Shown here: positions 1-64,000 of the stretch, piece by piece
Layout of the letters: every line of letters begins with the position of its first letter
Position numbering within the stretch: the first letter of the stretch is position 1
IMG/VR virus record: IMGVR_UViG_3300042396_000723
Location: 1-64,000 of that record
Reading direction: 5' to 3' (one strand)
From: a virus
Length of the DNA: 64,000 nucleotides
Translations under genes and position numbers: made by a program
The notes under the pieces: model-generated
Databases searched by the model: none
Seen by the model: the letters and a program-made list of their open reading frames with translations, nothing else
What the model was told of the DNA's origin: nothing

Positions 1-675
1 AAAAAAGCGACTCCTGCCAAAACCAAAAAAGCAAAACCCTCAACAAAGCTTAGTGAAGTTAGCAAAGAGCAGAAGAAAGTGGAGGCGATCGCAAAACCAT
101 CCAAAACAATAGGAGATGGAACTCATGACGGTGCACCTAAAAATGCTCAGGAATATTACGATATGGTGACAAAAAGCGGAGGTAAAATCACAAAAGAGGA
201 AGCAGAGGGAACAGCAAGAGCAATTGAAAAATGGGGGTTTGATTCCAATTACGTTAGGGATGTACAAAAAGCGGGTAAATCCAGTCAAGATGAGCAGTAT
301 ATAACCGATTACATCAACAATTCAACTCCGTACAAAGGAGAGGTTTATAGAGGGCTTTTGATCTGGATGGAAAACCCAATGGATCTCATGAAAGTAGGAC
401 AGCCATTGGATAATCAAGGGGCTCACGCTTCTTGGACTTCTAAGTTACAGGTAGCAGAGTATTTTGCTGATGTACCCGACGAGCTTCACTACTCTGTTGT
501 GATTAAGTCAATAAATAATAAAACAGGTGCGTCCATTCGTAACATTGCCGAAGAGTGGCAGGGGGGTTTCACGAAAATGGAGGAGGTCATAGTCCCTAAA
601 AATGCCAAGCATATTGTCAGAAGTATTAAGGAGACAAGAAAAGATGTCTTCTTTGTAGAGGTAGAAGAGGTTTGA
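1..675 (+). CDS. ADP-ribosyltransferase-like domain protein (possible MuF/minor-head associated), 5' end outside window
   Basis: Frame is open from nt 1 with no stop, so the GTG at 79 is not the true start. Translation has YRG, SWTS and MEEVIVP motifs resembling the R / S-T-S / E-x-E triad of ART toxins. Confidence 0.4.
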   Translation, partial: KKATPAKTKKAKPSTKLSEVSKEQKKVEAIAKPSKTIGDGTHDGAPKNAQEYYDMVTKSGGKITKEEAEGTARAIEKWGFDSNYVRDVQKAGKSSQDEQYITDYINNSTPYKGEVYRGLLIWMENPMDLMKVGQPLDNQGAHASWTSKLQVAEYFADVPDELHYSVVIKSINNKTGASIRNIAEEWQGGFTKMEEVIVPKNAKHIVRSIKETRKDVFFVEVEEV

Positions 676-691
676 TTCCTTCCAAAATAAA

Positions 692-716
692 ACCCCAAGA
701 ATACCTGGGGTTTTAT
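692..716 (+). terminator. intrinsic terminator
   Basis: ACCCCA/TGGGGT stem, 8-nt loop, then TTTTATT directly after the stop at 675 (coordinates approx.). Confidence 0.6.
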
Positions 717-886
717 TGTTACAATTCAAATTAAACCGATGTGTACTATTCAATGGGAATGGAAATAATGTACCGCAACCCTGCCTATTTAGTCAGAAAA
801 GACCCTGAAATGTTCGACTTTATTTATGCTGTTGTAAGACAACGTTAAACCGTTTGTTGATATAATTAAGAAAACTAGGGTTAACT

Positions 887-1483
887 ATGGATTTTAATAT
901 TTTTGAGTTAGACGGCAACAGATACCCACTAGAAAAGCCTATTGATTTCCTTCTGAATTGGGCAATGGAGGCATCGGCAGACGAGTTCAAGAGCAAGGAA
1001 TCATTAGATAAAATATCAAAGGTTGTTAAGGCTGTTTGTCCTGCTATTCCTAACGACTACTTCTTTACGGTTGACCCGCAGTGTACGATCCCTTTGATTG
1101 ACAGCTATCAAATAATTGACTTTGTAGCTAAATTAATGGTTTGTGTTATTGAGCGACGGATTAAGGTTATTGAGTCAATCCCAGAAGAAGACAGGGTATC
1201 TTTAAAAGTTGATATTGATCAAAAGGTGGCATTATTCCGTCAAGTTGTTGACCGCATCAGCAAGCAATTCTCTGACTTGAAGTTTAGCCTAATTTTGGGA
1301 GGGATTCAGATAACCAATAACGACAAACCACCATCCCCTGTGTCACAAGAAGATCCGAAACTTGTGGCATTGAATCGGCAGATGTGGACAGGGGTGTCCC
1401 CACAGACAGATTCAAAAATCATGGAACTGAAACGACAGATGGAGGATCTAAGTTCTGAGATTGCTCTACTAGAAAAGGTTTAA
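887..1483 (+). CDS. hypothetical protein, C-terminal coiled coil
   Basis: 198-aa ORF with ATG start; no recognisable motif. Confidence 0.55.
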   Translation: MDFNIFELDGNRYPLEKPIDFLLNWAMEASADEFKSKESLDKISKVVKAVCPAIPNDYFFTVDPQCTIPLIDSYQIIDFVAKLMVCVIERRIKVIESIPEEDRVSLKVDIDQKVALFRQVVDRISKQFSDLKFSLILGGIQITNNDKPPSPVSQEDPKLVALNRQMWTGVSPQTDSKIMELKRQMEDLSSEIALLEKV

Positions 1484-1484
1484 T

Positions 1485-1682
1485 TCAGTCCCCGTATCGA
1501 TCCTGGTACTCCTCAATCCCCATTTCTAGGAGCATCAAGAAAAAATAAGTCATCTCCAAAGAGTCAGAAGCGTCGTGCTTGCTGGCTTTTTCTTTTTGGG
1601 CGATCGCTTCTACCTTCTTATATAGGGGCATGGGAACACGGATGGACATTTTACGTTTTTCGATTCCGTCTGAAACTGGCAT
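1485..1682 (-). CDS. ribbon-helix-helix (CopG/Arc-like) DNA-binding protein
   Basis: 65 aa; N-terminal MSIRVPMPLYKKVEAIAQKE resembles an RHH beta-strand plus helix. Confidence 0.45.
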   Translation of the reverse strand: MPVSDGIEKRKMSIRVPMPLYKKVEAIAQKEKASKHDASDSLEMTYFFLMLLEMGIEEYQDRYGD

Positions 1683-1831
1683 TTTATAGGACTCCTAGCG
1701 AATTAAAAAATATTTTAGCATACCCCTTGACATTTGTAGGACAACCGGCTATTATTGGAAATGTGGATGGGAAAACACCCGAAACGACACCCGCCACAAA
1801 AACCAAAAACGCCACAGAGTAAGTAAACCCC

Positions 1832-2062
1832 ATGAACGCAACATTTAAAAGACTACTGGCTATTGACGACCTCAGAACCGCAAACATTGACCTCAACGAA
1901 TGGAAAGCCCTGGAAAGTGAATTAACCGATCCCGAATGCGTGGAGGTTGAAACAATCCCGAACTTCTATAAAACGCTGGCTAAATATACCGAGAAACGTC
2001 AGAAAGCTATGACAGCTTATCGCAAAGCGCATTTGGAATATTTAATCGAAATCGACTCATAG
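1832..2062 (+). CDS. hypothetical protein
   Basis: 76-aa ORF in the operon leading to the tape-measure gene. Confidence 0.4.
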   Translation: MNATFKRLLAIDDLRTANIDLNEWKALESELTDPECVEVETIPNFYKTLAKYTEKRQKAMTAYRKAHLEYLIEIDS

Positions 2063-2100
2063 CTTCCCAAACCGCAAACTCTACACTACAAAGGACAATT

Positions 2101-2766
2101 ATGCTTTTTACTCAACACATCAACGCATTAAATTCAGGTATCACCTCCATTCAATCCCGAATTGACGAACTAGAGGCTATTCTTAAAGGGTTACGCAACG
2201 ACAAAACCAATTTGGAAGCCGAACTTCAAACAGTCCTAACCTTAGAAGGTGCGGCGGAATCAGCTATCAATCAAGCTCAGTCTTTTGTTAACGCCGCCGA
2301 TTCTATGGGACGGACTGACCTGATCGCCACTTTCTGGCAGGCTATGGACGCTATGCAAAAAGGAGCGATCGCACAACTCCCAGAATCACCGGAACCCGAA
2401 CCTACCCCCGAACCCGAACCTACCCCCGAACCACAATCCCCAACCGATGACGTGATCACGGTAGAAGTGACACCGGAACCACAATCCCCAACCGATGACG
2501 TGATCACGGTAGAAGTGACACCGGAACCCGAACCCACCACCCCGACAACGCCAGATCCCATGACTGAAACTCAAAACGGTAAAGTCCCTCAGTCGGTAGG
2601 GAGTGCAGCTTTTAGCACAAAAGATGCTACCTTGGAAGAACTAAAAGAATATGTCCGAAACTTTCAATCGGACGATAAGACAAAAGTTCACGGGAAACTT
2701 AGTCAACGAAGTACCTGGGTGATCGCTGCCAAACAACTTATGAATATCTCAGACTACACGAAATAA
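2101..2766 (+). CDS. hypothetical protein with N-terminal coiled coil and PEPT-rich repetitive linker
   Basis: 221-aa ORF; internal PEPEPTPEPEPT and duplicated PEPQSPTDDVITVEVT segment. Confidence 0.55.
   Translation: MLFTQHINALNSGITSIQSRIDELEAILKGLRNDKTNLEAELQTVLTLEGAAESAINQAQSFVNAADSMGRTDLIATFWQAMDAMQKGAIAQLPESPEPEPTPEPEPTPEPQSPTDDVITVEVTPEPQSPTDDVITVEVTPEPEPTTPTTPDPMTETQNGKVPQSVGSAAFSTKDATLEELKEYVRNFQSDDKTKVHGKLSQRSTWVIAAKQLMNISDYTK
2428..2523 (+). repeat. perfect 48-bp tandem direct repeat (2 units) inside CDS 2101-2766
   Basis: gaaccacaatccccaaccgatgacgtgatcacggtagaagtgacaccg occurs twice head-to-tail. Confidence 0.9.
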
Positions 2767-2877
2767 GTAAAAATCCCAGACTGTACACCTGGGATTTAAT
2801 CAAAAAAGACAAGTAGATTCGCGAATCAATAAACCATAACCTCTTGATTTAATACTAACAAATCAAGGGGTTTTAGG

Positions 2878-5800
2878 ATGTCAAGTTCAAGTCTTAGCGG
2901 AGTCAGTATCACGATCTCGGCAAGTAATCAAGTTTCTCCTGTCCTTAGATCAATTCAAGAGGAGTTGCTTGGGCTGCGCCAACCCCTTCAGGTACTTGAC
3001 TTGTTTCGGAGTTCCTTTGGGGGGATAACGTCATCTATTGTTCAGGCTACGACAACTATCGGCTTCTTTGGGCAGGGGATGTCAACGCTTCGAGGGTTGG
3101 TTTCTAACGGCCCGTTTAAATTGTTGATTGGACAAACAGTCGAATTACATGGGCAGTTGCTATCGGTCGCTTCAACTATGGCGGCAACCTCAAAAATTAT
3201 TAGTAACGGGTTTGAAATTAAAGATCCTACACAAGCGATTCAGGCACTCAACCAACCTATAAACGAACAGATTAGACAGTTAAGAATTGATTCTATTGAT
3301 CTAGTTGGGGTCACGTCTAAGCAGTTGATTCCAGTATTTCAACAGGTGGCACAGGGTGCGACACCGATTGGAGCAACCCTAAGCGACGCAAGGAGTTTAA
3401 CCATTGACTTTGCAGCCGCACTGGGAACTTTACAAGTTCCATTGTTTCAAAGTAGGCAAGAAATTCAATCAATTTTTCTAGGAACAATTGATATGAATTC
3501 TATCCTGGCTAAATCGTTGGGGATAACTAACGTGATGGTTGCCAAGTGGAAGGCTCAGGGAACTTTGGTGCAGGAATTGACCACGCGATTGTCTGCATTT
3601 AGGGCCGGGAACAAATTGGCAGCCCAGAGTTTTTCTGGGGTAACTTCAAACATTCAAGAGATGTTTGAATTGATAGGACAAAGATCGGGGGAAAAACTAT
3701 TAACACCTTTGACTCAATCCCTAAACGAAGTCTACAAGTTTTTACAAACGAACCTTGATATGTTGGTGGGTGAATCGGGGAAGGTTACAGATCAGATCCT
3801 TCGCGCGGGTCTAGCCTTCCAGTCTATTTTTAAAACGGTTCTTGGGGATGTGGTGACGGTCTTTAAGGATGTTCCATTATTCTTGTTTACCTCTCTAGCG
3901 AACGCATTGGAGGCACTGAATCAAGGTCTGGGATTCACGATGGCGGTATTGCGTCCTGCCATTAACCTGTTCGCGGCATTATCAAGTGCGGTAGCTCCCC
4001 TCGCTTCTGGTTTCCTTGTGATTGCCCTTCAGGTAAAAGCCCTCACTGTTGGAGTAGGAATACTTTCTAAGGCTTTTGGGGTATTAGGCGGCATTCTGTT
4101 ACCCGGTGTCGGGCAAATCTTCCCCCTCCTTGTTGCTAACGCAGGTGCTTTAGGCGCTGCTTTTACGGGGCTTGGGGGAGCAACTATCTTCAGTTCTGTA
4201 GGTATGGCTCAATTCTCTGCCAACCTTCAGCGAATACCCGGCGCAATGACGTTAATGGCTTCTGCTACGGCAGCGTTAGGGAATCTTCTCAGGACAGTTG
4301 GCTTGGCGGTTGTCGCATTTGGTGCGTTCAAAATAATTGATGAATTTATCCTCAAAAACAGGGGGTTAATGGAAGTCCTTGGGGGTGTATTTGGGGGGTT
4401 GGGTGAAGTTGTCAATATTTTAATCGGGTCTTGGCAGTCAGCCTTGATCACTTCGACTGTTGTTGTCGGGGGGTTAGCGATCGCATTCCGCGCTCAATTA
4501 ATCCCTGCGGTTTTGTCGTTTATCTCAATTCAATTAGCTGGTGTTGTAACCAGTTCTGCATCTGCATTTGTGTTTCTTGCCGGAGTATTGACTTCTCTTG
4601 GATTTAGTAGTATGGCTATCACGGCCGGAACTGCTGCACTTCATTTACAAATGCTGTCTGCGTCTGCAAGTCTGGGAACATTGACTATGGGAGGGTTGGC
4701 TCTTGCTATTAAAAGTGTAGCCTTATCTGTAGCTACGTTACTCGCTCCTTTGGCTGCTGTAACTGCGGTAGTGGGAGGTGTTGGACTTGTTCTTTATAGT
4801 CAATCCTTAAAGGATTCTACAGAAGCCACACAGGAGTTAGCTAATAGAACTGAAGAATATGGGGATTTAGCTATTGATTCGCTTGAGAAACTGTCTGTGG
4901 CTCAGAAAAAGCAACAGGAGTCAGAGAAATCAGGGATTAGATTGACCGACGAAGAATATAAAAACAATCAAAAACTTCAAAATCAAGCCAAACTCAGGAT
5001 CGGATTAATAGAGGATCAAATAACTGCATTAAAAGAGCAGGAAAAAACAGTTAAGGGTGATGCCAACAAGTCTAACATTCAATCTCAAATAGGTGAGCTA
5101 GAAAAACTAAAAACGGCATTAGCTCAAGCATCTTCTAATGTGGTTATTGCACCAAAAGATTTAATGGTATTGGGGACGGCGTTAGAACAGTTAAAGAAAA
5201 AAGCAAATGAAGCTATGGACGCAATTCTAAAACCATCTGGAGATCAGGAGGTGTTTAAGAAAAAGGCATCCGAGGTTATTGAATTTAACATGGCTTTGTT
5301 AGAAATGGGGCAAACAATTGATAAGGATGTTATTACTAAACTACGTCAGTTAGCTAACGATACAAGGTTAGATCAAGAGGTTCAACGCAAGGCACAGGAA
5401 ACAATTACTAAAGTCATTGAGCAGGAAAGCAAAAAGCGATCCGATACTATTGCAAAACAAAAAGCAGAGGTAGAATCTCAACAAAAAAACGGGGAGATAG
5501 GAGTAAGGAAATCGGAAAAGTTAATAACTGATTTAACTATCAAGGAATTAGAGGAACGGAAATCAGCCCAACAAGAAATCCAGTCCGAGCAACGAGCTTT
5601 TGGAAACATTGAAGCAGCCCGAAAAGCAGGGGAAGAAATCAAGAAAATAGAATCAGATATTACTAAAGCAATTGCAGAGGAACGGTCTAAACGAAACGAG
5701 GAACTGGTTAAAAACTTTCAGGAGCAACAGTCAATTATTGAGGGGTATCTCGCCCAAGGATTAACCACAGAGAAAAACTACAACAACCAAAAATCACAGT

Positions 5801-7926
5801 TACAAATCGAGGGATTGGACGAACAAATTAGGCAGCAGCGAAACAAATTAGGAAAATTAGCAGGGGATGATAAAGAAGGTCGGGAGGCTATTAACGCCGA
5901 GATAGGGAAACTCCAAGTTCAACGGCAAAAAACAATTAAGGACGGTTATGATCAAGAGCTTTCTACCCTTGAAAAACAACTCCAGAAAACCGTTGATTTA
6001 GTCAAAGAGGCTGAATTAATTAGACAAAGTGAAGTTCAGAAGTCGTTTAATGAATTTGGAGGTAATCAGAATTTAATTAACGAGGAAAATGTAAAAAACA
6101 ACCTTAAGACCCTTGAGGCTGAATACAGTAACACGGTTAAAAAATTAAAGGAAACAAAATCTCAACCAGCACTATCAGATCCCCGACTAGAGACTGACAG
6201 ACAAACTAAAATCAGAAAGTTAAGACAAGAACAACTCCAACAATCTTTGGGGATGTTGAAAGTCGAGAAAGAAGCCTGGGATGCTCATACTCAAACCGTT
6301 TTAGGGAATATTGCCAAAGAAAACAATGCCCAACTATTAAGCATAGAAAAGCAGATTAATAGCGGTAACGTACTGAGGGAATTAGAGGGGGCTGCAAGTG
6401 CTACCGATAAAGTTCAGGAGTTGCAAGTTCTACTTAGTCGAGAAAAAGACATTAATAAGCAAGCCGAGTTAAGGTTGTCCCTAGAGAAAGCTATCAGGGA
6501 AGAACGGGAAGCCTGGGGAGCGTTGGGGATTGCCGAAATTGAAGCAATTAACAATCTTGAGTTAATCGCCTTAAAAAATCTGCTAAACCAAGGGAAAATT
6601 CTCAAGGAAGAATACGATCTGAAAATAGCACAGCAAGCCATAGAAACATTACAAAAACGAATTAGTTTAGAGACGGATGTTGGCAAGAAAATCAAGCTCC
6701 AATTACAGCTAGTTGAAGAACAAGGGCGGTTGATTGATGCAAACGTAAGGAGATACGAAGCAGGGTTAAACAAGGAAGCACAAGCCTACGAGAACACCAT
6801 TAAACGCCAGAATAATGAACTAGACAATCAGAGTCGGAAATTCGATATTCTCAATAAAGCCCTTCAGATGCGTTCGGAATTACAGGACGCACAGAAGGGG
6901 GTGTTTGACGCGGCTAGTAGCTTTTACTCAGGGGAATTAGATGCTTTAGTCCAAGGGGAACGCTCCGAACGGAAGAAAAAACAACTTGCAGAATTAATCT
7001 CGGCTATTAAATTAAAATCAGCAATACAGCAAGCTGAATTTGAGAAACAAAGTCTGATATCCCAACAATTAATGAAAACCATCGAGCTTGAACGGGAGAA
7101 AATAGCTGCTAGAAGGGCGCTGAATGATGCGAAAATTGAAAAAAGAAAAGCTGATAATGCTCTTAAAGTAGCAAAAAAAGATCCTAGAACAACTCCAGAA
7201 CAGTTAGAGGAGCTGCAAACAGCGGCAGATATAGCAGGGGAGAACGTTGGCTACCAAGAGCAAAATTTGGGTTTATTACGAAAACAAGAATTTAACCAGT
7301 CAAAGGTTTTTAAACTCCAGAGAGAAGCGTTAGAATTCCGCAGTCAAGGGGCTATTCGTTCGGCACAGGTAGACTTAGCGAACAACACCAGTAACAGATC
7401 ATTGAGACGACAGCGTTTTGCTGATATTACATCCAGTGTGCTTGATAGTTTTGGAGTAGACAGTATAAATGATCTAACGGGTCGAGCCGCGGCGACGGGA
7501 GAACAAGCCCTCAGAGAAAGTGGATTAAGGGGGGGTAGAAGACTTCCAGGGGGATTATCAGCAGAAGAACAGATGCGAAGCCTTAGAGGGGATTCTGGGG
7601 ATTTTTCTGGTGCAACAGGTAGCGCACCTTCTGAAATCTACAAACTAACTGGCGGACTCGGTGGGGGGTCGGCATCATCTCCTCAATTAACAGATCCTCT
7701 CAAACTTCCCTCTGCTTTGTCTCCTGTCCTATCCCCCATCGTCTCCCCAGACTTCTCACGGGCATTGCAGCAAGCTACAGGGAAAGGTCAAACGACAATT
7801 TCTCCAACAATAAATATCCCGATTACCGTAAACGGCGATCAAAAAGTGGGAGAATCAATTAAGAAACAGGTTGAACCAAGGTTAGAAAATGTTATTCAAC
7901 GAATGGTTAATCTCTCCCGTAATTAG
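2878..7926 (+). CDS. tail tape-measure-like protein
   Basis: 1682 aa; N-terminal third is Gly/Ala-rich with multiple hydrophobic segments, remainder is long K/E/Q-rich coiled coil; size and composition typical of a TMP. Confidence 0.6.
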   Translation: MSSSSLSGVSITISASNQVSPVLRSIQEELLGLRQPLQVLDLFRSSFGGITSSIVQATTTIGFFGQGMSTLRGLVSNGPFKLLIGQTVELHGQLLSVASTMAATSKIISNGFEIKDPTQAIQALNQPINEQIRQLRIDSIDLVGVTSKQLIPVFQQVAQGATPIGATLSDARSLTIDFAAALGTLQVPLFQSRQEIQSIFLGTIDMNSILAKSLGITNVMVAKWKAQGTLVQELTTRLSAFRAGNKLAAQSFSGVTSNIQEMFELIGQRSGEKLLTPLTQSLNEVYKFLQTNLDMLVGESGKVTDQILRAGLAFQSIFKTVLGDVVTVFKDVPLFLFTSLANALEALNQGLGFTMAVLRPAINLFAALSSAVAPLASGFLVIALQVKALTVGVGILSKAFGVLGGILLPGVGQIFPLLVANAGALGAAFTGLGGATIFSSVGMAQFSANLQRIPGAMTLMASATAALGNLLRTVGLAVVAFGAFKIIDEFILKNRGLMEVLGGVFGGLGEVVNILIGSWQSALITSTVVVGGLAIAFRAQLIPAVLSFISIQLAGVVTSSASAFVFLAGVLTSLGFSSMAITAGTAALHLQMLSASASLGTLTMGGLALAIKSVALSVATLLAPLAAVTAVVGGVGLVLYSQSLKDSTEATQELANRTEEYGDLAIDSLEKLSVAQKKQQESEKSGIRLTDEEYKNNQKLQNQAKLRIGLIEDQITALKEQEKTVKGDANKSNIQSQIGELEKLKTALAQASSNVVIAPKDLMVLGTALEQLKKKANEAMDAILKPSGDQEVFKKKASEVIEFNMALLEMGQTIDKDVITKLRQLANDTRLDQEVQRKAQETITKVIEQESKKRSDTIAKQKAEVESQQKNGEIGVRKSEKLITDLTIKELEERKSAQQEIQSEQRAFGNIEAARKAGEEIKKIESDITKAIAEERSKRNEELVKNFQEQQSIIEGYLAQGLTTEKNYNNQKSQLQIEGLDEQIRQQRNKLGKLAGDDKEGREAINAEIGKLQVQRQKTIKDGYDQELSTLEKQLQKTVDLVKEAELIRQSEVQKSFNEFGGNQNLINEENVKNNLKTLEAEYSNTVKKLKETKSQPALSDPRLETDRQTKIRKLRQEQLQQSLGMLKVEKEAWDAHTQTVLGNIAKENNAQLLSIEKQINSGNVLRELEGAASATDKVQELQVLLSREKDINKQAELRLSLEKAIREEREAWGALGIAEIEAINNLELIALKNLLNQGKILKEEYDLKIAQQAIETLQKRISLETDVGKKIKLQLQLVEEQGRLIDANVRRYEAGLNKEAQAYENTIKRQNNELDNQSRKFDILNKALQMRSELQDAQKGVFDAASSFYSGELDALVQGERSERKKKQLAELISAIKLKSAIQQAEFEKQSLISQQLMKTIELEREKIAARRALNDAKIEKRKADNALKVAKKDPRTTPEQLEELQTAADIAGENVGYQEQNLGLLRKQEFNQSKVFKLQREALEFRSQGAIRSAQVDLANNTSNRSLRRQRFADITSSVLDSFGVDSINDLTGRAAATGEQALRESGLRGGRRLPGGLSAEEQMRSLRGDSGDFSGATGSAPSEIYKLTGGLGGGSASSPQLTDPLKLPSALSPVLSPIVSPDFSRALQQATGKGQTTISPTINIPITVNGDQKVGESIKKQVEPRLENVIQRMVNLSRN

Positions 7927-7968
7927 TAGAGCCAATGCACAGGCTTGAATAGGTAGTGTTGAATGGTT

Positions 7969-8502
7969 TTAACTGGATTGTGATTGAGACCAATCGACAG
8001 CCGGCTTTATTGCTGCCATATAAAGATAAGGGAATAGTGTTGTCAGGTCTCCCCCTGTAATATTCTTTTTGAGGTGGGTTCTAAGCCATTTTATTATTGG
8101 TAAACCGCCCGATGTACCTAAAACGTAGTTAATAAAAACACTAAATTCACTTTTTAAATTTTCGTCCAATTGATTCATGTATTTGTCAATATCGGGGAGT
8201 AAAACATCCTGTCCGCAACTCAATACTTTAGATGCTAATTTAAAAGATTGAGCTATTTCTCCATTCTTGTTCTCTTGGAGTTGTAAATCCTTGCGTTGAG
8301 AATCAAAAAAACTTCCAGCTTTGATTCGATATCGAAGATAGTCACTCAGAATTTGATCGTCAAATATTGATGATTGCCGATTCTTTAGTATGTCAACTAG
8401 ATCCGTTTTTCCGTAGTTAGGATCTAACGCTTTCCGACGCTTTGCTTCTCCCATGTTTTTATCCCCAAAACTCTCAATAATTATACCGTATTTTGGACAC
8501 AA
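7969..8502 (-). CDS. hypothetical protein
   Basis: 177-aa ORF, ATG start. Confidence 0.5.
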   Translation of the reverse strand: MCPKYGIIIESFGDKNMGEAKRRKALDPNYGKTDLVDILKNRQSSIFDDQILSDYLRYRIKAGSFFDSQRKDLQLQENKNGEIAQSFKLASKVLSCGQDVLLPDIDKYMNQLDENLKSEFSVFINYVLGTSGGLPIIKWLRTHLKKNITGGDLTTLFPYLYMAAIKPAVDWSQSQSS

Positions 8503-8539
8503 CTAAACAATGAAAATGATATAATTAATAATAACAAAA

Positions 8540-8572
8540 CCCCTCGCGGTGCGTGAACACCCAGGGGTAGTA
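8540..8572 (+). promoter_or_regulatory. conserved 5' leader stem-loop motif, copy 1 (second copy at 19106-19141)
   Basis: CCCCTCGCGGTGCGTGAACACCCAGGGGTAGTAAACC about 30 nt upstream of the 8602 start; near-identical architecture upstream of 19162. Confidence 0.35.
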
Positions 8573-8601
8573 AACCAAAACTTCTAAGGAGACGGTTCAC
8601 C

Positions 8602-9138
8602 ATGTCAGATATTGTAAGATCAATCCGTGCAGAATTGAATCTAGGGGATAAAATTATTGATTGCTACCTATTCCCAGATGGAGAGAAACGGATCGGAATA
8701 GGTGGGGCGAGTATTGCTATCGGACGGAATAAAGAGTATTTGAGCAAGTCGGCTAAAAAGGGTACTAAAACGCTCAATGGCTTATGGGATATAGGTTACA
8801 CAGGTCGCCTAGAGGAAACCGAGATAAAAAATGATAGAGGTGCGACACGAAGTAAGACTATCTCAACCAGAGACTTTACAAAAGTAATCACATGGGACGC
8901 TGTAGTAAACAAAAATCAGAGTTCAATTGTCCTGTTAGCTGCTTTTGCTGAAACTGGGTTAGACGTAATTGTAGACAAGTTGTTCGACAATAAATCCGTA
9001 GATTTCCTACTGGAGAAAATTGTCCACTATACGAAATGGACTACAGAAGATCTCCAGGATGCCTTAAATGCCAACTATGACGATTGGAGCGTGATTGTGG
9101 AACAAGAGCAATTTTTGTTAGAGGGAGGGTTGAACTAA
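8602..9138 (+). CDS. hypothetical protein
   Basis: 178-aa ORF; stop overlaps the next start (TAATG). Confidence 0.55.
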   Translation: MSDIVRSIRAELNLGDKIIDCYLFPDGEKRIGIGGASIAIGRNKEYLSKSAKKGTKTLNGLWDIGYTGRLEETEIKNDRGATRSKTISTRDFTKVITWDAVVNKNQSSIVLLAAFAETGLDVIVDKLFDNKSVDFLLEKIVHYTKWTTEDLQDALNANYDDWSVIVEQEQFLLEGGLN

Positions 9139-9539
9139 TGAAACCCATCATAGAATCCAGAAAGTTTCCTATTCGGTTTTGCCACGTTATCCAGTGTGAA
9201 GGTTTTAGACTCCCTGATAGAGAATACCGAGTCACCATTGAATCAGCAATTTCTGTTGTCGGGTACGCCGAACTTAGACAACTTGATCCATTGACTGCGC
9301 TAAAGGAATTGGGGTTTAAGCATCGAGGGGAAATTATCAAAGTTAGAGATATTGAAACTCAAGTCATTTTTGAAACCTTGGGACTCCCCGATTTTAGTCG
9401 CCTAATATCTTTAGCATCAAGAATGGGGAAGCCTCACTCAGTGGCGTTTGTTGAGTCTATCGTTTCCACAGCCTTAGAAGATTGGTTTAGAGACTGCCAG
9501 AGGGAACAGATCGGGGTTGTAGGGGATTTAATCAGATAG
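9138..9539 (+). CDS. hypothetical protein
   Basis: In-frame ATG (MKPIIESRKF) overlapping the upstream stop; the track's longer GTG-start ORF from 9084 would overlap the previous gene. Confidence 0.5.
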   Translation: MKPIIESRKFPIRFCHVIQCEGFRLPDREYRVTIESAISVVGYAELRQLDPLTALKELGFKHRGEIIKVRDIETQVIFETLGLPDFSRLISLASRMGKPHSVAFVESIVSTALEDWFRDCQREQIGVVGDLIR

Positions 9540-9558
9540 TCGAATTAGATATCAAAAA

Positions 9559-9590
9559 GGCGCGGGGTTGAATCCGTGCCTAAGTTTTTT
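9559..9590. terminator. putative bidirectional intrinsic terminator
   Basis: GGCGCGG/CCGTGCC stem (one G-U) with loop GGTTGAAT, T6 downstream and A5 upstream; sits between converging + and - genes. Confidence 0.4.
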
Positions 9591-9620
9591 GGATTGGTTA
9601 ACGCAGTCTAAACGGAATTG

Positions 9621-9830
9621 CTAGGGATTGTGCGATCGCATACCATAATTTTTAGACATACGGAACCAGAAACAATCAAGGCAGAATTGAGAATTTGGCT
9701 TAACATCAAAACTAAATCCCAACCATCCATTTATGGGGTAAAAAGAAATACCATAATCACCCAAAAATATAAAGTCTGGCTCTTTTGTGTTTTCACTGCC
9801 GAGCAATACTGGATAAAAGTTTATGTGCAT
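9621..9830 (-). CDS. hypothetical protein
   Basis: 69-aa ORF continuing the minus-strand block; an overlapping plus-strand ORF (9618-9851) was not chosen. Confidence 0.3.
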   Translation of the reverse strand: MHINFYPVLLGSENTKEPDFIFLGDYGISFYPINGWLGFSFDVKPNSQFCLDCFWFRMSKNYGMRSHNP

Positions 9831-10067
9831 TCAGTCCTCACATGGGGTTGACATTGGTTCTTGTTCAATCCTGTCAAAAACCTCTTTGATTATAGAGAAG
9901 TTTTTGACAGCTCGGTTTCCCGTGTAGATTTCTGTTTTCCCGTAAACTGTTCTTACTCTTAGGATTGGTAACTGTGAGTTTAAGTTACTGATTTGATATT
10001 CTTTGATGTCTTCGACTCTGATCATTGTTAATTCCTGTTTGGTGAAGTGATAGAGGGTGAAATTCAC
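9831..10067 (-). CDS. hypothetical protein
   Basis: 78-aa ORF. Confidence 0.4.
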   Translation of the reverse strand: MNFTLYHFTKQELTMIRVEDIKEYQISNLNSQLPILRVRTVYGKTEIYTGNRAVKNFSIIKEVFDRIEQEPMSTPCED

Positions 10068-10084
10068 CCTCTGGTTATTAGCTA

Positions 10085-10510
10085 CTAACCGAGTGATTGA
10101 CGGGCATCTCTCAGGATTTTGTCCATTTGTTCTTGTGTAATGTCCATATCAGGATTGCTTTTGATGCGCCCCGCGCTAAATGCTTTCCCTGCGTAGGAGC
10201 GAATCATGGGAATTACAGGAATTACCACGGGTCGGGGTCGGGGTTGGGTTGTTACAGGGCGCAAGGCTTTGTATGCGGTCATCCATTTATTAGTCTTAAC
10301 CGTTGCCCATTTACCGTTTAAAACCGTTCCATCTTTGGTTCGGATGAAGTGGATGGTTTGACCATCGTTTGTTAATTCAGTCCAACCATAGCGGATTTCA
10401 ATCGTCCCATCTGGGTGAACCATTTTGATTGTGTCGATTGTGATTCCGTCAAACGTTGAGGTGTAGCTTGAGATGATCTCTGTGGTGATTGTGGCGATTT
10501 GAGCTACCAT
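10085..10510 (-). CDS. hypothetical protein
   Basis: 141-aa ORF. Confidence 0.5.
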   Translation of the reverse strand: MVAQIATITTEIISSYTSTFDGITIDTIKMVHPDGTIEIRYGWTELTNDGQTIHFIRTKDGTVLNGKWATVKTNKWMTAYKALRPVTTQPRPRPVVIPVIPMIRSYAGKAFSAGRIKSNPDMDITQEQMDKILRDARQSLG

Positions 10511-10574
10511 TGATTTAAGTCCTTAATTGGGTTGAGTGGAGTCGGTTGGGTGTCCCTGGTAAGTTGCTCGACCG

Positions 10575-10680
10575 ACTTTGTTTTACTTCTATGTTTTACA
10601 TCTTAACCGATTTGTTTTACGCTGTCAAGTAGTTTTACATCAGTCTTACTTATATGTTTTACTCGTAAGTAAGACTGATA
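10575..10680. repeat. iteron cluster A: 5 copies of GTTTTAC plus a 12-bp inverted repeat (CAGTCTTACTTA...TAAGTAAGACTG)
   Basis: GTTTTAC at about 10580, 10593, 10614, 10632, 10656; perfect IR at about 10641-10677; TGTCAAGTAGTTTTAC is shared with cluster B. Confidence 0.55.
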
Positions 10681-10724
10681 ACTTATAGATGGGTGAACTC
10701 CCCTCTAGGGAGGGGATTTGGGAT

Positions 10725-10991
10725 TTATTTAATTTTCGATTTTAACCATTTGATGATTTCGGTAACTTTCACGTCTTCCGGGAAGGTTTCAGTATCGGTA
10801 AACTCTAAGCCCGTGGGGTCGTACTGGGTAAGTTCGGCTTCTAATTGACCCTCAAAGGTAAGCGTTAAGAACAATTCGCCGTCAGATGGTAAAAAGTCAA
10901 TTTCACTATTTCCAAAGCGATAGAAGAAACCTTCTTCTGTAATCATCTTTTCAGATGCGAATGTCAGGAGCCGTTCTGTTTGGTTATTCAT
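10725..10991 (-). CDS. hypothetical protein (acidic), flanked on both sides by iteron clusters
   Basis: 88-aa ORF. Confidence 0.45.
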   Translation of the reverse strand: MNNQTERLLTFASEKMITEEGFFYRFGNSEIDFLPSDGELFLTLTFEGQLEAELTQYDPTGLEFTDTETFPEDVKVTEIIKWLKSKIK

Positions 10992-11059
10992 GATAGTTAG
11001 GTGCGGTTGTAGTGTTTGCGGGCTTTTCTTTACCCTATGTATAACAGTATAACAATTCT

Positions 11060-11190
11060 GTCTTACTTTGTCAAGTAGTTTTACTTTAGTATTACTTATA
11101 GGTTTATACTGTTTTACAGAATTACAATTAATCTTACTTATATGTCTTACTATTCGTTTTACATCGTGCTACACTTGAAGGTAAGACACA
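11060..11190. repeat. iteron cluster B: repeated GTTTTAC and CTTACTTATA(T/G)G motifs upstream of the RHH gene
   Basis: TGTCAAGTAGTTTTAC, ATTACTTATAGG, TCTTACTTATATGTCTTAC, CGTTTTAC and inverted GTAAGACA all within about 130 bp. Confidence 0.55.
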
Positions 11191-11204
11191 GAAGGAGTAA
11201 ACCG

Positions 11205-11567
11205 ATGGCGGCTAACAAATTAATTAACTTTCGATGCCCTGATGACTTACTTGCTGCAATAGAAGCCTACGGACGGGAACACTACCCTAACGGTCGGGGT
11301 AATACTGATTTTGACCAATCCAAAGCATTACGGGATATTCTAATTTCTGGCTTGGAGAGTTTAACCAATGGAGAAGTAAAGATAGAGAAAAAGGCTGACA
11401 AGCCCAAATCAAGCTATGCCGACCTATTGGATAGGATTGCCAAACTAGAGGCGCAGCAACCCACAGCTATTGATCCAACTATTATGGCGCGGCTAGATGC
11501 GATGGAGGCTGCAATCGCATTTGAGAAGGTGATGGGGATTTTGAAACAAATTGAAACCCCTAGTTGA
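11205..11567 (+). CDS. ribbon-helix-helix (CopG-like) transcriptional regulator
   Basis: GAAGGAG sits 7 nt upstream of the internal ATG; N-terminus MAANKLINFRCPDDLLAAIEAY fits an RHH fold; track start 11142 lies inside the iterons. Confidence 0.5.
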   Translation: MAANKLINFRCPDDLLAAIEAYGREHYPNGRGNTDFDQSKALRDILISGLESLTNGEVKIEKKADKPKSSYADLLDRIAKLEAQQPTAIDPTIMARLDAMEAAIAFEKVMGILKQIETPS

Positions 11568-11605
11568 TTTTTAATCGGAATCAAGCAATTATCACTAATT
11601 AAAAA

Positions 11606-11633
11606 GGGTAGAGGTTCAATCTCTACCCTTTTT
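11606..11633. terminator. bidirectional intrinsic terminator
   Basis: GGGTAGAG/CTCTACCC stem flanked by AAAAA and TTTTT, between converging genes. Confidence 0.7.
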
Positions 11634-11664
11634 AATGTTTGGTTTTAACTAAGTATTCTGCTAA

Positions 11665-12507
11665 TTACTCACCGATAATCATTTGGCGATCGCCTTTTTG
11701 ATTTGCCCATAATTCCCGAACCAATTCAACAGATTCAGCCGGAATATAGTCAGTCTGAACCGGACGCATGGCTTTAGAAATTAGATGATCATGTCCGCAA
11801 GATTCTAACCATTTTTCCAACTCCTTGCCAGACTTGAATTTTAATTCCTTGCCAAGTTGAGCTAAGGACTTCCCACGAAATACAGCTAACTGTTTTCCGT
11901 CTTCATTCATAACAACCGACTCGAATTGGGTTTCGGTTTCTCTCACCACCGCTTCGGGGCGACCTTGAATGAGTGCTAACATTCCTGCACCGTGAATGGT
12001 GACGATAGAGGCACTGGATTCTAAAACAAATCGCTGATCTTTCATGGAACTGGCTTGGGCTTCGGCAATTCGGACTTGCAACCGGAGTGCTTCTAATTCA
12101 TCGTGTTGCTGAGGAATGACGGTTTCCGCTTCACGGGTTTTAACAACAAAGTAAGATTGAGCTTGAGCGATTTCCGGTTTGCGGACATCACCATTCATGG
12201 CGATAAGATATGCCGCGTAACGAGACAGCTTATAGTCCTCTTGTCTACTTCCCCCTCCCTGTGGGCGTTTTACCAGATTGTCGGCTCCGGCAAAATGGTT
12301 TTCCGTCAACTCTCCTTGAATTTGACATGACACAATTGCCCGTTGAATCGCATCAGCAAATCTTTTCCATTGTCCATACCCTAATAACCCCATCAACTCC
12401 CGTGCCAACCAATACTCGCAACCTTCACGGTCAATGCGCTTAATGGAATCAAAAGGGGATTTGGATTGATTGTGATCTTGATTGCCAGACAATGCTAAAC
12501 TAGACAT
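11665..12507 (-). CDS. Bro-N domain protein (DinD-like, DNA-damage-inducible/antirepressor family)
   Basis: CEYWLARELMGLLGYGQWKRFADAIQRA matches the Bro-N core; start placed at the internal ATG preceded by AAAGGAGGG rather than the track's 12642. Confidence 0.55.
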   Translation of the reverse strand: MSSLALSGNQDHNQSKSPFDSIKRIDREGCEYWLARELMGLLGYGQWKRFADAIQRAIVSCQIQGELTENHFAGADNLVKRPQGGGSRQEDYKLSRYAAYLIAMNGDVRKPEIAQAQSYFVVKTREAETVIPQQHDELEALRLQVRIAEAQASSMKDQRFVLESSASIVTIHGAGMLALIQGRPEAVVRETETQFESVVMNEDGKQLAVFRGKSLAQLGKELKFKSGKELEKWLESCGHDHLISKAMRPVQTDYIPAESVELVRELWANQKGDRQMIIGE

Positions 12508-12699
12508 GGGAAACCCTCCTTTGGGTTTTTGTAAGTAATTTTTGAGAAAAGCTGGAGACTTACTACTTCCTCCGGCTTTTCTCATTCCTATATTATACAC
12601 CAAATTAACAGGAGCTTGAATAAAAAACGGGGTATTTAGCAAGTAAATAATATTAAAATTGTGCGGTGGTAAATTACATTAAATACCCTACAATAATCC

Positions 12700-13035
12700 C
12701 TAAATATCCCCATTACCTTCATCTTCTAAACTTTGGATATGCTCAAATACTACGCCCGTTTGATAGATTTGTTCATGGAGTGTGGCAATGGCTTTAACCG
12801 TCTCTACTGCCATCCTTCCGTGAATATGCGTCCCTGATTTGGTTAACTTGCCACAGGCTTTCATTGGGTCATCGCTCTTGGATGCTTGACTATAAGCCTT
12901 TGCACTAACAGCAATAGAAGATGATGCGATTACGTCTAACCCACGCAAATAAACCTCCATCCTTTTGATTCCATCCTCAAGATCCTTTTTATACTTCTCT
13001 CTATTTTCCTCAATCATTGATTTAATTGCCTCCAT
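12700..13035 (-). CDS. hypothetical protein (possibly longer, with N-terminal HTH; see findings)
   Basis: 111-aa ATG ORF; 51 in-frame codons upstream encode an HTH-like segment without an ATG/GTG/TTG. Confidence 0.45.
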   Translation of the reverse strand: MEAIKSMIEENREKYKKDLEDGIKRMEVYLRGLDVIASSSIAVSAKAYSQASKSDDPMKACGKLTKSGTHIHGRMAVETVKAIATLHEQIYQTGVVFEHIQSLEDEGNGDI

Positions 13036-13276
13036 TTTTTCGTTAATAATCTCTCGTTTCCTTTCTTCCCAAATGGGTTGTTTTTTCCAGTGTCTTATTA
13101 TCCCTTCTGAAACTCCAATCTGACTGGCAACCTCTCTGTTGGACAGGGATGGGTTGTCAAGAAATGCCTTAACAGCATCTTTGATCAGATGTGCCTTACC
13201 TCCCTTTATTTCGCAACCTTACGCAATAACAACACTTTAAAGTTAACATAGTTGAAAACATTGCTACAACTTAAAT

Positions 13277-13927
13277 ATGAGTAAACTTAAAATTACTGAG
13301 ACTGATATCTCTAAATTGACCCCTGATCCTAACAATGCAAGGAAAAGAACGCCCTTATCAGCAAGCGTTATTAGGAAATCAATTGAACAATTTGGGATGA
13401 CTCGGAGCATTGTCACCGATGAAAATGGCGTTATTTTGGCGGGTAACGGGGCGTTTGAAGAAGCGGGTCAATTGGGTATTGAAAGGGTGATCGTCGTCGA
13501 AACAACGGGTAATGAGATAGTGGCGGTGAAACGGACAAACCTTACTGCCGAACAGAAAACTCAATATGCCATTGCTGATAATACGGCTTCTGATTTCTCA
13601 ACATGGGATTTTGATATTTTGAGTGAGTTAACTCAGGAAATTGATCTATCTGAGTTTTTCCCTGATGATAAATTGAATGAATTATTAAAACAATTGGGGG
13701 ATAGCAAGAATGAAGGTATCAATGTTTTCCCTGATTATATCAACATGGACGATCAGGATGTAGAGACAACAGCAGAAAATTTTAGCTCGAATGTTAAGAG
13801 GAGTATAATTATTGATTTTCCTGCCGATGAGTATGACGAAGCTAAAAAACTATGTAACACAGCAAAGAAAAAAGGAGAAGATATTGGTGCTATTTTAGTA
13901 TCTGCACTAAAAGATGTTTTACAATAG
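13277..13927 (+). CDS. ParB/Srx-fold (ParB N-terminal domain-like) protein
   Basis: N-terminal ISKLTPDPNNARK...VILAGNGAFEEAGQLGIERVIVV resembles the ParB N-domain but with GNGA in place of GERR; acidic C-terminus. Confidence 0.55.
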   Translation: MSKLKITETDISKLTPDPNNARKRTPLSASVIRKSIEQFGMTRSIVTDENGVILAGNGAFEEAGQLGIERVIVVETTGNEIVAVKRTNLTAEQKTQYAIADNTASDFSTWDFDILSELTQEIDLSEFFPDDKLNELLKQLGDSKNEGINVFPDYINMDDQDVETTAENFSSNVKRSIIIDFPADEYDEAKKLCNTAKKKGEDIGAILVSALKDVLQ

Positions 13928-13951
13928 AGAACGAACCAGTAACCTGTACAA

Positions 13952-14746
13952 ATGAAAGAACAAAAATTAATAGTAACAAAACATGACTACAAAAGAAATG
14001 ATAGCCCAACAAGCCTCATTCCGAACGTAGTAGACTCAACTGTATTCCTTGATTCTATCGGTAACAAAGTTGGATTTTATCTCAGGAGTTTGCCGGATGA
14101 TGTTAATGATGTTTTAGAATATTGCAACAAAGAACTAAGAAGTGACAGAGTACCTAAATCGACAATGCACAGACAATTGCCACTGGGAACTAAAAGCAAG
14201 ACAGGAGCGTGGGAATATGATACTGTCGAACAGGAGTCTGTGATAATCGGATCTGTACCCGCAAAGCCTCACCAAAGAAGACCTTTTAATTCAATAAGTC
14301 AAGTTCATTTAAAAAATTCAGCGTCTGCTTTTATTAAAGGAATGATAGTATTAGCAAAGCTGTCAGAGAATCTGATTAAAGATATTATGCCAGAGCAGTA
14401 TTTTATTCAGAAAAAAATAATAGAAGAAAATGTTTTAAAAAAATTTAGATTTGGAGATTTATTTACTAGCTCTATTAGCAATTATAATATAGCTGCTAAT
14501 TATCATCAGGACAATAGAAATCTCAAGAACACTGTAAATGTTATTTACTCAAAAAAAGAAAATGCCAGTGGTGGAAATCTTCATGTGCCAGACTATGATT
14601 TGGTTTTTGATAGTGTTGACGGATCAATGATCTGTTATCCGGCATGGGCAAACTTACACGGAGTTACACCTATTTTACCCACAAAGAAAGGTGGATACAG
14701 GAATGGTATTGTTTTTTATCCATTAGGAGGTTTGCACAAAGAATAG
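13952..14746 (+). CDS. hypothetical protein, possible 2OG-Fe(II) dioxygenase fold
   Basis: C-terminal H-Q-D (YHQD), a distal His (LHGV) about 50 aa later and Arg (YRNGIVFY) fit the HxD...H...R spacing; weak assignment. Confidence 0.3.
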   Translation: MKEQKLIVTKHDYKRNDSPTSLIPNVVDSTVFLDSIGNKVGFYLRSLPDDVNDVLEYCNKELRSDRVPKSTMHRQLPLGTKSKTGAWEYDTVEQESVIIGSVPAKPHQRRPFNSISQVHLKNSASAFIKGMIVLAKLSENLIKDIMPEQYFIQKKIIEENVLKKFRFGDLFTSSISNYNIAANYHQDNRNLKNTVNVIYSKKENASGGNLHVPDYDLVFDSVDGSMICYPAWANLHGVTPILPTKKGGYRNGIVFYPLGGLHKE

Positions 14747-14822
14747 ATAAAAACATATGAATACTACGATTTTGTTGCATATTGAGGTTAACATAATCAT
14801 AAACCCTTCTACAACTTAAAAT

Positions 14823-15470
14823 ATGAGTAAGCCTAAAATTACTGAGACAGGTATCAGCAAGTTGACGCTATCTATTCACGAAACATTTCAACAAACGATT
14901 CAAGGTGAAGGGTTTTGGTCTGGGACTCCGTGCGATTTCATCCGATTACACGGGTGTCCGGTGGGGTGTTGGTTTTGTGATACTGGGTATAGTTCACAAG
15001 AAACAGTTAAGCCTCCATCAAAAACTTTTAAAACTCTCGACAATTTACTCAGGGAGTTAAAATCTGAGCATATTGTGATATCAGGCGGGGAACCTTTTAT
15101 CCATAAAGAGTTGCCCGAATTGGTTGATGCTCTTAATGATGCTGATAAATTTGTTGCGATTGAGACATCAGGGAGTTTTTTTCAACCCGTTAAAGACACC
15201 TGGATAACCCTTTCCCCAAAAGAACATCTAAATGATCGTTACCCCGTTTTAGACGAGCTATGGGGACTCGCTAACGAAATAAAATTAATTATCTCCACAG
15301 GGCAGGAGATTGATTTTTACAAGAAAAAGTTAGATGCGTTAAATATTCCTATCTACTTACAGCCGGAATGGAATGGCATAAATAAAACCCTTCCTTTAAC
15401 AATTGAATTAGTGATAGAATATAAGTATAGACTTTCTTTGCAAACTCACAAATTAATAGGGGTTCAATAA
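14823..15470 (+). CDS. queE: 7-carboxy-7-deazaguanine synthase QueE (radical SAM)
   Basis: TIQGEG followed by CPVGCWFC (Cx3Cx2C) cluster; length 215 aa. Confidence 0.8.
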   Translation: MSKPKITETGISKLTLSIHETFQQTIQGEGFWSGTPCDFIRLHGCPVGCWFCDTGYSSQETVKPPSKTFKTLDNLLRELKSEHIVISGGEPFIHKELPELVDALNDADKFVAIETSGSFFQPVKDTWITLSPKEHLNDRYPVLDELWGLANEIKLIISTGQEIDFYKKKLDALNIPIYLQPEWNGINKTLPLTIELVIEYKYRLSLQTHKLIGVQ

Positions 15471-15880
15471 TGTGGACACTGGTTAAGAAATTCACCTTTG
15501 AAGCGGCACACCAACTAACTAAACATCAAGGCAAATGCTCAAGACTTCATGGACATAGTTGGGTTGGATATGTTTATGTTTCAGGTGATAACCTAAAACA
15601 ATCAGGTAGTGAAGCGGGGATGGTGATGGATTATGGCGAAATTAAAAAAGTTATCAATCTTTTGGTCGATAATTATTTAGACCACCATTTTTTAAATGAT
15701 ACGACAAAACTAGAAAACCCTACCAGTGAAGAAATAGCGAGATGGATTTATGATCGAATCAAGCTCAAGCTCCCAGGACTTACAGCAATCAGAATCGATG
15801 AAACTTGCACAAGTCAATGCTTCTACTCTGAACTCAGTGATTTCTCTAGTAGAATCCGCAATGGTGACATTATGGGGTGA
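15470..15880 (+). CDS. queD: 6-carboxy-5,6,7,8-tetrahydropterin synthase QueD
   Basis: FTFEAAHQL...CSRLHGHSW...LDHHFLND...ENPTSEEIARWIY...ETCTS, hallmark QueD/PTPS motifs. Confidence 0.8.
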   Translation: MWTLVKKFTFEAAHQLTKHQGKCSRLHGHSWVGYVYVSGDNLKQSGSEAGMVMDYGEIKKVINLLVDNYLDHHFLNDTTKLENPTSEEIARWIYDRIKLKLPGLTAIRIDETCTSQCFYSELSDFSSRIRNGDIMG

Positions 15881-16373
15881 ACTACCAGAAGGAATGAAAG
15901 AGACACCTTCTAGGGTTGTTAAATACTGGGTAGAGATGTCTCAAGGTATAGGCGTTGATCCTTCCGAGTCTTTGAGTAAAGTTTTTGATTGTGGATATGA
16001 CCAGGTAGTGATTGAAAAGGGTATTCCTTTCACTTCATTATGTGAACATCACCTATTACCCTTTTACGGTGTTGCTCATATTGGCTATATTCCTAATCAA
16101 AAAGTTGTAGGGTTATCAAAACTCCCAAGGGTTTTAGAGGTGTTGGCAACACAACCCCAAATTCAAGAAAGATTAACTGAACAGATGGGCGATTTGATTT
16201 TTGATAAGTTGAGTTGTAAAGGTGTTGTAGTAATTTTAGAAGCGGAACATAATTGTATGAGTTGTAGGGGAGTTAAAAAGCATGGGGTGAAAACTATCAC
16301 CAGTTGTTTAAGAGGTGTTTTTATGACTGATTCCGCAGCCAGGGCAGAAGTTTTAAACCTGATTAAAGGATGA
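15798..16373 (+). CDS. folE: GTP cyclohydrolase I FolE
   Basis: CEHHLLPF, GLSKLPR, QPQIQERLT and EAEHNCM motifs; start uncertain (in-frame alternatives 15750 or 15861); overlaps the queD 3' end in another frame. Confidence 0.75.
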   Translation: MKLAQVNASTLNSVISLVESAMVTLWGELPEGMKETPSRVVKYWVEMSQGIGVDPSESLSKVFDCGYDQVVIEKGIPFTSLCEHHLLPFYGVAHIGYIPNQKVVGLSKLPRVLEVLATQPQIQERLTEQMGDLIFDKLSCKGVVVILEAEHNCMSCRGVKKHGVKTITSCLRGVFMTDSAARAEVLNLIKG

Positions 16374-16557
16374 CATGAGAATACATTTGATTATTCCTAT
16401 TAAGGGGGGATGCAAGTTGACTTTGCATCAAATGTTTTATTAGAACAGGAGTACACCAATAATTTATTCTCTTTTGCTTATCAAGAGTACGAAAAATATC
16501 AGCATCAGTATTGGAATGGATTAATTAATCGCGTCAACAGTACAAGGAATGAAAACA

Positions 16558-17268
16558 ATGGCTGATAAATGTTTGGTAATTTTAAGCGGCGGTCAAGATA
16601 GTACGACTTGCTTGGCGATCGCAAAAAGTAAATTCAAAGAAGTTCACGCAGTAACTTTTAATTATGGTCAACGGCATTTAACCGAAATTGAGAGCGCGAT
16701 CAAAATAGCTGAAAAGTTAAACTTAGCTTCCCATGAAATTATCGATCTAGGTCAGGGGATTTTAAAAGGTAGCTCCCCACTGGTCAGCAACAACGAATTG
16801 GGAGTTTATAAGAATGTTGATGAATTACCTGGCGGGGTAGAACCAACTTTTGTTTATAGCAGGAATATTTTATTTTTAACTATTGCATCTAATCGCGCCG
16901 CCGTTATGGGTATTAATGATATCTTTATCGGTGTCTGTGAAGCTGATTATGCGGGTTATTTTGATTGCAGACTAGATTTTATCAATGTCATGTCGAAAGC
17001 GTTAGGAGAGGGTGTTTATGGTTCGCCCGATGCTTTTAAAATTCATACTCCGTTAATGAGCTTAACTAAAGCCGAATCGGTATTATTAGCTAAGGATTTA
17101 TTGGGTGATGATTTTGATTCAGTGATGGAATTAACCCATACTTGTTATGCGGGTGTTAAGGGCGGATGTGGTAAATGTCACGCTTGTTTGATTCGTGACA
17201 GAGGTTTTCAAGAGGCGGGAATAGTTGACCCAATATGGAAGTTTAGAAATGTATCTGTATTTAGTTGA
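16558..17268 (+). CDS. queC: 7-cyano-7-deazaguanine (preQ0) synthase QueC
   Basis: PP-loop SGGQDS and C-terminal zinc motif CYAGVKGGCGKCHAC; internal ATG preferred over track start 16549. Confidence 0.85.
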   Translation: MADKCLVILSGGQDSTTCLAIAKSKFKEVHAVTFNYGQRHLTEIESAIKIAEKLNLASHEIIDLGQGILKGSSPLVSNNELGVYKNVDELPGGVEPTFVYSRNILFLTIASNRAAVMGINDIFIGVCEADYAGYFDCRLDFINVMSKALGEGVYGSPDAFKIHTPLMSLTKAESVLLAKDLLGDDFDSVMELTHTCYAGVKGGCGKCHACLIRDRGFQEAGIVDPIWKFRNVSVFS

Positions 17269-18361
17269 TCACTCATCCGAACGCGGACAACGCAAAGTTC
17301 TTACTGAGGAGAGATATATAAGCTATTTGCAATCCTACGCATTCGTTGGACAAGCGGGTTTTATTGACACTCAAAAATATTGGGAGGAGTTATTGAGGAT
17401 TCATTTAGCTGATACAACAGCAAAACTAAATGGTGACGTTAACATAAAAGAAGTTTTAGTTGATGAAAACAAACCAGAACATCTGTTTAGTTATGCCTAC
17501 CAAAACCACGAATCTCAATGGTCTGATTCTTGGAATCAGACCATTGAGAAAAACAAGAATATGAATATACATTTAGCGGGTCATTCTGTTAACGTTGACA
17601 TGGACAAAGTGGTGAAGCCTTTACATGAAAACCATTTAACAACATTTGCAGACCAGAAAGAAGTTAAAGATACTTTGTCCATTTTGGACAAAGTATCTGA
17701 CTTAAGACCTAGAGTAATAATTGACTCAGGAGCATTTACAGCTTTTACAACTGGGAAAATAATTAATCCTAAAGATTATGCTACATGGTCTTTAGACTTT
17801 CAGAAGCGATGGGAGCATAAAATGAAATCTCTAAGTTTTATGAACCTGGACGTTATTGGTAATCAAGATGATAGCTGGAAAAATCAATCAATACTTGAAT
17901 CGTTAGGAATGAAACCGATTCCTATTATTACTTTTGGATGTGATAAAAAGCATTTAATTAGAGCATTAGATAACTATGATTATATAGCTTTAGGCGGTTT
18001 AGTTCCCCATAGTAGGAATAAAATCAAACTTCAAAAATGGTTAGATTATTGTTTCAACATAATCATGGGAAGATATAAAGAAACGGGTGTTATGTCAAGG
18101 ATTCATTTACTCGGTATAACAACTGATTGGGTACTGAAAAGATATCCCTGCTATAGTTCAGATTCGTCATCATGGGTTGCTTGTTTAAGGTTTGGCGGCG
18201 GTGCTGCTGCGGGTTTAGATAAAATACCCAGATATAAAGAATCAGATGCCGCGTTATCAGCAACAATTCACACTTTACGATCAGAGGTAGTAAAATATAA
18301 AAAGATGGAAACTGAAGCAACAAATTTATGGAAATCAAGGGGAATAATCTGGGATGACTAA
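17249..18361 (+). CDS. dpdA: DpdA-like DNA-guanine transglycosylase (TGT superfamily)
   Basis: VIIDSGAFT (cf. TGT DSGGFQ), YIALGGL and RIHLLGIT motifs; sits directly after preQ0 genes; ATG at 17249 preferred over TTG 17225. Confidence 0.65.
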   Translation: MYLYLVDHSSERGQRKVLTEERYISYLQSYAFVGQAGFIDTQKYWEELLRIHLADTTAKLNGDVNIKEVLVDENKPEHLFSYAYQNHESQWSDSWNQTIEKNKNMNIHLAGHSVNVDMDKVVKPLHENHLTTFADQKEVKDTLSILDKVSDLRPRVIIDSGAFTAFTTGKIINPKDYATWSLDFQKRWEHKMKSLSFMNLDVIGNQDDSWKNQSILESLGMKPIPIITFGCDKKHLIRALDNYDYIALGGLVPHSRNKIKLQKWLDYCFNIIMGRYKETGVMSRIHLLGITTDWVLKRYPCYSSDSSSWVACLRFGGGAAAGLDKIPRYKESDAALSATIHTLRSEVVKYKKMETEATNLWKSRGIIWDD

Positions 18362-19028
18362 TTATAAAGTTGAGCGTGGGGTTTTGGTTGATAGTATTGA
18401 TATTGAACCTAACCCGTGGAACCCCAACAAAACATCTGAACGTCAGCAAGAGGCGATCACAGAATCATTAAATGCCTACGGTCAAATCATAGAATTACTG
18501 GTTAGACCGCATCCAGAAAAAAAGGGTAAATATCAAGTTATTGACGGGGAACATCGTTTAATCTCATTGAGCAACAAAGAGCAAAAAATCTTTGTTAATA
18601 TTATTTACGACTTACCCGATGTCGAAGCAAAGAAATTAACCATTATCCTCAATGAAACCAGGGGTGATGCTGATAAAATCGAACTTGCTAAACTATTGGA
18701 AGATATAAATAATGATTTAGGGATTGAAACGATCATAGGGTTGCCATACAGTTCTAATGAATTGGATGAGTTAATAAAATTAGCTGATATTGATTGGGAT
18801 AATTTTGCTAAGGGTGATGATGGTGACGAATTTGATGAAAATGATCCTACGACTGAATCATCGGAATGGATTACTGTAGTTGTTAAAATCCCTTCTGATG
18901 CGATGGAGAGAATACAAGATGTGTACAACATCGTAAAAGATGAAAGGGGTACTTTACACAAAGATAAAGCGATTGCATGGGGACAGGTTTTGGAGTCTAT
19001 GTCTGCTGATTACTTAGCTGGAAAATAG
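18354..19028 (+). CDS. ParB/Srx-fold (ParB-like nuclease domain) protein
   Basis: IDIEPNPWNPNK...QVIDGEHRL resembles the ParB/sulfiredoxin DGxHR core; overlaps the dpdA stop by 8 nt. Confidence 0.55.
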   Translation: MTNYKVERGVLVDSIDIEPNPWNPNKTSERQQEAITESLNAYGQIIELLVRPHPEKKGKYQVIDGEHRLISLSNKEQKIFVNIIYDLPDVEAKKLTIILNETRGDADKIELAKLLEDINNDLGIETIIGLPYSSNELDELIKLADIDWDNFAKGDDGDEFDENDPTTESSEWITVVVKIPSDAMERIQDVYNIVKDERGTLHKDKAIAWGQVLESMSADYLAGK

Positions 19029-19105
19029 GAATAATTGAACCTAAATTAATCGGGAGATTGCCAGACTAATTAATATTAATTGTGGTACAATAGTTAATAG
19101 AAATC

Positions 19106-19141
19106 GCCCTTCGCGGTACGTCAAATACCCAAGGGCTGTAA
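19106..19141 (+). promoter_or_regulatory. conserved 5' leader stem-loop motif, copy 2
   Basis: GCCCTTCGCGGTACGTCAAATACCCAAGGGCTGTAAACC about 25 nt upstream of the 19162 start; shares CGCGGTRCGT...ACCCARGGG...TAAACC with copy 1. Confidence 0.35.
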
Positions 19142-19161
19142 ACCTAACTAACAGGATCACA

Positions 19162-19431
19162 ATGAATAACTTTAACAAAGAACTGGCTTTAAGTTTACTC
19201 GGATCTGGTAAAGAATACCCCGTTGATTTTGAAGACGCTTGGCAATGGTTGGGATATTCGAGTAAACAGGCTGCCAAAAAGAAGCTAACCCGCAACTTTG
19301 AACAAGAGGAAGACTATTTATCCGAATGGATGAAAACCCCAGATGGCGGTCGTCCTAGCGAATCCATCTATCTCACCGTCGATTGTTTCAAGGCATTAGG
19401 GATTGATTGTTTTAATGTGTTATACTATTAA
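19162..19431 (+). CDS. antirepressor N-terminal (AntA-like) fragment, candidate exon 1
   Basis: 89 aa; VDFEDAWQWLGYS...SIYLTVDCFKALGI resembles the start of phage antirepressor N-domains and stops where the homing-endonuclease gene begins. Confidence 0.4.
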   Translation: MNNFNKELALSLLGSGKEYPVDFEDAWQWLGYSSKQAAKKKLTRNFEQEEDYLSEWMKTPDGGRPSESIYLTVDCFKALGIDCFNVLYY

Positions 19432-20165
19432 AACAATCACACAACACTTTAACAATAAATGAACATCGAAATATCTTCTGTTACGCCCCATCTAATTGAA
19501 GATTTAGCTAAGACAGGAATTTATTCTATTACACAAAAGAGTACGGGAAGAAAATATATAGGGAGTACATCGGAAAATTTTTACCAAAGATGGAGGCGAC
19601 ATTTAAGCGAACTAAAAAAAGGTAATCACCATAGCCAGTTTTTGCAACGAACCTGGGATAAATATGGCTCCGATGATTTTGTATTTGAGATTATTGAATT
19701 TCACGACGTACTATCTGTTTTAGATAATTTATCTTTATTGAATTTAGAACAGTCTTATTTGGATAAATTAACTCCAGAGTTCAATATTTCACCTTCTGCA
19801 CATAGTAGAAAAGGGGTGAAAGTATCGGAAGAAACCCGCACTAGAATCAAAGAAGCAAGAAAATATCAAGTAATGAAACCCGTTAAAGAAGAAACAAAGA
19901 AAAGAATTTCAGAATCAAATAAAGGAAAACATGAGGCAAGTATTGAAACTAGAAGAAAAATGGCTGAAGCAAAAAGAGGATTACCACTTAGGGCTATAAA
20001 TACTTATGTCTTAACATCTCCACTTGGTGTTGATATCACGGTAAATAACCTAAAAGATTTTTGTCGAGAAAATAATCTGAATTATCAAAACCTTTTTCAT
20101 GTTATAAGAGGGAATAGAAAATCTTCTCAGGGATGGAAAATAGTCAAGATAAATCCCTAGAGATG
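19412..20165 (+). mobile_element. candidate HEG-containing intervening sequence (possible group I intron) in antirepressor gene
   Basis: GIY-YIG ORF lies exactly between the two antirepressor halves; boundaries are inferred from the protein break, not from intron structure. Confidence 0.3.
19459..20160 (+). CDS. GIY-YIG homing endonuclease with NUMOD3-like repeats
   Basis: GIYSIT...KYIGST, RWRRHL, and repeated S-E-x-T/N-K-G-K motifs (VSEETRTRIKEARK / ISESNKGKHEASIETRRKMAEAKRG). Confidence 0.85.
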   Translation: MNIEISSVTPHLIEDLAKTGIYSITQKSTGRKYIGSTSENFYQRWRRHLSELKKGNHHSQFLQRTWDKYGSDDFVFEIIEFHDVLSVLDNLSLLNLEQSYLDKLTPEFNISPSAHSRKGVKVSEETRTRIKEARKYQVMKPVKEETKKRISESNKGKHEASIETRRKMAEAKRGLPLRAINTYVLTSPLGVDITVNNLKDFCRENNLNYQNLFHVIRGNRKSSQGWKIVKINP

Positions 20166-20687
20166 TCAGGGACGGAGCAAGGGAAGAAAACCCGACAATA
20201 TTTCCTGCGGTGCGAGAAGGAGTTGAAAAACACTCATGGAATTAATTTACTAGACAAGCCTTCACCTCAACTGATTAGTGATGCGGTTATGGCAGTTTTC
20301 CGACCCACCAATGTTGACCCAACACTTATCTCAGGGGTCATTGCCAACAACATCGCTAAAACTTATCCGGCGCTAGCTCCTGCGATGGAAGAATCCAAAA
20401 AACATCTGACCGTCGAAGTCGAGGGAAAACTTCTCACGCCCACCGAACTCGGATTAATCTTAGAACAGCGCACTGGTGTTAAACACAGTGGCAGACGAGT
20501 TAATCAATTGTTAGCCGAGAATGGATTGCAAACTCCTAACCCCGCGGGGAAAGATCCGGCTTGGGTTCCAACTCCAGAGGGGAGTGCTTTTTCTAAACTG
20601 TTACTTGCAGCGCAGAAGGGCGTTAAGGATGCGACTAGACAACATTTGCAGTGGTTTGAATCTGTTGTAGATGTTTTGGCGGTTTAG
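20163..20687 (+). CDS. antirepressor C-terminal part (KilAC-like), candidate exon 2
   Basis: EQGKKTRQYFLRCEKEL resembles the conserved R-x-YFI-x-E segment ending antirepressor N-domains; LTPTELGLILEQRTGVKHSGRRVNQLLAENGLQ is KilAC-like. Confidence 0.4.
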   Translation: MSGTEQGKKTRQYFLRCEKELKNTHGINLLDKPSPQLISDAVMAVFRPTNVDPTLISGVIANNIAKTYPALAPAMEESKKHLTVEVEGKLLTPTELGLILEQRTGVKHSGRRVNQLLAENGLQTPNPAGKDPAWVPTPEGSAFSKLLLAAQKGVKDATRQHLQWFESVVDVLAV

Positions 20688-20704
20688 AAGGTTGAAATAG
20701 CAAA

Positions 20705-20735
20705 AACCCCAGGGGTTGAGTCCTGGGGTTTTTAA
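20705..20735 (+). terminator. intrinsic terminator
   Basis: ACCCCAGG/CCTGGGGT 8-bp stem followed by TTTTT. Confidence 0.75.
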
Positions 20736-20941
20736 GGGTTATGGCGTGGTCTAACAGTATCCTTTCTCTCTCAAGTCTTGGATTTCATGAAATCCCCAGA
20801 ATTGCTTAACAGGGATAAAACCATCTTTTGTTATTACCCGCACTTTTTTCTCGGTTTCAATAACCTCGACAACAACATTTCCAAAAAACTCAAATCCAAC
20901 CTTGATCCAGTTTGCGTTCATTTTTTGCTCCGTATAATTCG

Positions 20942-21193
20942 CTAACAGTCTGTTGACAATATCGTTCCGTGTTCCCTATTCTGTCTTTCCTTGTCTCGTC
21001 GTCTTTCGGCACATAACCGCTTCTGTTCGCGCCGATTTTCCTTTTGTTCTGGGGTTAAGTTGGCAAGGTAGCGTTTCCGCCGTTCCCTTGCCTTCTCCGT
21101 CCCCTCGTACTTCAGATCCCTGTCTTTACCCTTCTGGGTTGCCTTATACCGTTGTTGGGCTTCCCAGAGGGAGGGTTTCCATTCTTTGGTCAT
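20942..21193 (-). CDS. small basic repeat protein (family member 1)
   Basis: MTKEWKPSLWEAQQRYKATQKGKDRDLKYEGTEKARERRKRY; paralogous to 22033-22236 and 24491-24694; start at in-frame ATG. Confidence 0.4.
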   Translation of the reverse strand: MTKEWKPSLWEAQQRYKATQKGKDRDLKYEGTEKARERRKRYLANLTPEQKENRREQKRLCAERRRDKERQNREHGTILSTDC

Positions 21194-21468
21194 GTGATAA
21201 ACCACCAATATTTCTTAATTCCCGTGCTTTTCCCGTTGTTGGGACAATCCCCTTCACCCATAACGAGGTTTCCGTCATTGGTGGGATAACCGTCTTCAGT
21301 TTCCCCGACTATTGACAACATGGCTCTATTTAGTGTTTGGATTGAGCAAATAACGTCTTTTTCTTCTTTGAGTTTTTGGGCTAATTCTTTGGTAGAAACC
21401 CCGTCAATCCATCCGGGGTCGCTGTCAATTATCCCCTTGATTTTTGTTTTTAATTGTTCTATTTTCAT
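21190..21468 (-). CDS. hypothetical protein
   Basis: 92-aa ORF with ATG preceded by AAAGGAGG. Confidence 0.5.
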   Translation of the reverse strand: MKIEQLKTKIKGIIDSDPGWIDGVSTKELAQKLKEEKDVICSIQTLNRAMLSIVGETEDGYPTNDGNLVMGEGDCPNNGKSTGIKKYWWFIT

Positions 21469-21538
21469 CTGTCCTCCTTTGTGCGTTTTGGTTTATTAAA
21501 TCCCTAGCCGTTTGGTGTTTGGCTAGGGTGTGGGGTTG

Positions 21539-21961
21539 TTAGATTGGTCGCCCTCTTTCGTCTCGGAGGTAAGGCAAATCATTTTCTTGATTAGCTTTAA
21601 CTTCTGTTTTAAAATTGTTCTCTTGCAACCACCGCCATAAAGCTCTCATTTCAGGTTTATTTTCATCTGTTAAGTCAAAATCACTTGTGATAGTTTGTCC
21701 ATCACCTTTACATCCCCACAGGATTTGAATTTGCTCAAATGGTGCAATTACGTTTACTTTCAAACCGTTTTGTTTTTGCGCTCTGTAACGGTCAACACCT
21801 TGTTGATACGTCGCTTTCCCCGCTTTTTTAGGGTATTTAGTAGATAAGGAGATTGTCTTTGCTCCGGCACACAAAAAACATCTTCCGTTGGCAATATGAG
21901 AAAATTCTTTCAAAAATCCTTTAGCGTCACATCTTGGGCAGTCTATTTGTTGGCAGTTCAT
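21539..21961 (-). CDS. hypothetical zinc-ribbon protein
   Basis: N-terminal CPRC...CFLC pairs; 140 aa. Confidence 0.5.
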   Translation of the reverse strand: MNCQQIDCPRCDAKGFLKEFSHIANGRCFLCAGAKTISLSTKYPKKAGKATYQQGVDRYRAQKQNGLKVNVIAPFEQIQILWGCKGDGQTITSDFDLTDENKPEMRALWRWLQENNFKTEVKANQENDLPYLRDERGRPI

Positions 21962-22000
21962 TGTTTCGTCCTTTGCTTTTGGGTGTTGTTCAATAATCTA

Positions 22001-22047
22001 AATATAGTAGACTTACGGCTATATGTCAACCCCTAAAATAAAATATT
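22001..22047 (-). promoter_or_regulatory. sigma70-like promoter (TTGACA-17-TATATT) with conserved upstream element, copy 1
   Basis: Minus-strand reading AATATTTTATTTTAGGGGTTGACA-17 nt-TATATT about 40 nt upstream of the 21961 start. Confidence 0.4.
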
Positions 22048-22236
22048 GTTTTTGCCTTTCCTGTGGCAAGTTCGGCACGTCGCAGGAGTTTTTGTTACGA
22101 GCCACTGAATCCGTCCACAGTGAAAACATTGACCCTTTCTATCGCCCCTCAACTCCTCTAACTTCTTCCTGTTCCGTTTGTTGTACTCAGTCCGGTTTTT
22201 TCTGCCCTTTTCTGAGTGGTTATAGTTGTCTGTCAT
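22033..22236 (-). CDS. small basic protein (family member 2)
   Basis: MTDNYNHSEKGRKNRTEYNKRNRKK...CFHCG...CRTC; ATG start; conflicts with plus-strand ORF 22023-22328, which was not chosen. Confidence 0.35.
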   Translation of the reverse strand: MTDNYNHSEKGRKNRTEYNKRNRKKLEELRGDRKGQCFHCGRIQWLVTKTPATCRTCHRKGKNNILF

Positions 22237-22324
22237 GTTATTATGAGTTAGTGGTTTTCTGTGACAAGTTCGCCACAAAGAAAGCCGGATCAATTGATCC
22301 GGCTTTTGGTTTGTTGCCTGAAAA

Positions 22325-22606
22325 TTAAAGCCAATCAGACCCCAAATTAAGAGCCGAATCGACTACGGCACCCTCAGGGAGTTCTTCTATTCCCAGTTCT
22401 TTAGCCATAGCGTCTTCGTCAAGACACGCATATCGGGCGCATTTTTTAGCTAATTCATAAAAGTCTTCATGCACCCAGTAGCCCCATTGACAGTCATACT
22501 GACCGCCAGAGATAAAACGATAGTGATTCTCTATCAATTTTTGTCTGTGATCTTCTAGTGAAACAAAAGCGTTTTCGATTTCCAATCCTTTGCTGTAGTC
22601 TTTCAT
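22325..22606 (-). CDS. hypothetical protein
   Basis: Start moved to the internal ATG because the track's TTG start at 22669 lies inside the -35 hexamer. Confidence 0.45.
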   Translation of the reverse strand: MKDYSKGLEIENAFVSLEDHRQKLIENHYRFISGGQYDCQWGYWVHEDFYELAKKCARYACLDEDAMAKELGIEELPEGAVVDSALNLGSDWL

Positions 22607-22639
22607 CTTGTTTGCTTGGTATTTTCTGTGACTTCCTAA

Positions 22640-22687
22640 ATAGTACACGGTGACAAGTTGTATTGTCAACCCCTAAAATAAAATATT
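22640..22687 (-). promoter_or_regulatory. sigma70-like promoter with conserved upstream element, copy 2
   Basis: The same 24-mer TGTCAACCCCTAAAATAAAATATT (plus strand) as at 22024-22047; minus reading TTGACA-18 nt-TACTAT. Confidence 0.4.
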
Positions 22688-22735
22688 TTTTAGATTGACT
22701 GAACCCCTTGCTATGTAAGGAGTTCAGTCTTTTGG

Positions 22736-23029
22736 TTAATCCTCAAATTTTGCCTTGAGAGCCAGCATAGCCTTTTTCTTCTTATGCCTTAAATAAGATT
22801 CGGCATCGGTCAATTTCCTGCCTGGAAAAATAGACGGTCTCCCTATAGGCTTAGGATCAGTTTTGGGATGAATCCTCGGTCTTCCCACGGGCTTAGGATC
22901 GGAGGTTTGGGACGCTCCGCAGGGGGTACAGCGCCATTTTTGCCGACCATCAGGACGCACCCCGTTCTTTTTCATCCTATGCCCACACTTTGGACAGGAC
23001 AGATGTTTTTCCGTGTTATCGTTGATCAT
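22736..23029 (-). CDS. zinc-ribbon (InsA-like) plus AT-hook-like DNA-binding protein
   Basis: CPKCGHRMKKNGVRPDGRQKWRCTPCG zinc ribbon, then PKPVGRPRIHP and PKPIGRPSIFPGRK GRP motifs. Confidence 0.5.
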   Translation of the reverse strand: MINDNTEKHLSCPKCGHRMKKNGVRPDGRQKWRCTPCGASQTSDPKPVGRPRIHPKTDPKPIGRPSIFPGRKLTDAESYLRHKKKKAMLALKAKFED

Positions 23030-23187
23030 CAGTAGCCTGTTATATAGGTTTGCTCAAGTCCCCAGATGTTTTGTCACATCGTGGGGATATTGCATTATTA
23101 TATCATTTTATCTTGGTAGCGCGATCGCTTAAAATCCCTAGCAACAATCAGGGTTACAGCCAATTTAAAAATAATTTTATAAAACGC

Positions 23188-23216
23188 TTGACATATCGTA
23201 GTAAGTAGATTATAGT
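23188..23216 (+). promoter_or_regulatory. sigma70-like promoter
   Basis: TTGACA-17 nt-TATAGT about 30 nt upstream of the 23248 start. Confidence 0.45.
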
Positions 23217-23247
23217 TGTATTAACAACACGCAAAGGACTCAAGACA

Positions 23248-24432
23248 GTGGACATCAAAGATATCGCTAAAGAAATCCGTGTAATTCTTGCCAACAGCTT
23301 CTACAAAACCAAATTCTCAGTTAAGATTAGTCGATTCAGTCAAGGATCATCAGCCGATATTACCTGGACTGATGGCCCCACAGAAAAACAGGTTAATGAA
23401 TTAGTTGGTTATTTTGGAGACACCCGATCTAAATTCATAAATACAACCCGCCTACATAGCGCGACACTGATTAACGGGGCGATCGCAAAATGGAAAGAGT
23501 TTCACCCTAGCCAAGCTCATTTAACCTTAAATTGTGTAGCATCTGGACTTGATCATTATGCAGCCTTTGATATTACCGAGTTTGGTTCCAACAACCCTGA
23601 TTTACCTCTCTATGAACAATCCATCTATGAGATTGTTCGCCATTCAATTCTTGATGAAACGGGTATCCGTGTTACTGGTGATTTAATCTCTAATGAAGAA
23701 TTGGTCAAACTCAATGAGTTAACCGAACCCGAAACCGAAACTCAAGAAACCATCACCCCTATTAAAATCAACTCACTCGCTGAACCGATTTATATTCAAG
23801 GAAATTACCCATCTTTAAACAAGTGCAATACAATTCAGCAATACATTCGGCAGGAAGACAATAATCGCACATTAACCCAGATAAGTAAGATAGTTGAACT
23901 TTCGTCAAAGGATTATCGTGAGTTCCTTCAAAACTTATTACAGCCCCACGAATGGCTCAATGGGGAAGGTGGGAGTGACAGTTTTTATAAGTCACCGCAC
24001 GGCGATAATTCAATAGCACTGATTAACGATAAAATTGAATTAAAAAAATGGTTAGCTGAACGCTACACAATTGCATTGTTAGTCACCAATGGATCTGAGT
24101 ACATTCTAGTTGACCCTCAAGGATATCGTTATGCCCGATACGTTGGCTTTGGTGTTGAGATGACACTTGACGATATTCTAAAGCTCTCGGAAGGGACAAC
24201 TACCGAACCTGAATTAGAAATAGCCGCGCCCGAACCCGAATCCAATCTAGTCCCATTCAAAAAACCAGTCCCTAGTTCAACACCCACGCCCGCACAAAAC
24301 CCCCAAAGTTCAGAGGATGTATTTTTTATCCAGACATACGAAGCATGGGTCAAGAAGCTGATGACAAAAGGGGAACTCAATAAGATTAAGAGCTTTGATG
24401 ATTGGTATGCGATCGCATCTCAAGTCCTTTAA
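23248..24432 (+). CDS. hypothetical protein
   Basis: 394-aa ORF, GTG start; Pro/Glu-rich C-terminal linker. Confidence 0.55.
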   Translation: MDIKDIAKEIRVILANSFYKTKFSVKISRFSQGSSADITWTDGPTEKQVNELVGYFGDTRSKFINTTRLHSATLINGAIAKWKEFHPSQAHLTLNCVASGLDHYAAFDITEFGSNNPDLPLYEQSIYEIVRHSILDETGIRVTGDLISNEELVKLNELTEPETETQETITPIKINSLAEPIYIQGNYPSLNKCNTIQQYIRQEDNNRTLTQISKIVELSSKDYREFLQNLLQPHEWLNGEGGSDSFYKSPHGDNSIALINDKIELKKWLAERYTIALLVTNGSEYILVDPQGYRYARYVGFGVEMTLDDILKLSEGTTTEPELEIAAPEPESNLVPFKKPVPSSTPTPAQNPQSSEDVFFIQTYEAWVKKLMTKGELNKIKSFDDWYAIASQVL

Positions 24433-24442
24433 TTAAACAATC

Positions 24443-24468
24443 CCCTAGTTATCACAGCTAGGGGTTTT
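24443..24468 (+). terminator. intrinsic terminator
   Basis: CCCCTAG/CTAGGGG stem followed by TTTT. Confidence 0.7.
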
Positions 24469-24490
24469 AGAACAATATAACGGGGTAATT

Positions 24491-24694
24491 ATGACTGATT
24501 GGAGTGAGTCTCAATGGCAAGCGCACAAACGCTACGAAGCCACCGAGAAGGCAAAAAAAAGACAGGCTAAATATGAATCCACCGAGAAGGCAAAGAAAAG
24601 ACAGGCTAAATATGAATCCACCGAGGAAGCTAAAGAAAAGCGACGGGTAAGGCAACGGCTTTACCTTCTCAGGAAAAAGGGATTAGCAGAATAA
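24491..24694 (+). CDS. small basic repeat protein (family member 3)
   Basis: Internal tandem KYESTEKAKKRQA repeats encoded by about 42-bp DNA repeats; N-terminus MTDWSESQWQAHKRYEAT matches the paralogs. Confidence 0.45.
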   Translation: MTDWSESQWQAHKRYEATEKAKKRQAKYESTEKAKKRQAKYESTEEAKEKRRVRQRLYLLRKKGLAE

Positions 24695-24698
24695 ATAA

Positions 24699-24734
24699 TT
24701 ATCCCGATCATTTGTAGTGATCGGGATAATTTTT
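24699..24734. terminator. bidirectional intrinsic terminator
   Basis: TTATCCCGATCA/TGATCGGGATAA 12-bp stem, loop TTTGTAG, then TTTTT; between converging genes. Confidence 0.7.
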
Positions 24735-24971
24735 CTACGCACTTAATACGATTGCAGCCGGATAAATTGCCATGTAATCGTTTTCACCTAAGCTGATTTT
24801 CTGTTGCTCAACTAAAGTAAAAATTGCAAACCAGAATACTTTTTCACTCAATCCCAAATCTTTCTGAGCTTTGGAGGGATAGGTAAATACTGCCCTCTTT
24901 CCTAGGAATTGAGGGATTAACCATTTTTCCACAATGGTGCTCGCATTCTCTAGTTCTTGAGTATTAATCAT
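24735..24971 (-). CDS. hypothetical protein
   Basis: 78-aa ORF. Confidence 0.4.
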   Translation of the reverse strand: MINTQELENASTIVEKWLIPQFLGKRAVFTYPSKAQKDLGLSEKVFWFAIFTLVEQQKISLGENDYMAIYPAAIVLSA

Positions 24972-25036
24972 AATTTAATCAGCACAAAACTATTGTTTTA
25001 TTATATAATATAAACAGTTCTAAATGCTAACAAAAT

Positions 25037-25393
25037 ATGGCGATCGCAACGAACCTAAACCAAAGAATTGAAGGGCAAAAACTTCTATTCACGGCTGCCA
25101 CTGATACTATGATTATCGGGGGAATAGTTAGCAATCTTTCTGTAACGGATGCCTATTTTAGCTTAAAACCTTTTATGGTTAATGCTAAGATAGATCGGGG
25201 TTTTCCATTCCAACTTCAAACCAAGTTACTCGCTCCTGCATTAACAGAGGTTAAGGCTTTTGCTGCTGATGCTCCTATTAATTTATTGTGGGATTCTAGC
25301 GATGGTTGGAACTCGGAAGTTTTAGAAAATTGGAACGGTTCAATCCCTAACTTTATTCCTGTATTGTTGAATATAACTATAGCGGAGATTTAA
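25037..25393 (+). CDS. hypothetical protein
   Basis: 118-aa ORF. Confidence 0.5.
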   Translation: MAIATNLNQRIEGQKLLFTAATDTMIIGGIVSNLSVTDAYFSLKPFMVNAKIDRGFPFQLQTKLLAPALTEVKAFAADAPINLLWDSSDGWNSEVLENWNGSIPNFIPVLLNITIAEI

Positions 25394-25397
25394 GATA

Positions 25398-25883
25398 ATG
25401 GTTTGGATGGGTTCAAAGGCGAATATAGCCACAATCACGGCTTTAAGTGTTACTGATTTAGAAGATGGAATTGTCTTCTATGCTTCTGCCGAAAAAACCT
25501 GGTTAGCATTAGCTAAAACCGACACGACTTCAACAGCAAATAGTAAAAGTTGCTACACTGCCACAGGGGGCGGTAGATGGTTTATATCCAGAGATTCTAC
25601 GGTTGTCGCCACTACCACGCCAACGGGGGCGGCTGCGATTGGAACCCGTTGGATATATCAAGAGAATGGGGCGGTCAATAACTATGATTCAGTCCTAACC
25701 TATGTCTACAACGGCACGGCGTGGGTTGAGACAGATGCCAGAATGCGCGTACACACTAACACCCCGGCAAGTGTTTCTAAGACCCCCAATAGTGCGAGAG
25801 AGACCTGGCTTGATACTTCTACTGGGCTGATGTATGTTGCCTTTTCCGGTGGGTGGGTTTGGGCTGGAGCCAGTAATGCTTAA
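25398..25883 (+). CDS. hypothetical protein (Thr/Ser/Gly-rich)
   Basis: 161-aa ORF. Confidence 0.5.
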   Translation: MVWMGSKANIATITALSVTDLEDGIVFYASAEKTWLALAKTDTTSTANSKSCYTATGGGRWFISRDSTVVATTTPTGAAAIGTRWIYQENGAVNNYDSVLTYVYNGTAWVETDARMRVHTNTPASVSKTPNSARETWLDTSTGLMYVAFSGGWVWAGASNA

Positions 25884-26616
25884 ATTTACTTGCGGGTCAA
25901 CTCAATCCATTGACTACGATCAATTTGATGGGATTGTCGCTGGGTATCATTTGAATCTTGGGAGGGAGCCTTGCGCTCTGGATATCCCCAATAAAATCTA
26001 TAGATCCCAATTCCTTTATGGTCACAAACACCATAAACCCGGCGAGGGATGGGAACACTGCGAGACTATTACTGAATGGGTTTATCAGAGGGTTTTGAAG
26101 CGCCCAAAGATTAACGAATGGGTGTTGGTAAATGAATTTACCGATGATTTAGGAGTTTGCTATCCAGATTACAAGCTCGATGACTTAAAGCGGTATTGTG
26201 AAGCCGCGCATATTGCCAATCCCAAAGCCCGATTAATCCTGGGAGATTTTAAGCCCCATCTTTTAAGGAAGTGGGAACAAATAGCGGTTATCTGTCACGA
26301 ATTAAATCGTGAAGGTTTCCCCGTTGAGGTTGGGGTTCAAACCCATATTAAGACCTATAACGCCCCCGTAATTCTTGATAGACTCCCACGGGTAATCAAG
26401 ATGTTTGACTGCCCTGTTCATCTAATAGAGGCAAGTCTCTGGTATCAGAATGATGTTGATAGGTTGCTATGTAATTACTTTTGGGGGAAATTAGAGGGAA
26501 TTGCAGACCAACCTAAAGTTAAATCATTTTGTCAGTGGTGGTTATGTTCTGAAGATGTAGAAATTGGGCGACGGATGCCTACTTTTGAAAACTTGCAGCT
26601 ATATGTTCCTAATTAA
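25876..26616 (+). CDS. hypothetical protein, possible TIM-barrel glycoside hydrolase
   Basis: WVLVNEFTDD (cf. GH10 WDVVNE) and VEVGVQTHI (cf. GxQxH); weak; ATG overlaps the upstream stop. Confidence 0.3.
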   Translation: MLKFTCGSTQSIDYDQFDGIVAGYHLNLGREPCALDIPNKIYRSQFLYGHKHHKPGEGWEHCETITEWVYQRVLKRPKINEWVLVNEFTDDLGVCYPDYKLDDLKRYCEAAHIANPKARLILGDFKPHLLRKWEQIAVICHELNREGFPVEVGVQTHIKTYNAPVILDRLPRVIKMFDCPVHLIEASLWYQNDVDRLLCNYFWGKLEGIADQPKVKSFCQWWLCSEDVEIGRRMPTFENLQLYVPN

Positions 26617-27164
26617 TTAACAAAAACCGCCATATCCAAAAGCCTGCCGTGCGGTCTAAATTCCCACTGTTTAAGAAACTCTTTCATATCTTCTAGTCCC
26701 AAGGTTGTGGCTTCTATCTCAACTTCTCTATCTAAAATCCCCTCCTCTTGTGTCCAATACTTAACACCATCATTAGGGTTGTTGTTATCATATGCAGGTT
26801 TTCGTTTCATTAAAATATATTCCTCGGAAAATTTCAAGGTTTCATTCTTTGGATTTGGAATGCCTAAACCTTGAATCCTAGCGGGAATTTTATTAATTAT
26901 ATCCAAGGACAAATTCTCGTCTTCTCCGGTTACATTGTAAAGCTCAACAGACCAATTAAATGATTCCTTTGAACACAAAAAAGCAAGGTTAGATGGGAAT
27001 ATAGTTGGAAGGTCTTCTGAACGTGAATATAATGATCCAAGCTCATCATTAGCCCTTCGGCAAGCATTGTACCGATAAAGCGTTCTTTTTAGCCACTGAT
27101 AACGCCAATTAGTAATATTATATTTTTGGTCTTCATAATAAGATCGAATGCCTCTAGCTTCCAT
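26613..27164 (-). CDS. hypothetical protein
   Basis: 183-aa ORF. Confidence 0.5.
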   Translation of the reverse strand: MEARGIRSYYEDQKYNITNWRYQWLKRTLYRYNACRRANDELGSLYSRSEDLPTIFPSNLAFLCSKESFNWSVELYNVTGEDENLSLDIINKIPARIQGLGIPNPKNETLKFSEEYILMKRKPAYDNNNPNDGVKYWTQEEGILDREVEIEATTLGLEDMKEFLKQWEFRPHGRLLDMAVFVN

Positions 27165-27189
27165 TTTATTCTCCTATTTTTGATTGTTT

Positions 27190-29520
27190 TCAAGTATCCG
27201 AACCCTCGCCAACAAGATAACGTGCTGGTTCAAAGTACGGGTACGAATACGGGGAGATTCTAGCCCATTTTACCACTTTTCCTTCTGAATCAAGAATTGG
27301 TGAACCTCTTAGCCGCTCTGATTCTACTACCTCGGCGAAATAGTTCTCTGATGTACGGTCAAAGCCTTCATAAGTGCCCGGAGGAGCTGCTACAGGTTTT
27401 AAATCAATATAATATCTATAGGGTCTAACACTACTTCTCCCGTGTGCGCTAAATTTAGTCTCAAGCTCAAAGATAAAATAACTGGTATTTGTTAACGGTT
27501 TTTTTGGACGCTCCAATAAATTCCAGAATATCCAATCTTTTTGATTCCACAAGGATTGAGGCTTAATGTAATCAGGGATTGATTCTATTGGGAAATAACG
27601 ATTTAATGATAGGTCTGTTGTAAAATCAGGTATTGGGTTTGTAGCCCAAGTACCAGGAATTGTCCCCGCTATTTGTGGGTAGCAAATCGGATTACCTGAG
27701 AAACCATTGTCCGACGCTCCTAGGTTGGAAATTGAAATCAAATTAAACCTAGCGTTGCCAGTCCCTCTGTTGTCATAAAATGACCGATATCTGGGGGTTT
27801 TCTCTTGAGTTGATATTTCGTAGCCGATAACAAATTGTTTTGTTTCTGTTAAAGGTTCTGGGTATGTTTTTAAAGATTCTGAAACAATAGAAAATGTTTT
27901 TTTATCTATTGTAAACGTTTTACAATATTTCCAACTGTCTTTTTTGGGTCTGGCATTACTTGTAATTACACCCGTCCCATAACGACTTACCTTGCTATAT
28001 TCATCTCCAATAAAAGGCACGGTATCGGGTGACTGTATCCATCCTTGAGTTACTGATCCAGAATTATAATCATACGTTTCATCGGGTAACTGTTTTCCTG
28101 TCTCCCACTCTCTAATTGTTCCATACAATATTGAAGCATAAATATTTTCTTTATCCATACTGACACGCCCAACAAAAGCCTCTGAAACTATAGGCTGTTC
28201 AGTCGGTCGCCATTCTGTTGCAGGGATATTGCTTTGAATGTATTCACCAGTTCCACTGCCAATTTCACCATTTATATCCCCCGTTTCTGTATCCCAATAA
28301 CTAAGTTTATAATGTTCTGCGGGTGCATCGGGAATAAATTTAACCTTTGTTGCTCTTGTTGGAAATTCAATTGGAAGGGTTAGTTCTTGTGTTTTTCCTT
28401 TTGATTGGTAGTTTAAAATAATGGAAGAATACCGACCTTTGAATCTCAAGGAATAAACCGGAATCTCCTCCTCAACAGGATCAGGATAGATTTCCCCATT
28501 AGCGTCTGTATTACATCCAGATGGTGAAACGCCTCTGACAAATCGAAGGGAGCCGGGGATGCCCCAGTAAGCTAAGATTTGATTTAAGTAGCTCTCGATA
28601 GCACCCTTTTTATCAAGTTGGCACATAACAGCAAAATATCCATTTTTATGTGCTTCGTCAGATGCTTCCCCTGCTGCTTCAGGGATAAAAGATTGGTGCG
28701 CTGAAATATTGACAGTGTTAATATCAGAATCTATAAGAGGATACCAAGCCCAATTATTTAATACTTGACTACATGAAACAACTCGACACATATCAAGATC
28801 CAAAACAGTTAGCATTCGACTCATTGTATAAAAACCAAAATCCTCCTCGTCTTCCCAATTGACGTATCTCATGACATTCGGTGCTGTTGCGTAGTAATTA
28901 ATGTATGCCGTTTCCTCACTCAAAAGTAAAGCCGTTGGTGCTGAAAATCTATAATATTCTTTCTTCCAGTTTGGAATTTTTGGGGTTCTAAACCCTATTT
29001 TTATTAGCCCCGCAGGGTAAGGGATGGGATCGAGAAGGGGGCAATGCTGTGGGCTTTGAGTTGGTGCTACTCCTAGCAAAAAATTCGGATCTGGATTCTC
29101 TTGCCAATTTTTCCAAAATCCATAAAAATTAGGATCGTAAACCTGAGTTTCTTTATTGGGATAAGTAGACTGCCCCGCTATTTTGAAAATTTGATAAAAT
29201 GAAACAGGGCTATTCCCACCCTGTAAATCGTAAAATAAAGTAACTAACTTGCTTTGGGGTGTATCAGATGTATTTGTGCCTGGTCTTCTCTCGTCGTTTA
29301 GAGCGTCTTCCTCTGTGGCATAGACTCCCGTGGGTTCGGGAATTTCAAGACAGCATTCTACGCCCGTATTACCAGGTGACAATATTTTTCTCCACGATGT
29401 TGTTCCCCCCGTAAAAACAAATTCCCTGTCATTTTCTTGAAGTTTTGAATAGAGGAAAGCAAAATCAAGTTTATTAATTATTGCCTCTGTAGAGAATTTA
29501 TAAGCTCCGTTAATTTTCAT
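27190..29520 (-). CDS. large hypothetical protein (putative virion/tail-associated)
   Basis: 776-aa ORF coupled by a 4-nt overlap to the upstream gene; aromatic/Gly-rich. Confidence 0.55.
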   Translation of the reverse strand: MKINGAYKFSTEAIINKLDFAFLYSKLQENDREFVFTGGTTSWRKILSPGNTGVECCLEIPEPTGVYATEEDALNDERRPGTNTSDTPQSKLVTLFYDLQGGNSPVSFYQIFKIAGQSTYPNKETQVYDPNFYGFWKNWQENPDPNFLLGVAPTQSPQHCPLLDPIPYPAGLIKIGFRTPKIPNWKKEYYRFSAPTALLLSEETAYINYYATAPNVMRYVNWEDEEDFGFYTMSRMLTVLDLDMCRVVSCSQVLNNWAWYPLIDSDINTVNISAHQSFIPEAAGEASDEAHKNGYFAVMCQLDKKGAIESYLNQILAYWGIPGSLRFVRGVSPSGCNTDANGEIYPDPVEEEIPVYSLRFKGRYSSIILNYQSKGKTQELTLPIEFPTRATKVKFIPDAPAEHYKLSYWDTETGDINGEIGSGTGEYIQSNIPATEWRPTEQPIVSEAFVGRVSMDKENIYASILYGTIREWETGKQLPDETYDYNSGSVTQGWIQSPDTVPFIGDEYSKVSRYGTGVITSNARPKKDSWKYCKTFTIDKKTFSIVSESLKTYPEPLTETKQFVIGYEISTQEKTPRYRSFYDNRGTGNARFNLISISNLGASDNGFSGNPICYPQIAGTIPGTWATNPIPDFTTDLSLNRYFPIESIPDYIKPQSLWNQKDWIFWNLLERPKKPLTNTSYFIFELETKFSAHGRSSVRPYRYYIDLKPVAAPPGTYEGFDRTSENYFAEVVESERLRGSPILDSEGKVVKWARISPYSYPYFEPARYLVGEGSDT

Positions 29521-30410
29521 ATTATTATTATCTCCTGAGAATCAAAATAGACCTTAGTTTTTAAAGATTCAGAATAAAACGATTCATTTTTCGATACAAC
29601 ATCTCCCGCAAAAGCCACCAATGAATCACTATTATACAGGAATAATATATTATAATCCGATGTTGATTCAGTTTTTATATACTCAACTTCGGACGCAAAC
29701 TTGATGGCAACAAATGGGCTAAGGGTTGTAACAGTTGAAAAAGAGATATCAGTATAATTTACTGGTTTTGTTGATGCTATGATTAGATTATTCAAAACAT
29801 CTTCAGATTTATTCGTGACAACGCCGTTTTTATCTACTATCAGTTCCGATAAAGAACCCGACAGGGAGCCAAACCCAGTAAACCAATCTACATCGCTACT
29901 AAACCACGTCAGACATTCCCTAGAGAAGCAATCCAATGGCGGTGCGGTGGTAACATTCCGATCCTTCTTATCGTAATTTGAAACAGTTATAACTTCGTTT
30001 ATCCCATCTTCATCTATCCTGAACAAATAGAGTGATTTGGCTTTATTTGCCTTAGTAGATGGGATTGAAATATCGTTATAGCCAACGTAAACGGGCGACG
30101 ATTCCGGTCGGGTATAGGCAAAGGGATTTTTAATTGATACTGTCCCTATGGGTGAGTTCAAAAACTCGGCTTCAGTGTTTAGACATAACCATTCCGAGTT
30201 GGTTGTGGAGTGAAACATCGGGACAATAGTTGATATTCCTAGGCCATAACTAACGGTTGAGTCCCATTGTTTCTTAGCTACCAACTCCAAAAATTCCACT
30301 GTTGGCAGTAACGAAACCGAACTAACATAATCAGTCGTCGTTGGCATTTCTCCCTCTGATCTCTCCAATAATATTCTAACACCCAAACCCATAAAACAAA
30401 AAGCCACCAA
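29517..30410 (-). CDS. hypothetical protein (putative virion-associated)
   Basis: 297-aa ORF. Confidence 0.5.
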   Translation of the reverse strand: MVAFCFMGLGVRILLERSEGEMPTTTDYVSSVSLLPTVEFLELVAKKQWDSTVSYGLGISTIVPMFHSTTNSEWLCLNTEAEFLNSPIGTVSIKNPFAYTRPESSPVYVGYNDISIPSTKANKAKSLYLFRIDEDGINEVITVSNYDKKDRNVTTAPPLDCFSRECLTWFSSDVDWFTGFGSLSGSLSELIVDKNGVVTNKSEDVLNNLIIASTKPVNYTDISFSTVTTLSPFVAIKFASEVEYIKTESTSDYNILFLYNSDSLVAFAGDVVSKNESFYSESLKTKVYFDSQEIIII

Positions 30411-30678
30411 GCGGATGCCAGGTAACTTTAAGAGAGAATCTTTCCACCAATATTATTATAACACGAAAACATTAACATAATCAGTCGTTGTTGGCATTGC
30501 GATCGCACTCCTCGTCCACGGGATAAAAAACTATATATCCCTTTGAGTTTATCGTTGCTTTGCACTTAATTGTCTTCCCTTGATTGTCGAGTAAATACCC
30601 TACAATCGACGGCGTAGCTATTTCCGTTGGTGCTGTTTCTGTTGTCATTCTATTTCCTCAATTCTTATCTAAATTTGT

Positions 30679-30957
30679 TCATGTTGATCTTTTCCACGCT
30701 TTTCTACAATCTTCAGAAGTGAACTTGTACAGTGTTCCTTTATCACGAGATACCTTGCCACCTTTACGACCTATCTCAGTCATGTAGTCTTTGTTTCGTG
30801 ATGTGGAAACCCCGCCATCGCTACACTCGTCTGGCGTGAATTTATGAAGCGTTCCTTTATCGTGAGATGCTTTACCGCCTTTGCTAGAAATCTCCCGACG
30901 TTTTTCTGGACTCATGGCGGCGAAACCACATTTCTTTTTCTTATTTTCTGATTTCAT
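30679..30957 (-). CDS. KGG-repeat stress-protein-like protein
   Basis: Two repeats EISSKGGKASHDKGTLHKFTPDE / EIGRKGGKVSRDKGTLYKFTSED typical of the KGG motif. Confidence 0.5.
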   Translation of the reverse strand: MKSENKKKKCGFAAMSPEKRREISSKGGKASHDKGTLHKFTPDECSDGGVSTSRNKDYMTEIGRKGGKVSRDKGTLYKFTSEDCRKAWKRST

Positions 30958-31081
30958 AATTTTACTAACATCTAAGTTAATATTTATTTTAACACAAATA
31001 CCTTATAATAAAGAAAAAGTATCTGAGTTTGTAGAGAATCTCAGATACTTTTAAAAAGCAAACACACAAAGCAACAACATA

Positions 31082-31633
31082 ATGATTATACAACAACTTT
31101 CACTATTTGAAACACAACCCGTAATTCTTGATTCAAACGAAAATTATACCCCGTCTGATTTGATTGATTTAGTCCATGAGTTTTATGGATTTCCTGAATT
31201 AGACCCTTTTAGCTGTGAACTTGCCAACCGAACGGTAAAAGCTCAAAAGATATTTACAATTCAAGATGATGGATTCAAACAGAACTGGAGACGGGCTAAA
31301 ACACTCTGGTTAAACCCTCCCTACAGCGCGGGATTTATTGAGAAGGTTGTTGATAAATTGATTGCAACATTGAACGAGACTGAAGCGGAAGCATTCTTGT
31401 TAACCAATACCGACAACAGTACGGTTTGGTACAAAAAGGCTTTGAATCGGTGCGATCGCTTCTGTCTACCGTCAACTCGGTTAACTTTTTATTCCCCAAG
31501 ACGGGCAGTGGAGGGGAAGAAACAAAACCAAAACCGATTCTCCCAAACTCTATTTTATTTCGGATTGCAACCTCAAAGATTTGAGGAAATTTTTGAGGGT
31601 TGGGGAACTGTTTGTCAGACTTCTAAATGGTAA
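31082..31633 (+). CDS. phage Dam-like DNA N6-adenine methyltransferase
   Basis: LNPPYS motif IV (N/DPPY) in a 183-aa protein, the size of phage Dam-family enzymes. Confidence 0.5.
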   Translation: MIIQQLSLFETQPVILDSNENYTPSDLIDLVHEFYGFPELDPFSCELANRTVKAQKIFTIQDDGFKQNWRRAKTLWLNPPYSAGFIEKVVDKLIATLNETEAEAFLLTNTDNSTVWYKKALNRCDRFCLPSTRLTFYSPRRAVEGKKQNQNRFSQTLFYFGLQPQRFEEIFEGWGTVCQTSKW

Positions 31634-31640
31634 AAAATAA

Positions 31641-31667
31641 CCCCTGTAAATTAATTTACAGGGGTTT
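31641..31667. terminator. bidirectional intrinsic terminator
   Basis: Perfect 24-bp palindrome CCCCTGTAAATTAATTTACAGGGG flanked by A- and T-tracts. Confidence 0.75.
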
Positions 31668-31691
31668 AAAGTTTTAGCTATTAATCACTGG

Positions 31692-31904
31692 TTATATATC
31701 GCCACGACTGACCTCGCGCCGAAGATCCAGGTCTTTATTTAAAACAAATACTCCATCTTGGAGTTCAATCAAATAGCCTGGTTTCAGTGCTTCAAAGATA
31801 GATCCTTGACACCGATCTGCTTTTTTATAATCCCCTGTAGACGCTAACTTGCCTTCCACGAAATTCAGAAAACCATCTTTGTTAAAGATTTTAATATCTC
31901 TCAT
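31692..31904 (-). CDS. hypothetical protein
   Basis: 70-aa ORF. Confidence 0.4.
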   Translation of the reverse strand: MRDIKIFNKDGFLNFVEGKLASTGDYKKADRCQGSIFEALKPGYLIELQDGVFVLNKDLDLRREVSRGDI

Positions 31905-31962
31905 TTGCTTTGTCCTTTATCAATCATTAATTTAGGGTGCTTTTTATTTGTTGAAACTTAAC

Positions 31963-32160
31963 CTATAAAGTAATCGTTTTTCCTGTTAAAAGATTTTCGA
32001 GAGCAACTCGATTTTCCATTAGGTGAATGGACTCTCCATCAAGACACTGAGATCCTATCTCGCCCTTTCTAATTTTCAAACAGTGGCTTGTTTTATTTGT
32101 CATTACCACCACAGGAATAGGGGGATAAGGTGGGGCTACTATGTATGCCGATAATTTCAT
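31963..32160 (-). CDS. hypothetical protein
   Basis: 65-aa ORF. Confidence 0.3.
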   Translation of the reverse strand: MKLSAYIVAPPYPPIPVVVMTNKTSHCLKIRKGEIGSQCLDGESIHLMENRVALENLLTGKTITL

Positions 32161-32213
32161 AATTATTGATTTAGTCCTCTGCGCTAACTCCTATTATAGT
32201 ACAAATCAAACCC

Positions 32214-32681
32214 TCAATATCTCCGCCTTAAATATTCTGCCAATAATAACGCCTCTGCCCTCCCGTGATGTTTTTCGAGTTTAAGATTGTTAGTTTCACC
32301 TGGAAACATCTGCAACGCCATCACCCTTGACGCTTTCTTATCTTTTCCTATTAGGCTGTAGTGCTTTTTCCATGCCTGGGGAGTAACAAACTCCATCGGG
32401 ATTCCTAGCGTTGCAATAATCCCAAGCCAAATCCCAAAACCCATCCCAAAGTTAAAAGTAGAAGATACCCCTTGCTTGGGCATTGCATGAACATTCTCAA
32501 TAATTAGGTGAGTATTGATGGTGATCATTTCCTTCAGTCCAGATGCCATTAATGTCGGGTTGGGGCGTATCTTTCCACTAATCTTAATCACTGGACAGTC
32601 GAGAAATTTAACCTCACCATTAGAAATCCTACACACTGCCCCCGTCGCTCCGGGGTCAATTCCGATAAATGTTTTAGTCAT
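32214..32681 (-). CDS. RuvC-like Holliday junction resolvase
   Basis: N-terminal FIGIDPGATGAV and C-terminal HGRAEALLLAEY match RuvC/YqgF family signatures. Confidence 0.7.
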   Translation of the reverse strand: MTKTFIGIDPGATGAVCRISNGEVKFLDCPVIKISGKIRPNPTLMASGLKEMITINTHLIIENVHAMPKQGVSSTFNFGMGFGIWLGIIATLGIPMEFVTPQAWKKHYSLIGKDKKASRVMALQMFPGETNNLKLEKHHGRAEALLLAEYLRRRY

Positions 32682-32994
32682 TATCCGTTGTTGTTTGTAA
32701 ATAGTTGATAACAGATGGGCTATAGTCAGATATTAAAATTCTTTCAATTGCCCAAGAGAAGTTGTATTTATCAATTTTTTCACCAAGTCTTCTGCTTAGA
32801 ATTTTAAATATTATTCTGATTTTATCGCCAATATAAGCAGATCCATAATTTAGATTTTTGGCAATCTCAGGATAAGTATTGTCGTTTAATATTCCCTCGA
32901 GAATCTTTCTAGTCAAGCTATCAAGATGTTTTCCGGTCTCGGAAAATACCAAACTATCAACCAACCAGATATATTCTAACTGTTCCCTAGTCAC
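32674..32994 (-). CDS. hypothetical protein
   Basis: 106-aa ORF. Confidence 0.4.
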   Translation of the reverse strand: MTREQLEYIWLVDSLVFSETGKHLDSLTRKILEGILNDNTYPEIAKNLNYGSAYIGDKIRIIFKILSRRLGEKIDKYNFSWAIERILISDYSPSVINYLQTTTDND

Positions 32995-33319
32995 CTATAA
33001 AATCTCCCTCCGCATGGTAGATCCCATTATGAATTTTAAAACCTTCAATATTCTCGGTTTCAATATCCGAAAAACTTACCCGTTCACTAACCATCCAGAT
33101 TAGTAATTTTTCTAAAGTGTCAAAAGCTGGAAGGTGTGGCAGTTCAAGCCTTAATCTATCGGGTGTTCCAAAAGCACCTTTAAAGTGAGTGCTGAATTTA
33201 AAGATAGAATAATGGCGATCGCTTACCCCTCTTGATATTTTTTCCACTTCATCGAGTAGGCATCCTAAGTTTTCCATCCTAAGTTTTCCATCCTTTCTTA
33301 GCACTGTTGGCATCCGCAA
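32987..33319 (-). CDS. hypothetical protein
   Basis: 110-aa ORF. Confidence 0.4.
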   Translation of the reverse strand: MRMPTVLRKDGKLRMENLGCLLDEVEKISRGVSDRHYSIFKFSTHFKGAFGTPDRLRLELPHLPAFDTLEKLLIWMVSERVSFSDIETENIEGFKIHNGIYHAEGDFIGD

Positions 33320-33554
33320 AAGCTATATGATCTCGCGTTATTTGCCACTCGTAACGAGGTCTTAGTCCCTCTCCAATCCTAACACAATCCGAGTCTGTAT
33401 CAGTCAGAGGAGTCACACCATTCTGATATTTGAACAGGGTCTTAGTCACCCAATTGACATCGGTTAATAATTGATTCCCGCCGCGTTTTCTGGCAGTGGT
33501 AACAACTAACTCGGCAATCTCTGGATAATTTGATTTAACTTTTGACTTTTTCAT
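33279..33554 (-). CDS. hypothetical protein
   Basis: 91-aa ORF. Confidence 0.4.
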   Translation of the reverse strand: MKKSKVKSNYPEIAELVVTTARKRGGNQLLTDVNWVTKTLFKYQNGVTPLTDTDSDCVRIGEGLRPRYEWQITRDHIAFADANSAKKGWKT

Positions 33555-33884
33555 TTAAAATTCTTGATTGTTGTCTATGGTTTTCTTGAACTCTGAACCA
33601 ACGGGAGCTAAGTTTTCTCGCCAGCTTAACCATCGGGTTTGTTGGTTTAGTTTGGCGGCGTTATAGTCTTCTAGTGTGATGTTCCAATCCTCAACAGGAG
33701 CAAACTCTAAACCAAGATCAAGAATGGTTTTGACAGCCCCTTCACGGGGGTATTTGGCTTTAGGGTTTGTCGTCCGGTGATAGAGTGTCATCAAAATAAA
33801 GTCTTTGTTTTTGGGGATGGGATTGGGTTCTGGGATTAACAGGATTTGACTGTAGACTGATTCGACTACTTCTGGATATTGCAT
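33555..33884 (-). CDS. hypothetical protein
   Basis: 109-aa ORF. Confidence 0.45.
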   Translation of the reverse strand: MQYPEVVESVYSQILLIPEPNPIPKNKDFILMTLYHRTTNPKAKYPREGAVKTILDLGLEFAPVEDWNITLEDYNAAKLNQQTRWLSWRENLAPVGSEFKKTIDNNQEF

Positions 33885-33891
33885 GAGGTTA

Positions 33892-34659
33892 TTAAGCTCT
33901 TGACGGTATCTTGTTAGTGTTGTCAGATGGAACTATTGAGGTAATACTTGAATCCCCATAATTATTCCACTGAACTATATTTGTCGCCTGCTTCCAGAGT
34001 TGTTGCACTCGGACTTTGTGAGGTAAAAATTCTTCGCTACAAAACTTTCCGAAGTAATCTATATCCCCATCATAACAATCAGTAATTAAATCCCTGGGAT
34101 ATTCAAAATCATAAATCCCGTAAATATTGTTAAAGTTTGCATCGGAATGTTTACCAGATCCCTCCCACAAACCAAATTGACCCCGAAACCACCCTCGACT
34201 TATATCTTCTCTCTTTTGGAATTGTTTACGTCTTTGTATCTCGTATTCGTAACCGTCAATCTCGCTACAGTCTTCCTGTTCATCAGGAGCGTAAAGCATC
34301 CCTATTGCTGTTTCCGAGTCAGGATCATAATGTGATGATATCCCGTTATCAAGCAAAGAAATCCCAACTAAAAGAATAAGCCCTTTGCAATTACAGTTTT
34401 CTATATTCTCCTTAATCTTCCGAACAGTTGCATCGTAATCATGGAACGGATAAACGGGTTTAACCTCAACAAATATCAATTCTTGTCTCCCTACTATCAC
34501 AAAGTCAGGTATCCATCCATCAAAATCGCAAGGTTCATATTCCCATTTCCAATTAAGTAAATCAAAGAAAGCCGCCCACTTAGCTTCTAATCTTGACCGG
34601 AATTGAATCCCATTATATCGAGTGGGTTTGTTTTTGATGGTGTAGTCAAATCCTTTCAT
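33892..34659 (-). CDS. PD-(D/E)xK-type nuclease-like protein
   Basis: FRSRLEAKWAAFFD...WIPDFVIV...ELIFVEVKP fits a PD...EVK active-site arrangement. Confidence 0.4.
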   Translation of the reverse strand: MKGFDYTIKNKPTRYNGIQFRSRLEAKWAAFFDLLNWKWEYEPCDFDGWIPDFVIVGRQELIFVEVKPVYPFHDYDATVRKIKENIENCNCKGLILLVGISLLDNGISSHYDPDSETAIGMLYAPDEQEDCSEIDGYEYEIQRRKQFQKREDISRGWFRGQFGLWEGSGKHSDANFNNIYGIYDFEYPRDLITDCYDGDIDYFGKFCSEEFLPHKVRVQQLWKQATNIVQWNNYGDSSITSIVPSDNTNKIPSRA

Positions 34660-34695
34660 GTTTTCCTCTTATTTGCTAATGTTTGCAATTCAAAA

Positions 34696-35316
34696 TTACC
34701 AACTCGGATTACCGCCATTAACGGCATCCGTCATGTATTTAGTTCTACGATGCCAACCCGACTTAAACACGGTTTGAGAAGGTCTACTGGTATAAATTGA
34801 GGTGTAATAACTATCTTGAGACTTGAGATAGTTTAACGCCTGTTCCTGCGGTGTTGACCCTGAGATATCCCACTTTTTACCACTATTAACATAACTATTC
34901 ATAATAGCTAAATTAAGCGGTTTCTGGGCTTTATCTGCACCTGAAGCTATCCAGTAGTCGGTGTGATATATCTTTATTGCTTGGGGTAAAGTTATTGAGG
35001 AAACGTTTAACCCGTGCCGTTTGGCTACACTTTCAATAATACCATACTTGGTTTTCCCACCGCCATCGGCAGGGTGATCCGACCAACCTCCTTCTACCTT
35101 CAAAATGTGACTTATAGCCCATGCAAAACCCTCGTCATTTATACCAGCTTGACTAACAGCTTTCTTAATCTCTTCAGGGGCTTGTGCTTTGGAAATATCA
35201 CCGGAAACATTACCCGATGGATTAGCACCCGTTACTGATTGAATTGCGGGGGATTGTAATAAATTGATAAGTGTAAACCCCGTTACCCCTAACATCATTA
35301 AGTTATTGAAAATCAT
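34696..35316 (-). CDS. GH108-family lysozyme with N-terminal membrane/signal segment
   Basis: ILKVEGGWSDHPADGGGKTKYGI matches the GH108 catalytic motif; hydrophobic N-terminus. Confidence 0.6.
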   Translation of the reverse strand: MIFNNLMMLGVTGFTLINLLQSPAIQSVTGANPSGNVSGDISKAQAPEEIKKAVSQAGINDEGFAWAISHILKVEGGWSDHPADGGGKTKYGIIESVAKRHGLNVSSITLPQAIKIYHTDYWIASGADKAQKPLNLAIMNSYVNSGKKWDISGSTPQEQALNYLKSQDSYYTSIYTSRPSQTVFKSGWHRRTKYMTDAVNGGNPSW

Positions 35317-35909
35317 TTTTTCGGCTCCATTATTGGGATTACTTTTTTAGGGTCAATATATTTCCCGTTGAGTTTTATTCCTAAGTGCAGGTGATTTCCG
35401 GTTGATGTTCCCGTAGTACCAACTAGAGCTATGGGAGTACCTGCTTTGACCGACTGACCCTTTTGAGCTAAAACTTTCGAGGCGTGGCAGTATTTGGACA
35501 GGTAGCCACCTGAGTGATTGATCTCAACTGCATTGCCACAACCGCCCATGTCACCCGCAAAAGACACCTGACCATCGGCAACGGCTAAGATGTTTGCACC
35601 CCCCGGCGCTGCAAAATCAATCCCGTTGTGCATTTTTTGCCCTCCCGTTACAGGATGCTCTCTCATACCAAACCCAGAAGATATTGTGTAAGGGGTTGAA
35701 TGGGGATAGATAAACTTAGGGGCGTTTTTACCTAACGTAATTGTTTCTGATGTTGTTGTTGATTGGGATTGAGGAACTGAGGTAGAGGGTGATCCAAACT
35801 TAAAAATGCTAAAGCCCACAAGCAAAACAGAAACGAAACACCAGAACCAAACATCATCAAGCTGTTCCTCACAATCCCTTATCCTCTCCTCCAATTTCCG
35901 GTTCAACAT
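35313..35909 (-). CDS. M23 family peptidase (LytM-like) with N-terminal TM segment
   Basis: HNGIDFAAP...INHSGGYLSKYCH...GTTGTSTGNHLHLGI motifs. Confidence 0.75.
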   Translation of the reverse strand: MLNRKLEERIRDCEEQLDDVWFWCFVSVLLVGFSIFKFGSPSTSVPQSQSTTTSETITLGKNAPKFIYPHSTPYTISSGFGMREHPVTGGQKMHNGIDFAAPGGANILAVADGQVSFAGDMGGCGNAVEINHSGGYLSKYCHASKVLAQKGQSVKAGTPIALVGTTGTSTGNHLHLGIKLNGKYIDPKKVIPIMEPKK

Positions 35910-35913
35910 TGCC

Positions 35914-36264
35914 TTATTTTCCCCCCATATCTTGCTTGCCTATTTGTTCTGATTTATCGTTTTTGGGAACGTCAAGGTTGTAGCGCGATCGCAAGCCACC
36001 TAATTTAAACTCGCCACTAAATAGGTTTTTAGCTGTCTCTTTCTTTTCGGGTTTAGTGGAATCGGAAGATTTTTTATCATCGGTTTTGGGTTCTTCTTTA
36101 GGTTTTGCCCAGTCCTCCTTGGGTATCTGCCTAGTTATTTCTGGGATGGTTTTTACCGTTTCGGCTACACCCTTTTTAAACCACCAAGGGATTGACTGAT
36201 TCCAACAAAAGTAAATCAGAAATACCCAACCCAGAACAGATCCAAAATAGAATAAAACTCTCAT
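35914..36264 (-). CDS. membrane protein
   Basis: 116 aa; N-terminal TM helix, then lysine-rich tail. Confidence 0.45.
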   Translation of the reverse strand: MRVLFYFGSVLGWVFLIYFCWNQSIPWWFKKGVAETVKTIPEITRQIPKEDWAKPKEEPKTDDKKSSDSTKPEKKETAKNLFSGEFKLGGLRSRYNLDVPKNDKSEQIGKQDMGGK

Positions 36265-36500
36265 TATTTAACATCCTCCAGTGATTCAATTGGGGTAATG
36301 GTTGAATCGGAATCGTCACCTTGACCGGGGGGAAGTTGACGATTATTTGTGGCATTTATAGACCCGCCGAACCAATAGGTTAAAGTCCCTACACTTTTCT
36401 CGAATAATGTCTTGATAGCGGTTTCAACTGTCATCCCTCTGACTCCAAAAAAGACAAGTAAAGTTAGCGCAGAAACGAAAACAATTCTTGAGGGTTTCAT
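36264..36500 (-). CDS. small membrane protein
   Basis: 78 aa with N-terminal TM helix; start overlaps the upstream stop. Confidence 0.45.
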   Translation of the reverse strand: MKPSRIVFVSALTLLVFFGVRGMTVETAIKTLFEKSVGTLTYWFGGSINATNNRQLPPGQGDDSDSTITPIESLEDVK

Positions 36501-36512
36501 AAGTAAAGGCTC

Positions 36513-37949
36513 CTATTTATTAATTAAGACTTTGGACTGAGAGGACTGAGATAATTGAGACTCCCATGCGGGTTTGAGGTAATTCGTGTAACGCTTGTTA
36601 GTAGAACGCGGCTCTATTCCTAACTCGCTACAAATTTGTTTTAGGGGTGATGGAATCAAACCGTGGGAATATTTAAAAGCCCGAAGTTCAAGAGAAGATT
36701 TAAACAGGGCAGTATTAACCTGCTCCCACCAATCACTATCCGGGTCGGTTGATTTGGCACTGGCAAAGGTAACGTTAAATCCTGATAGGTCAGGAATTGA
36801 AACTACTCTTGATTGCCCTTTGATTGTGCAGATAGCGGGTCTTTTCCCTTCCTTGAGCAACCTTTCAGCTATCTCTATTAACCCCGTTTTCTCCCCTGCT
36901 AAATACCGTAACTGCGATTCAGGGATTGATGGGTAGCAGATTATTAATTGAGCTAAATTTTCCAGTGTTGCCAAAGTAAAACCACCCTCACCGACGGACG
37001 CGGATTGACCCACGGGGATTAACTTAATCTTGTAGCCTCTACCCTGCTTAATGATCTCAATTAGCTTATCGAGCCGGGAATTGGTTTTGTCTGACTTGTA
37101 TCGTTCCACGATACTGTCAAATTCTTCGCAGATTAGGCAAATCGGAGTCAGGTCAACTTGAATTTCTGATATCTTTTTGGCTCCGTTTTTGGCTCCGTCA
37201 ACACAAGCCTTAATCCGTTTATCTAATTGGGCGTGAACGTGATCAATTAGGCTATCAATCTCGTCATCGGGTTGCTTGATCCATTCGGTGTCCAACCCAA
37301 ACCAATTATTAAGATAACCGTCATTATCGGGCTTTCCATAGTTCGGGTCAGCAATAAACAGTTGACCATCGGGGTTATTCTCAAGCCATTGACTGATTAT
37401 CAATCCCAGGAGTTTAGATTTTCCCGACCCCGTGCCACCCGTTAGCCTTTGATGTGGCAACGATAGAAATTCGGATACCCAACCCGAATCATCTTTGATT
37501 GATTGAAACTTAGACTTGATTTCCGGTGGGATAGCGCGGATCAACAGTTGAGATGATTTGGCATAACCTTTTTCTCCAAAGTCCCCTAGACTATCCAAAG
37601 CCTGACCAACTCCCCAAACTGTCCAACTAACTGATTTAGCCAAGGTATCGGGGACGGTGCGGGGTAGATCCTCAAGTTTGACCATAGACTCATCCCCTAG
37701 TATCAACCCCGCTAAAGCACCAAGGCATCCCACGCCCGCTAAATATAGAAGGATTGAATTATTAACGGGTTTACGCTCAATTACCAAAACGCTACCCCAT
37801 TCTCCTTTCTGAGATTGGTGGGGTGAGATACCTTTTAAATCCTCAATCTGAACAGTCGCAGCGCTGAATAAACCAATGGCTGAAAATCCTAAACTTGCTG
37901 CAACGGCAACCCCCCAATTATCCTTAGTGAAGTTATTTGGTCTTGCCAT
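36513..37949 (-). CDS. membrane-anchored FtsK/SpoIIIE-like (or coupling-protein-like) P-loop ATPase
   Basis: Two N-terminal TM segments, Walker A LTGGTGSGKSKL, Walker B LICEEFD; start at the ATG preceded by AAGGAGG. Confidence 0.55.
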   Translation of the reverse strand: MARPNNFTKDNWGVAVAASLGFSAIGLFSAATVQIEDLKGISPHQSQKGEWGSVLVIERKPVNNSILLYLAGVGCLGALAGLILGDESMVKLEDLPRTVPDTLAKSVSWTVWGVGQALDSLGDFGEKGYAKSSQLLIRAIPPEIKSKFQSIKDDSGWVSEFLSLPHQRLTGGTGSGKSKLLGLIISQWLENNPDGQLFIADPNYGKPDNDGYLNNWFGLDTEWIKQPDDEIDSLIDHVHAQLDKRIKACVDGAKNGAKKISEIQVDLTPICLICEEFDSIVERYKSDKTNSRLDKLIEIIKQGRGYKIKLIPVGQSASVGEGGFTLATLENLAQLIICYPSIPESQLRYLAGEKTGLIEIAERLLKEGKRPAICTIKGQSRVVSIPDLSGFNVTFASAKSTDPDSDWWEQVNTALFKSSLELRAFKYSHGLIPSPLKQICSELGIEPRSTNKRYTNYLKPAWESQLSQSSQSKVLINK

Positions 37950-38739
37950 CTTTAGCCTCCTTTTCTGCCAATTGTTTAGCCTCAAGTTCTAATTGCTTTT
38001 GAAGGGCCTCAGTCCGCTTCTGCTGCTCGTAGGTTAAAGCTCTAAGTGTCATGGCAACCTCAGAGAACCGACGGACATCACTCGCCAAAACCGAGACATT
38101 AACAGAGGTAAACTTTAATTGAATTTGATCTGCCGATGTAGTTTCCCAATGGCGTTTTAGTGCCAAAAGATTTCCCCAAACCTCAAACAACAAATCAGCC
38201 GCTTGCTTCCGTTCTTTAGGTGAACCGTTAAATTCTCCCTCTAGCGTAGCTTTATCAAGTTTGTTAGCCAGAAAGTTGATTTTCTTAATCAGAAATAACT
38301 CAATAGAAATGGGTTTCTTTTCAATCTCAGAACGAGCTTGCAACAGGAATGTTTCTGCTACCGCTTCACTCAAGTTGTTAACTTGAAAACCTACCTCGTT
38401 TAATGACTTATCTAATAGCTCATTTCGTGCCATTTCTAAGTCAGGGGATGGTTGAAATTCTCCAGAATTATCATTAGCTTCGGTCGAGGTTTCCCCTGTT
38501 GGTTCTACCGTCATTTGCTGAACTTCGGCACTTTCAGCTACGGGAACGTTAGGAGCAAACTTCTTGATAATTCCTGATTTATTCCCGACTAAGGTAATAA
38601 AACTACAAACTGCAATAACTGTTAGTAAAACCGCTACTCGTTTTCGTGTTTTATTAGGCTTTCTAGGTTCCCTCTGAGTGGCTTCTGAATCCCCACTAAA
38701 AGCTGGTAAGTCATCACTAGGCTGTAAACTGTCTAACAT
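37933..38739 (-). CDS. membrane-anchored coiled-coil protein
   Basis: 268 aa; one TM helix (VAVLLTVIAVCSFITLV) then coiled coil. Confidence 0.5.
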   Translation of the reverse strand: MLDSLQPSDDLPAFSGDSEATQREPRKPNKTRKRVAVLLTVIAVCSFITLVGNKSGIIKKFAPNVPVAESAEVQQMTVEPTGETSTEANDNSGEFQPSPDLEMARNELLDKSLNEVGFQVNNLSEAVAETFLLQARSEIEKKPISIELFLIKKINFLANKLDKATLEGEFNGSPKERKQAADLLFEVWGNLLALKRHWETTSADQIQLKFTSVNVSVLASDVRRFSEVAMTLRALTYEQQKRTEALQKQLELEAKQLAEKEAKDGKTK

Positions 38740-38744
38740 CTATA

Positions 38745-39170
38745 TCAATCTCCCTGTGCATGGTGTGAGGTTTTGATTTTCTGGGCGTTGGTGTTTGGAG
38801 TGGTGTTTTCGGGCGAAAGTACCTTTCCATAGAGTTCAAGGGCTTCAAAGTATTCAGGACTCCCAGGCTGAAGGCAATTCAGGTGATTCTCGGTTGCCCT
38901 TTGGATCAGTTCACCCAACACAAGGTTAAAGTCTGGTTTTGTGTCTGATCTGTTGGGGCTTGTTTCCTTGTTTGATTGGGTGTTATTGCGGGTTGTGATA
39001 GCCAAGAGTGCAGTAGTTGTGGAACTAGCTATTAATCCGATAAAACCCCCGTATTGACCCATTCTAACCTCTGATATTTCCGGTTCTAATGTTAGGGATA
39101 ACAGGACTGAACTAAGACCACCAATCACAGTTCCAACCATGATCGCCTTAACGGGTTCTGGGATTTTCAT
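38745..39170 (-). CDS. membrane protein
   Basis: 141 aa with two hydrophobic helices. Confidence 0.45.
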   Translation of the reverse strand: MKIPEPVKAIMVGTVIGGLSSVLLSLTLEPEISEVRMGQYGGFIGLIASSTTTALLAITTRNNTQSNKETSPNRSDTKPDFNLVLGELIQRATENHLNCLQPGSPEYFEALELYGKVLSPENTTPNTNAQKIKTSHHAQGD

Positions 39171-39460
39171 ATTGATAGTTTTGGGATTGTTCCCTGATTC
39201 GACTAAAAACTACTTGATTGCTAAATATTAAAAACCCAATAAAGAATGCTGTTAAATAATAAATAGTATTCATTAGAAACAACCTCCCATTAAAAAGGGC
39301 ATTACGTTATGTGAGCAGTAAACTCCAAATAGATTAACCAAGTCGATAACGATTCCCACTTAAAACCCTCCCATTAATAATTCTAATTGTTGACTGATTT
39401 CCTTGGGTTGAGGGATTTTTAGGATAACTTCTATTCTCTCAACCCGTGTTTCTAGTTCGT

Positions 39461-39970
39461 TTATTCTCCGAAAAAACTTCTCACAGCTAACTGGGATTTT
39501 TTTGACTTTCCCACCGCTTCGTTAAGTTGCTGTTCTAAAGCCTCAATTGAGATTTCTTGATCAAAGTCTAAGAGGTTTCCTAACTCATCCCCGGACGCTT
39601 GATCAATTGCATTCTTGTACTCAGGAATCCCAACTAATAAAGCCTTGGCGGATTCAATTTCATCGTCTGCAATTTCATTTAAGAAAGCCAATTGTTTTGC
39701 TTTTTTAAATAGTTTAGCATCTTCCCGCCCGGAGTTTTGACCCGCAACAACAACGGCTTTAGTGTTAACAATCGCGTTATCCTTAGCTTTCTTTTGGGTC
39801 TTAACAACTGCATCATTGAGTTGATCTGTTGTACTCCCTTTGGTGATAGCTGATTTAGTCTGCTGTTTCGGCTGTTCCGCCTGGGTTTGGGGTTTCCGTG
39901 AGTTCTGATACAACTCGGTAAGTTCCGGTTGAGTGTTGTTGTCGGTAGCTTGTGATTCTTGATAGGACAT
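39461..39970 (-). CDS. hypothetical protein
   Basis: 169-aa ORF. Confidence 0.45.
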   Translation of the reverse strand: MSYQESQATDNNTQPELTELYQNSRKPQTQAEQPKQQTKSAITKGSTTDQLNDAVVKTQKKAKDNAIVNTKAVVVAGQNSGREDAKLFKKAKQLAFLNEIADDEIESAKALLVGIPEYKNAIDQASGDELGNLLDFDQEISIEALEQQLNEAVGKSKKSQLAVRSFFGE

Positions 39971-40328
39971 CGACTTTAAACTCCTTAAATAGTTGGGTTG
40001 TGTTTAGCATTAACATCTTCTGGAAAACTTCTATCTCGATAGATAAACCGTTGTTTAAACAGTGGTGATAGAGGCTTTGGAACTGATAGTAGGTATGGTG
40101 TGGGTATTTGGAACTAACAAAAATATGCAATAGGTACAAGATGTTTAATTCCGCCCAATCAACAGGTTTTCTTGTTATCCCCAAAACCCCTTTTCTGTCT
40201 GCGATTGTCTGGTGGGAAACCTTGAAAATCAACTGAATCTCTTTTGAGGAAAATGGTTCTAAAGCGTTTTCGTCTCTAAGATCTATTGTTTTCCTAATTC
40301 CCCCTTGCCTCGATCTAAAATCGCCCAT
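39855..40328 (-). CDS. hypothetical protein (start or extent uncertain)
   Basis: 157-aa ORF overlapping the downstream gene by about 116 nt in another frame. Confidence 0.3.
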   Translation of the reverse strand: MGDFRSRQGGIRKTIDLRDENALEPFSSKEIQLIFKVSHQTIADRKGVLGITRKPVDWAELNILYLLHIFVSSKYPHHTYYQFQSLYHHCLNNGLSIEIEVFQKMLMLNTTQLFKEFKVDVLSRITSYRQQHSTGTYRVVSELTETPNPGGTAETAD

Positions 40329-40451
40329 TCATGGCTTCCTATAGTCCTCCGTTCTGGGTTTACTCAGGCTTGATTTAACCTGATGTACCAATAGTAAACC
40401 CACCTCTAAGGGTGGGCATAGGGGAAAATACATCTGGGGTGGAATTTGCCA

Positions 40452-40655
40452 CTACTGATTATTCTTTTCCTGCCATTCCATAACATAAAGCGTGTGTTTG
40501 CAAAATCGTTTCAATACATCTCGGTCAACCCATAAGTCCACAAAGGTATTATCTTGATTAATCGTTGCAATACAGTATTGACCATTAAGGTTTTGCCCTA
40601 ATTTTATTTCCCCTTTTAGGTGATGGACTTCTTGAGAGTGTGAATAATTGTCCAT
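40452..40655 (-). CDS. hypothetical protein
   Basis: 67-aa ORF. Confidence 0.35.
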   Translation of the reverse strand: MDNYSHSQEVHHLKGEIKLGQNLNGQYCIATINQDNTFVDLWVDRDVLKRFCKHTLYVMEWQEKNNQ

Positions 40656-40852
40656 TATATTTTTCCCTCTGATTGTGCTAACAAACCTAAGTGGCGACGA
40701 AATTGAACGTATTGGGGTTTAGGGTCGTAGCCTTTGCGACGGTGATTTTTTACCGTGTCAGGGTCGGCTCCTGTTAACAATGAAATTTGGTTGATGGATT
40801 TTCCGGTAAGTAAACGAAATTCATCTACAGATAGTTCTTTTTGTGCAAACAT
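40655..40852 (-). CDS. hypothetical protein
   Basis: 65-aa ORF. Confidence 0.35.
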   Translation of the reverse strand: MFAQKELSVDEFRLLTGKSINQISLLTGADPDTVKNHRRKGYDPKPQYVQFRRHLGLLAQSEGKI

Positions 40853-40977
40853 TGTAATAGCCTCAACTGGGTTAAAGAATGGGTTGGGGTGGGGCTGATC
40901 GGCTGATATCCGGTCAGCCCCTTTCAGTATTTGTGTTAATGTTATGCTGATTATATGCTAAACGACATAAAAAAACA

Positions 40978-41229
40978 ATGGACAAAAGGTATAGAATTAC
41001 GATTAAGATCCCTGCGTGGCATAATAAGCGATTAAGGGAATGGGCAGCACTCAAGGGTGTAGCACCCACAACCTTGGCGGGTAACGTATTGCAAGCTCGA
41101 ATAGAAGCAAACGACGAACAAATTGTGGCGATGTTAAAGTCTCGGTCTGAGGATGAAGGATTAACTATTGAGGAATTTATTAAAAAGATTGTCAATGATT
41201 CAGATGATCAAGAAAAGCCCACTAGGTAG
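40978..41229 (+). CDS. ribbon-helix-helix (CopG-like) protein
   Basis: ITIKIPAWHNKRLREWAALKGVAPTTLAGNVLQARIE fits an RHH beta-alpha-alpha pattern. Confidence 0.5.
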   Translation: MDKRYRITIKIPAWHNKRLREWAALKGVAPTTLAGNVLQARIEANDEQIVAMLKSRSEDEGLTIEEFIKKIVNDSDDQEKPTR

Positions 41230-41281
41230 AGTGAGCTTCTTTGGAGTTATCGGGAATAAGGGCAGGAGTTGTAAGATTGTT

Positions 41282-41716
41282 TTAAATAAGACTGTTCAAA
41301 CTATTTACAATTTCTTCCTTATTGATTTCATCATCTACAAATCTTTTTGCATTGATTGAATCAATTAAAAATTGAAAAGCTCTTGATTCAGTAAGATACA
41401 TTGGGATATTTAAAACGTTGTCAAGTTCACCGTTAAATATTTTATTTGCTATTATCACGGCATCCTCAACATTTAGAACGCCATCATGCACCAACAATTC
41501 CACAATGCCAATTAATCCCATGTAGAATCCAGCTTTTAATAAATCCGAATAATCGGGTTTTACTATTTTGGCTTTTTCGTTAATTTCAACCGTAGATTTA
41601 TGAGCTAAACTGTATTCTAAACAGTATTTGAAATTATCTGGGTTCAATTGTGAGAGTAAAATAACGCCTTTTTCACTCACAAACTTTGAGCCAGAATCTA
41701 ATTCTTTAATGTCCAT
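41282..41716 (-). CDS. hypothetical protein
   Basis: 144-aa ORF. Confidence 0.45.
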   Translation of the reverse strand: MDIKELDSGSKFVSEKGVILLSQLNPDNFKYCLEYSLAHKSTVEINEKAKIVKPDYSDLLKAGFYMGLIGIVELLVHDGVLNVEDAVIIANKIFNGELDNVLNIPMYLTESRAFQFLIDSINAKRFVDDEINKEEIVNSLNSLI

Positions 41717-41829
41717 TTTGTCTCCATAATGTTTCCTGTGGGATGCCCCTACTCTGACGGGAATCAGAAATAGGGGCTTTTAATTTATTTTATCGCCACC
41801 ATTGTCCGTCGCTGATGAAGTCTTGATCG

Positions 41830-42159
41830 TTAGATAAACAAACTTAACTGACCCTCACTAGCAACCGCTTTACGTTTTGGATTGTTCCACGATTCCCCCC
41901 GACTGTTGACACGGTTTCGCCAGTGGGGATAGGTTCTGAACGGTTGTTTCAGTGCCACAAATTTAGGAATCAGTTTCAATTCCTCAAGCCAGATTTTGTA
42001 AGGACTGTATTCCCTGGCTCCGAATGGGTAGCGGTCGTTGCAATACTTCCGGGCATCCTTAGAGTTGATCTCTTCGCTCAGACAAGCGCATTGTGCTTCG
42101 TACTCGATCAAAGAGTCTGCAATCTTTGAGATTGAACAATCGCGCCAAGACATTTGCAT
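41830..42159 (-). CDS. hypothetical protein
   Basis: 109-aa ORF. Confidence 0.4.
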   Translation of the reverse strand: MQMSWRDCSISKIADSLIEYEAQCACLSEEINSKDARKYCNDRYPFGAREYSPYKIWLEELKLIPKFVALKQPFRTYPHWRNRVNSRGESWNNPKRKAVASEGQLSLFI

Positions 42160-42290
42160 TTCAATTCCCTCCAGAATAATAATTCAACCAATACCAAAAC
42201 GTTGTCAGTTGCCACTCGTGGGGTTTTTTACGACTGACAATATTGCGCCATAGTCTGAAGTTGGCTCGAAAGTCACGCAGGCCAGTCCAA

Positions 42291-42572
42291 TCAATCATGT
42301 TTCCTCCTGTGTTTTTTGGGGTTTAGCGATCGCAAATAATCTGCAATCGCTCGGCAATGGTTTGGATCATTAACATCTTCATGACACTGAATCCAATGTT
42401 TAATCAGTGTCAAATTGTAGCCATACCCCGCCCGATTCCCCCCAGGGCGTTTGTAATAATGAATATTTTCGATCCATTTTTTGTGAGAGTGTTTAACGGA
42501 ATCGGGATTTTTTAATCCCAGGAGTTTGACCGCTTCATGTTTGGAGCCAAATTCGTAGGCTGTGGCAATCAT
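42291..42572 (-). CDS. hypothetical protein
   Basis: 93-aa ORF. Confidence 0.4.
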   Translation of the reverse strand: MIATAYEFGSKHEAVKLLGLKNPDSVKHSHKKWIENIHYYKRPGGNRAGYGYNLTLIKHWIQCHEDVNDPNHCRAIADYLRSLNPKKHRRKHD

Positions 42573-42958
42573 AAACCTTGAATCCTTAACTGAATAGGAA
42601 CCTCGTTAATCTCCAACAATCCTTTTTTAGAAAGTTTTGCCAATTCAACCTGAACATCTTGCACGTCGAATTTAATTTCTTTCTCCTTCCCCAATGGAGT
42701 TACGCCAGAACAGTCAAGTATTGTGATTAGATTTTCTGGTGTAACTTCTAAATCTTTATTGCAGCCATAAAGAAGACGAAGCATATAGAGAATGTAGACA
42801 GATTTGTTTATTCCCCCTGCTATTAAATCCGATTGCAAATTATAAACAGATTGGACTAATTTACCCTGTTTATTCATCACTGTCCCCATATTTTTCTCTG
42901 GGGCTTTTAATTGAATGACGTTATCAATTTCAGTGGTTTCAATTTGTTCAACTTGCAT
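42569..42958 (-). CDS. hypothetical protein
   Basis: 129-aa ORF; 4-nt overlap with the next gene. Confidence 0.45.
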   Translation of the reverse strand: MQVEQIETTEIDNVIQLKAPEKNMGTVMNKQGKLVQSVYNLQSDLIAGGINKSVYILYMLRLLYGCNKDLEVTPENLITILDCSGVTPLGKEKEIKFDVQDVQVELAKLSKKGLLEINEVPIQLRIQGL

Positions 42959-42967
42959 AATCTTCTC

Positions 42968-43261
42968 CTATCTAGTAAAACTGATTTGAGCATCCCAGAG
43001 GGTTTGAAGCCACTGGTTTTGCGTGGGCATTAAGTGTTGATTTTTTTCTCTTAACGGATGCGGGAACATCCTCCGAGCTAGTTTAGATGCTGCGATCGCA
43101 TCTTTTTTAGAATGAAAATACCCAGGGAAACGTCGCCCTGATGCCAAGTGAGTAACCCCCCAGTAATCGTCGTCAATCCGATGTACAGCGATCCACTTTC
43201 TGATAGTTGCCTTTACTTTCCATCGCCCATAAATAGTATGGGTTACAATCGTTTTTCTCAT
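42968..43261 (-). CDS. hypothetical protein
   Basis: 97-aa ORF. Confidence 0.4.
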   Translation of the reverse strand: MRKTIVTHTIYGRWKVKATIRKWIAVHRIDDDYWGVTHLASGRRFPGYFHSKKDAIAASKLARRMFPHPLREKNQHLMPTQNQWLQTLWDAQISFTR

Positions 43262-43449
43262 GACTCAACCCTTGTTCTTGTGATAACTGAAACGGGAACC
43301 CCGTCCCAATCTTCCTGGATATAGTATCTGCCAGTGCCAGATTTATTCATTTCCTCGCACTTTTTCCGAGCTTGATTAAATCTCGGATAAGACGCGATAA
43401 TAACGCCTTTTCCTAGTTCCCAAATCGCGTAGCCTTTCTGTTTGCTCAT
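43258..43449 (-). CDS. hypothetical protein
   Basis: 63-aa ORF. Confidence 0.35.
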   Translation of the reverse strand: MSKQKGYAIWELGKGVIIASYPRFNQARKKCEEMNKSGTGRYYIQEDWDGVPVSVITRTRVES

Positions 43450-43540
43450 CTTTCTGTCTTAATGTTAATTTGGCATATTCAATAGCAAAAAATATGCCCC
43501 CTTTATACTGTTTTTCCCTGTATGGATTGGGGGCTTAAAC

Positions 43541-43697
43541 TTTAAGCTCGTTTTAATCTCGAACCATATTGAACGTGATGGTATAGAGTCTCAACAGTTT
43601 TGAACCGATGCCCACAGTCTGGACATTTCCGCTCTCGGTACTCTTTCCTCGTGCCGACTACACAAGTCTTTTCAGCGTTGCATTTAGGACATTTCAT
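43541..43697 (-). CDS. small zinc-ribbon protein (not in ORF track)
   Basis: Hand translation MKCPKCNAEKTCVVGTRKEYRERKCPDCGHRF... with two CxxC pairs, preceded by GGAGGAGG; coordinates approx. Confidence 0.4.
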
Positions 43698-44050
43698 TAC
43701 AACACCTCCTCCTTCTTGTTGTAAAAGTCTTTTAGTTCGCTAATGGCTTTAATGAGAAGATCAATTTCTGGAGAATAACGCTTCGTACTTGACATCTGGT
43801 TTCTGGTTAATGGGTTAAAAAAGGGGTGTAGCTAGAGGGCTTTCCACCCCAGGAGATTCTTACTTACACAAACGTTTAAATGATTAAACGATTTTTGTCT
43901 AAACATCACCTCCTTCATCTTCGGCTTCAATATCAATTGAAGCATCCGCTTTTTCTAGCAGCCATTCGATAAATTCTTGGTAGATTTCTTCTTTGGTCAA
44001 AGAAGGATAATCTATTTCTTCTGTGTCACCACAAGCTCTAAATATTGCTT

Positions 44051-44347
44051 TCATGATTCTCCTTTCTGCTTGATATAATCCCCAAGCGATAAAACATAAA
44101 CTTCTGTCCCTTGTTCAATTGTTCCTTCGCTCCATTCAGGCTTGGGGATTCCCTTAGAGATTCCTAACAAAGTAACTGTTACCGAGGGGACGCTGTTGCC
44201 GTATCCGTTGGTAAAGCGGATATGGGTTAGTGGCTTATGAAATCGGGATTGATAGTAAGGTTTAATCTCCCGATATTCCTCTAGCTTCACGCCGGAGGCT
44301 ATCATGTCAAACCACTTTTTCTTGATGGCTAGAGTTAAGGTTTTCAT
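44051..44347 (-). CDS. ASCH/PUA-like domain protein
   Basis: LTLAIKKKWFDMIASGVKLEEYRE resembles the ASCH N-terminal motif. Confidence 0.4.
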   Translation of the reverse strand: MKTLTLAIKKKWFDMIASGVKLEEYREIKPYYQSRFHKPLTHIRFTNGYGNSVPSVTVTLLGISKGIPKPEWSEGTIEQGTEVYVLSLGDYIKQKGES

Positions 44348-44379
44348 AACCCTTTTCCTGCTCTCATAAGTTCATTGAT

Positions 44380-44589
44380 CTAGCGAGTGCGATCGCGCCC
44401 CGCTTGTTGACCATCTTCATAACACCCTTGATCAAGGTGTGCTATTACTTCATCCCCTTTCAGGAGCCACCATTTCCGGTGATAAGGGACAGAACCCGTA
44501 GCGGTTCCCCAGAGTTCAACGCCTTCGGGCATCGCGTAATAATCTTTGTCGTAATTTGAAGCCACCCGTCTAATTTCTGATGCGTTCAT
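44380..44589 (-). CDS. hypothetical protein
   Basis: 69-aa ORF. Confidence 0.35.
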   Translation of the reverse strand: MNASEIRRVASNYDKDYYAMPEGVELWGTATGSVPYHRKWWLLKGDEVIAHLDQGCYEDGQQAGRDRTR

Positions 44590-44668
44590 AATTCTCTTAT
44601 TTATGCTGGGTTTTGAATTGGGGGAATTTCACCCCCGGAGTTAATCAGTCAAGAACCAAGGCAATTAT

Positions 44669-45352
44669 TTAGAAATCGAAATTACTTCCAGTGAGAACTT
44701 TTACTTCAACAGGTGGCAGCGCCGAGGGGAGTGTGGGAGTTTTGTTCCCAACTAAATAACTCAATTCATCTTGAGCAAGACCATCAATGCACTGCATCAT
44801 CCGAGTCCCTTCCATGTCGGTCATTCGAGACAGATTAGCCGGATCAGCTAAAACCGCCGACGCTTGATCTAACATCGCCCAGTCGGTGCGCTCCTGCCAA
44901 GACCACTTAAGGCTGTAATAATTAACAGGCTTGATAACGTTGTTGGCATCGGGTTTGGAGCTTGACTGTTTGACAAATTCGGGTACAAAAATGCCTGTCG
45001 CGGGTTCCACACCTCGCGCTTGAACTTCTGTGACGAGGCGGTTAAAATCCCCTAAAGATTGGGTTTTTAAGTACGTCACCATCACCACACCTTTAGGCAG
45101 TTCCCCCGATTCAGCGACGAACCAAATCTGTCCCCAGGTTGCGCCTTGAGTTTGTCCGAGGTCGCCCCAGAATTTGGAGAATTTCAGGATTGTCATGGAA
45201 CATTTAGAGCCATAATCGGTGTCGCCAATTGTCCATTGTCCGGCTTGGCAATTGTTACGAACGGCAATAGGGAAATTGGGAACTAAGATTGCATCTTTCG
45301 GCTTAGCTCCGAAGACGGAAATAGTGGATTTTTCGGCTGCTGTTTTTGTCAT
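44669..45352 (-). CDS. hypothetical protein
   Basis: 227-aa ORF. Confidence 0.5.
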   Translation of the reverse strand: MTKTAAEKSTISVFGAKPKDAILVPNFPIAVRNNCQAGQWTIGDTDYGSKCSMTILKFSKFWGDLGQTQGATWGQIWFVAESGELPKGVVMVTYLKTQSLGDFNRLVTEVQARGVEPATGIFVPEFVKQSSSKPDANNVIKPVNYYSLKWSWQERTDWAMLDQASAVLADPANLSRMTDMEGTRMMQCIDGLAQDELSYLVGNKTPTLPSALPPVEVKVLTGSNFDF

Positions 45353-45445
45353 TTTGTTTTAGCTTGGTTTCTGTTAGTTTAATTAGGCTTAATCGCACCG
45401 CCCCAACGCCTCACAATCGCACTATGAAGCGTAAGGGAAAAACGA

Positions 45446-45682
45446 TTACTGATTACGCTCTTTGTACATATCAAAAGGATAAAAGTCGTCATCCGGCATT
45501 TCGGGAAAGAAGCCGTCGCTACCATCGGCAAATAGAATAATTCCCCCTGAGTTGTTGGGGTTCTTGATAAAAATGTCCCCTTCTGGATTTGAGAAATAAT
45601 CCAGACTTAAACTAGATCCACGATCAGATCCGATCTCATAGGCTCTATCTAAATTTTTTCTGTCCATGTTAGTTTTCTCCAA
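45446..45682 (-). CDS. hypothetical protein
   Basis: 78-aa ORF. Confidence 0.35.
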   Translation of the reverse strand: MEKTNMDRKNLDRAYEIGSDRGSSLSLDYFSNPEGDIFIKNPNNSGGIILFADGSDGFFPEMPDDDFYPFDMYKERNQ

Positions 45683-45866
45683 GAATTGAATTAATTAATT
45701 CGTTAAACTCATTCATTGTTCCCTGTGGAATCTGCTTAATAATTGCAGGGATCAAAACATCGTCAATCTCAATACATCGGTCGTTATAGGTTTCGTTGAA
45801 CTCGACAATGAAGTCGCGTTCTTCTATTAATTCGACGAATCTTTCAGCCAACTGCTTAACATCCAT
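45669..45866 (-). CDS. hypothetical protein
   Basis: 65-aa ORF. Confidence 0.35.
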   Translation of the reverse strand: MDVKQLAERFVELIEERDFIVEFNETYNDRCIEIDDVLIPAIIKQIPQGTMNEFNELINSILGEN

Positions 45867-46096
45867 TACGCCACCTCCTCGTGGGATTTGTAATATTTCA
45901 CCGATCCGTTGTCGTAACGATATTCGATCCGATAGACTCGGTTAAATTTATCAGTTTCTTCTTTATTCGGAAATCCTATGATTCCTTCACATCTGAAGGT
46001 GGGATTTTCCCCATTCTCTCCCACCCATTCTTTAAATTCTTGGTAGGTGTCGAAGTTGATGGGTTCGATTCCCAGCGTGATGTAGTTACTGTTCAT
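45866..46096 (-). CDS. hypothetical protein
   Basis: 76-aa ORF. Confidence 0.4.
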   Translation of the reverse strand: MNSNYITLGIEPINFDTYQEFKEWVGENGENPTFRCEGIIGFPNKEETDKFNRVYRIEYRYDNGSVKYYKSHEEVA

Positions 46097-46171
46097 TTTT
46101 TTTGCCTTAAATAATTAATGCTTTGTTGAACCTTTTAGGGACTTGTTCAGGTCTCGGTTGTTCTATGGGTA

Positions 46172-46696
46172 TTAATAGCGGTTTTCCTCCTCAGTCCAAC
46201 TTTGTTCAACTAAGCAATCAACAGCTAACTGAAACGAACTATGGCGGGACGTACTATACTGAAAACCTTTCCCATGCACCAGCATCTCACCGACCGCATA
46301 AAACCAGGATTTGTACTGGACTACGAAACCCAACTTACAACCCGTCTCATAAATAACCGTCCCCTGTTGTTTGGCTAAGGAAACAATCATTTCTTGAGTT
46401 GGTTGATTCGCGTCGATTAATTCCCGTTTTTGGGAACAGATTAGCTCCCAATAGAATGAGAACTGATCCGCACCAATTAGAATTGCGCCACCATCAGCTA
46501 ACACAAATTTCAAGATGTCGTGATTGGTAAAGATACCTGTTATCTGTTCGGGCGTGGGATTGATTTGTCCGAATGTGTCCCAAGCAATGACTTGGGCAGC
46601 GATGGTCTTGTCTAGTGCTAACGCCATGATTTCCCCTGAAATCAGAGGGGCGGGCGCTGTCTGAACTTGACTTGTTTGGACGGTTGTTGCTATCAT
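46172..46696 (-). CDS. hypothetical protein
   Basis: 174-aa ORF. Confidence 0.5.
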   Translation of the reverse strand: MIATTVQTSQVQTAPAPLISGEIMALALDKTIAAQVIAWDTFGQINPTPEQITGIFTNHDILKFVLADGGAILIGADQFSFYWELICSQKRELIDANQPTQEMIVSLAKQQGTVIYETGCKLGFVVQYKSWFYAVGEMLVHGKGFQYSTSRHSSFQLAVDCLVEQSWTEEENRY

Positions 46697-46915
46697 GGTT
46701 TAGTTGGGTTTTGACCCGTAAGGCGGTTGGCACTGATGTTGTAGTCGGGTGCTGACCGCTTTTGGCTTTGTATCTACAATCTTATAGTAATCTGATTACT
46801 ATGTCAAGGGGTTTCGGAAAAATTCTTGTTACTACACAAAAAGAAGTTTAGGTATTGGCGGCAAGGCTTGTACAGAAAGGCATTTAGCTTATGCGGTTGC
46901 AATCGACAATCACTC

Positions 46916-47248
46916 TCATCGCTTCTGACTAAAGGACTTGATTGTCACGGTAGGGAACAGGTCTCGGATATCAGCACCGAGGGTCTTTAAAACAAAATCC
47001 AATCTTTCACGACTAACAGATGCAACTTTTCCCTGTTCCCATTTGAGGATTGTGTCAAAGGAAACCGTTGGCTCCGTAAGGGTTGCAAGTTTTTTTTGCG
47101 ATATGTTTTTGGCATTTCTTACATCTTGCAATCTAGTCCCAACGTCCTTATCCCAAGCAATTTGGACAATACAGTTATATGGAATCATAATCTCCTCTTC
47201 TTGATCTTTCGGTATAGTATTGACATTACTACCTTTTTGTTCTAACAT
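46916..47248 (-). CDS. HTH (XRE/Cro-CI-type) transcriptional regulator
   Basis: VGTRLQDVRNAKNISQKKLATLT...ILKWEQGK is a classic XRE HTH; start uncertain (track 47401, in-frame ATGs at 47248 and 47188). Confidence 0.5.
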   Translation of the reverse strand: MLEQKGSNVNTIPKDQEEEIMIPYNCIVQIAWDKDVGTRLQDVRNAKNISQKKLATLTEPTVSFDTILKWEQGKVASVSRERLDFVLKTLGADIRDLFPTVTIKSFSQKR

Positions 47249-47465
47249 AGCAATATTGTAGGAATCTGGCAAGACCAAATCACCAGATTCCTGCACCCCC
47301 TGAAACAACAAGCCTTGGATCGGCTTTGTAAATCGTAAGGGGAAAAACCCGAAAAGGAAAATGCCTATGGGATGAAACTGAACGGGCAGATTGTAGAACA
47401 CCTAAATACCAGAGGGAAGATTCAAGCATTCCCTTTGGTTTCCTAAATAATGAAATGAAAAAAAT

Positions 47466-47490
47466 AGCGATAGCGATTGCGATTGCGATT
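47466..47490. repeat. tandem hexamer repeat (GCGATW)x4
   Basis: agcgat agcgat tgcgat tgcgat t between the HTH regulator and the replication module. Confidence 0.8.
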
Positions 47491-47630
47491 TTTGCAGTCA
47501 TAAATTGTTTATTAATTTTCTGTGATGATTCGCAGAAAATCGGGGAAAATTCCCCGTCGGAAGAGCAACCCAAACGGGGAGATGGTCGAAGAAGCTGATC
47601 ATCATTTTCCCTAAAAATTTTGAGGAAAAT

Positions 47631-47909
47631 ATGAAGATTTCAATTTCAGAAGAATTGGATGACATTGGAATGTCCGCCGAAGCATTCCGAGTCTATTTTG
47701 CGATCGTTTGCCATATTGCAAATCACGAGACGTTTCCAACGGTTGATCAAATCACGTCAAAATGTTTTTCCAGACGACGCGCGTCTGGAAAAACGCAGAC
47801 AAGGCTTGCGTTGCGCGAGCTAATTAAGCTCGGTTTAATTAGCGGTGATATCGAAACGGAAAACTATACCTTAGTTCATCCCAGTAAGTGGGAAGTGGGG
47901 GCTGTATGA
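47631..47909 (+). CDS. winged-helix DNA-binding protein (possible replication-module organizer N-domain)
   Basis: 92 aa; helix-rich with a basic wing, first gene of the operon containing dnaB. Confidence 0.4.
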   Translation: MKISISEELDDIGMSAEAFRVYFAIVCHIANHETFPTVDQITSKCFSRRRASGKTQTRLALRELIKLGLISGDIETENYTLVHPSKWEVGAV

Positions 47910-49081
47910 AACCATCTATTCTAGCCGCCTTTGCAGAAGCCGTCCCCTATATCCCCGGACTCAGACAGCAAACAGGGAGCGTAGTAGCCACGATTCTTAT
48001 GATGCAACTTGAGTATCGTTTCGCAAAGTATCCAGACGGGTTTTATAAGTTTTTAGAACCCCCTCAAAACGGACATCAGGACTACAGGCTTGGGGATAGT
48101 TGGGTTGAGGAACTCGCTTTTTCTAAAGAAGAATTTAGGACTGGGTTTGACAAGATTGGAGTCCGTTACAACTCCAAAACCCAGTATGACGAAGCAAAAT
48201 CTAGCGGATCGGAATTTGGTTGTAATTACTACTGTTCTTACGTTGACCGGAGGTCGGGGTTAACTTTCTACTTTCGGAATCACAGCAAGGTAGATGAGCT
48301 AATTTCCGATATCGAACCCAGGCAAAAATCAGTGGGTTTTCGCCCACGGAAAACTAGACCCCAAATGGTAGATCCCAATCTACAGGAAATCGGGAATCCC
48401 AATTTACTGAATATGGTAAATCCCAATTTACCATCATCGGGAATCCCAATTTACCAGAGTGGTGAATCCCAATTTCCTATTCCTTATATAGATATTTCAG
48501 AAAAGACTTCAGAAAAGACTCCAGAAAATACCCCCCTTACCCCCCAAGGGGAATCGGAGGAGGGGGGGATTCAGAACGAAGCCGTTTTGATTTCAAACGA
48601 AGACCAGGGGAAAGAGCTTACCGAGGACTCTGCTACACAGCAAAGTCAAAAAGAGAATCACCGACCTGAACAAAATCTTAATCCGGTGATCAGACATTCC
48701 GCCGCCGTCGAGTCCGATCCTCGATTTCTACCAACGGACGCAACAGCAGACAATATGAAAACTTGGAACGCAATTGTGGCGACCGGAGCCATGAGAGGTG
48801 AGCGATCGCCCGACCCTGAGTTTTTGGAATATTACAGGGGGCTATTAAGCAAATGCACTCATTACAGGGGCAAAGACTGTAATTCAAACCATGCCAAATC
48901 TTCCCTTGCTCAGAAATGGAAATCCGAGCCACTAAAAATCCTTGCCGATGCCGAGTCGTGGTTGAAATCAAAAGCCAAGTTTAGCGGTGGCAAATCAACC
49001 CAGACCCGCAATATCAGCGAACTTTCTAGGGATGAACGCCTCGCCATCCTGAGAGCCAAACGCGAACAAAAAGGAGCCTAA
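47888..49081 (+). CDS. hypothetical protein (replication module)
   Basis: 397-aa ORF; repeated NPNL-like tetrapeptides. Confidence 0.5.
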   Translation: MGSGGCMKPSILAAFAEAVPYIPGLRQQTGSVVATILMMQLEYRFAKYPDGFYKFLEPPQNGHQDYRLGDSWVEELAFSKEEFRTGFDKIGVRYNSKTQYDEAKSSGSEFGCNYYCSYVDRRSGLTFYFRNHSKVDELISDIEPRQKSVGFRPRKTRPQMVDPNLQEIGNPNLLNMVNPNLPSSGIPIYQSGESQFPIPYIDISEKTSEKTPENTPLTPQGESEEGGIQNEAVLISNEDQGKELTEDSATQQSQKENHRPEQNLNPVIRHSAAVESDPRFLPTDATADNMKTWNAIVATGAMRGERSPDPEFLEYYRGLLSKCTHYRGKDCNSNHAKSSLAQKWKSEPLKILADAESWLKSKAKFSGGKSTQTRNISELSRDERLAILRAKREQKGA

Positions 49082-49083
49082 CC

Positions 49084-49671
49084 ATGACCGAGCTTAACGA
49101 TGAAATCTTTGATCAGGGAATTGAAAACCTGAAAGAAAATTTTTCCGACGCGATTTTCACCGAACTCAAATATGAAATTTGGTTCGACAAACTCTCTCAG
49201 GAGTTATCAGCTGAAGAATTTGAGACTGCAATCCGTGAGGCAATTTTCAACCTTAGCAAGTGTCCCACGGGAAAAGAGCTTGTAAGCCTCGTTAAAGAAT
49301 CCGAACGTGAGTTAGTAAGTAACTGTTGGTCAAGATGCCTAGAATCGCTTGCTAAACGCCTCCCGTTGAATAATTTAGACGATGCGAGTCAATATGCAAT
49401 CGTTCAACTCGGAGGGATGTCTCACCTTGGGTCGATTGAAAGTACCCAACTCAACTACCTGAGCAACGATTTCAAGACTCATTGGCAAGCCTACCGAAAA
49501 GCCCCGCGAGAATTTGAGCGTCCCACGCAGGTCATCCCCCGTGAGCAAATCGAGTTCAAGCCCAATGGACTCAAGCCACAGATTTCAGAGGAACAGAAGT
49601 TAAAAAATCAGGAATTTCTAAATAACCTGATCGCCACAAAAATGAATAAAAACTTAAATGGAGCGAAATAA
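49084..49671 (+). CDS. hypothetical protein (replication module, possible helicase loader)
   Basis: 195-aa ORF immediately 5' of dnaB; stop overlaps the dnaB start. Confidence 0.45.
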   Translation: MTELNDEIFDQGIENLKENFSDAIFTELKYEIWFDKLSQELSAEEFETAIREAIFNLSKCPTGKELVSLVKESERELVSNCWSRCLESLAKRLPLNNLDDASQYAIVQLGGMSHLGSIESTQLNYLSNDFKTHWQAYRKAPREFERPTQVIPREQIEFKPNGLKPQISEEQKLKNQEFLNNLIATKMNKNLNGAK

Positions 49672-50987
49672 TGGAAACAATAATCATGCAAAACGTTGAG
49701 GCAGAACAAGCCGTTTTGGGAGCGATTCTCTTAGACCCCGAAGCTATGGGGCGAGTTGCGGAAACGCTAACTGCTAAATCTTTTTCCCTGCGATCGCATC
49801 AAACAATCTACAAAGCAGCTTTAGCATTACATTCCGAGGGAATAACCACGGATTTAATGACCGTCACTACCTGGTTATCCGATCAGAAATTACTTGAAAA
49901 AGCCGGGGGACAATTAGGATTAACCCAATTATTAGACCGCACAGTTTCAGCAGTTAACATTGATCAATACGGGCTGTTAATTGCCGATAAGCAAACTCGA
50001 AGAAACCTAATTGAATCTGCCCATAAAATTATTGAATTGGCAGAAGATACCAGTCAACCTTTAGAGACAATTCTCCAAAAGTCAGAGGAACAAATTGCTA
50101 ATATTTCCCAATCAAAATCACAACAGGATTTAGTTTCGATTGGTGAAACTTTAATTGATACCTTTCAAGAAATTGAAGACCGGAGCGAAAGCAAGATTCC
50201 CCCCGGTGTCCCCTCTGGATTTTATGACCTCGATGCTATGACTGGAGGATTCCAACACACCGACTTAATTATTGTGGCAGGAAGACCTGCAATGGGCAAA
50301 TCGAGTTTGGCTTTAAATTTTGGATATAACATTGCCAAAAAAGGGCTACCCGTCGCGGTCTTCAGTTTAGAAATGTCTAAAGGTCAATTAGTCCAAAGAC
50401 TATTATCGAGCGAAACCAAAATTGAAAGTACCCGCATTCGTTCAGGAAACATTCAGCAAGAGGAATGGGAACCTTTGACAACCGCAATTAGTTCCTTAGC
50501 AGAATTACCGATTTATATTGACGACACCTCGAATATTACCATCACCGAAATGCGTTCTGAAGCTCGAAGATTGCAAGCCGATAACGATGGAAAGTTAGGC
50601 TTAATTCTAATAGATTATCTGCAATTAATGGACGGAGGAAGTGATAATCGGGTGCAAGAATTGTCAAGAATTACACGGGGATTAAAGGGAATGGCAAAAG
50701 ATTTAAACGTTCCTGTAGTTGTCCTGTCTCAGTTGAGTCGTAGCGTCGAACAGCGCACCAATAAACGCCCAATGCTTTCAGACTTGAGAGAATCGGGCTC
50801 AATTGAACAAGACGCGGACTTAGTAATGATGATCTATCGAGATGATTATTATAATCCCAACACTTCGGACGCGGGAATAGCTGAATTAATTTTAGCTAAA
50901 CATCGCAACGGCCCCACCGGAACAGTAAAGCTATTGTTCGATTCTCAATTTACCCAATTTAAAAATTTAGTACGGGGGATGAACTAA
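49671..50987 (+). CDS. dnaB: replicative DNA helicase DnaB
   Basis: N-terminal AEQAVLGAILLDPEA, Walker A AGRPAMGKSSLALN, Walker B LGLILIDYLQLM, RecA-like SQLSRSVEQR and arginine finger region. Confidence 0.9.
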   Translation: METIIMQNVEAEQAVLGAILLDPEAMGRVAETLTAKSFSLRSHQTIYKAALALHSEGITTDLMTVTTWLSDQKLLEKAGGQLGLTQLLDRTVSAVNIDQYGLLIADKQTRRNLIESAHKIIELAEDTSQPLETILQKSEEQIANISQSKSQQDLVSIGETLIDTFQEIEDRSESKIPPGVPSGFYDLDAMTGGFQHTDLIIVAGRPAMGKSSLALNFGYNIAKKGLPVAVFSLEMSKGQLVQRLLSSETKIESTRIRSGNIQQEEWEPLTTAISSLAELPIYIDDTSNITITEMRSEARRLQADNDGKLGLILIDYLQLMDGGSDNRVQELSRITRGLKGMAKDLNVPVVVLSQLSRSVEQRTNKRPMLSDLRESGSIEQDADLVMMIYRDDYYNPNTSDAGIAELILAKHRNGPTGTVKLLFDSQFTQFKNLVRGMN

Positions 50988-51416
50988 ATGGACATACTTG
51001 GTTGGGAAGACTTAGGAAGTATTATCAATTGGTTTTACGAACAGCAGAGACAAGGCAAAACTTCCTTTAAAGTTCAAGAAATGCGCGATAAGTTTAATTT
51101 GAATATTCCAAATTCAAACACCCGAATAAAACGGTTTCTTAAGTTTGGAATCATTAAACCACTAACTTATGGCAGATACGAAATCGAACCACTGTCAGAA
51201 GAAAGAATCCAGGAGATTAAAGACAAAATCATCCCCCCTAATCCCATTTTTAAAACCTATTATTTCAGGGGAAGACAACATACCGTCGAATGGATTTACC
51301 AAAACCAAAACCCCCCGATGACCCTCCAATATTTTGCTCAAAGACTTCAACGGGGTTGGTCACTAAAGAAAGCATTAGAAACACCGACCCGAAAATACAA
51401 AAAAGAGGTTAATTAA
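50988..51416 (+). CDS. hypothetical protein
   Basis: 142-aa ORF. Confidence 0.5.
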   Translation: MDILGWEDLGSIINWFYEQQRQGKTSFKVQEMRDKFNLNIPNSNTRIKRFLKFGIIKPLTYGRYEIEPLSEERIQEIKDKIIPPNPIFKTYYFRGRQHTVEWIYQNQNPPMTLQYFAQRLQRGWSLKKALETPTRKYKKEVN

Positions 51417-51420
51417 CGCC

Positions 51421-51984
51421 ATGACCGCAGCAACCAAGAAGATAATTGAAAGAATCTTAAAAATTGGTGAGTGGGTAGAGATTGACCCACATAAACACCG
51501 CCCATCTTATCTAATAAGAGGTACAGCATGGCGAGTTGAAAGTTTCAATGTATTAAAACAAACCTGTCAAGTAACTAACGAAAAAACCAGATCGGAAACC
51601 CTAGACTTTGAGGAGGTTTCCGACTCATCCCCATTCAAAAAAACAGATATTGTGCAATTAAAAAAGGATAGCCGTTACATCGGACGGGTGATTATGTGCC
51701 GGGGGAATAAAATCAAAATTCAGTGGGCGAAAGGATTGGCAGAATCCTTAGACTCGGACAAGATAAAACTATTTATTCAGATGGTCAAAGGGGAACAAAT
51801 CCCCCTCGGAAATTACGCTTTCCAGAAAGGCGATCATGTCAAAACTACAGACAAGAATTTTGGCAATGTAATCCTCACTGTAAAAGAATGCTTACCCTCT
51901 GGAATGGTGGTGTTGAGTTCATCAAACGATCCTAATTTATTGCTCCCCGGCTGTGGCTTAACAATTGTTGAGGAGGGTTTCTAA
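51421..51984 (+). CDS. hypothetical protein
   Basis: 187-aa ORF. Confidence 0.5.
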   Translation: MTAATKKIIERILKIGEWVEIDPHKHRPSYLIRGTAWRVESFNVLKQTCQVTNEKTRSETLDFEEVSDSSPFKKTDIVQLKKDSRYIGRVIMCRGNKIKIQWAKGLAESLDSDKIKLFIQMVKGEQIPLGNYAFQKGDHVKTTDKNFGNVILTVKECLPSGMVVLSSSNDPNLLLPGCGLTIVEEGF

Positions 51985-53015
51985 TGCCAACATTCGCAAC
52001 ATTATTCATGGGCGGAGGCGGTGCAGATTTGGGGTTAGAGGCCGCAGGGTTTAAGTCTTTATGGGGAATTGAAAGAGATCCTAAAATTGCAGAAGTAGCA
52101 CGATTAAATTTCCCAAATACCAAAGTATTTAATTCTTGCGCAGGAGACATAAACCCCCGCAGTCTTCCCTATGTTGACCTGCTTTGGATGAGTCCCCCGT
52201 GCCAACAGTATTCAAACGCTAGACGGGGTAATTTAGGCGATCACAAAGACAAGGACGCGGGGCTGTACTGTAGCAGTTATATCGCAGCGATTGATCCTCG
52301 ATGGGTAGTTTTAGAAAACGTCCCTGGCTACTCAAAATCACCTGTATTCGAGAAAATCCTACAATCCTTAATTCGCCACGGATATCGCTATCATTGGTTA
52401 ATACTTGACGCGGCGGATCACGGGGTTCCCCAAAACCGGAAACGGTTGATTATGTGGGCAGTTAAAAATGATCAACCTCTCCCCTATTTCCCCGAATCAA
52501 AACCCAAAAAGGGATGGTATCAAGCCATTGCTGACTTAATCCCAGAAATGCAGGACTGTGAGCTTGCAGACTGGCAGATTAAGCGACTAAATGAATTGGG
52601 TTATTTACCAGAAAAAGCCTGGATTGATATTGGGAAACAACTCATTAGACAGGCTACAGTTCGGGAGTCAAACGATCCAAGTTTTACTATTGTGAGTGGT
52701 CATGTTAACTCGCATTCTCCTATCCTGTTAATCCCCCGAGCGGGAGCTTGCATCAAGAATATTCTCCCGACTCCACAGAACAAACCCTGCCCAACAATTC
52801 GAGCTATGAAGGATGTTTCAACCCATTGGGCGGACATCGTGCAGGGAAGCCAAATTAAACGAATTAGTCAGAAAGCGACGGCACGGCTCCAGACTTTCCC
52901 CGACTCCTATCAATTCCCAGAATCCAAAACTTTAAGCCAACAAATAATAGGAAACGCCGTGCCTCCGTTATTGGCTAAAGAATTAGGTCTGGCAATCTTA
53001 AAATCAATTAACTAA
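51984..53015 (+). CDS. DNA (cytosine-5)-methyltransferase
   Basis: Motif I LFMGGGG, motif IV SPPCQQYS (PCQ), motif VI VLENVPG. Confidence 0.85.
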   Translation: MPTFATLFMGGGGADLGLEAAGFKSLWGIERDPKIAEVARLNFPNTKVFNSCAGDINPRSLPYVDLLWMSPPCQQYSNARRGNLGDHKDKDAGLYCSSYIAAIDPRWVVLENVPGYSKSPVFEKILQSLIRHGYRYHWLILDAADHGVPQNRKRLIMWAVKNDQPLPYFPESKPKKGWYQAIADLIPEMQDCELADWQIKRLNELGYLPEKAWIDIGKQLIRQATVRESNDPSFTIVSGHVNSHSPILLIPRAGACIKNILPTPQNKPCPTIRAMKDVSTHWADIVQGSQIKRISQKATARLQTFPDSYQFPESKTLSQQIIGNAVPPLLAKELGLAILKSIN

Positions 53016-53017
53016 CC

Positions 53018-53461
53018 ATGAAAACATCAACTAAAGCCAAAACCAAACCCGCTAAAAAAGGATTTCAACCCGCCCCTAAAATTCATGACAATGACTTACA
53101 TATATTTTCTTGTGAGTGCCTTTGGTATGACTCAGAAACCGACGAGGAACTATTGACCGAATTGTGGACAGTCAAACTCGATAAACGACGGTTTCGGACT
53201 GATGTCAGGCAAGCCATTATTACGGGGTTGATCTATTGCTTTCTTGAAACACCGGAAGCAACGGAACGGCATATTAACAGGGTGTTTTTTTGGAATAATA
53301 AATCCCGTGCCTATGAGCCATTAGGGGCGGTGTCTGACGCGCCGATGGACGGATCTAGTCCGGTTGATTTTGAAGCCGATCCGGTGGTGGCTTATGAGCG
53401 ATTAAAAGCCCTTTGTGTCGAGATCGAAGTTATCAAGGTTGACGATTGCTTTTGCTCTTGA
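53018..53461 (+). CDS. hypothetical protein
   Basis: 147-aa ORF. Confidence 0.5.
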   Translation: MKTSTKAKTKPAKKGFQPAPKIHDNDLHIFSCECLWYDSETDEELLTELWTVKLDKRRFRTDVRQAIITGLIYCFLETPEATERHINRVFFWNNKSRAYEPLGAVSDAPMDGSSPVDFEADPVVAYERLKALCVEIEVIKVDDCFCS

Positions 53462-53469
53462 CCTTTTAA

Positions 53470-53515
53470 AAATACACAAATAAACTTGTTTTTTTTGCGT
53501 TATTTGTGTATAATG
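53470..53515 (+). promoter_or_regulatory. promoter-like element with overlapping inverted repeat (extended -10 TGTGTATAAT)
   Basis: ACACAAATAA...TTATTTGTGT inverted repeat and a TATAAT box about 16 nt after TTGTTT. Confidence 0.4.
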
Positions 53516-53519
53516 AAAA

Positions 53520-53780
53520 CAGTCAAGAATCAAGGTTTACCAATGTAGTTTGTTGGTAAATAGTTAACCAGTCTAAGCTCTTTACTGAGCTACGTTATTG
53601 GGAAGTGTTTAAGTTCATACCTTGGGATGCGTTGCCAGTTCCAAGCTCTATAACTAAGTGATTAAACAGATGTACAGCAATTAAGTCAGCAATACTGCTG
53701 ATACCCTCTTAATAAGCAGCGATTTCCCACAAATCCCCATAATCTGTTATAACTGGTGAGTAGTTATATGAGGTTGTTTT
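53520..53780 (+). ncRNA. candidate structured noncoding RNA or long 5' leader
   Basis: About 260 nt without an ORF downstream of the promoter-like element; hairpins TTTACCAA/TTGGTAAA and CAGCA/TGCTG. Confidence 0.25.
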
Positions 53781-53781
53781 T

Positions 53782-53982
53782 ATGGTAAGACCCCACGAAC
53801 ACAGGCAAGAAATCAAAGCCAGACTCAAACCAGAAGATAGGGAGAAGTTGAAAGCCCTCGTCGTTGGCATGGGTTATCGTTATTGGAGGCAGGAGTCACC
53901 GGAACCCGCATGGACTGAGTTTTTGGAGGCGATCGCAACGGGCGATATAATTCTTTACAAAAAAGTCGGGGGAGGGGGTTGA
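53782..53982 (+). CDS. hypothetical small protein
   Basis: 66-aa ORF. Confidence 0.35.
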   Translation: MVRPHEHRQEIKARLKPEDREKLKALVVGMGYRYWRQESPEPAWTEFLEAIATGDIILYKKVGGGG

Positions 53983-54043
53983 CCTTTTGGGATAAGTGGG
54001 GTACAGTTATAAATGTAGAAGGTTGAAATAAAGGAACAAGACG

Positions 54044-54274
54044 ATGACCACTCAAACCGAGCCAACTAAAATTTACTGCGACCGGAAATTTTCACTTTAC
54101 GACGTAACACCCTGGACAGCCGCAAGGCTGACGAATTTCTTTAACTTGGTTGACGATGGTGAAGACGTGAAACGTGCCGTCAATGGGTTGAAAACCTGGA
54201 AAGGTAGTCAGTCCTACCGCTTGACAATGAGTGACAAAGCTTCGATTGATTACGTTATTGAATGCTACGGTTAA
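54044..54274 (+). CDS. hypothetical protein
   Basis: 76-aa ORF. Confidence 0.45.
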   Translation: MTTQTEPTKIYCDRKFSLYDVTPWTAARLTNFFNLVDDGEDVKRAVNGLKTWKGSQSYRLTMSDKASIDYVIECYG

Positions 54275-54342
54275 AGATTAATTAACCGAGTAAGGTGGCT
54301 GCCCTACTCGGTTCGAAGTCAATCATTTAAGAGGAGTATACC

Positions 54343-54852
54343 ATGTCAAGCAAAAAACAGGTCAAGCAATCTTTAGAACTGACACTAAGTTTAGCCGAAT
54401 CACTAGGGCCATTAACACGGTCAGAAGCTAAAGAGTTTTTTGGATTATTGGGAGAACTCAATAAAGTTTTCAGTAAAGTAGTTGACCCCGATGCTCACGG
54501 CCTAAAACCCGAACCCAGTCCCGAAGTAGTTAAACACCCCATTGATGCCCTACTCAAAAAAGGAAAGGTCGAACTACCAGAGGGACGCTACAAACAACTG
54601 ATTCAGATTCATGACGAGCTTTTAGTCCTCAAGATTAAATTCTTGAGTGCGAAGCAAAATCAGAATGTCACCTGGTTCCCCCTTGAGTGGAACGGGGATA
54701 AGTCAGCCGCGTTGTACTTGTCATCGTCGGAATGGTCTATAGCTCCCATCAAGTACCGAGATGACAACGATTTGACGGGCGAGTGGGAAGGATTTGATCT
54801 TACTGAGTTCATGAGTATGAACTGCCCAGAGTTTGATCAAGACGAATATTGA
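54343..54852 (+). CDS. hypothetical protein
   Basis: 169-aa ORF. Confidence 0.5.
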   Translation: MSSKKQVKQSLELTLSLAESLGPLTRSEAKEFFGLLGELNKVFSKVVDPDAHGLKPEPSPEVVKHPIDALLKKGKVELPEGRYKQLIQIHDELLVLKIKFLSAKQNQNVTWFPLEWNGDKSAALYLSSSEWSIAPIKYRDDNDLTGEWEGFDLTEFMSMNCPEFDQDEY

Positions 54853-54904
54853 TTTCATGGGAGGTCTTACCCTCCCTCCAAGAAGTAAAGCAGGAGAACA
54901 AATT

Positions 54905-55063
54905 ATGCTATATCGCATCACCCGAATCAAAACCGCACCCGACAGAAAAGACCGTCAAGGGTATTATTTAGAAGCCTTGAATGAGTTAGAGGCTTTGACA
55001 AGATTTCATAACCAATTCCCTGAATTTGTAGGGGAAGAATTAGAGTTAGAGGAATGGAATTAA
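54905..55063 (+). CDS. hypothetical small protein
   Basis: In-frame ATG with AGGAG 8 nt upstream; the track's longer form would overlap the previous gene. Confidence 0.4.
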   Translation: MLYRITRIKTAPDRKDRQGYYLEALNELEALTRFHNQFPEFVGEELELEEWN

Positions 55064-55088
55064 AAGACCTCTAATTCAACTTAAAACT

Positions 55089-55118
55089 AACCAGGGGTTT
55101 ATATTCCCTGGTTTTTTG
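55089..55118. terminator. bidirectional intrinsic terminator
   Basis: AACCAGGG/CCCTGGTT stem followed by TTTTT, between converging genes. Confidence 0.7.
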
Positions 55119-55122
55119 CTGT

Positions 55123-55719
55123 TTATCTAATCACAGGGACAGGAATAATCCCCATCAGAATGCCAGATATTTCCTGAAACATTCGCGTAGTTGTTTGCGT
55201 TGCGTCAATTATAATCCAGTTATTTTGCCTAGCCAATTCCAGATATCCGAAGCGAACCCGATCTAAAAAAAGCAAGTCTCGTTCAACCTTGTCCAGAGGT
55301 TTGTCGAGATCGCGGCGCACCGCCACCTCAACAGGACAATCGAACAAAATCACCATATCGGGATCAATTCCCCCCGTCGCCTCGTGATTTAGCTTCCTTA
55401 AATTATCTAAATTAAGCCCGTGCCCATATCCCTGATAGGCAAGTGTTGAATCCGTGTATCGATCACACAATACCAAATCAGAATCTTCTAACAAATATCT
55501 AATCGTGGGATTGTGTTTAATCCTATCCTTCAGGATTAATTTAAGCTGCTGCTCCGGCGTTAAACACCCATTCTTTAATTCAAAACGAACGTCATAATCG
55601 CAGGGTTCTCTTGTGATGTAGAACTTTAACTTTAACGCCGTGAAATGGTCGCAAAGTTTTCTAATTTGGGTTGTTTTCCCACTGCGGTCAATACCTTCAA
55701 AAGCAATCAATTTACTCAT
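55123..55719 (-). CDS. tmk: thymidylate kinase
   Basis: P-loop FEGIDRSGKTTQ, DRY-like LCDRYTDSTLAYQG and lid region; start at ATG overlapping the upstream stop. Confidence 0.8.
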   Translation of the reverse strand: MSKLIAFEGIDRSGKTTQIRKLCDHFTALKLKFYITREPCDYDVRFELKNGCLTPEQQLKLILKDRIKHNPTIRYLLEDSDLVLCDRYTDSTLAYQGYGHGLNLDNLRKLNHEATGGIDPDMVILFDCPVEVAVRRDLDKPLDKVERDLLFLDRVRFGYLELARQNNWIIIDATQTTTRMFQEISGILMGIIPVPVIR

Positions 55720-55880
55720 TTCATCCTCATCCAATTTTTAATCAAATCATCTTTAATCATACCTTGCCTTATTAATTCAATTATATATTCTCTAGCTTCC
55801 TCCAGTGTCAATATATCCACATTACGTTTAATTATCGCAAGTTTAAATTCTTGCTCCATTGTTAGCTGTGTTGGTTCCAT
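55716..55880 (-). CDS. hypothetical small protein (not in ORF track)
   Basis: 54-aa hand-translated ORF whose TGA overlaps the tmk ATG (ATGA). Confidence 0.35.
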   Translation of the reverse strand: MEPTQLTMEQEFKLAIIKRNVDILTLEEAREYIIELIRQGMIKDDLIKNWMRMK

Positions 55881-55912
55881 TTCCGTTGTTATAAGAATAT
55901 CAACACATAGAT

Positions 55913-55976
55913 TATATCAAAAAATATTTTGATTTTTATACCTCTTTAATACAGAATCAAAATATTTTTTTGATTT
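55913..55976. promoter_or_regulatory. pair of palindromic operator-like sites (ATCAAAA-N-TTTTGAT)
   Basis: ATCAAAAAATATTTTGAT and ATCAAAATATTTTTTTGAT about 45 bp apart in the divergent region between the tmk operon and the RHH gene. Confidence 0.4.
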
Positions 55977-56011
55977 ACCTGTTGCCAATTGCTCCTGATG
56001 ATGGATTTAAT

Positions 56012-56040
56012 TTGCCAATGCGTATAGTATAGAAATATAT
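56012..56040 (+). promoter_or_regulatory. sigma70-like promoter
   Basis: TTGCCA-17 nt-TATATA upstream of the 56063 start; shares ATGCGTATAKTATAGAA with the promoter at 56269. Confidence 0.4.
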
Positions 56041-56062
56041 AAATACAGCAGGAGATGGCACA

Positions 56063-56272
56063 ATGCGCGACTATATAAACAGAGTCCCCGACTATGGGGA
56101 AAAGAAAAAGCCTCACAATCTGAGTTTGACCGACACGGCGTGGCAACGGCTTGATAAATTAGCTGCGCTCTTGGGAGTGTCCAGGAGTGAGTTCGTCGAA
56201 CGCCTATCCCGTGGAGCGATTGCCCCACAAGACTTACAAGCCTTTTATAAAATTTTTTTAAAAAAAGGTTGA
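56063..56272 (+). CDS. ribbon-helix-helix (CopG-like) regulator
   Basis: LSLTDTAWQRLDKLAALLGVSRSEFVERL fits an RHH fold. Confidence 0.5.
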   Translation: MRDYINRVPDYGEKKKPHNLSLTDTAWQRLDKLAALLGVSRSEFVERLSRGAIAPQDLQAFYKIFLKKG

Positions 56273-56298
56273 CAATTTCTAAAGTATGCGTATATTAT
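56269..56298 (+). promoter_or_regulatory. sigma70-like promoter
   Basis: TTGACA-17 nt-ATATTA/TATATT upstream of the 56328 start. Confidence 0.45.
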
Positions 56299-56327
56299 AG
56301 AATTTGTAAACGCACAGAGGTAACGCC

Positions 56328-57131
56328 ATGACAACCGCAACCACAGCAAAAACCAAAACCGCAGCAAAAACTAAAACCCCTGAGTGGAAATGGAATAATA
56401 ATCTGGGGTGTGATGCCCTAAAACTCCCTACAAAGGGATGTCACGTTGACAACAGAGGAAACGTCTGGAAAGACGGCGACTCCATTGGTAACGTCACCCC
56501 GTTGCCAAATTCAGTTAAGGTGACACCCCTAGAATGGGTTGTCACCCACGAACAAAAACAGGAAGCCGTTTCCTGCGAAAAGCTACACGGGAGCTACAAA
56601 AAAAACGCGACTCCTGCCCGTCGTAAAGAATCCCCCGATGGGATGCGGGGAGGCAATTCTCAGTGGGGAGAAGTCTCTGGCCCTAAAGCCCATTTTGTGG
56701 CTGATGAGTACGAGGTGATTGTCACCTACACGGCAACTAAAGCCGTCAATCAATTCAGGGAAATTATTGAGGGAAAACCCAAGTTTCCTTCCCCCACTAC
56801 CATTGCCTATGAAACGGGCTATGGGAAAGAAACGGAATATACCGTGACCGAGTTGGCCGTCTTAGACTTGCCTACCGAAAAAGTGGAGAAGGTCTACACA
56901 GACCAACGAAAACACCTCTATGGAGAGGCAATCAAGGTTGTCAAAGAATACCTTGACAATTTAGATAAACCCGTTGAAGGGCTGTTAAAGGTCGGTGACA
57001 GCGTGATTCACCCTGTATATGGACAGGGAACTGTCACAAAGGCTTTCGGGACTAAAAACCCCACCTACCAGTCCGTTTGCGCGGATTTCCCCTGCGGGAA
57101 CAAGATGGTAGGAAAATGTGACCTGATATGA
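56328..57131 (+). CDS. hypothetical protein
   Basis: 267-aa ORF with Thr/Ala/Lys-rich N-terminus. Confidence 0.55.
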   Translation: MTTATTAKTKTAAKTKTPEWKWNNNLGCDALKLPTKGCHVDNRGNVWKDGDSIGNVTPLPNSVKVTPLEWVVTHEQKQEAVSCEKLHGSYKKNATPARRKESPDGMRGGNSQWGEVSGPKAHFVADEYEVIVTYTATKAVNQFREIIEGKPKFPSPTTIAYETGYGKETEYTVTELAVLDLPTEKVEKVYTDQRKHLYGEAIKVVKEYLDNLDKPVEGLLKVGDSVIHPVYGQGTVTKAFGTKNPTYQSVCADFPCGNKMVGKCDLI

Positions 57132-57187
57132 CCTTTTCACTATGATTACCCCACGGAAGCCACAGCTAAAAACAGAGAGGAAAAACA

Positions 57188-57685
57188 ATGACAACTTTCA
57201 CAAAACCAGAAAACCTTTTTGATTCAGTTGATTTTCAAGGATTTGTCGTCGGAGAAGACGACGCGGTAACAACAGTATTGTATCGGGGTCAAGTCCCCGA
57301 TTTTAAGCGGAATAAAAAACAGGTCGTAAAGTTTGACTTCGACCTTCACTGCCTAACGGCAAAACACTGGTTTCTAGCTATAGAGCTATCTACTTCTGAC
57401 CTTTTGTTTAAGGAGGTAGAAAGTTGTCCTGTTGAACTTCCCAATGAGTTCAAGGATTCAGTTGTCCTGCACCCTGTAAACGGGAAAGTGGGCGTTTGGG
57501 TTGCGCCGATGTCACCCACTGATGTTTCGGGTTGGCAAAAAGCTATGGAAACTACAGCGACAGAGGTAAAAGCCTCTGGTAGTGTGAAGTTTCGAGGGCT
57601 TCACAACCTGTTCAACAGGCTATCCCGCGTTACCCCCAAAACAGGGGTTGTTGGGGGTGCTAAATTCCCGACATGGAGAGACTAA
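57188..57685 (+). CDS. hypothetical protein
   Basis: 165-aa ORF. Confidence 0.55.
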   Translation: MTTFTKPENLFDSVDFQGFVVGEDDAVTTVLYRGQVPDFKRNKKQVVKFDFDLHCLTAKHWFLAIELSTSDLLFKEVESCPVELPNEFKDSVVLHPVNGKVGVWVAPMSPTDVSGWQKAMETTATEVKASGSVKFRGLHNLFNRLSRVTPKTGVVGGAKFPTWRD

Positions 57686-57710
57686 AAGTAGCGATCTCAG
57701 GTTAGCTCCT

Positions 57711-57737
57711 AGCACGGTTCGATTCCGTGCGGTCGCA
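57711..57737 (+). other. tRNA 3'-end-like element (T-arm plus acceptor-like), not a complete tRNA
   Basis: CACGG-TTCGATT-CCGTG followed by CGGTCGCA; no D-arm or anticodon arm can be built upstream. Confidence 0.3.
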
Positions 57738-57774
57738 TTCCCGAAAGGGATTATTAACTACATAGGCTAAAGCA

Positions 57775-58056
57775 ATGAAGAAACATCAAATCAATGAGCA
57801 ACTTAGTAAGTTATTGAAACTTACTAACTGCTCTAACCTAGAGGTAACGGTTGACAACAACACCAGGGATTGTATGACCGTCTGGAAGCTATGGGGTAAA
57901 GGTGGGCAAATTGCCCAAGCCGAAGCACGGTTTGGATCGGAATATTCTGATCAACCCGATGGTTTTGCCTTCTATTTAGAAGGCTACAACTGGACAGATT
58001 ACTGTCCTACAGTTCAAGATTGTGCCAGCCAACACAAGGAGCGCGCTCTTGTCTAA
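57775..58056 (+). CDS. hypothetical protein
   Basis: 93-aa ORF. Confidence 0.45.
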   Translation: MKKHQINEQLSKLLKLTNCSNLEVTVDNNTRDCMTVWKLWGKGGQIAQAEARFGSEYSDQPDGFAFYLEGYNWTDYCPTVQDCASQHKERALV

Positions 58057-58057
58057 T

Positions 58058-58222
58058 ATGACCCATTATTTCGGCTACGAAGTCGAGATTAAAGATAAAT
58101 CAGGGAAGTACGCCTGGTTTATCTACCAAGACGGGGTAATCATCTTTTCAAGTGGCTACGATTACCCCACAGAAGCCACAGCCTATGACTGCGCTTGCAG
58201 TCGCATTGACACATTATTCTAA
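58058..58222 (+). CDS. hypothetical small protein
   Basis: 54 aa from the in-frame ATG (track's TTG start at 58022 overlaps the previous gene). Confidence 0.35.
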   Translation: MTHYFGYEVEIKDKSGKYAWFIYQDGVIIFSSGYDYPTEATAYDCACSRIDTLF

Positions 58223-58233
58223 GGAAAAATCAA

Positions 58234-58614
58234 ATGGAAATCATTAACGCTACACCCCATCAAATCGTTATCTGTAGCAACCAAGGGGTTGTCCAAGATG
58301 CAAAGACTAAGCAATTCACAGCTTCGGCTGTTGAGATCCTCCACACCCTGCCACCATCGGGAATCATCCCCCGCGTGGCGATGGGGAATACCGAATCCGA
58401 ACCCATTTTAGGTATTCCAGTCCAAAGCGTTCAATATGGCGAGATTGAGGGACTCCCCCCTGCGTCTCCCGATGTTTATTATGTAGTGTCGGGACTGGTA
58501 GCAGCAGCCGCCGTTAAAGTGAACAGGGCTGATTGCCTGGCTCCGGGTGCGCTAGTCCGCAATTCTGCCAACCCATCAGAGGTGTTAGGCTGTCTTTTTT
58601 TGCAAAAGCCCTGA
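58234..58614 (+). CDS. hypothetical protein (possible frameshift partner of downstream zinc-ribbon ORF)
   Basis: 126-aa ORF ending just after a T7 run. Confidence 0.45.
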   Translation: MEIINATPHQIVICSNQGVVQDAKTKQFTASAVEILHTLPPSGIIPRVAMGNTESEPILGIPVQSVQYGEIEGLPPASPDVYYVVSGLVAAAAVKVNRADCLAPGALVRNSANPSEVLGCLFLQKP

Positions 58615-58721
58615 TTGGCGACGGTTGCCCCCGGTGTGGTAGTCATAGGCTGGTTAGATATGGTTACACCGAACACGGTCGCCGCCGAATGAAATGCAAG
58701 GATTGTAATAAATTATTTTAA
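58533..58721 (+). CDS. zinc-ribbon (InsA-like) ORF in -1 frame, probably expressed only as a fusion
   Basis: CPRCGSHRLVRYGYTEHGRRRMKCKDCNKLF; only a TTG start, no SD; lies in the -1 frame relative to 58234-58614. Confidence 0.35.
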   Translation: MPGSGCASPQFCQPIRGVRLSFFAKALIGDGCPRCGSHRLVRYGYTEHGRRRMKCKDCNKLF

Positions 58722-58725
58722 AATC

Positions 58726-58757
58726 AACCCTCTAAATATTTAGAGGGTTCTTTTTTT
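58726..58757. terminator. bidirectional intrinsic terminator
   Basis: Perfect palindrome AACCCTCTAAATATTTAGAGGGTT followed by T7. Confidence 0.75.
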
Positions 58758-58759
58758 GA

Positions 58760-59449
58760 TTATCTGATAATCGTTAACGTCGTAGTCTCTGGCAACTTCA
58801 CCCACGGATAAACGATCCGCCAAACATCGTGACTATAAATATTTTTCGTCATGTACCGGGCGTCGGGAACTTGTTTAATCTCTATCCCCATCTTAATACT
58901 CATCGCTTTGAGAGGTCGCCAACTGAAGTTAGACTCATGAACTTTATTGAACTTGGCAACCCTGATGATTGACGAATAATCAAAAAGTTCATCCAAAGCC
59001 TCGGACAGTTGATTGTTTTCTTCCTCAAGCAGTGCTTTCTCGGCCTCTAACTTTTCTACCTCTAACGCCAATCGTCCAGCCTCTAGCAAAGCCTGAGCAT
59101 AGGTTTGTGGTAACGCAAGCGGGGTCTGAACGTGGTTATTCTTAGCAAGGGAGAAAGCCTCAACTAACCGTTCTTTGCAATCCAAAACCTGATCACTGTT
59201 TCGGGAAAACGTCATCAAAAGTGTTGCTTGTGCTTCATTCAAGAAACAGTAAGAGACTTCGTAAGCCCCACCCTGCGGGCGTCTCACCACGTCCGTTTTA
59301 AACGCGACTGGTGTTTTTCGTTCTAATCGGTCTAAATACTTTGTGATTGTTTGCAGTAAGTTCTTATGTTGAATCCCCAGTTCATCAGCAATCAATCGGG
59401 AATCGACAACTAAGGTGTCATTCTGTGTGGTAATGTCAAGAATAGCCAT
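58760..59449 (-). CDS. phage regulatory protein Rha / antirepressor-like
   Basis: N-terminal LVVDSRLIADELGIQHKNLLQTI resembles the Rha DNA-binding domain; central coiled coil. Confidence 0.55.
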   Translation of the reverse strand: MAILDITTQNDTLVVDSRLIADELGIQHKNLLQTITKYLDRLERKTPVAFKTDVVRRPQGGAYEVSYCFLNEAQATLLMTFSRNSDQVLDCKERLVEAFSLAKNNHVQTPLALPQTYAQALLEAGRLALEVEKLEAEKALLEEENNQLSEALDELFDYSSIIRVAKFNKVHESNFSWRPLKAMSIKMGIEIKQVPDARYMTKNIYSHDVWRIVYPWVKLPETTTLTIIR

Positions 59450-59604
59450 TGTTTACTCCGTATAAGTAAGTTGTGGTTAGACCCGTTCAAAAGCCAAAAA
59501 CTTTTGGCGGGTTGCCTATTTATATTATAATACAAACCCAATATCTTCACCAATAAAAATAACCCAACAATTAATAAATCATCGGGTGTGTTGTCCAATT
59601 TTAA

Positions 59605-60036
59605 TCAGTGTGCATTATTATTATAGCACCCTATTTCATCATCAACCATTGCTGAAACCAAAGGTTTTCTTTCTGGAAATAAATCTTTAATTGACCTGAC
59701 AGCATCAATATAAGACTTACCGAGGTATGTTCCATTCTCTCCAAAACTAACAGGGATATCAGAAACCGCCCACCACCCAGACCGACCTCTGAACTCAATA
59801 TACCAATAACCATAGTTGGTATTTTCTCCCGTTGTTTGGGATATTAAATTATTTAATTGTTCTGTTTTTGTTTGCATTCGCAACATCATTTCCTCTCTAA
59901 TTTTCCCTTGAAGTTCCCAGATATCTTTTTTTATAATGTCGTTCATCTGATTAGCTAATCTCATCTTGTACCCTGAATCCGTAGTAGCATTCTCGTACTC
60001 GGTTATTAAATTTTTTAATGCTTCCGTATCCATCAT
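59605..60036 (-). CDS. hypothetical protein
   Basis: 143-aa ORF. Confidence 0.45.
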   Translation of the reverse strand: MMDTEALKNLITEYENATTDSGYKMRLANQMNDIIKKDIWELQGKIREEMMLRMQTKTEQLNNLISQTTGENTNYGYWYIEFRGRSGWWAVSDIPVSFGENGTYLGKSYIDAVRSIKDLFPERKPLVSAMVDDEIGCYNNNAH

Positions 60037-60272
60037 CCCACCTCAAAAGTAACAACATTCCACTTCAATTCTACCTGTAATTCTACCTGTAATTTTACCT
60101 GTTCTGATATCCATTTATCCATACACGAATTAATAAAAACAGGATAATCATTACGAGATTGTAGCCATTGTTTAGGATACTTAACTTTCAATTCCTTAAT
60201 CGTGAAAGTTTCCTCGGATACGGTAACTTCACGATCCAATGCAATCAGTTTAATTTTAGTTGAATTATTCAT
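60033..60272 (-). CDS. hypothetical protein
   Basis: 79-aa ORF, 4-nt overlap with the next gene. Confidence 0.4.
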   Translation of the reverse strand: MNNSTKIKLIALDREVTVSEETFTIKELKVKYPKQWLQSRNDYPVFINSCMDKWISEQVKLQVELQVELKWNVVTFEVG

Positions 60273-60344
60273 GATAAAAAGGGACTGGGTTGTGTTGGTG
60301 TTGCATTAAATACAATCTAATGCCCTCCCGTGCAAGAGATTGTC

Positions 60345-60791
60345 TCAGGTTTGATTGCCGTCGTTAGTGTTTGAATTACTTGCATTGGTAGATACCCCTT
60401 TTAGCTTCTTTATTATTGCAATAGCTTTTTGATGTTCTGAAGCTAAGTGTTGATATTTTTCTTGAATGTTTACTAATTGTTCAGAAAAATTAGAGTTAGT
60501 TTTCTCCTGTAGCGCGGCTATCTTTTCCCTGAGTTCGTTGTTTTCAACCTCAAGCCTGTTTAAATCATTCTCCCTATAATTAGCCTCCCTCTGAAGGCTT
60601 TTAATTTCACTTTGTAATTCAACTATAACCTTGATGTTTTTGGTATCAAAAATTCTATTGATAGCAATACCAATTACACTACTACCACCCAACAGAACGG
60701 TAATCAAACCAAATACTGATTGAATCGTTTGGTCTGTAGTAGCTGTTGTTGTATTTGATTGGAGAATAACATGAAAAAAAGACATCAACAT
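60345..60791 (-). CDS. membrane-anchored coiled-coil protein
   Basis: One TM helix then coiled coil. Confidence 0.45.
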   Translation of the reverse strand: MLMSFFHVILQSNTTTATTDQTIQSVFGLITVLLGGSSVIGIAINRIFDTKNIKVIVELQSEIKSLQREANYRENDLNRLEVENNELREKIAALQEKTNSNFSEQLVNIQEKYQHLASEHQKAIAIIKKLKGVSTNASNSNTNDGNQT

Positions 60792-60808
60792 TTTGATTAC
60801 GAGGGTAA

Positions 60809-61339
60809 TTAACTTTTGTAGGCATATTTAATTGATAACATAATCTCTGCAAGCATTGAAGAAAACACCCCGCAAGCTAAGGAAGATATACTGCCATTTT
60901 GCTTGATTCCTACAGACAAAAAGAAAACTACTATAAACAATACTGAAAGGATGTGGCAGATATTTAAAAGAATATAGCAAGCAGTCCAAACAGAGGAGCT
61001 AATTTCACTACTAAACTCTTTCTTGAACTTGTAGACGAAACACCAACAAATTATCCCGCCAATCCCCACCCCAAGGGTGATAGCGTTTAAAAAATCAATA
61101 CTCTCATTTATCCATCTAATAGATGTTTCTAATGGGGTAAAAATCATTCCAAACAATCCGACCAGAATCATCACCAGGAAATGATGATTAAAAAATAATG
61201 CCTGAACTATATATTTAATTCTAAAAACAGGGCGTGGCATATTGCAATATTTACCCCCTCTTTCTAAAATCGTAAGACTCACCCTCTTTTTTTCGCTCTT
61301 TGAGTTTTTTGCTACGTTCATAGTGATGCCCCAATACAA
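60809..61339 (-). CDS. multi-pass membrane protein
   Basis: 176 aa with about 4 hydrophobic helices; start uncertain. Confidence 0.4.
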   Translation of the reverse strand: MYWGITMNVAKNSKSEKKRVSLTILERGGKYCNMPRPVFRIKYIVQALFFNHHFLVMILVGLFGMIFTPLETSIRWINESIDFLNAITLGVGIGGIICWCFVYKFKKEFSSEISSSVWTACYILLNICHILSVLFIVVFFLSVGIKQNGSISSLACGVFSSMLAEIMLSIKYAYKS

Positions 61340-61610
61340 GGAAAAGCGATAAAAAACTTATAATAATTTGAATTATTAAAGTTGATATTTTCATATTATC
61401 AAACTTGTCATAACCTATCTTGTTAAAGCTGTCAAACAATAACATCAATCCGTTATTTATCAACAGAGTAGATGACAAGTATTGATTCAACTTTCGGTTA
61501 TCAAATATCAAGGAAAATCCATTAATAATAGAAATCAGTCCGGCAAAGAAAAGCAAGAAGGCATAACCGGACTGGTTGAAAGGGAGCGAAAAAATTGATA
61601 TTGATATCAT
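61251..61610 (-). CDS. membrane protein
   Basis: 119 aa with 3 hydrophobic helices; overlaps the downstream ORF. Confidence 0.35.
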   Translation of the reverse strand: MISISIFSLPFNQSGYAFLLFFAGLISIINGFSLIFDNRKLNQYLSSTLLINNGLMLLFDSFNKIGYDKFDNMKISTLIIQIIISFLSLFLVLGHHYERSKKLKERKKEGESYDFRKRG

Positions 61611-61930
61611 TCTATTGGTGTTAATGGGTTGTTTTTTGACGCTTCAATTGCTGCTTTTCTGGTGGCTATTATTCCCATTGCCTCTGTAACCAGTGCAATT
61701 TTTATCCACTCCATCTTTTCGGAAAATCCTGGATATTTAGTCTCTAATTCATTGGGTGTTCCCAAATTCAAAATACCTTCACCTGGACTTGTCCCCAAAA
61801 CTTCTCCAGTCTCAAGATTGACAATCGAATATTGGTGGCACAGTTCAATTACAACATCCAATAAAATCCCACTCACAGGAATCTGTTGGCTTTGTAATAC
61901 AAAAAAATGGTCTTTTTTCTCAATAGTCAT
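61607..61930 (-). CDS. hypothetical protein
   Basis: 107-aa ORF directly downstream of the tail-fibre gene. Confidence 0.45.
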   Translation of the reverse strand: MTIEKKDHFFVLQSQQIPVSGILLDVVIELCHQYSIVNLETGEVLGTSPGEGILNLGTPNELETKYPGFSEKMEWIKIALVTEAMGIIATRKAAIEASKNNPLTPIE

Positions 61931-61934
61931 GATT

Positions 61935-64000
61935 TTATGCCGTGTAAATTATTGTTATTTTAACTGGTTTTGATAAAATATTTTCGCTATTTGTTGGATG
62001 ATTTATTATTTGTATGTCCGCCACTGACACGGACACGGAAAAATGAAGACCAACAAACTGTGTATCATATCCAGACAATACAAACGCGTTTGCGCTGAAT
62101 TCCACTAATACTGTGACGGATACAATTTTTGAAACCGTAACTCCATGAGCTATTAATGCAACCCCCCCTTCAGTTGCAGCCGTAGTCCCCGTCAAAACTT
62201 TAATCTTAATCCCTGGATGATTAGCGTCCCCACCTAAAGAACTGAAACCACCAACATATTGATTTCCTCCAATCCCCTGTCCCCCAGGAATTACACTAGC
62301 TCCCGTGGTGGGAGATGTTGAAGGTGTTGTGGAATTAGTTGATATCACACCTCTTAGGTAGGTATTGGTGATACTTGAATCACCAATTGTTACGGTGTTT
62401 GAGCCGTTACCGGTGGCGTTAAAACAAAATACGTTTTCGTTGGTTGCGTTCTGGGTTCCTTTTGTATTTGCGCCAAAAAAACAAGAGTTATTTGAGATAG
62501 TTAGACCTGTAACGCCGTCAGAAGTGAAGCGTCCTGCACCAACTCCAAAACCTGCCAAATTACTCCCTGTTATATTGCTGAAAAGCGCACCAACTCCAGA
62601 GGCAGTTAAATTATTCCCTGTAGTGTTATTTTCTAAAGCCCCAACGCCAAAAGCAGACGAATTATTCCCTGTAGTATTAGAACGAAGCGCATTAAGTCCA
62701 GCGGCAGTTAAACTACTCCCTGTAATATTGGACAAAAGCGCACTAACTCCAACTGCCGTTGAATAATTCCCTGTGGTGTTATTTTGTAAAGCCCCAGTTC
62801 CAAAACCTGCCAGGCCAATACCTGTGGTATTGGCCTGGAGCACACTAACTCCTGTTATTGTATTTGTGTCTAAACTCCCCCCTCCTCTCCCAATAGGAAT
62901 CAAATTATAAGAATTGGCACTAACAGTACCAGCAAAAATAGCACCCGTAACCCCTAAACTAGCGACCCTTAAAGCCCCTGTAGTTGTTGATGTTGATTGG
63001 GTTGATAGGGGAATATGAAATCTCGAACTATCAACAGAGAAATAAGTAGTCGCACCATCTCCCCAGGATTGAATCCCTGTCGATATATCTCTCTCCCACC
63101 ACGTTCTAGTGGTACTCAGGGGAATGTTAAAGGAAGCATCAACAGCTATCCCGTTATGAAAACTGGTTGTATTCCAGTCTACACCATTAGCTTTCCGACA
63201 AAGCCAAGTTCTTTCTGTTATTATGTTTCCTGATGCCCCTGTTTTTGAAGATAAAACTTGAAAATCTCCAGATGTACTACCGAGAGGAGACCCTTGATAT
63301 AGACTAACTCCTGCACCTAAAGAACCTATTATGTTTCCGTTTACTGCTAGATTCCCCGTGATAGTCCCACCCGCCAATGAAAGATAGGAATTAATATCAA
63401 TTGAATAAGTCCCATCCCCTGTTTTCTTTAGGAATCCTGGGGTGTCGGATAGCGATTGAATAGCAATTAATTCGTTGCCGATACTGTTAGTTGAAACCGC
63501 AGTTACTTGACCCTTAGCATTGACAGTAATAGCAGGAATTGAACTAGCACTACCGAAAGAACCAGCATTACTATTGACCGTTGCCAGTGTTATCGCACTT
63601 GTAACATTGGCTGAACCATCAAAAGATACTGAATAACTAGCATCCCCCGTTGTTGTAATTGTCCGTGGCGTGGTTAGTTTTAAAGCCTCTCCCGCAGTAG
63701 CAGAACTCGATATCTCAACATAAACAGAACCCGACCATCGGTAAACTTTATTAGTCGTTTCATCAACGTAAATCTTTCCAGTTTCACCCGTACCTGGGAA
63801 CCCGGCAAGGTTTGTATAACTCAGGACATCATCAACATAAGACGGTAAAAGCCCAGATGAAATTGTGCCAGACGCGGCGTTTAAACTTGTTAAAACTTCG
63901 TTACCAGTAGACGCGATCGCACCAACATCAGACGCGGTTAAACTAATCTGAGCTTTAGGAACCTTGGTATTTGAATCCAAGGTAGCCACACCATTAGCCA
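61935..64000 (-). CDS. tail fibre-like protein, N-terminus outside window
   Basis: Frame stays open upstream of the GTG at 63989 to the window edge; Thr/Ser/Gly-rich with about six 17-19-aa N-x-TG-x(4)-A-x-G-x-(G)AL repeats; KIYVDETTNKVYRWSGSVYVEI fibre-like segment. Confidence 0.55.
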   Translation of the reverse strand, partial: ANGVATLDSNTKVPKAQISLTASDVGAIASTGNEVLTSLNAASGTISSGLLPSYVDDVLSYTNLAGFPGTGETGKIYVDETTNKVYRWSGSVYVEISSSATAGEALKLTTPRTITTTGDASYSVSFDGSANVTSAITLATVNSNAGSFGSASSIPAITVNAKGQVTAVSTNSIGNELIAIQSLSDTPGFLKKTGDGTYSIDINSYLSLAGGTITGNLAVNGNIIGSLGAGVSLYQGSPLGSTSGDFQVLSSKTGASGNIITERTWLCRKANGVDWNTTSFHNGIAVDASFNIPLSTTRTWWERDISTGIQSWGDGATTYFSVDSSRFHIPLSTQSTSTTTGALRVASLGVTGAIFAGTVSANSYNLIPIGRGGGSLDTNTITGVSVLQANTTGIGLAGFGTGALQNNTTGNYSTAVGVSALLSNITGSSLTAAGLNALRSNTTGNNSSAFGVGALENNTTGNNLTASGVGALFSNITGSNLAGFGVGAGRFTSDGVTGLTISNNSCFFGANTKGTQNATNENVFCFNATGNGSNTVTIGDSSITNTYLRGVISTNSTTPSTSPTTGASVIPGGQGIGGNQYVGGFSSLGGDANHPGIKIKVLTGTTAATEGGVALIAHGVTVSKIVSVTVLVEFSANAFVLSGYDTQFVGLHFSVSVSVADIQIINHPTNSENILSKPVKITIIYTA

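What the first reader, a model, noticed from the sequence alone, without database searches (positions are those of the whole stretch)
58583..58620. Candidate programmed -1 frameshift at T_TTT_TTG fusing an upstream ORF to an InsA-like zinc ribbon
ORF 58234-58614 stops 11 nt after a run of seven T (about 58595-58601) that forms an X_XXY_YYZ heptamer in its reading frame. The overlapping -1 frame encodes a zinc ribbon (CPRCGS...CKDC) that has only a TTG start and no SD. A -1 slip, or transcriptional slippage on the T-run, would give an about 160-aa fusion, echoing the IS1 InsA/InsAB' arrangement.
Basis: seen in the sequence. Interest (0 to 1): 0.55.

Follow-up and report, generated by a model that had tools for sequence, protein, structure and literature searches.

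The report
Phage ring nuclease with frameshift tail
A cyanophage gene for a Crn4-type ring nuclease, an enzyme family that destroys the alarm molecules of type III CRISPR immunity, contains a strictly conserved run of seven T's at which a -1 reading-frame slip would add a zinc-ribbon tail, so one gene probably makes two proteins.

Summary
ORF 58234-58614 ends 11 nt after a T7 run (58595-58601), which forms an in-frame T_TTT_TTG. The -1 frame continues for 39 codons into a C4 zinc ribbon that ends just before a terminator.

The heptamer alone is no more than chance: there are 88 in-frame heptamers in this window. The comparative evidence is what supports a frameshift.
- **Association:** every relative with a -1-frame extension has the T7 run, and about 50 relatives without an extension encode the same Leu-Phe-Leu with other codons.
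- **Codon conservation:** across nine divergent lineages, only 3 of 58 comparable codon columns are invariant, and two of these are CTT and TTT of the run.
- **Selection:** the zinc-ribbon frame is under purifying selection (variable sites 7/7/24 by codon position, dN/dS 0.06-0.35).
- **Frame:** all linker indels are multiples of 3.
- **No own start:** many lineages have a -1-frame stop just upstream of the run and no start codon.

The upstream ORF is a Crn4b-like ring nuclease by fold and sequence, with the catalytic Thr, His and Arg present. The phage is related to Planktothrix phage PaV-LD.

The most likely mechanism is ribosomal -1 frameshifting. RNA polymerase slippage is not excluded. 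No stimulatory RNA structure is conserved. The role of the tail is inferred, not shown. This is a new instance of a known recoding device in an unexpected gene.

The parts
58221..58225 (+). Shine-Dalgarno-like AAGGA, 8 nt before the ATG of the ring-nuclease gene
   Evidence: Read directly from the sequence.
58234..58614 (+). Zero-frame CDS of 126 aa: a Crn4b-like ring nuclease, with T7, H9 and R109 matching the catalytic T/H/R of Crn4
   Evidence: ORF list. AF2 model has pLDDT 93. Best Foldseek PDB hit is Crn4b 9r7b, E 4.6e-7, TM 0.67/0.73. Profile against PDB sequences gives Crn4b at E 1.1e-4, with NLTPH and VRD aligned. Family conservation is shown.
58578..58584 (+). Internal SD-like AGAGGTG, with GAGG 13 nt upstream of the heptamer. 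It is a possible upstream frameshift stimulator, as in dnaX, but is not conserved in all lineages.
   Evidence: It is present in most of the main clade and in L116 (GGAGG). It is absent from L025, L027 and subclade 2.
58595..58601 (+). T7 run. The slippery heptamer T_TTT_TTG occupies 58596-58602 in the zero frame.
   Evidence: The run is invariant in 24 distinct main-clade CDS and in 5 divergent lineages; one of these has T_TTT_TTA.
58612..58614 (+). Zero-frame stop TGA. It is embedded in the -1-frame codons CTG ATT.
   Evidence: L028 has CCT TAA instead of CCC TGA, a change that is synonymous in both frames.
58602..58721 (+). -1-frame extension: 39 codons plus TAA. It comprises a linker AKALIGDG and a basic C4 zinc ribbon.
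   Evidence: Variable sites by codon position are 7/7/24 and dN/dS is 0.06-0.35. Linker indels are 0, +3 and +9 nt and the linker length also differs, in frame, in the divergent lineages. Many relatives have no start codon.
58626..58706 (+). Zinc-ribbon core, CPRC...CKDC, of the transposase N-terminal type
   Evidence: NCBIfam NF048018 scores 41.7 bits (cutoff 27) and NF050000 IS1_IS1595_Zn scores 39.1 bits (cutoff 28). Pfam IS1595 and InsA are below cutoff for the window but above cutoff in relatives. AF2 pLDDT is 83.5 with a two-hairpin fold.
58726..58757 (+). Intrinsic terminator: a 10-bp stem, a 4-nt loop and a T-run. It lies after the zinc-ribbon stop, not after the zero-frame stop.
   Evidence: The hairpin is conserved in relatives.
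58533..58535 (+). TTG in the -1 frame, the only canonical start for a stand-alone zinc-ribbon ORF. Rejected as the conserved start.
   Evidence: In 7 of 20 distinct main-clade variants and in L116, L118, L119 and L243, a -1-frame stop separates this position from the zinc ribbon. The TTG itself is a by-product of the invariant Asp-Cys codons GAT TGC in the zero frame.

Best explanation
The gene encodes a phage Crn4b-type ring nuclease of 126 aa, presumably a dimeric enzyme that degrades cyclic oligoadenylates and so blunts host type III CRISPR or CBASS signalling. At codons 122-123 (U_UUU_UUG), a fraction of ribosomes slips back one nucleotide. These ribosomes bypass the UGA stop three codons later and add a 39-aa tail: a short linker plus a basic C4 zinc ribbon of the IS1/IS1595 transposase N-terminal type. 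The result is a 162-aa Crn4-zinc-ribbon isoform made at a fixed ratio to the short form. Because Crn4 is an obligate dimer, the cell would hold dimers with zero, one or two tails.

Shown here: the anatomy, the conservation of the slip site, selection on the -1 frame, the lack of an independent start, and the Crn4 fold with its catalytic residues.

Inferred: that the shift is ribosomal, its efficiency, ring-nuclease activity, and the role of the tail. The tail most plausibly binds nucleic acid, either for autoregulation in the manner of an anti-CRISPR-associated repressor or to tether the enzyme.
For: (1) **T7 and extension co-occur.** All 24 distinct main-clade CDS have CTTTTTTTG and a -1-frame zinc ribbon, as do L116, L118 and L243, which share 70-77% Crn4 identity with the window and whose zinc ribbons are 50-60% identical to the window's. 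L119 has CTTTTTTTA. About 50 sister-clade loci encode the same invariant L-F-L as TTG TTC TTA, CTG TTT TTA and similar, and have no extension. The T7 lineages are monophyletic, with the T7-less L244 as sister.

(2) **Synonymous sites of the run are conserved.** Across 9 divergent T7 lineages, only 3 of 58 amino-acid-invariant degenerate codon columns have an invariant codon: I73, L123 CTT and F124 TTT. L125 is TTG in 8 lineages and TTA in 1. The six other invariant Leu columns use 3-5 codons each.

(3) **The -1 ORF is under purifying selection.** Variable sites by codon position are 7/7/24 and dN/dS is 0.06-0.35. C4, P, S, G, T, R, R and F are invariant at 50-60% identity.

(4) **Linker length varies only in whole codons.** There are at least five linker lengths, all in frame with the slip site.

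(5) **No shared start.** There is a -1-frame stop 5-9 codons upstream of the run, with no ATG, GTG or TTG after it, in 7 of 20 main-clade variants (one of them, L027, has a lone TTG two codons before the run) and in L118, L119 and L243; L116 has the stop too but a GTG overlapping its UGA. The codon overlapping the zero-frame stop is CTG, TTA, GTG, GTA or ATA.

(6) **Dual-coding signature between slip site and stop.** CAA and AAG are invariant in the main clade, and the only changes seen there (CCC to CCT, TGA to TAA) are synonymous in both frames.

(7) **No in-frame fusion exists.** None was found among 5.8 billion clustered proteins, and the T-run length never varies across independent assemblies. 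This argues against sequencing error or a pseudogene.

(8) **The terminator follows the zinc-ribbon stop**.

(9) **Hallmarks of ribosomal frameshifting in some lineages.** L243 and L119 have significantly stable hairpins 6-9 nt downstream (z -2.0 and -4.1), and L118 has one at z -4.6. The main clade and L116 have an SD-like GAGG or GGAGG about 13 nt upstream.

(10) **Crn4 identity.** The host genus carries type III-B CRISPR with spacers against PaV-LD.
Against: No protein or RNA data exist.

The window and its clade lack any significant downstream structure (z +0.84; no covariation; z -1.7 to +1.2).

The upstream SD-like element is missing in L025 and L027.

In E. coli, Z_ZZN motifs ending in a heterogeneous codon such as UUG are weaker shifters, and U_UUG alone is only 1.8-3.6 times background (PMC4066793). 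Efficiency may therefore be low.

A T7 run is equally compatible with RNA polymerase slippage.

The T7-extension association traces to a single evolutionary origin. The co-occurrence counts are therefore not independent events. The argument rests on retention over saturated synonymous divergence.
Confidence: 0.6

Rival explanations
1. Transcriptional slippage. RNA polymerase occasionally adds one U on the template A7 tract, giving U8 mRNAs in which Crn4 and the zinc ribbon are in one frame. The product is the same 162-aa fusion, with junction LFFAK.
For: A homopolymer of 7 is conserved. It is the longest T-run that the invariant Leu-Phe-Leu motif allows. The window's clade has no conserved ribosomal stimulator.
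Against: Characterised bacterial slippage sites are usually 9 or more A or T residues; this rests on my own knowledge of the Thermus dnaX, Shigella mxiE and IS-element literature. The conserved unit is exactly an in-frame X_XXY_YYZ heptamer. Several relatives carry hairpins at the 6-9 nt spacing typical of ribosomal frameshifting. These tools cannot separate the two mechanisms.
Confidence: 0.25
2. The zinc ribbon is a separate small protein. It would be translated from its own start (TTG 58533) or by termination-reinitiation at the codon overlapping the stop (CTG or ATT at 58611-58616). The T-run would then be incidental.
For: NCBI annotates such ORFs of 63 and 65 aa as 'transposase' in a P. 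agardhii assembly. The window has an open TTG-initiated ORF. L116 has a GTGA start/stop overlap.
Against: In many lineages the TTG is cut off by a -1-frame stop, and no other canonical start exists. The stop-overlapping codon is CTG, TTA, GTG, GTA or ATA, so no start is shared. This reading does not explain T7 conservation at saturated synonymous sites, the dual-coding constraint on CAA AAG, or linker indels that stay in frame with the slip site.
Confidence: 0.07
3. The zinc-ribbon ORF is an untranslated relic, for example the 5' end of a decayed IS1/IS1595-type transposase gene. It would be conserved only because the phages are closely related.
For: The zinc ribbon is of the transposase N-terminal type. 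Most main-clade sequences are very similar to each other.
Against: The substitution pattern is that of a coding sequence: 24 of 38 variable sites are at third codon positions, and dN/dS falls to 0.06 at dS above 1. The C4 core is retained at 50-60% identity in divergent lineages. No transposase remnant follows. A terminator follows the ORF directly.
Confidence: 0.04

Closest known systems
Crn4b ring nuclease (PDB 9R7B; Chi et al. 2025, PMC12830947)
   Same: It has the same fold (Foldseek probability 1.0, TM about 0.7), the same size of about 125 aa, and the conserved N-x-T-P-H motif and V-R-D arginine that correspond to catalytic T13/H15/R112. Phage and plasmid orthologues are already proposed to act as anti-CRISPRs.
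   Different: Sequence similarity is weak (profile E 1e-4). No C-terminal extension, zinc ribbon or recoding is described for Crn4. The extensions reported so far are N-terminal. Activity of the cyanophage protein is untested.
IS1 InsA/InsAB' (-1 frameshift at A_AAA_AAC)
   Same: It uses a -1 shift on a homopolymeric heptamer with the zero-frame stop close by. The zinc ribbon belongs to the same IS1/IS1595 N-terminal family (NCBIfam NF050000).
   Different: In IS1 the zinc-ribbon protein is the upstream, zero-frame product and the shift adds the transposase. Here the zinc ribbon is the added part. There is no transposase and there are no terminal repeats, so this is not a mobile element.
Phage lambda gpG/gpGT tail assembly chaperone frameshift, and E. 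coli dnaX tau/gamma
   Same: Each is a conserved -1 frameshift in a phage or bacterial gene that gives two products sharing an N-terminal domain at a fixed ratio. The dnaX site also uses an SD-like element 10 nt upstream.
   Different: The gene family is different. The heptamer is U_UUU_UUG rather than G_GGA_AAG or A_AAA_AAG. No stimulatory structure is conserved across the clade.
HIV-1 gag-pol slip site U_UUU_UUA
   Same: The slippery sequence is nearly identical, and L119 has exactly U_UUU_UUA. As in HIV, two junction peptides are possible: Leu if tRNA-Leu decoded the last zero-frame codon, or Phe otherwise (PMC5009743).
   Different: It is a eukaryotic ribosome system with a defined downstream stem-loop.
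Anti-CRISPRs fused to or paired with DNA-binding autoregulators (AcrIIA1 and Aca proteins), and the CARF-wHTH regulator Csa3
   Same: An anti-defence or cOA-binding domain is combined with a small DNA-binding module. This comparison rests on my own knowledge and is analogy only.
   Different: Those are ordinary in-frame fusions or separate genes. DNA binding by this zinc ribbon has not been tested.

Membership tests
Crn4 ring nuclease family | The Crn4 fold: pairs of beta strands plus one short helix, with no other PDB relatives | tested here: met
   The AF2 model has pLDDT 93.2. The top seven Foldseek PDB hits are all Crn4 chains, with E from 4.6e-7 to 1.4e-4. The next hit has E above 4.
Crn4 ring nuclease family | Conserved Thr, His and Arg (T13, H15, R112 in Crn4a numbering) | tested here: met
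   INATPH supplies T7 and H9, and LVRN supplies R109. They align with NLTPH and VRD of Crn4b. T7 and R109 are invariant and H9 nearly so in alignment A1. The residues are defined in PMC12830947.
Crn4 ring nuclease family | Sequence homology to characterised Crn4 | tested here: met
   The profile of A1 against PDB sequences finds Crn4b at E 1.1e-4 and 25.5 bits, which is weak. Crn4a scores E 0.28.
Crn4 ring nuclease family | Cleavage of cA3, cA4 and cA6, and a homodimer with swapped beta-hairpin | not testable with these tools
   Needs biochemistry or a multimer model.
Programmed -1 ribosomal frameshift cassette | X_XXY_YYZ heptamer in the zero frame, conserved beyond what coding requires | tested here: met
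   T_TTT_TTG at 58596-58602. The codons CTT and TTT are invariant where only 1 of 56 other comparable columns is invariant.
Programmed -1 ribosomal frameshift cassette | An overlapping -1 ORF under purifying selection without its own initiation site | tested here: met
Programmed -1 ribosomal frameshift cassette | A stimulatory element: a downstream hairpin or pseudoknot 5-9 nt away, or an upstream SD-like sequence | tested here: inconclusive
   The window has no significant structure and no Rfam match at the slip site. An SD-like GAGG lies 13 nt upstream in the window but is not universal. L243, L119 and L118 have strong hairpins.
Programmed -1 ribosomal frameshift cassette | A detectable trans-frame product that depends on the heptamer | not testable with these tools
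   Needs a reporter assay or mass spectrometry.
IS1/IS1595 transposase N-terminal zinc-binding domain | A profile match above the curated cutoff | tested here: met
   NCBIfam NF048018 scores 41.7 bits against a cutoff of 27, and NF050000 scores 39.1 against 28. Pfam PF12760 and PF03811 are below cutoff for the window but above cutoff for L116, L118 and L119.
IS1-type insertion sequence (InsA/InsAB') | A transposase catalytic ORF downstream of the zinc-ribbon ORF, with terminal inverted repeats | tested here: not met
   The zinc ribbon is followed by a stop and a terminator, then by a convergent Rha-family gene. No transposase domain is present.

The most novel reading that the evidence does not exclude
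Recoding turns a viral cyclic-oligoadenylate-binding enzyme into a bifunctional protein. A fixed minority of Crn4 subunits would carry a nucleic-acid-binding tail that can be exchanged between lineages: a zinc ribbon in most, and an unrelated 62-aa tail in lineage L239. Crn4 dimers would then also act as a DNA-binding regulator. This could be an anti-CRISPR that represses its own operon, with Acr and Aca functions in one gene. It could also be a viral sensor that couples the cOA level, meaning 'type III CRISPR has fired', to phage transcription, by analogy with CARF-HTH regulators.
Probability: 0.2. Interest if true: 0.85.

Novelty: new member of a known kind. Interest (0 to 1): 0.62.

Why it matters
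Crn4 was described only in late 2025, and viral copies are so far only proposed to be anti-CRISPRs. I found no report of recoding in any ring nuclease or anti-CRISPR gene.

If confirmed, this would be a conserved programmed frameshift outside the usual phage cases (tail chaperone, dnaX, insertion sequences). It would show that cyanophages of bloom-forming Planktothrix make two isoforms of an anti-defence enzyme. It would also point to an unstudied function for a small transposase-type zinc ribbon.

There is a practical consequence too. Public annotation currently labels the -1 ORF as a separate 'transposase', which is probably wrong.

The case also gives a natural U_UUU_UUG/A site for studying frameshifting in cyanobacteria.

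Tried and rejected
- **Exhaustive search and structure prediction with the fused 162-aa sequence.** I used the 126-aa profile instead.
- **In-frame Crn4-zinc-ribbon fusions elsewhere.** None exists in the close family. Among the best 150 of 4,433 distant relatives, the C-terminally extended ones I fetched include only P0204, which has a Cys-rich C-terminal tail. That is too weak to use.
- **An independent start.** I considered TTG 58533, CTG or ATT at the stop, and GTGA coupling. None is conserved.
- **A conserved downstream pseudoknot or hairpin.** The window's fold is no better than shuffled sequence. RNAalifold finds no compensatory pair. Rfam has nothing at the slip site.
- **An IS remnant.** There is no transposase and there are no repeats.
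- **Identity of the L239 extension.** By eye I read it as ribbon-helix-helix-like, but Pfam, PHROGs, NCBIfam, PDB sequences and the protein database give nothing. I make no claim about it.
- **Scanning IMG/VR with the slip-site DNA pattern.** The pattern was too unspecific. Only known clade members carried a Crn4 gene.
- **A second candidate frameshift in the window (40328-39461, minus strand).** It is a +1 overlap with its own SD and ATG, so it is ordinary.
- **An operator upstream of crn4.** Only a shared TTGACAC-containing segment was found, and the result is inconclusive.

Full report
**1. The observation**

- ORF 58234-58614 is 126 aa. It is preceded by AAGGA 8 nt upstream and ends ...LGCLFLQKP-TGA.
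- Seven T's occupy 58595-58601 as codons CTT TTT TTG. T_TTT_TTG at 58596-58602 is therefore an X_XXY_YYZ heptamer in the zero frame.
- From 58602 the -1 frame reads AKALIGDG-CPRC-GSHRLVRYGYTEHGRRRMK-CKDC-NKLF and stops at 58719-58721.
- An intrinsic terminator (58726-58757) follows 5 nt later.
- The only canonical start in that frame is TTG at 58533.

The motif by itself means little. The window's long ORFs contain 88 in-frame X_XXY_YYZ heptamers with Y = A or T, four of them T_TTT_TTG. T7/A7 runs are in fact depleted in the window: 39 against 85 +/- 13 in shuffles.

**2. Related sequences**

The 126-aa protein belongs to a large family of stand-alone proteins of about 105-135 aa. The exhaustive profile search found 4,433 representatives at E <= 1e-3. 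All close homologues cover only the first 77% of the hypothetical fusion. The C-terminus LFLQKP is conserved across the whole family. The zero-frame stop is therefore the native end of a complete protein.

I collected DNA from three sources: IMG/VR (74 loci), JGI, ENA and Logan contigs, and metagenomes searched with the zinc-ribbon peptide. None of these queries used the T-run.

- **Main clade.** All members (at least 77% Crn4 identity to the window, 24 distinct CDS) have CTTTTTTTG followed by a zinc ribbon in the -1 frame.
- **Divergent lineages.** L116, L118 and L243 (70-77% Crn4 identity; zinc ribbons 50-60% identical to the window's) have the same arrangement. L119 has CTTTTTTTA, that is U_UUU_UUA.
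- **L239.** It keeps CTTTTTTTG but is followed in the -1 frame by an unrelated open 62-codon extension with no start codon.
- **Relatives without an extension.** About 50 loci of the sister clades, including the type found in Microcystis phages, together with L241 and L244, encode L-F-L as TTG TTC TTA, CTG TTT TTA, TTA TTC TTG and similar. None has a -1-frame extension.

In a neighbour-joining tree the T7 lineages form one clade, with the T7-less L244 as sister. The arrangement therefore arose once and was then kept.

**3. Is the retention selected?**

Across nine divergent T7 lineages, synonymous sites are close to saturation. Only 32-48% of codons are identical at positions where the amino acid is identical. 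Of 58 amino-acid-invariant degenerate columns, only three have an invariant codon: I73, L123 (CTT) and F124 (TTT). L125 is TTG in eight lineages and TTA in one. The six other invariant Leu columns each use 3-5 different codons.

Between the heptamer and the stop, CAA and AAG never vary in the main clade, although Gln and Lys codons elsewhere do. The changes seen there, CCC to CCT and TGA to TAA, are synonymous in both frames. This is what dual coding from the slip site onward predicts.

**4. Is the -1 ORF translated, and from where?**

Within the main clade, variable sites fall 7/7/24 by codon position of the -1 frame. Pairwise dN/dS is 0.06-0.35, including pairs with dS above 1. At 50-60% identity, the four Cys and also P, S, G, T, R, R and F are invariant.

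The linker between the slip site and the first Cys has at least five different lengths, and all stay in frame with the slip site.

A stand-alone start is excluded as the shared mechanism.
- In 7 of 20 distinct main-clade variants, and in L116, L118, L119 and L243, a -1-frame stop lies 5-9 codons upstream of the run. No ATG, GTG or TTG follows it, apart from a lone TTG two codons before the run in L027 and a GTG overlapping the UGA in L116.
- The TTG at 58533 arises from the invariant Asp-Cys codons of the zero frame.
- The codon overlapping the zero-frame stop is CTG, TTA, GTG, GTA or ATA. Termination-reinitiation therefore has no conserved start either.

No in-frame fusion and no T6 or T8 variant exists in any assembly or in the 5.8-billion-protein collection. 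This rules out a sequencing artefact or a recent pseudogene. NCBI's pipeline calls the -1 ORF as a separate 63 or 65-aa 'transposase' in a Planktothrix agardhii assembly.

**5. Mechanism**

The only route into the -1 frame that all lineages share is the T-run. Four features point to ribosomal -1 frameshifting:
- the conserved unit is exactly an in-frame heptamer;
- L119 carries the classical U_UUU_UUA;
- L243 has an 11-bp hairpin 6 nt downstream (z -2.0), L119 has one 9 nt downstream (z -4.1), and L118 has a hairpin built from two HIP1-like GCGATCGC repeats (z -4.6);
- the main clade and L116 have an SD-like GAGG or GGAGG about 13 nt upstream, a spacing comparable to the dnaX stimulator.

Against a strong signal in the window itself:
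- its downstream region folds no better than shuffled sequence (z +0.84);
- RNAalifold finds no compensatory pair;
- Rfam has nothing at the slip site;
- L025 and L027 lack the SD-like element;
- in E. coli, heterogeneous ZZN codons such as UUG are weaker shifters (PMC4066793);
- UUG is a common Leu codon in this phage, so a 'hungry codon' effect is unlikely.

Efficiency is therefore probably modest.

RNA polymerase slippage that adds one U would give the same fusion and cannot be excluded. T7 is the longest run that the invariant L-F-L motif allows.

My estimates are about 0.85 that the T-run is a recoding site. Of that, about 0.6 is ribosomal frameshifting and 0.25 is transcriptional slippage.

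**6. What the proteins are**

*The 126-aa protein.* An AlphaFold model built on 25 homologues is confident (pLDDT 93.2). Its only significant PDB matches are the Crn4 ring nucleases: Crn4b 9r7b at E 4.6e-7 and TM 0.67/0.73. The next unrelated hit has E above 4. The family profile also finds Crn4b by sequence (E 1.1e-4). That alignment pairs INATPH with NLTPH and LVRN with VRD, which are the catalytic Thr, His and Arg.

Crn4 degrades cA3, cA4 and cA6. Its phage and plasmid orthologues were proposed to be anti-CRISPRs. No zinc ribbon, C-terminal extension or frameshift is mentioned in that paper (PMC12830947).

*The tail.* It passes the NCBIfam cutoffs for the IS256/IS1/IS1595 N-terminal zinc-binding domains (41.7 and 39.1 bits). 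In the relatives it also passes the Pfam cutoffs. It is strongly basic and is predicted to be a two-hairpin zinc ribbon (pLDDT 83.5). Its nearest folds are DNA-binding ribbons of NrdR and Dof, but only weakly (E about 0.2).

**7. Genomic and biological context**

The window is a relative of Planktothrix phage PaV-LD, with 88% nucleotide identity over 47800-57108. PaV-LD itself has other small ORFs at this position and no crn4. The gene therefore sits in a variable accessory region. It is convergent with a Rha-family regulator gene.

The crn4-slip-zinc-ribbon module occurs in several different gene neighbourhoods, so it travels as a unit. All studied P. agardhii isolates carry a type III-B CRISPR system with spacers against PaV-LD (PMC9398003). 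This makes a viral ring nuclease plausible as a counter-defence.

**8. Function of the tail (inference only)**

A transposase-type zinc ribbon on a dimeric enzyme would make a bivalent nucleic-acid binder. The fixed low ratio that a frameshift sets would suit two roles. One is an autoregulator of the anti-defence operon, as Aca proteins are. The other is a tether. The replacement of the zinc ribbon by another tail behind the same slip site in L239 hints that the appended module is exchangeable. That tail has no detectable homologue and is known from one lineage only.

**9. Verdict**

The IS1 comparison is correct for the type of zinc ribbon and for the kind of recoding, but not for the gene.

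This is a new member of the known class of programmed -1 frameshift (or slippage) cassettes. It is notable because it lies in a newly recognised viral anti-CRISPR-type enzyme.

Noticed in passing
L239:1501-2050 (ENA ERZ18242340 NODE_3307): A Crn4 lineage 66% identical to the window keeps CTTTTTTTG, but its -1 frame encodes an unrelated 62-aa tail (FFAEVVRLKLGRASGRPSFYPPGTETTVIKIPKHLKEQLQQIGIALAWGRTEEAIKIISDRTPD) with no start codon and no zinc ribbon. Pfam, PHROGs, NCBIfam, PDB sequences and the protein database give no homologue. It looks ribbon-helix-helix-like by eye only.
   Followed up: partly
L026:3147-3493 (IMGVR_UViG_3300047543_000114): Directly after a complete crn4-slip-zinc-ribbon module lies a truncated second copy: the 3' half of crn4, the T7 run and a zinc ribbon of a different linker type. 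This suggests recombination between module variants.
   Followed up: partly
L117:1258-1638 (protein P0021): One main-clade Crn4 has NATNVQI instead of NATPHQI. The catalytic His is lost, yet the T7 run and the zinc ribbon are kept.
   Followed up: no
window 58058-58222: A 54-aa ORF (...YDCACSRIDTLF) sits immediately upstream of crn4. A homologous ORF end (...CACSRVDTLY) precedes crn4 in the divergent lineage L118. In L086 only its last ~40 nt, which contain TTGACAC, remain upstream of crn4. It may be a partner gene or a promoter segment. It has no Pfam or PHROG match.
   Followed up: partly
L118, L119 and L243, 5-60 nt downstream of the heptamer: Strong hairpins (z -4.6, -4.1 and -2.0) lie downstream of the slip site in the lineages that lack the upstream SD-like GAGG. 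In L118 and L119 the hairpin is built from paired GCGATCGC (HIP1-like) repeats inside the zinc-ribbon codons. The main clade has the SD-like element but no hairpin. These may be alternative stimulators.
   Followed up: partly
P0271 and P0272 (P. agardhii assembly GCA_032116315.1; loci L086 and L087): Public annotation calls the -1 ORF a separate overlapping gene named 'transposase' or 'transposase-like zinc-binding domain-containing protein'. This is probably a misannotation of the frameshift extension.
   Followed up: yes
window 47800-57108 compared with NC_016564 1798-14772: The window is a PaV-LD-like Planktothrix phage with 88% nucleotide identity. It includes nblA, thymidylate kinase, integrase and PAPS reductase homologues. 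The region after the 267-aa ORF (57188-58721) is replaced by other small ORFs in PaV-LD, so it is a variable accessory island.
   Followed up: partly
whole window: T7/A7 homopolymers are about half as frequent as in dinucleotide-preserving shuffles: 39 against 85 +/- 13.
   Followed up: no
window 39461-40328 (minus strand): Two ORFs overlap by 116 nt. The downstream one is in the +1 frame with its own AAGGAG and ATG, so this is an ordinary overlap and not a tail-chaperone-type frameshift.
   Followed up: yes
P0204 (154 aa, from the exhaustive search): A distant Crn4-family member carries an in-frame Cys-rich C-terminal tail (CECG...CECCGYDC). It may be an independent fusion of a Crn4 domain to a metal-binding module.
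   Followed up: no
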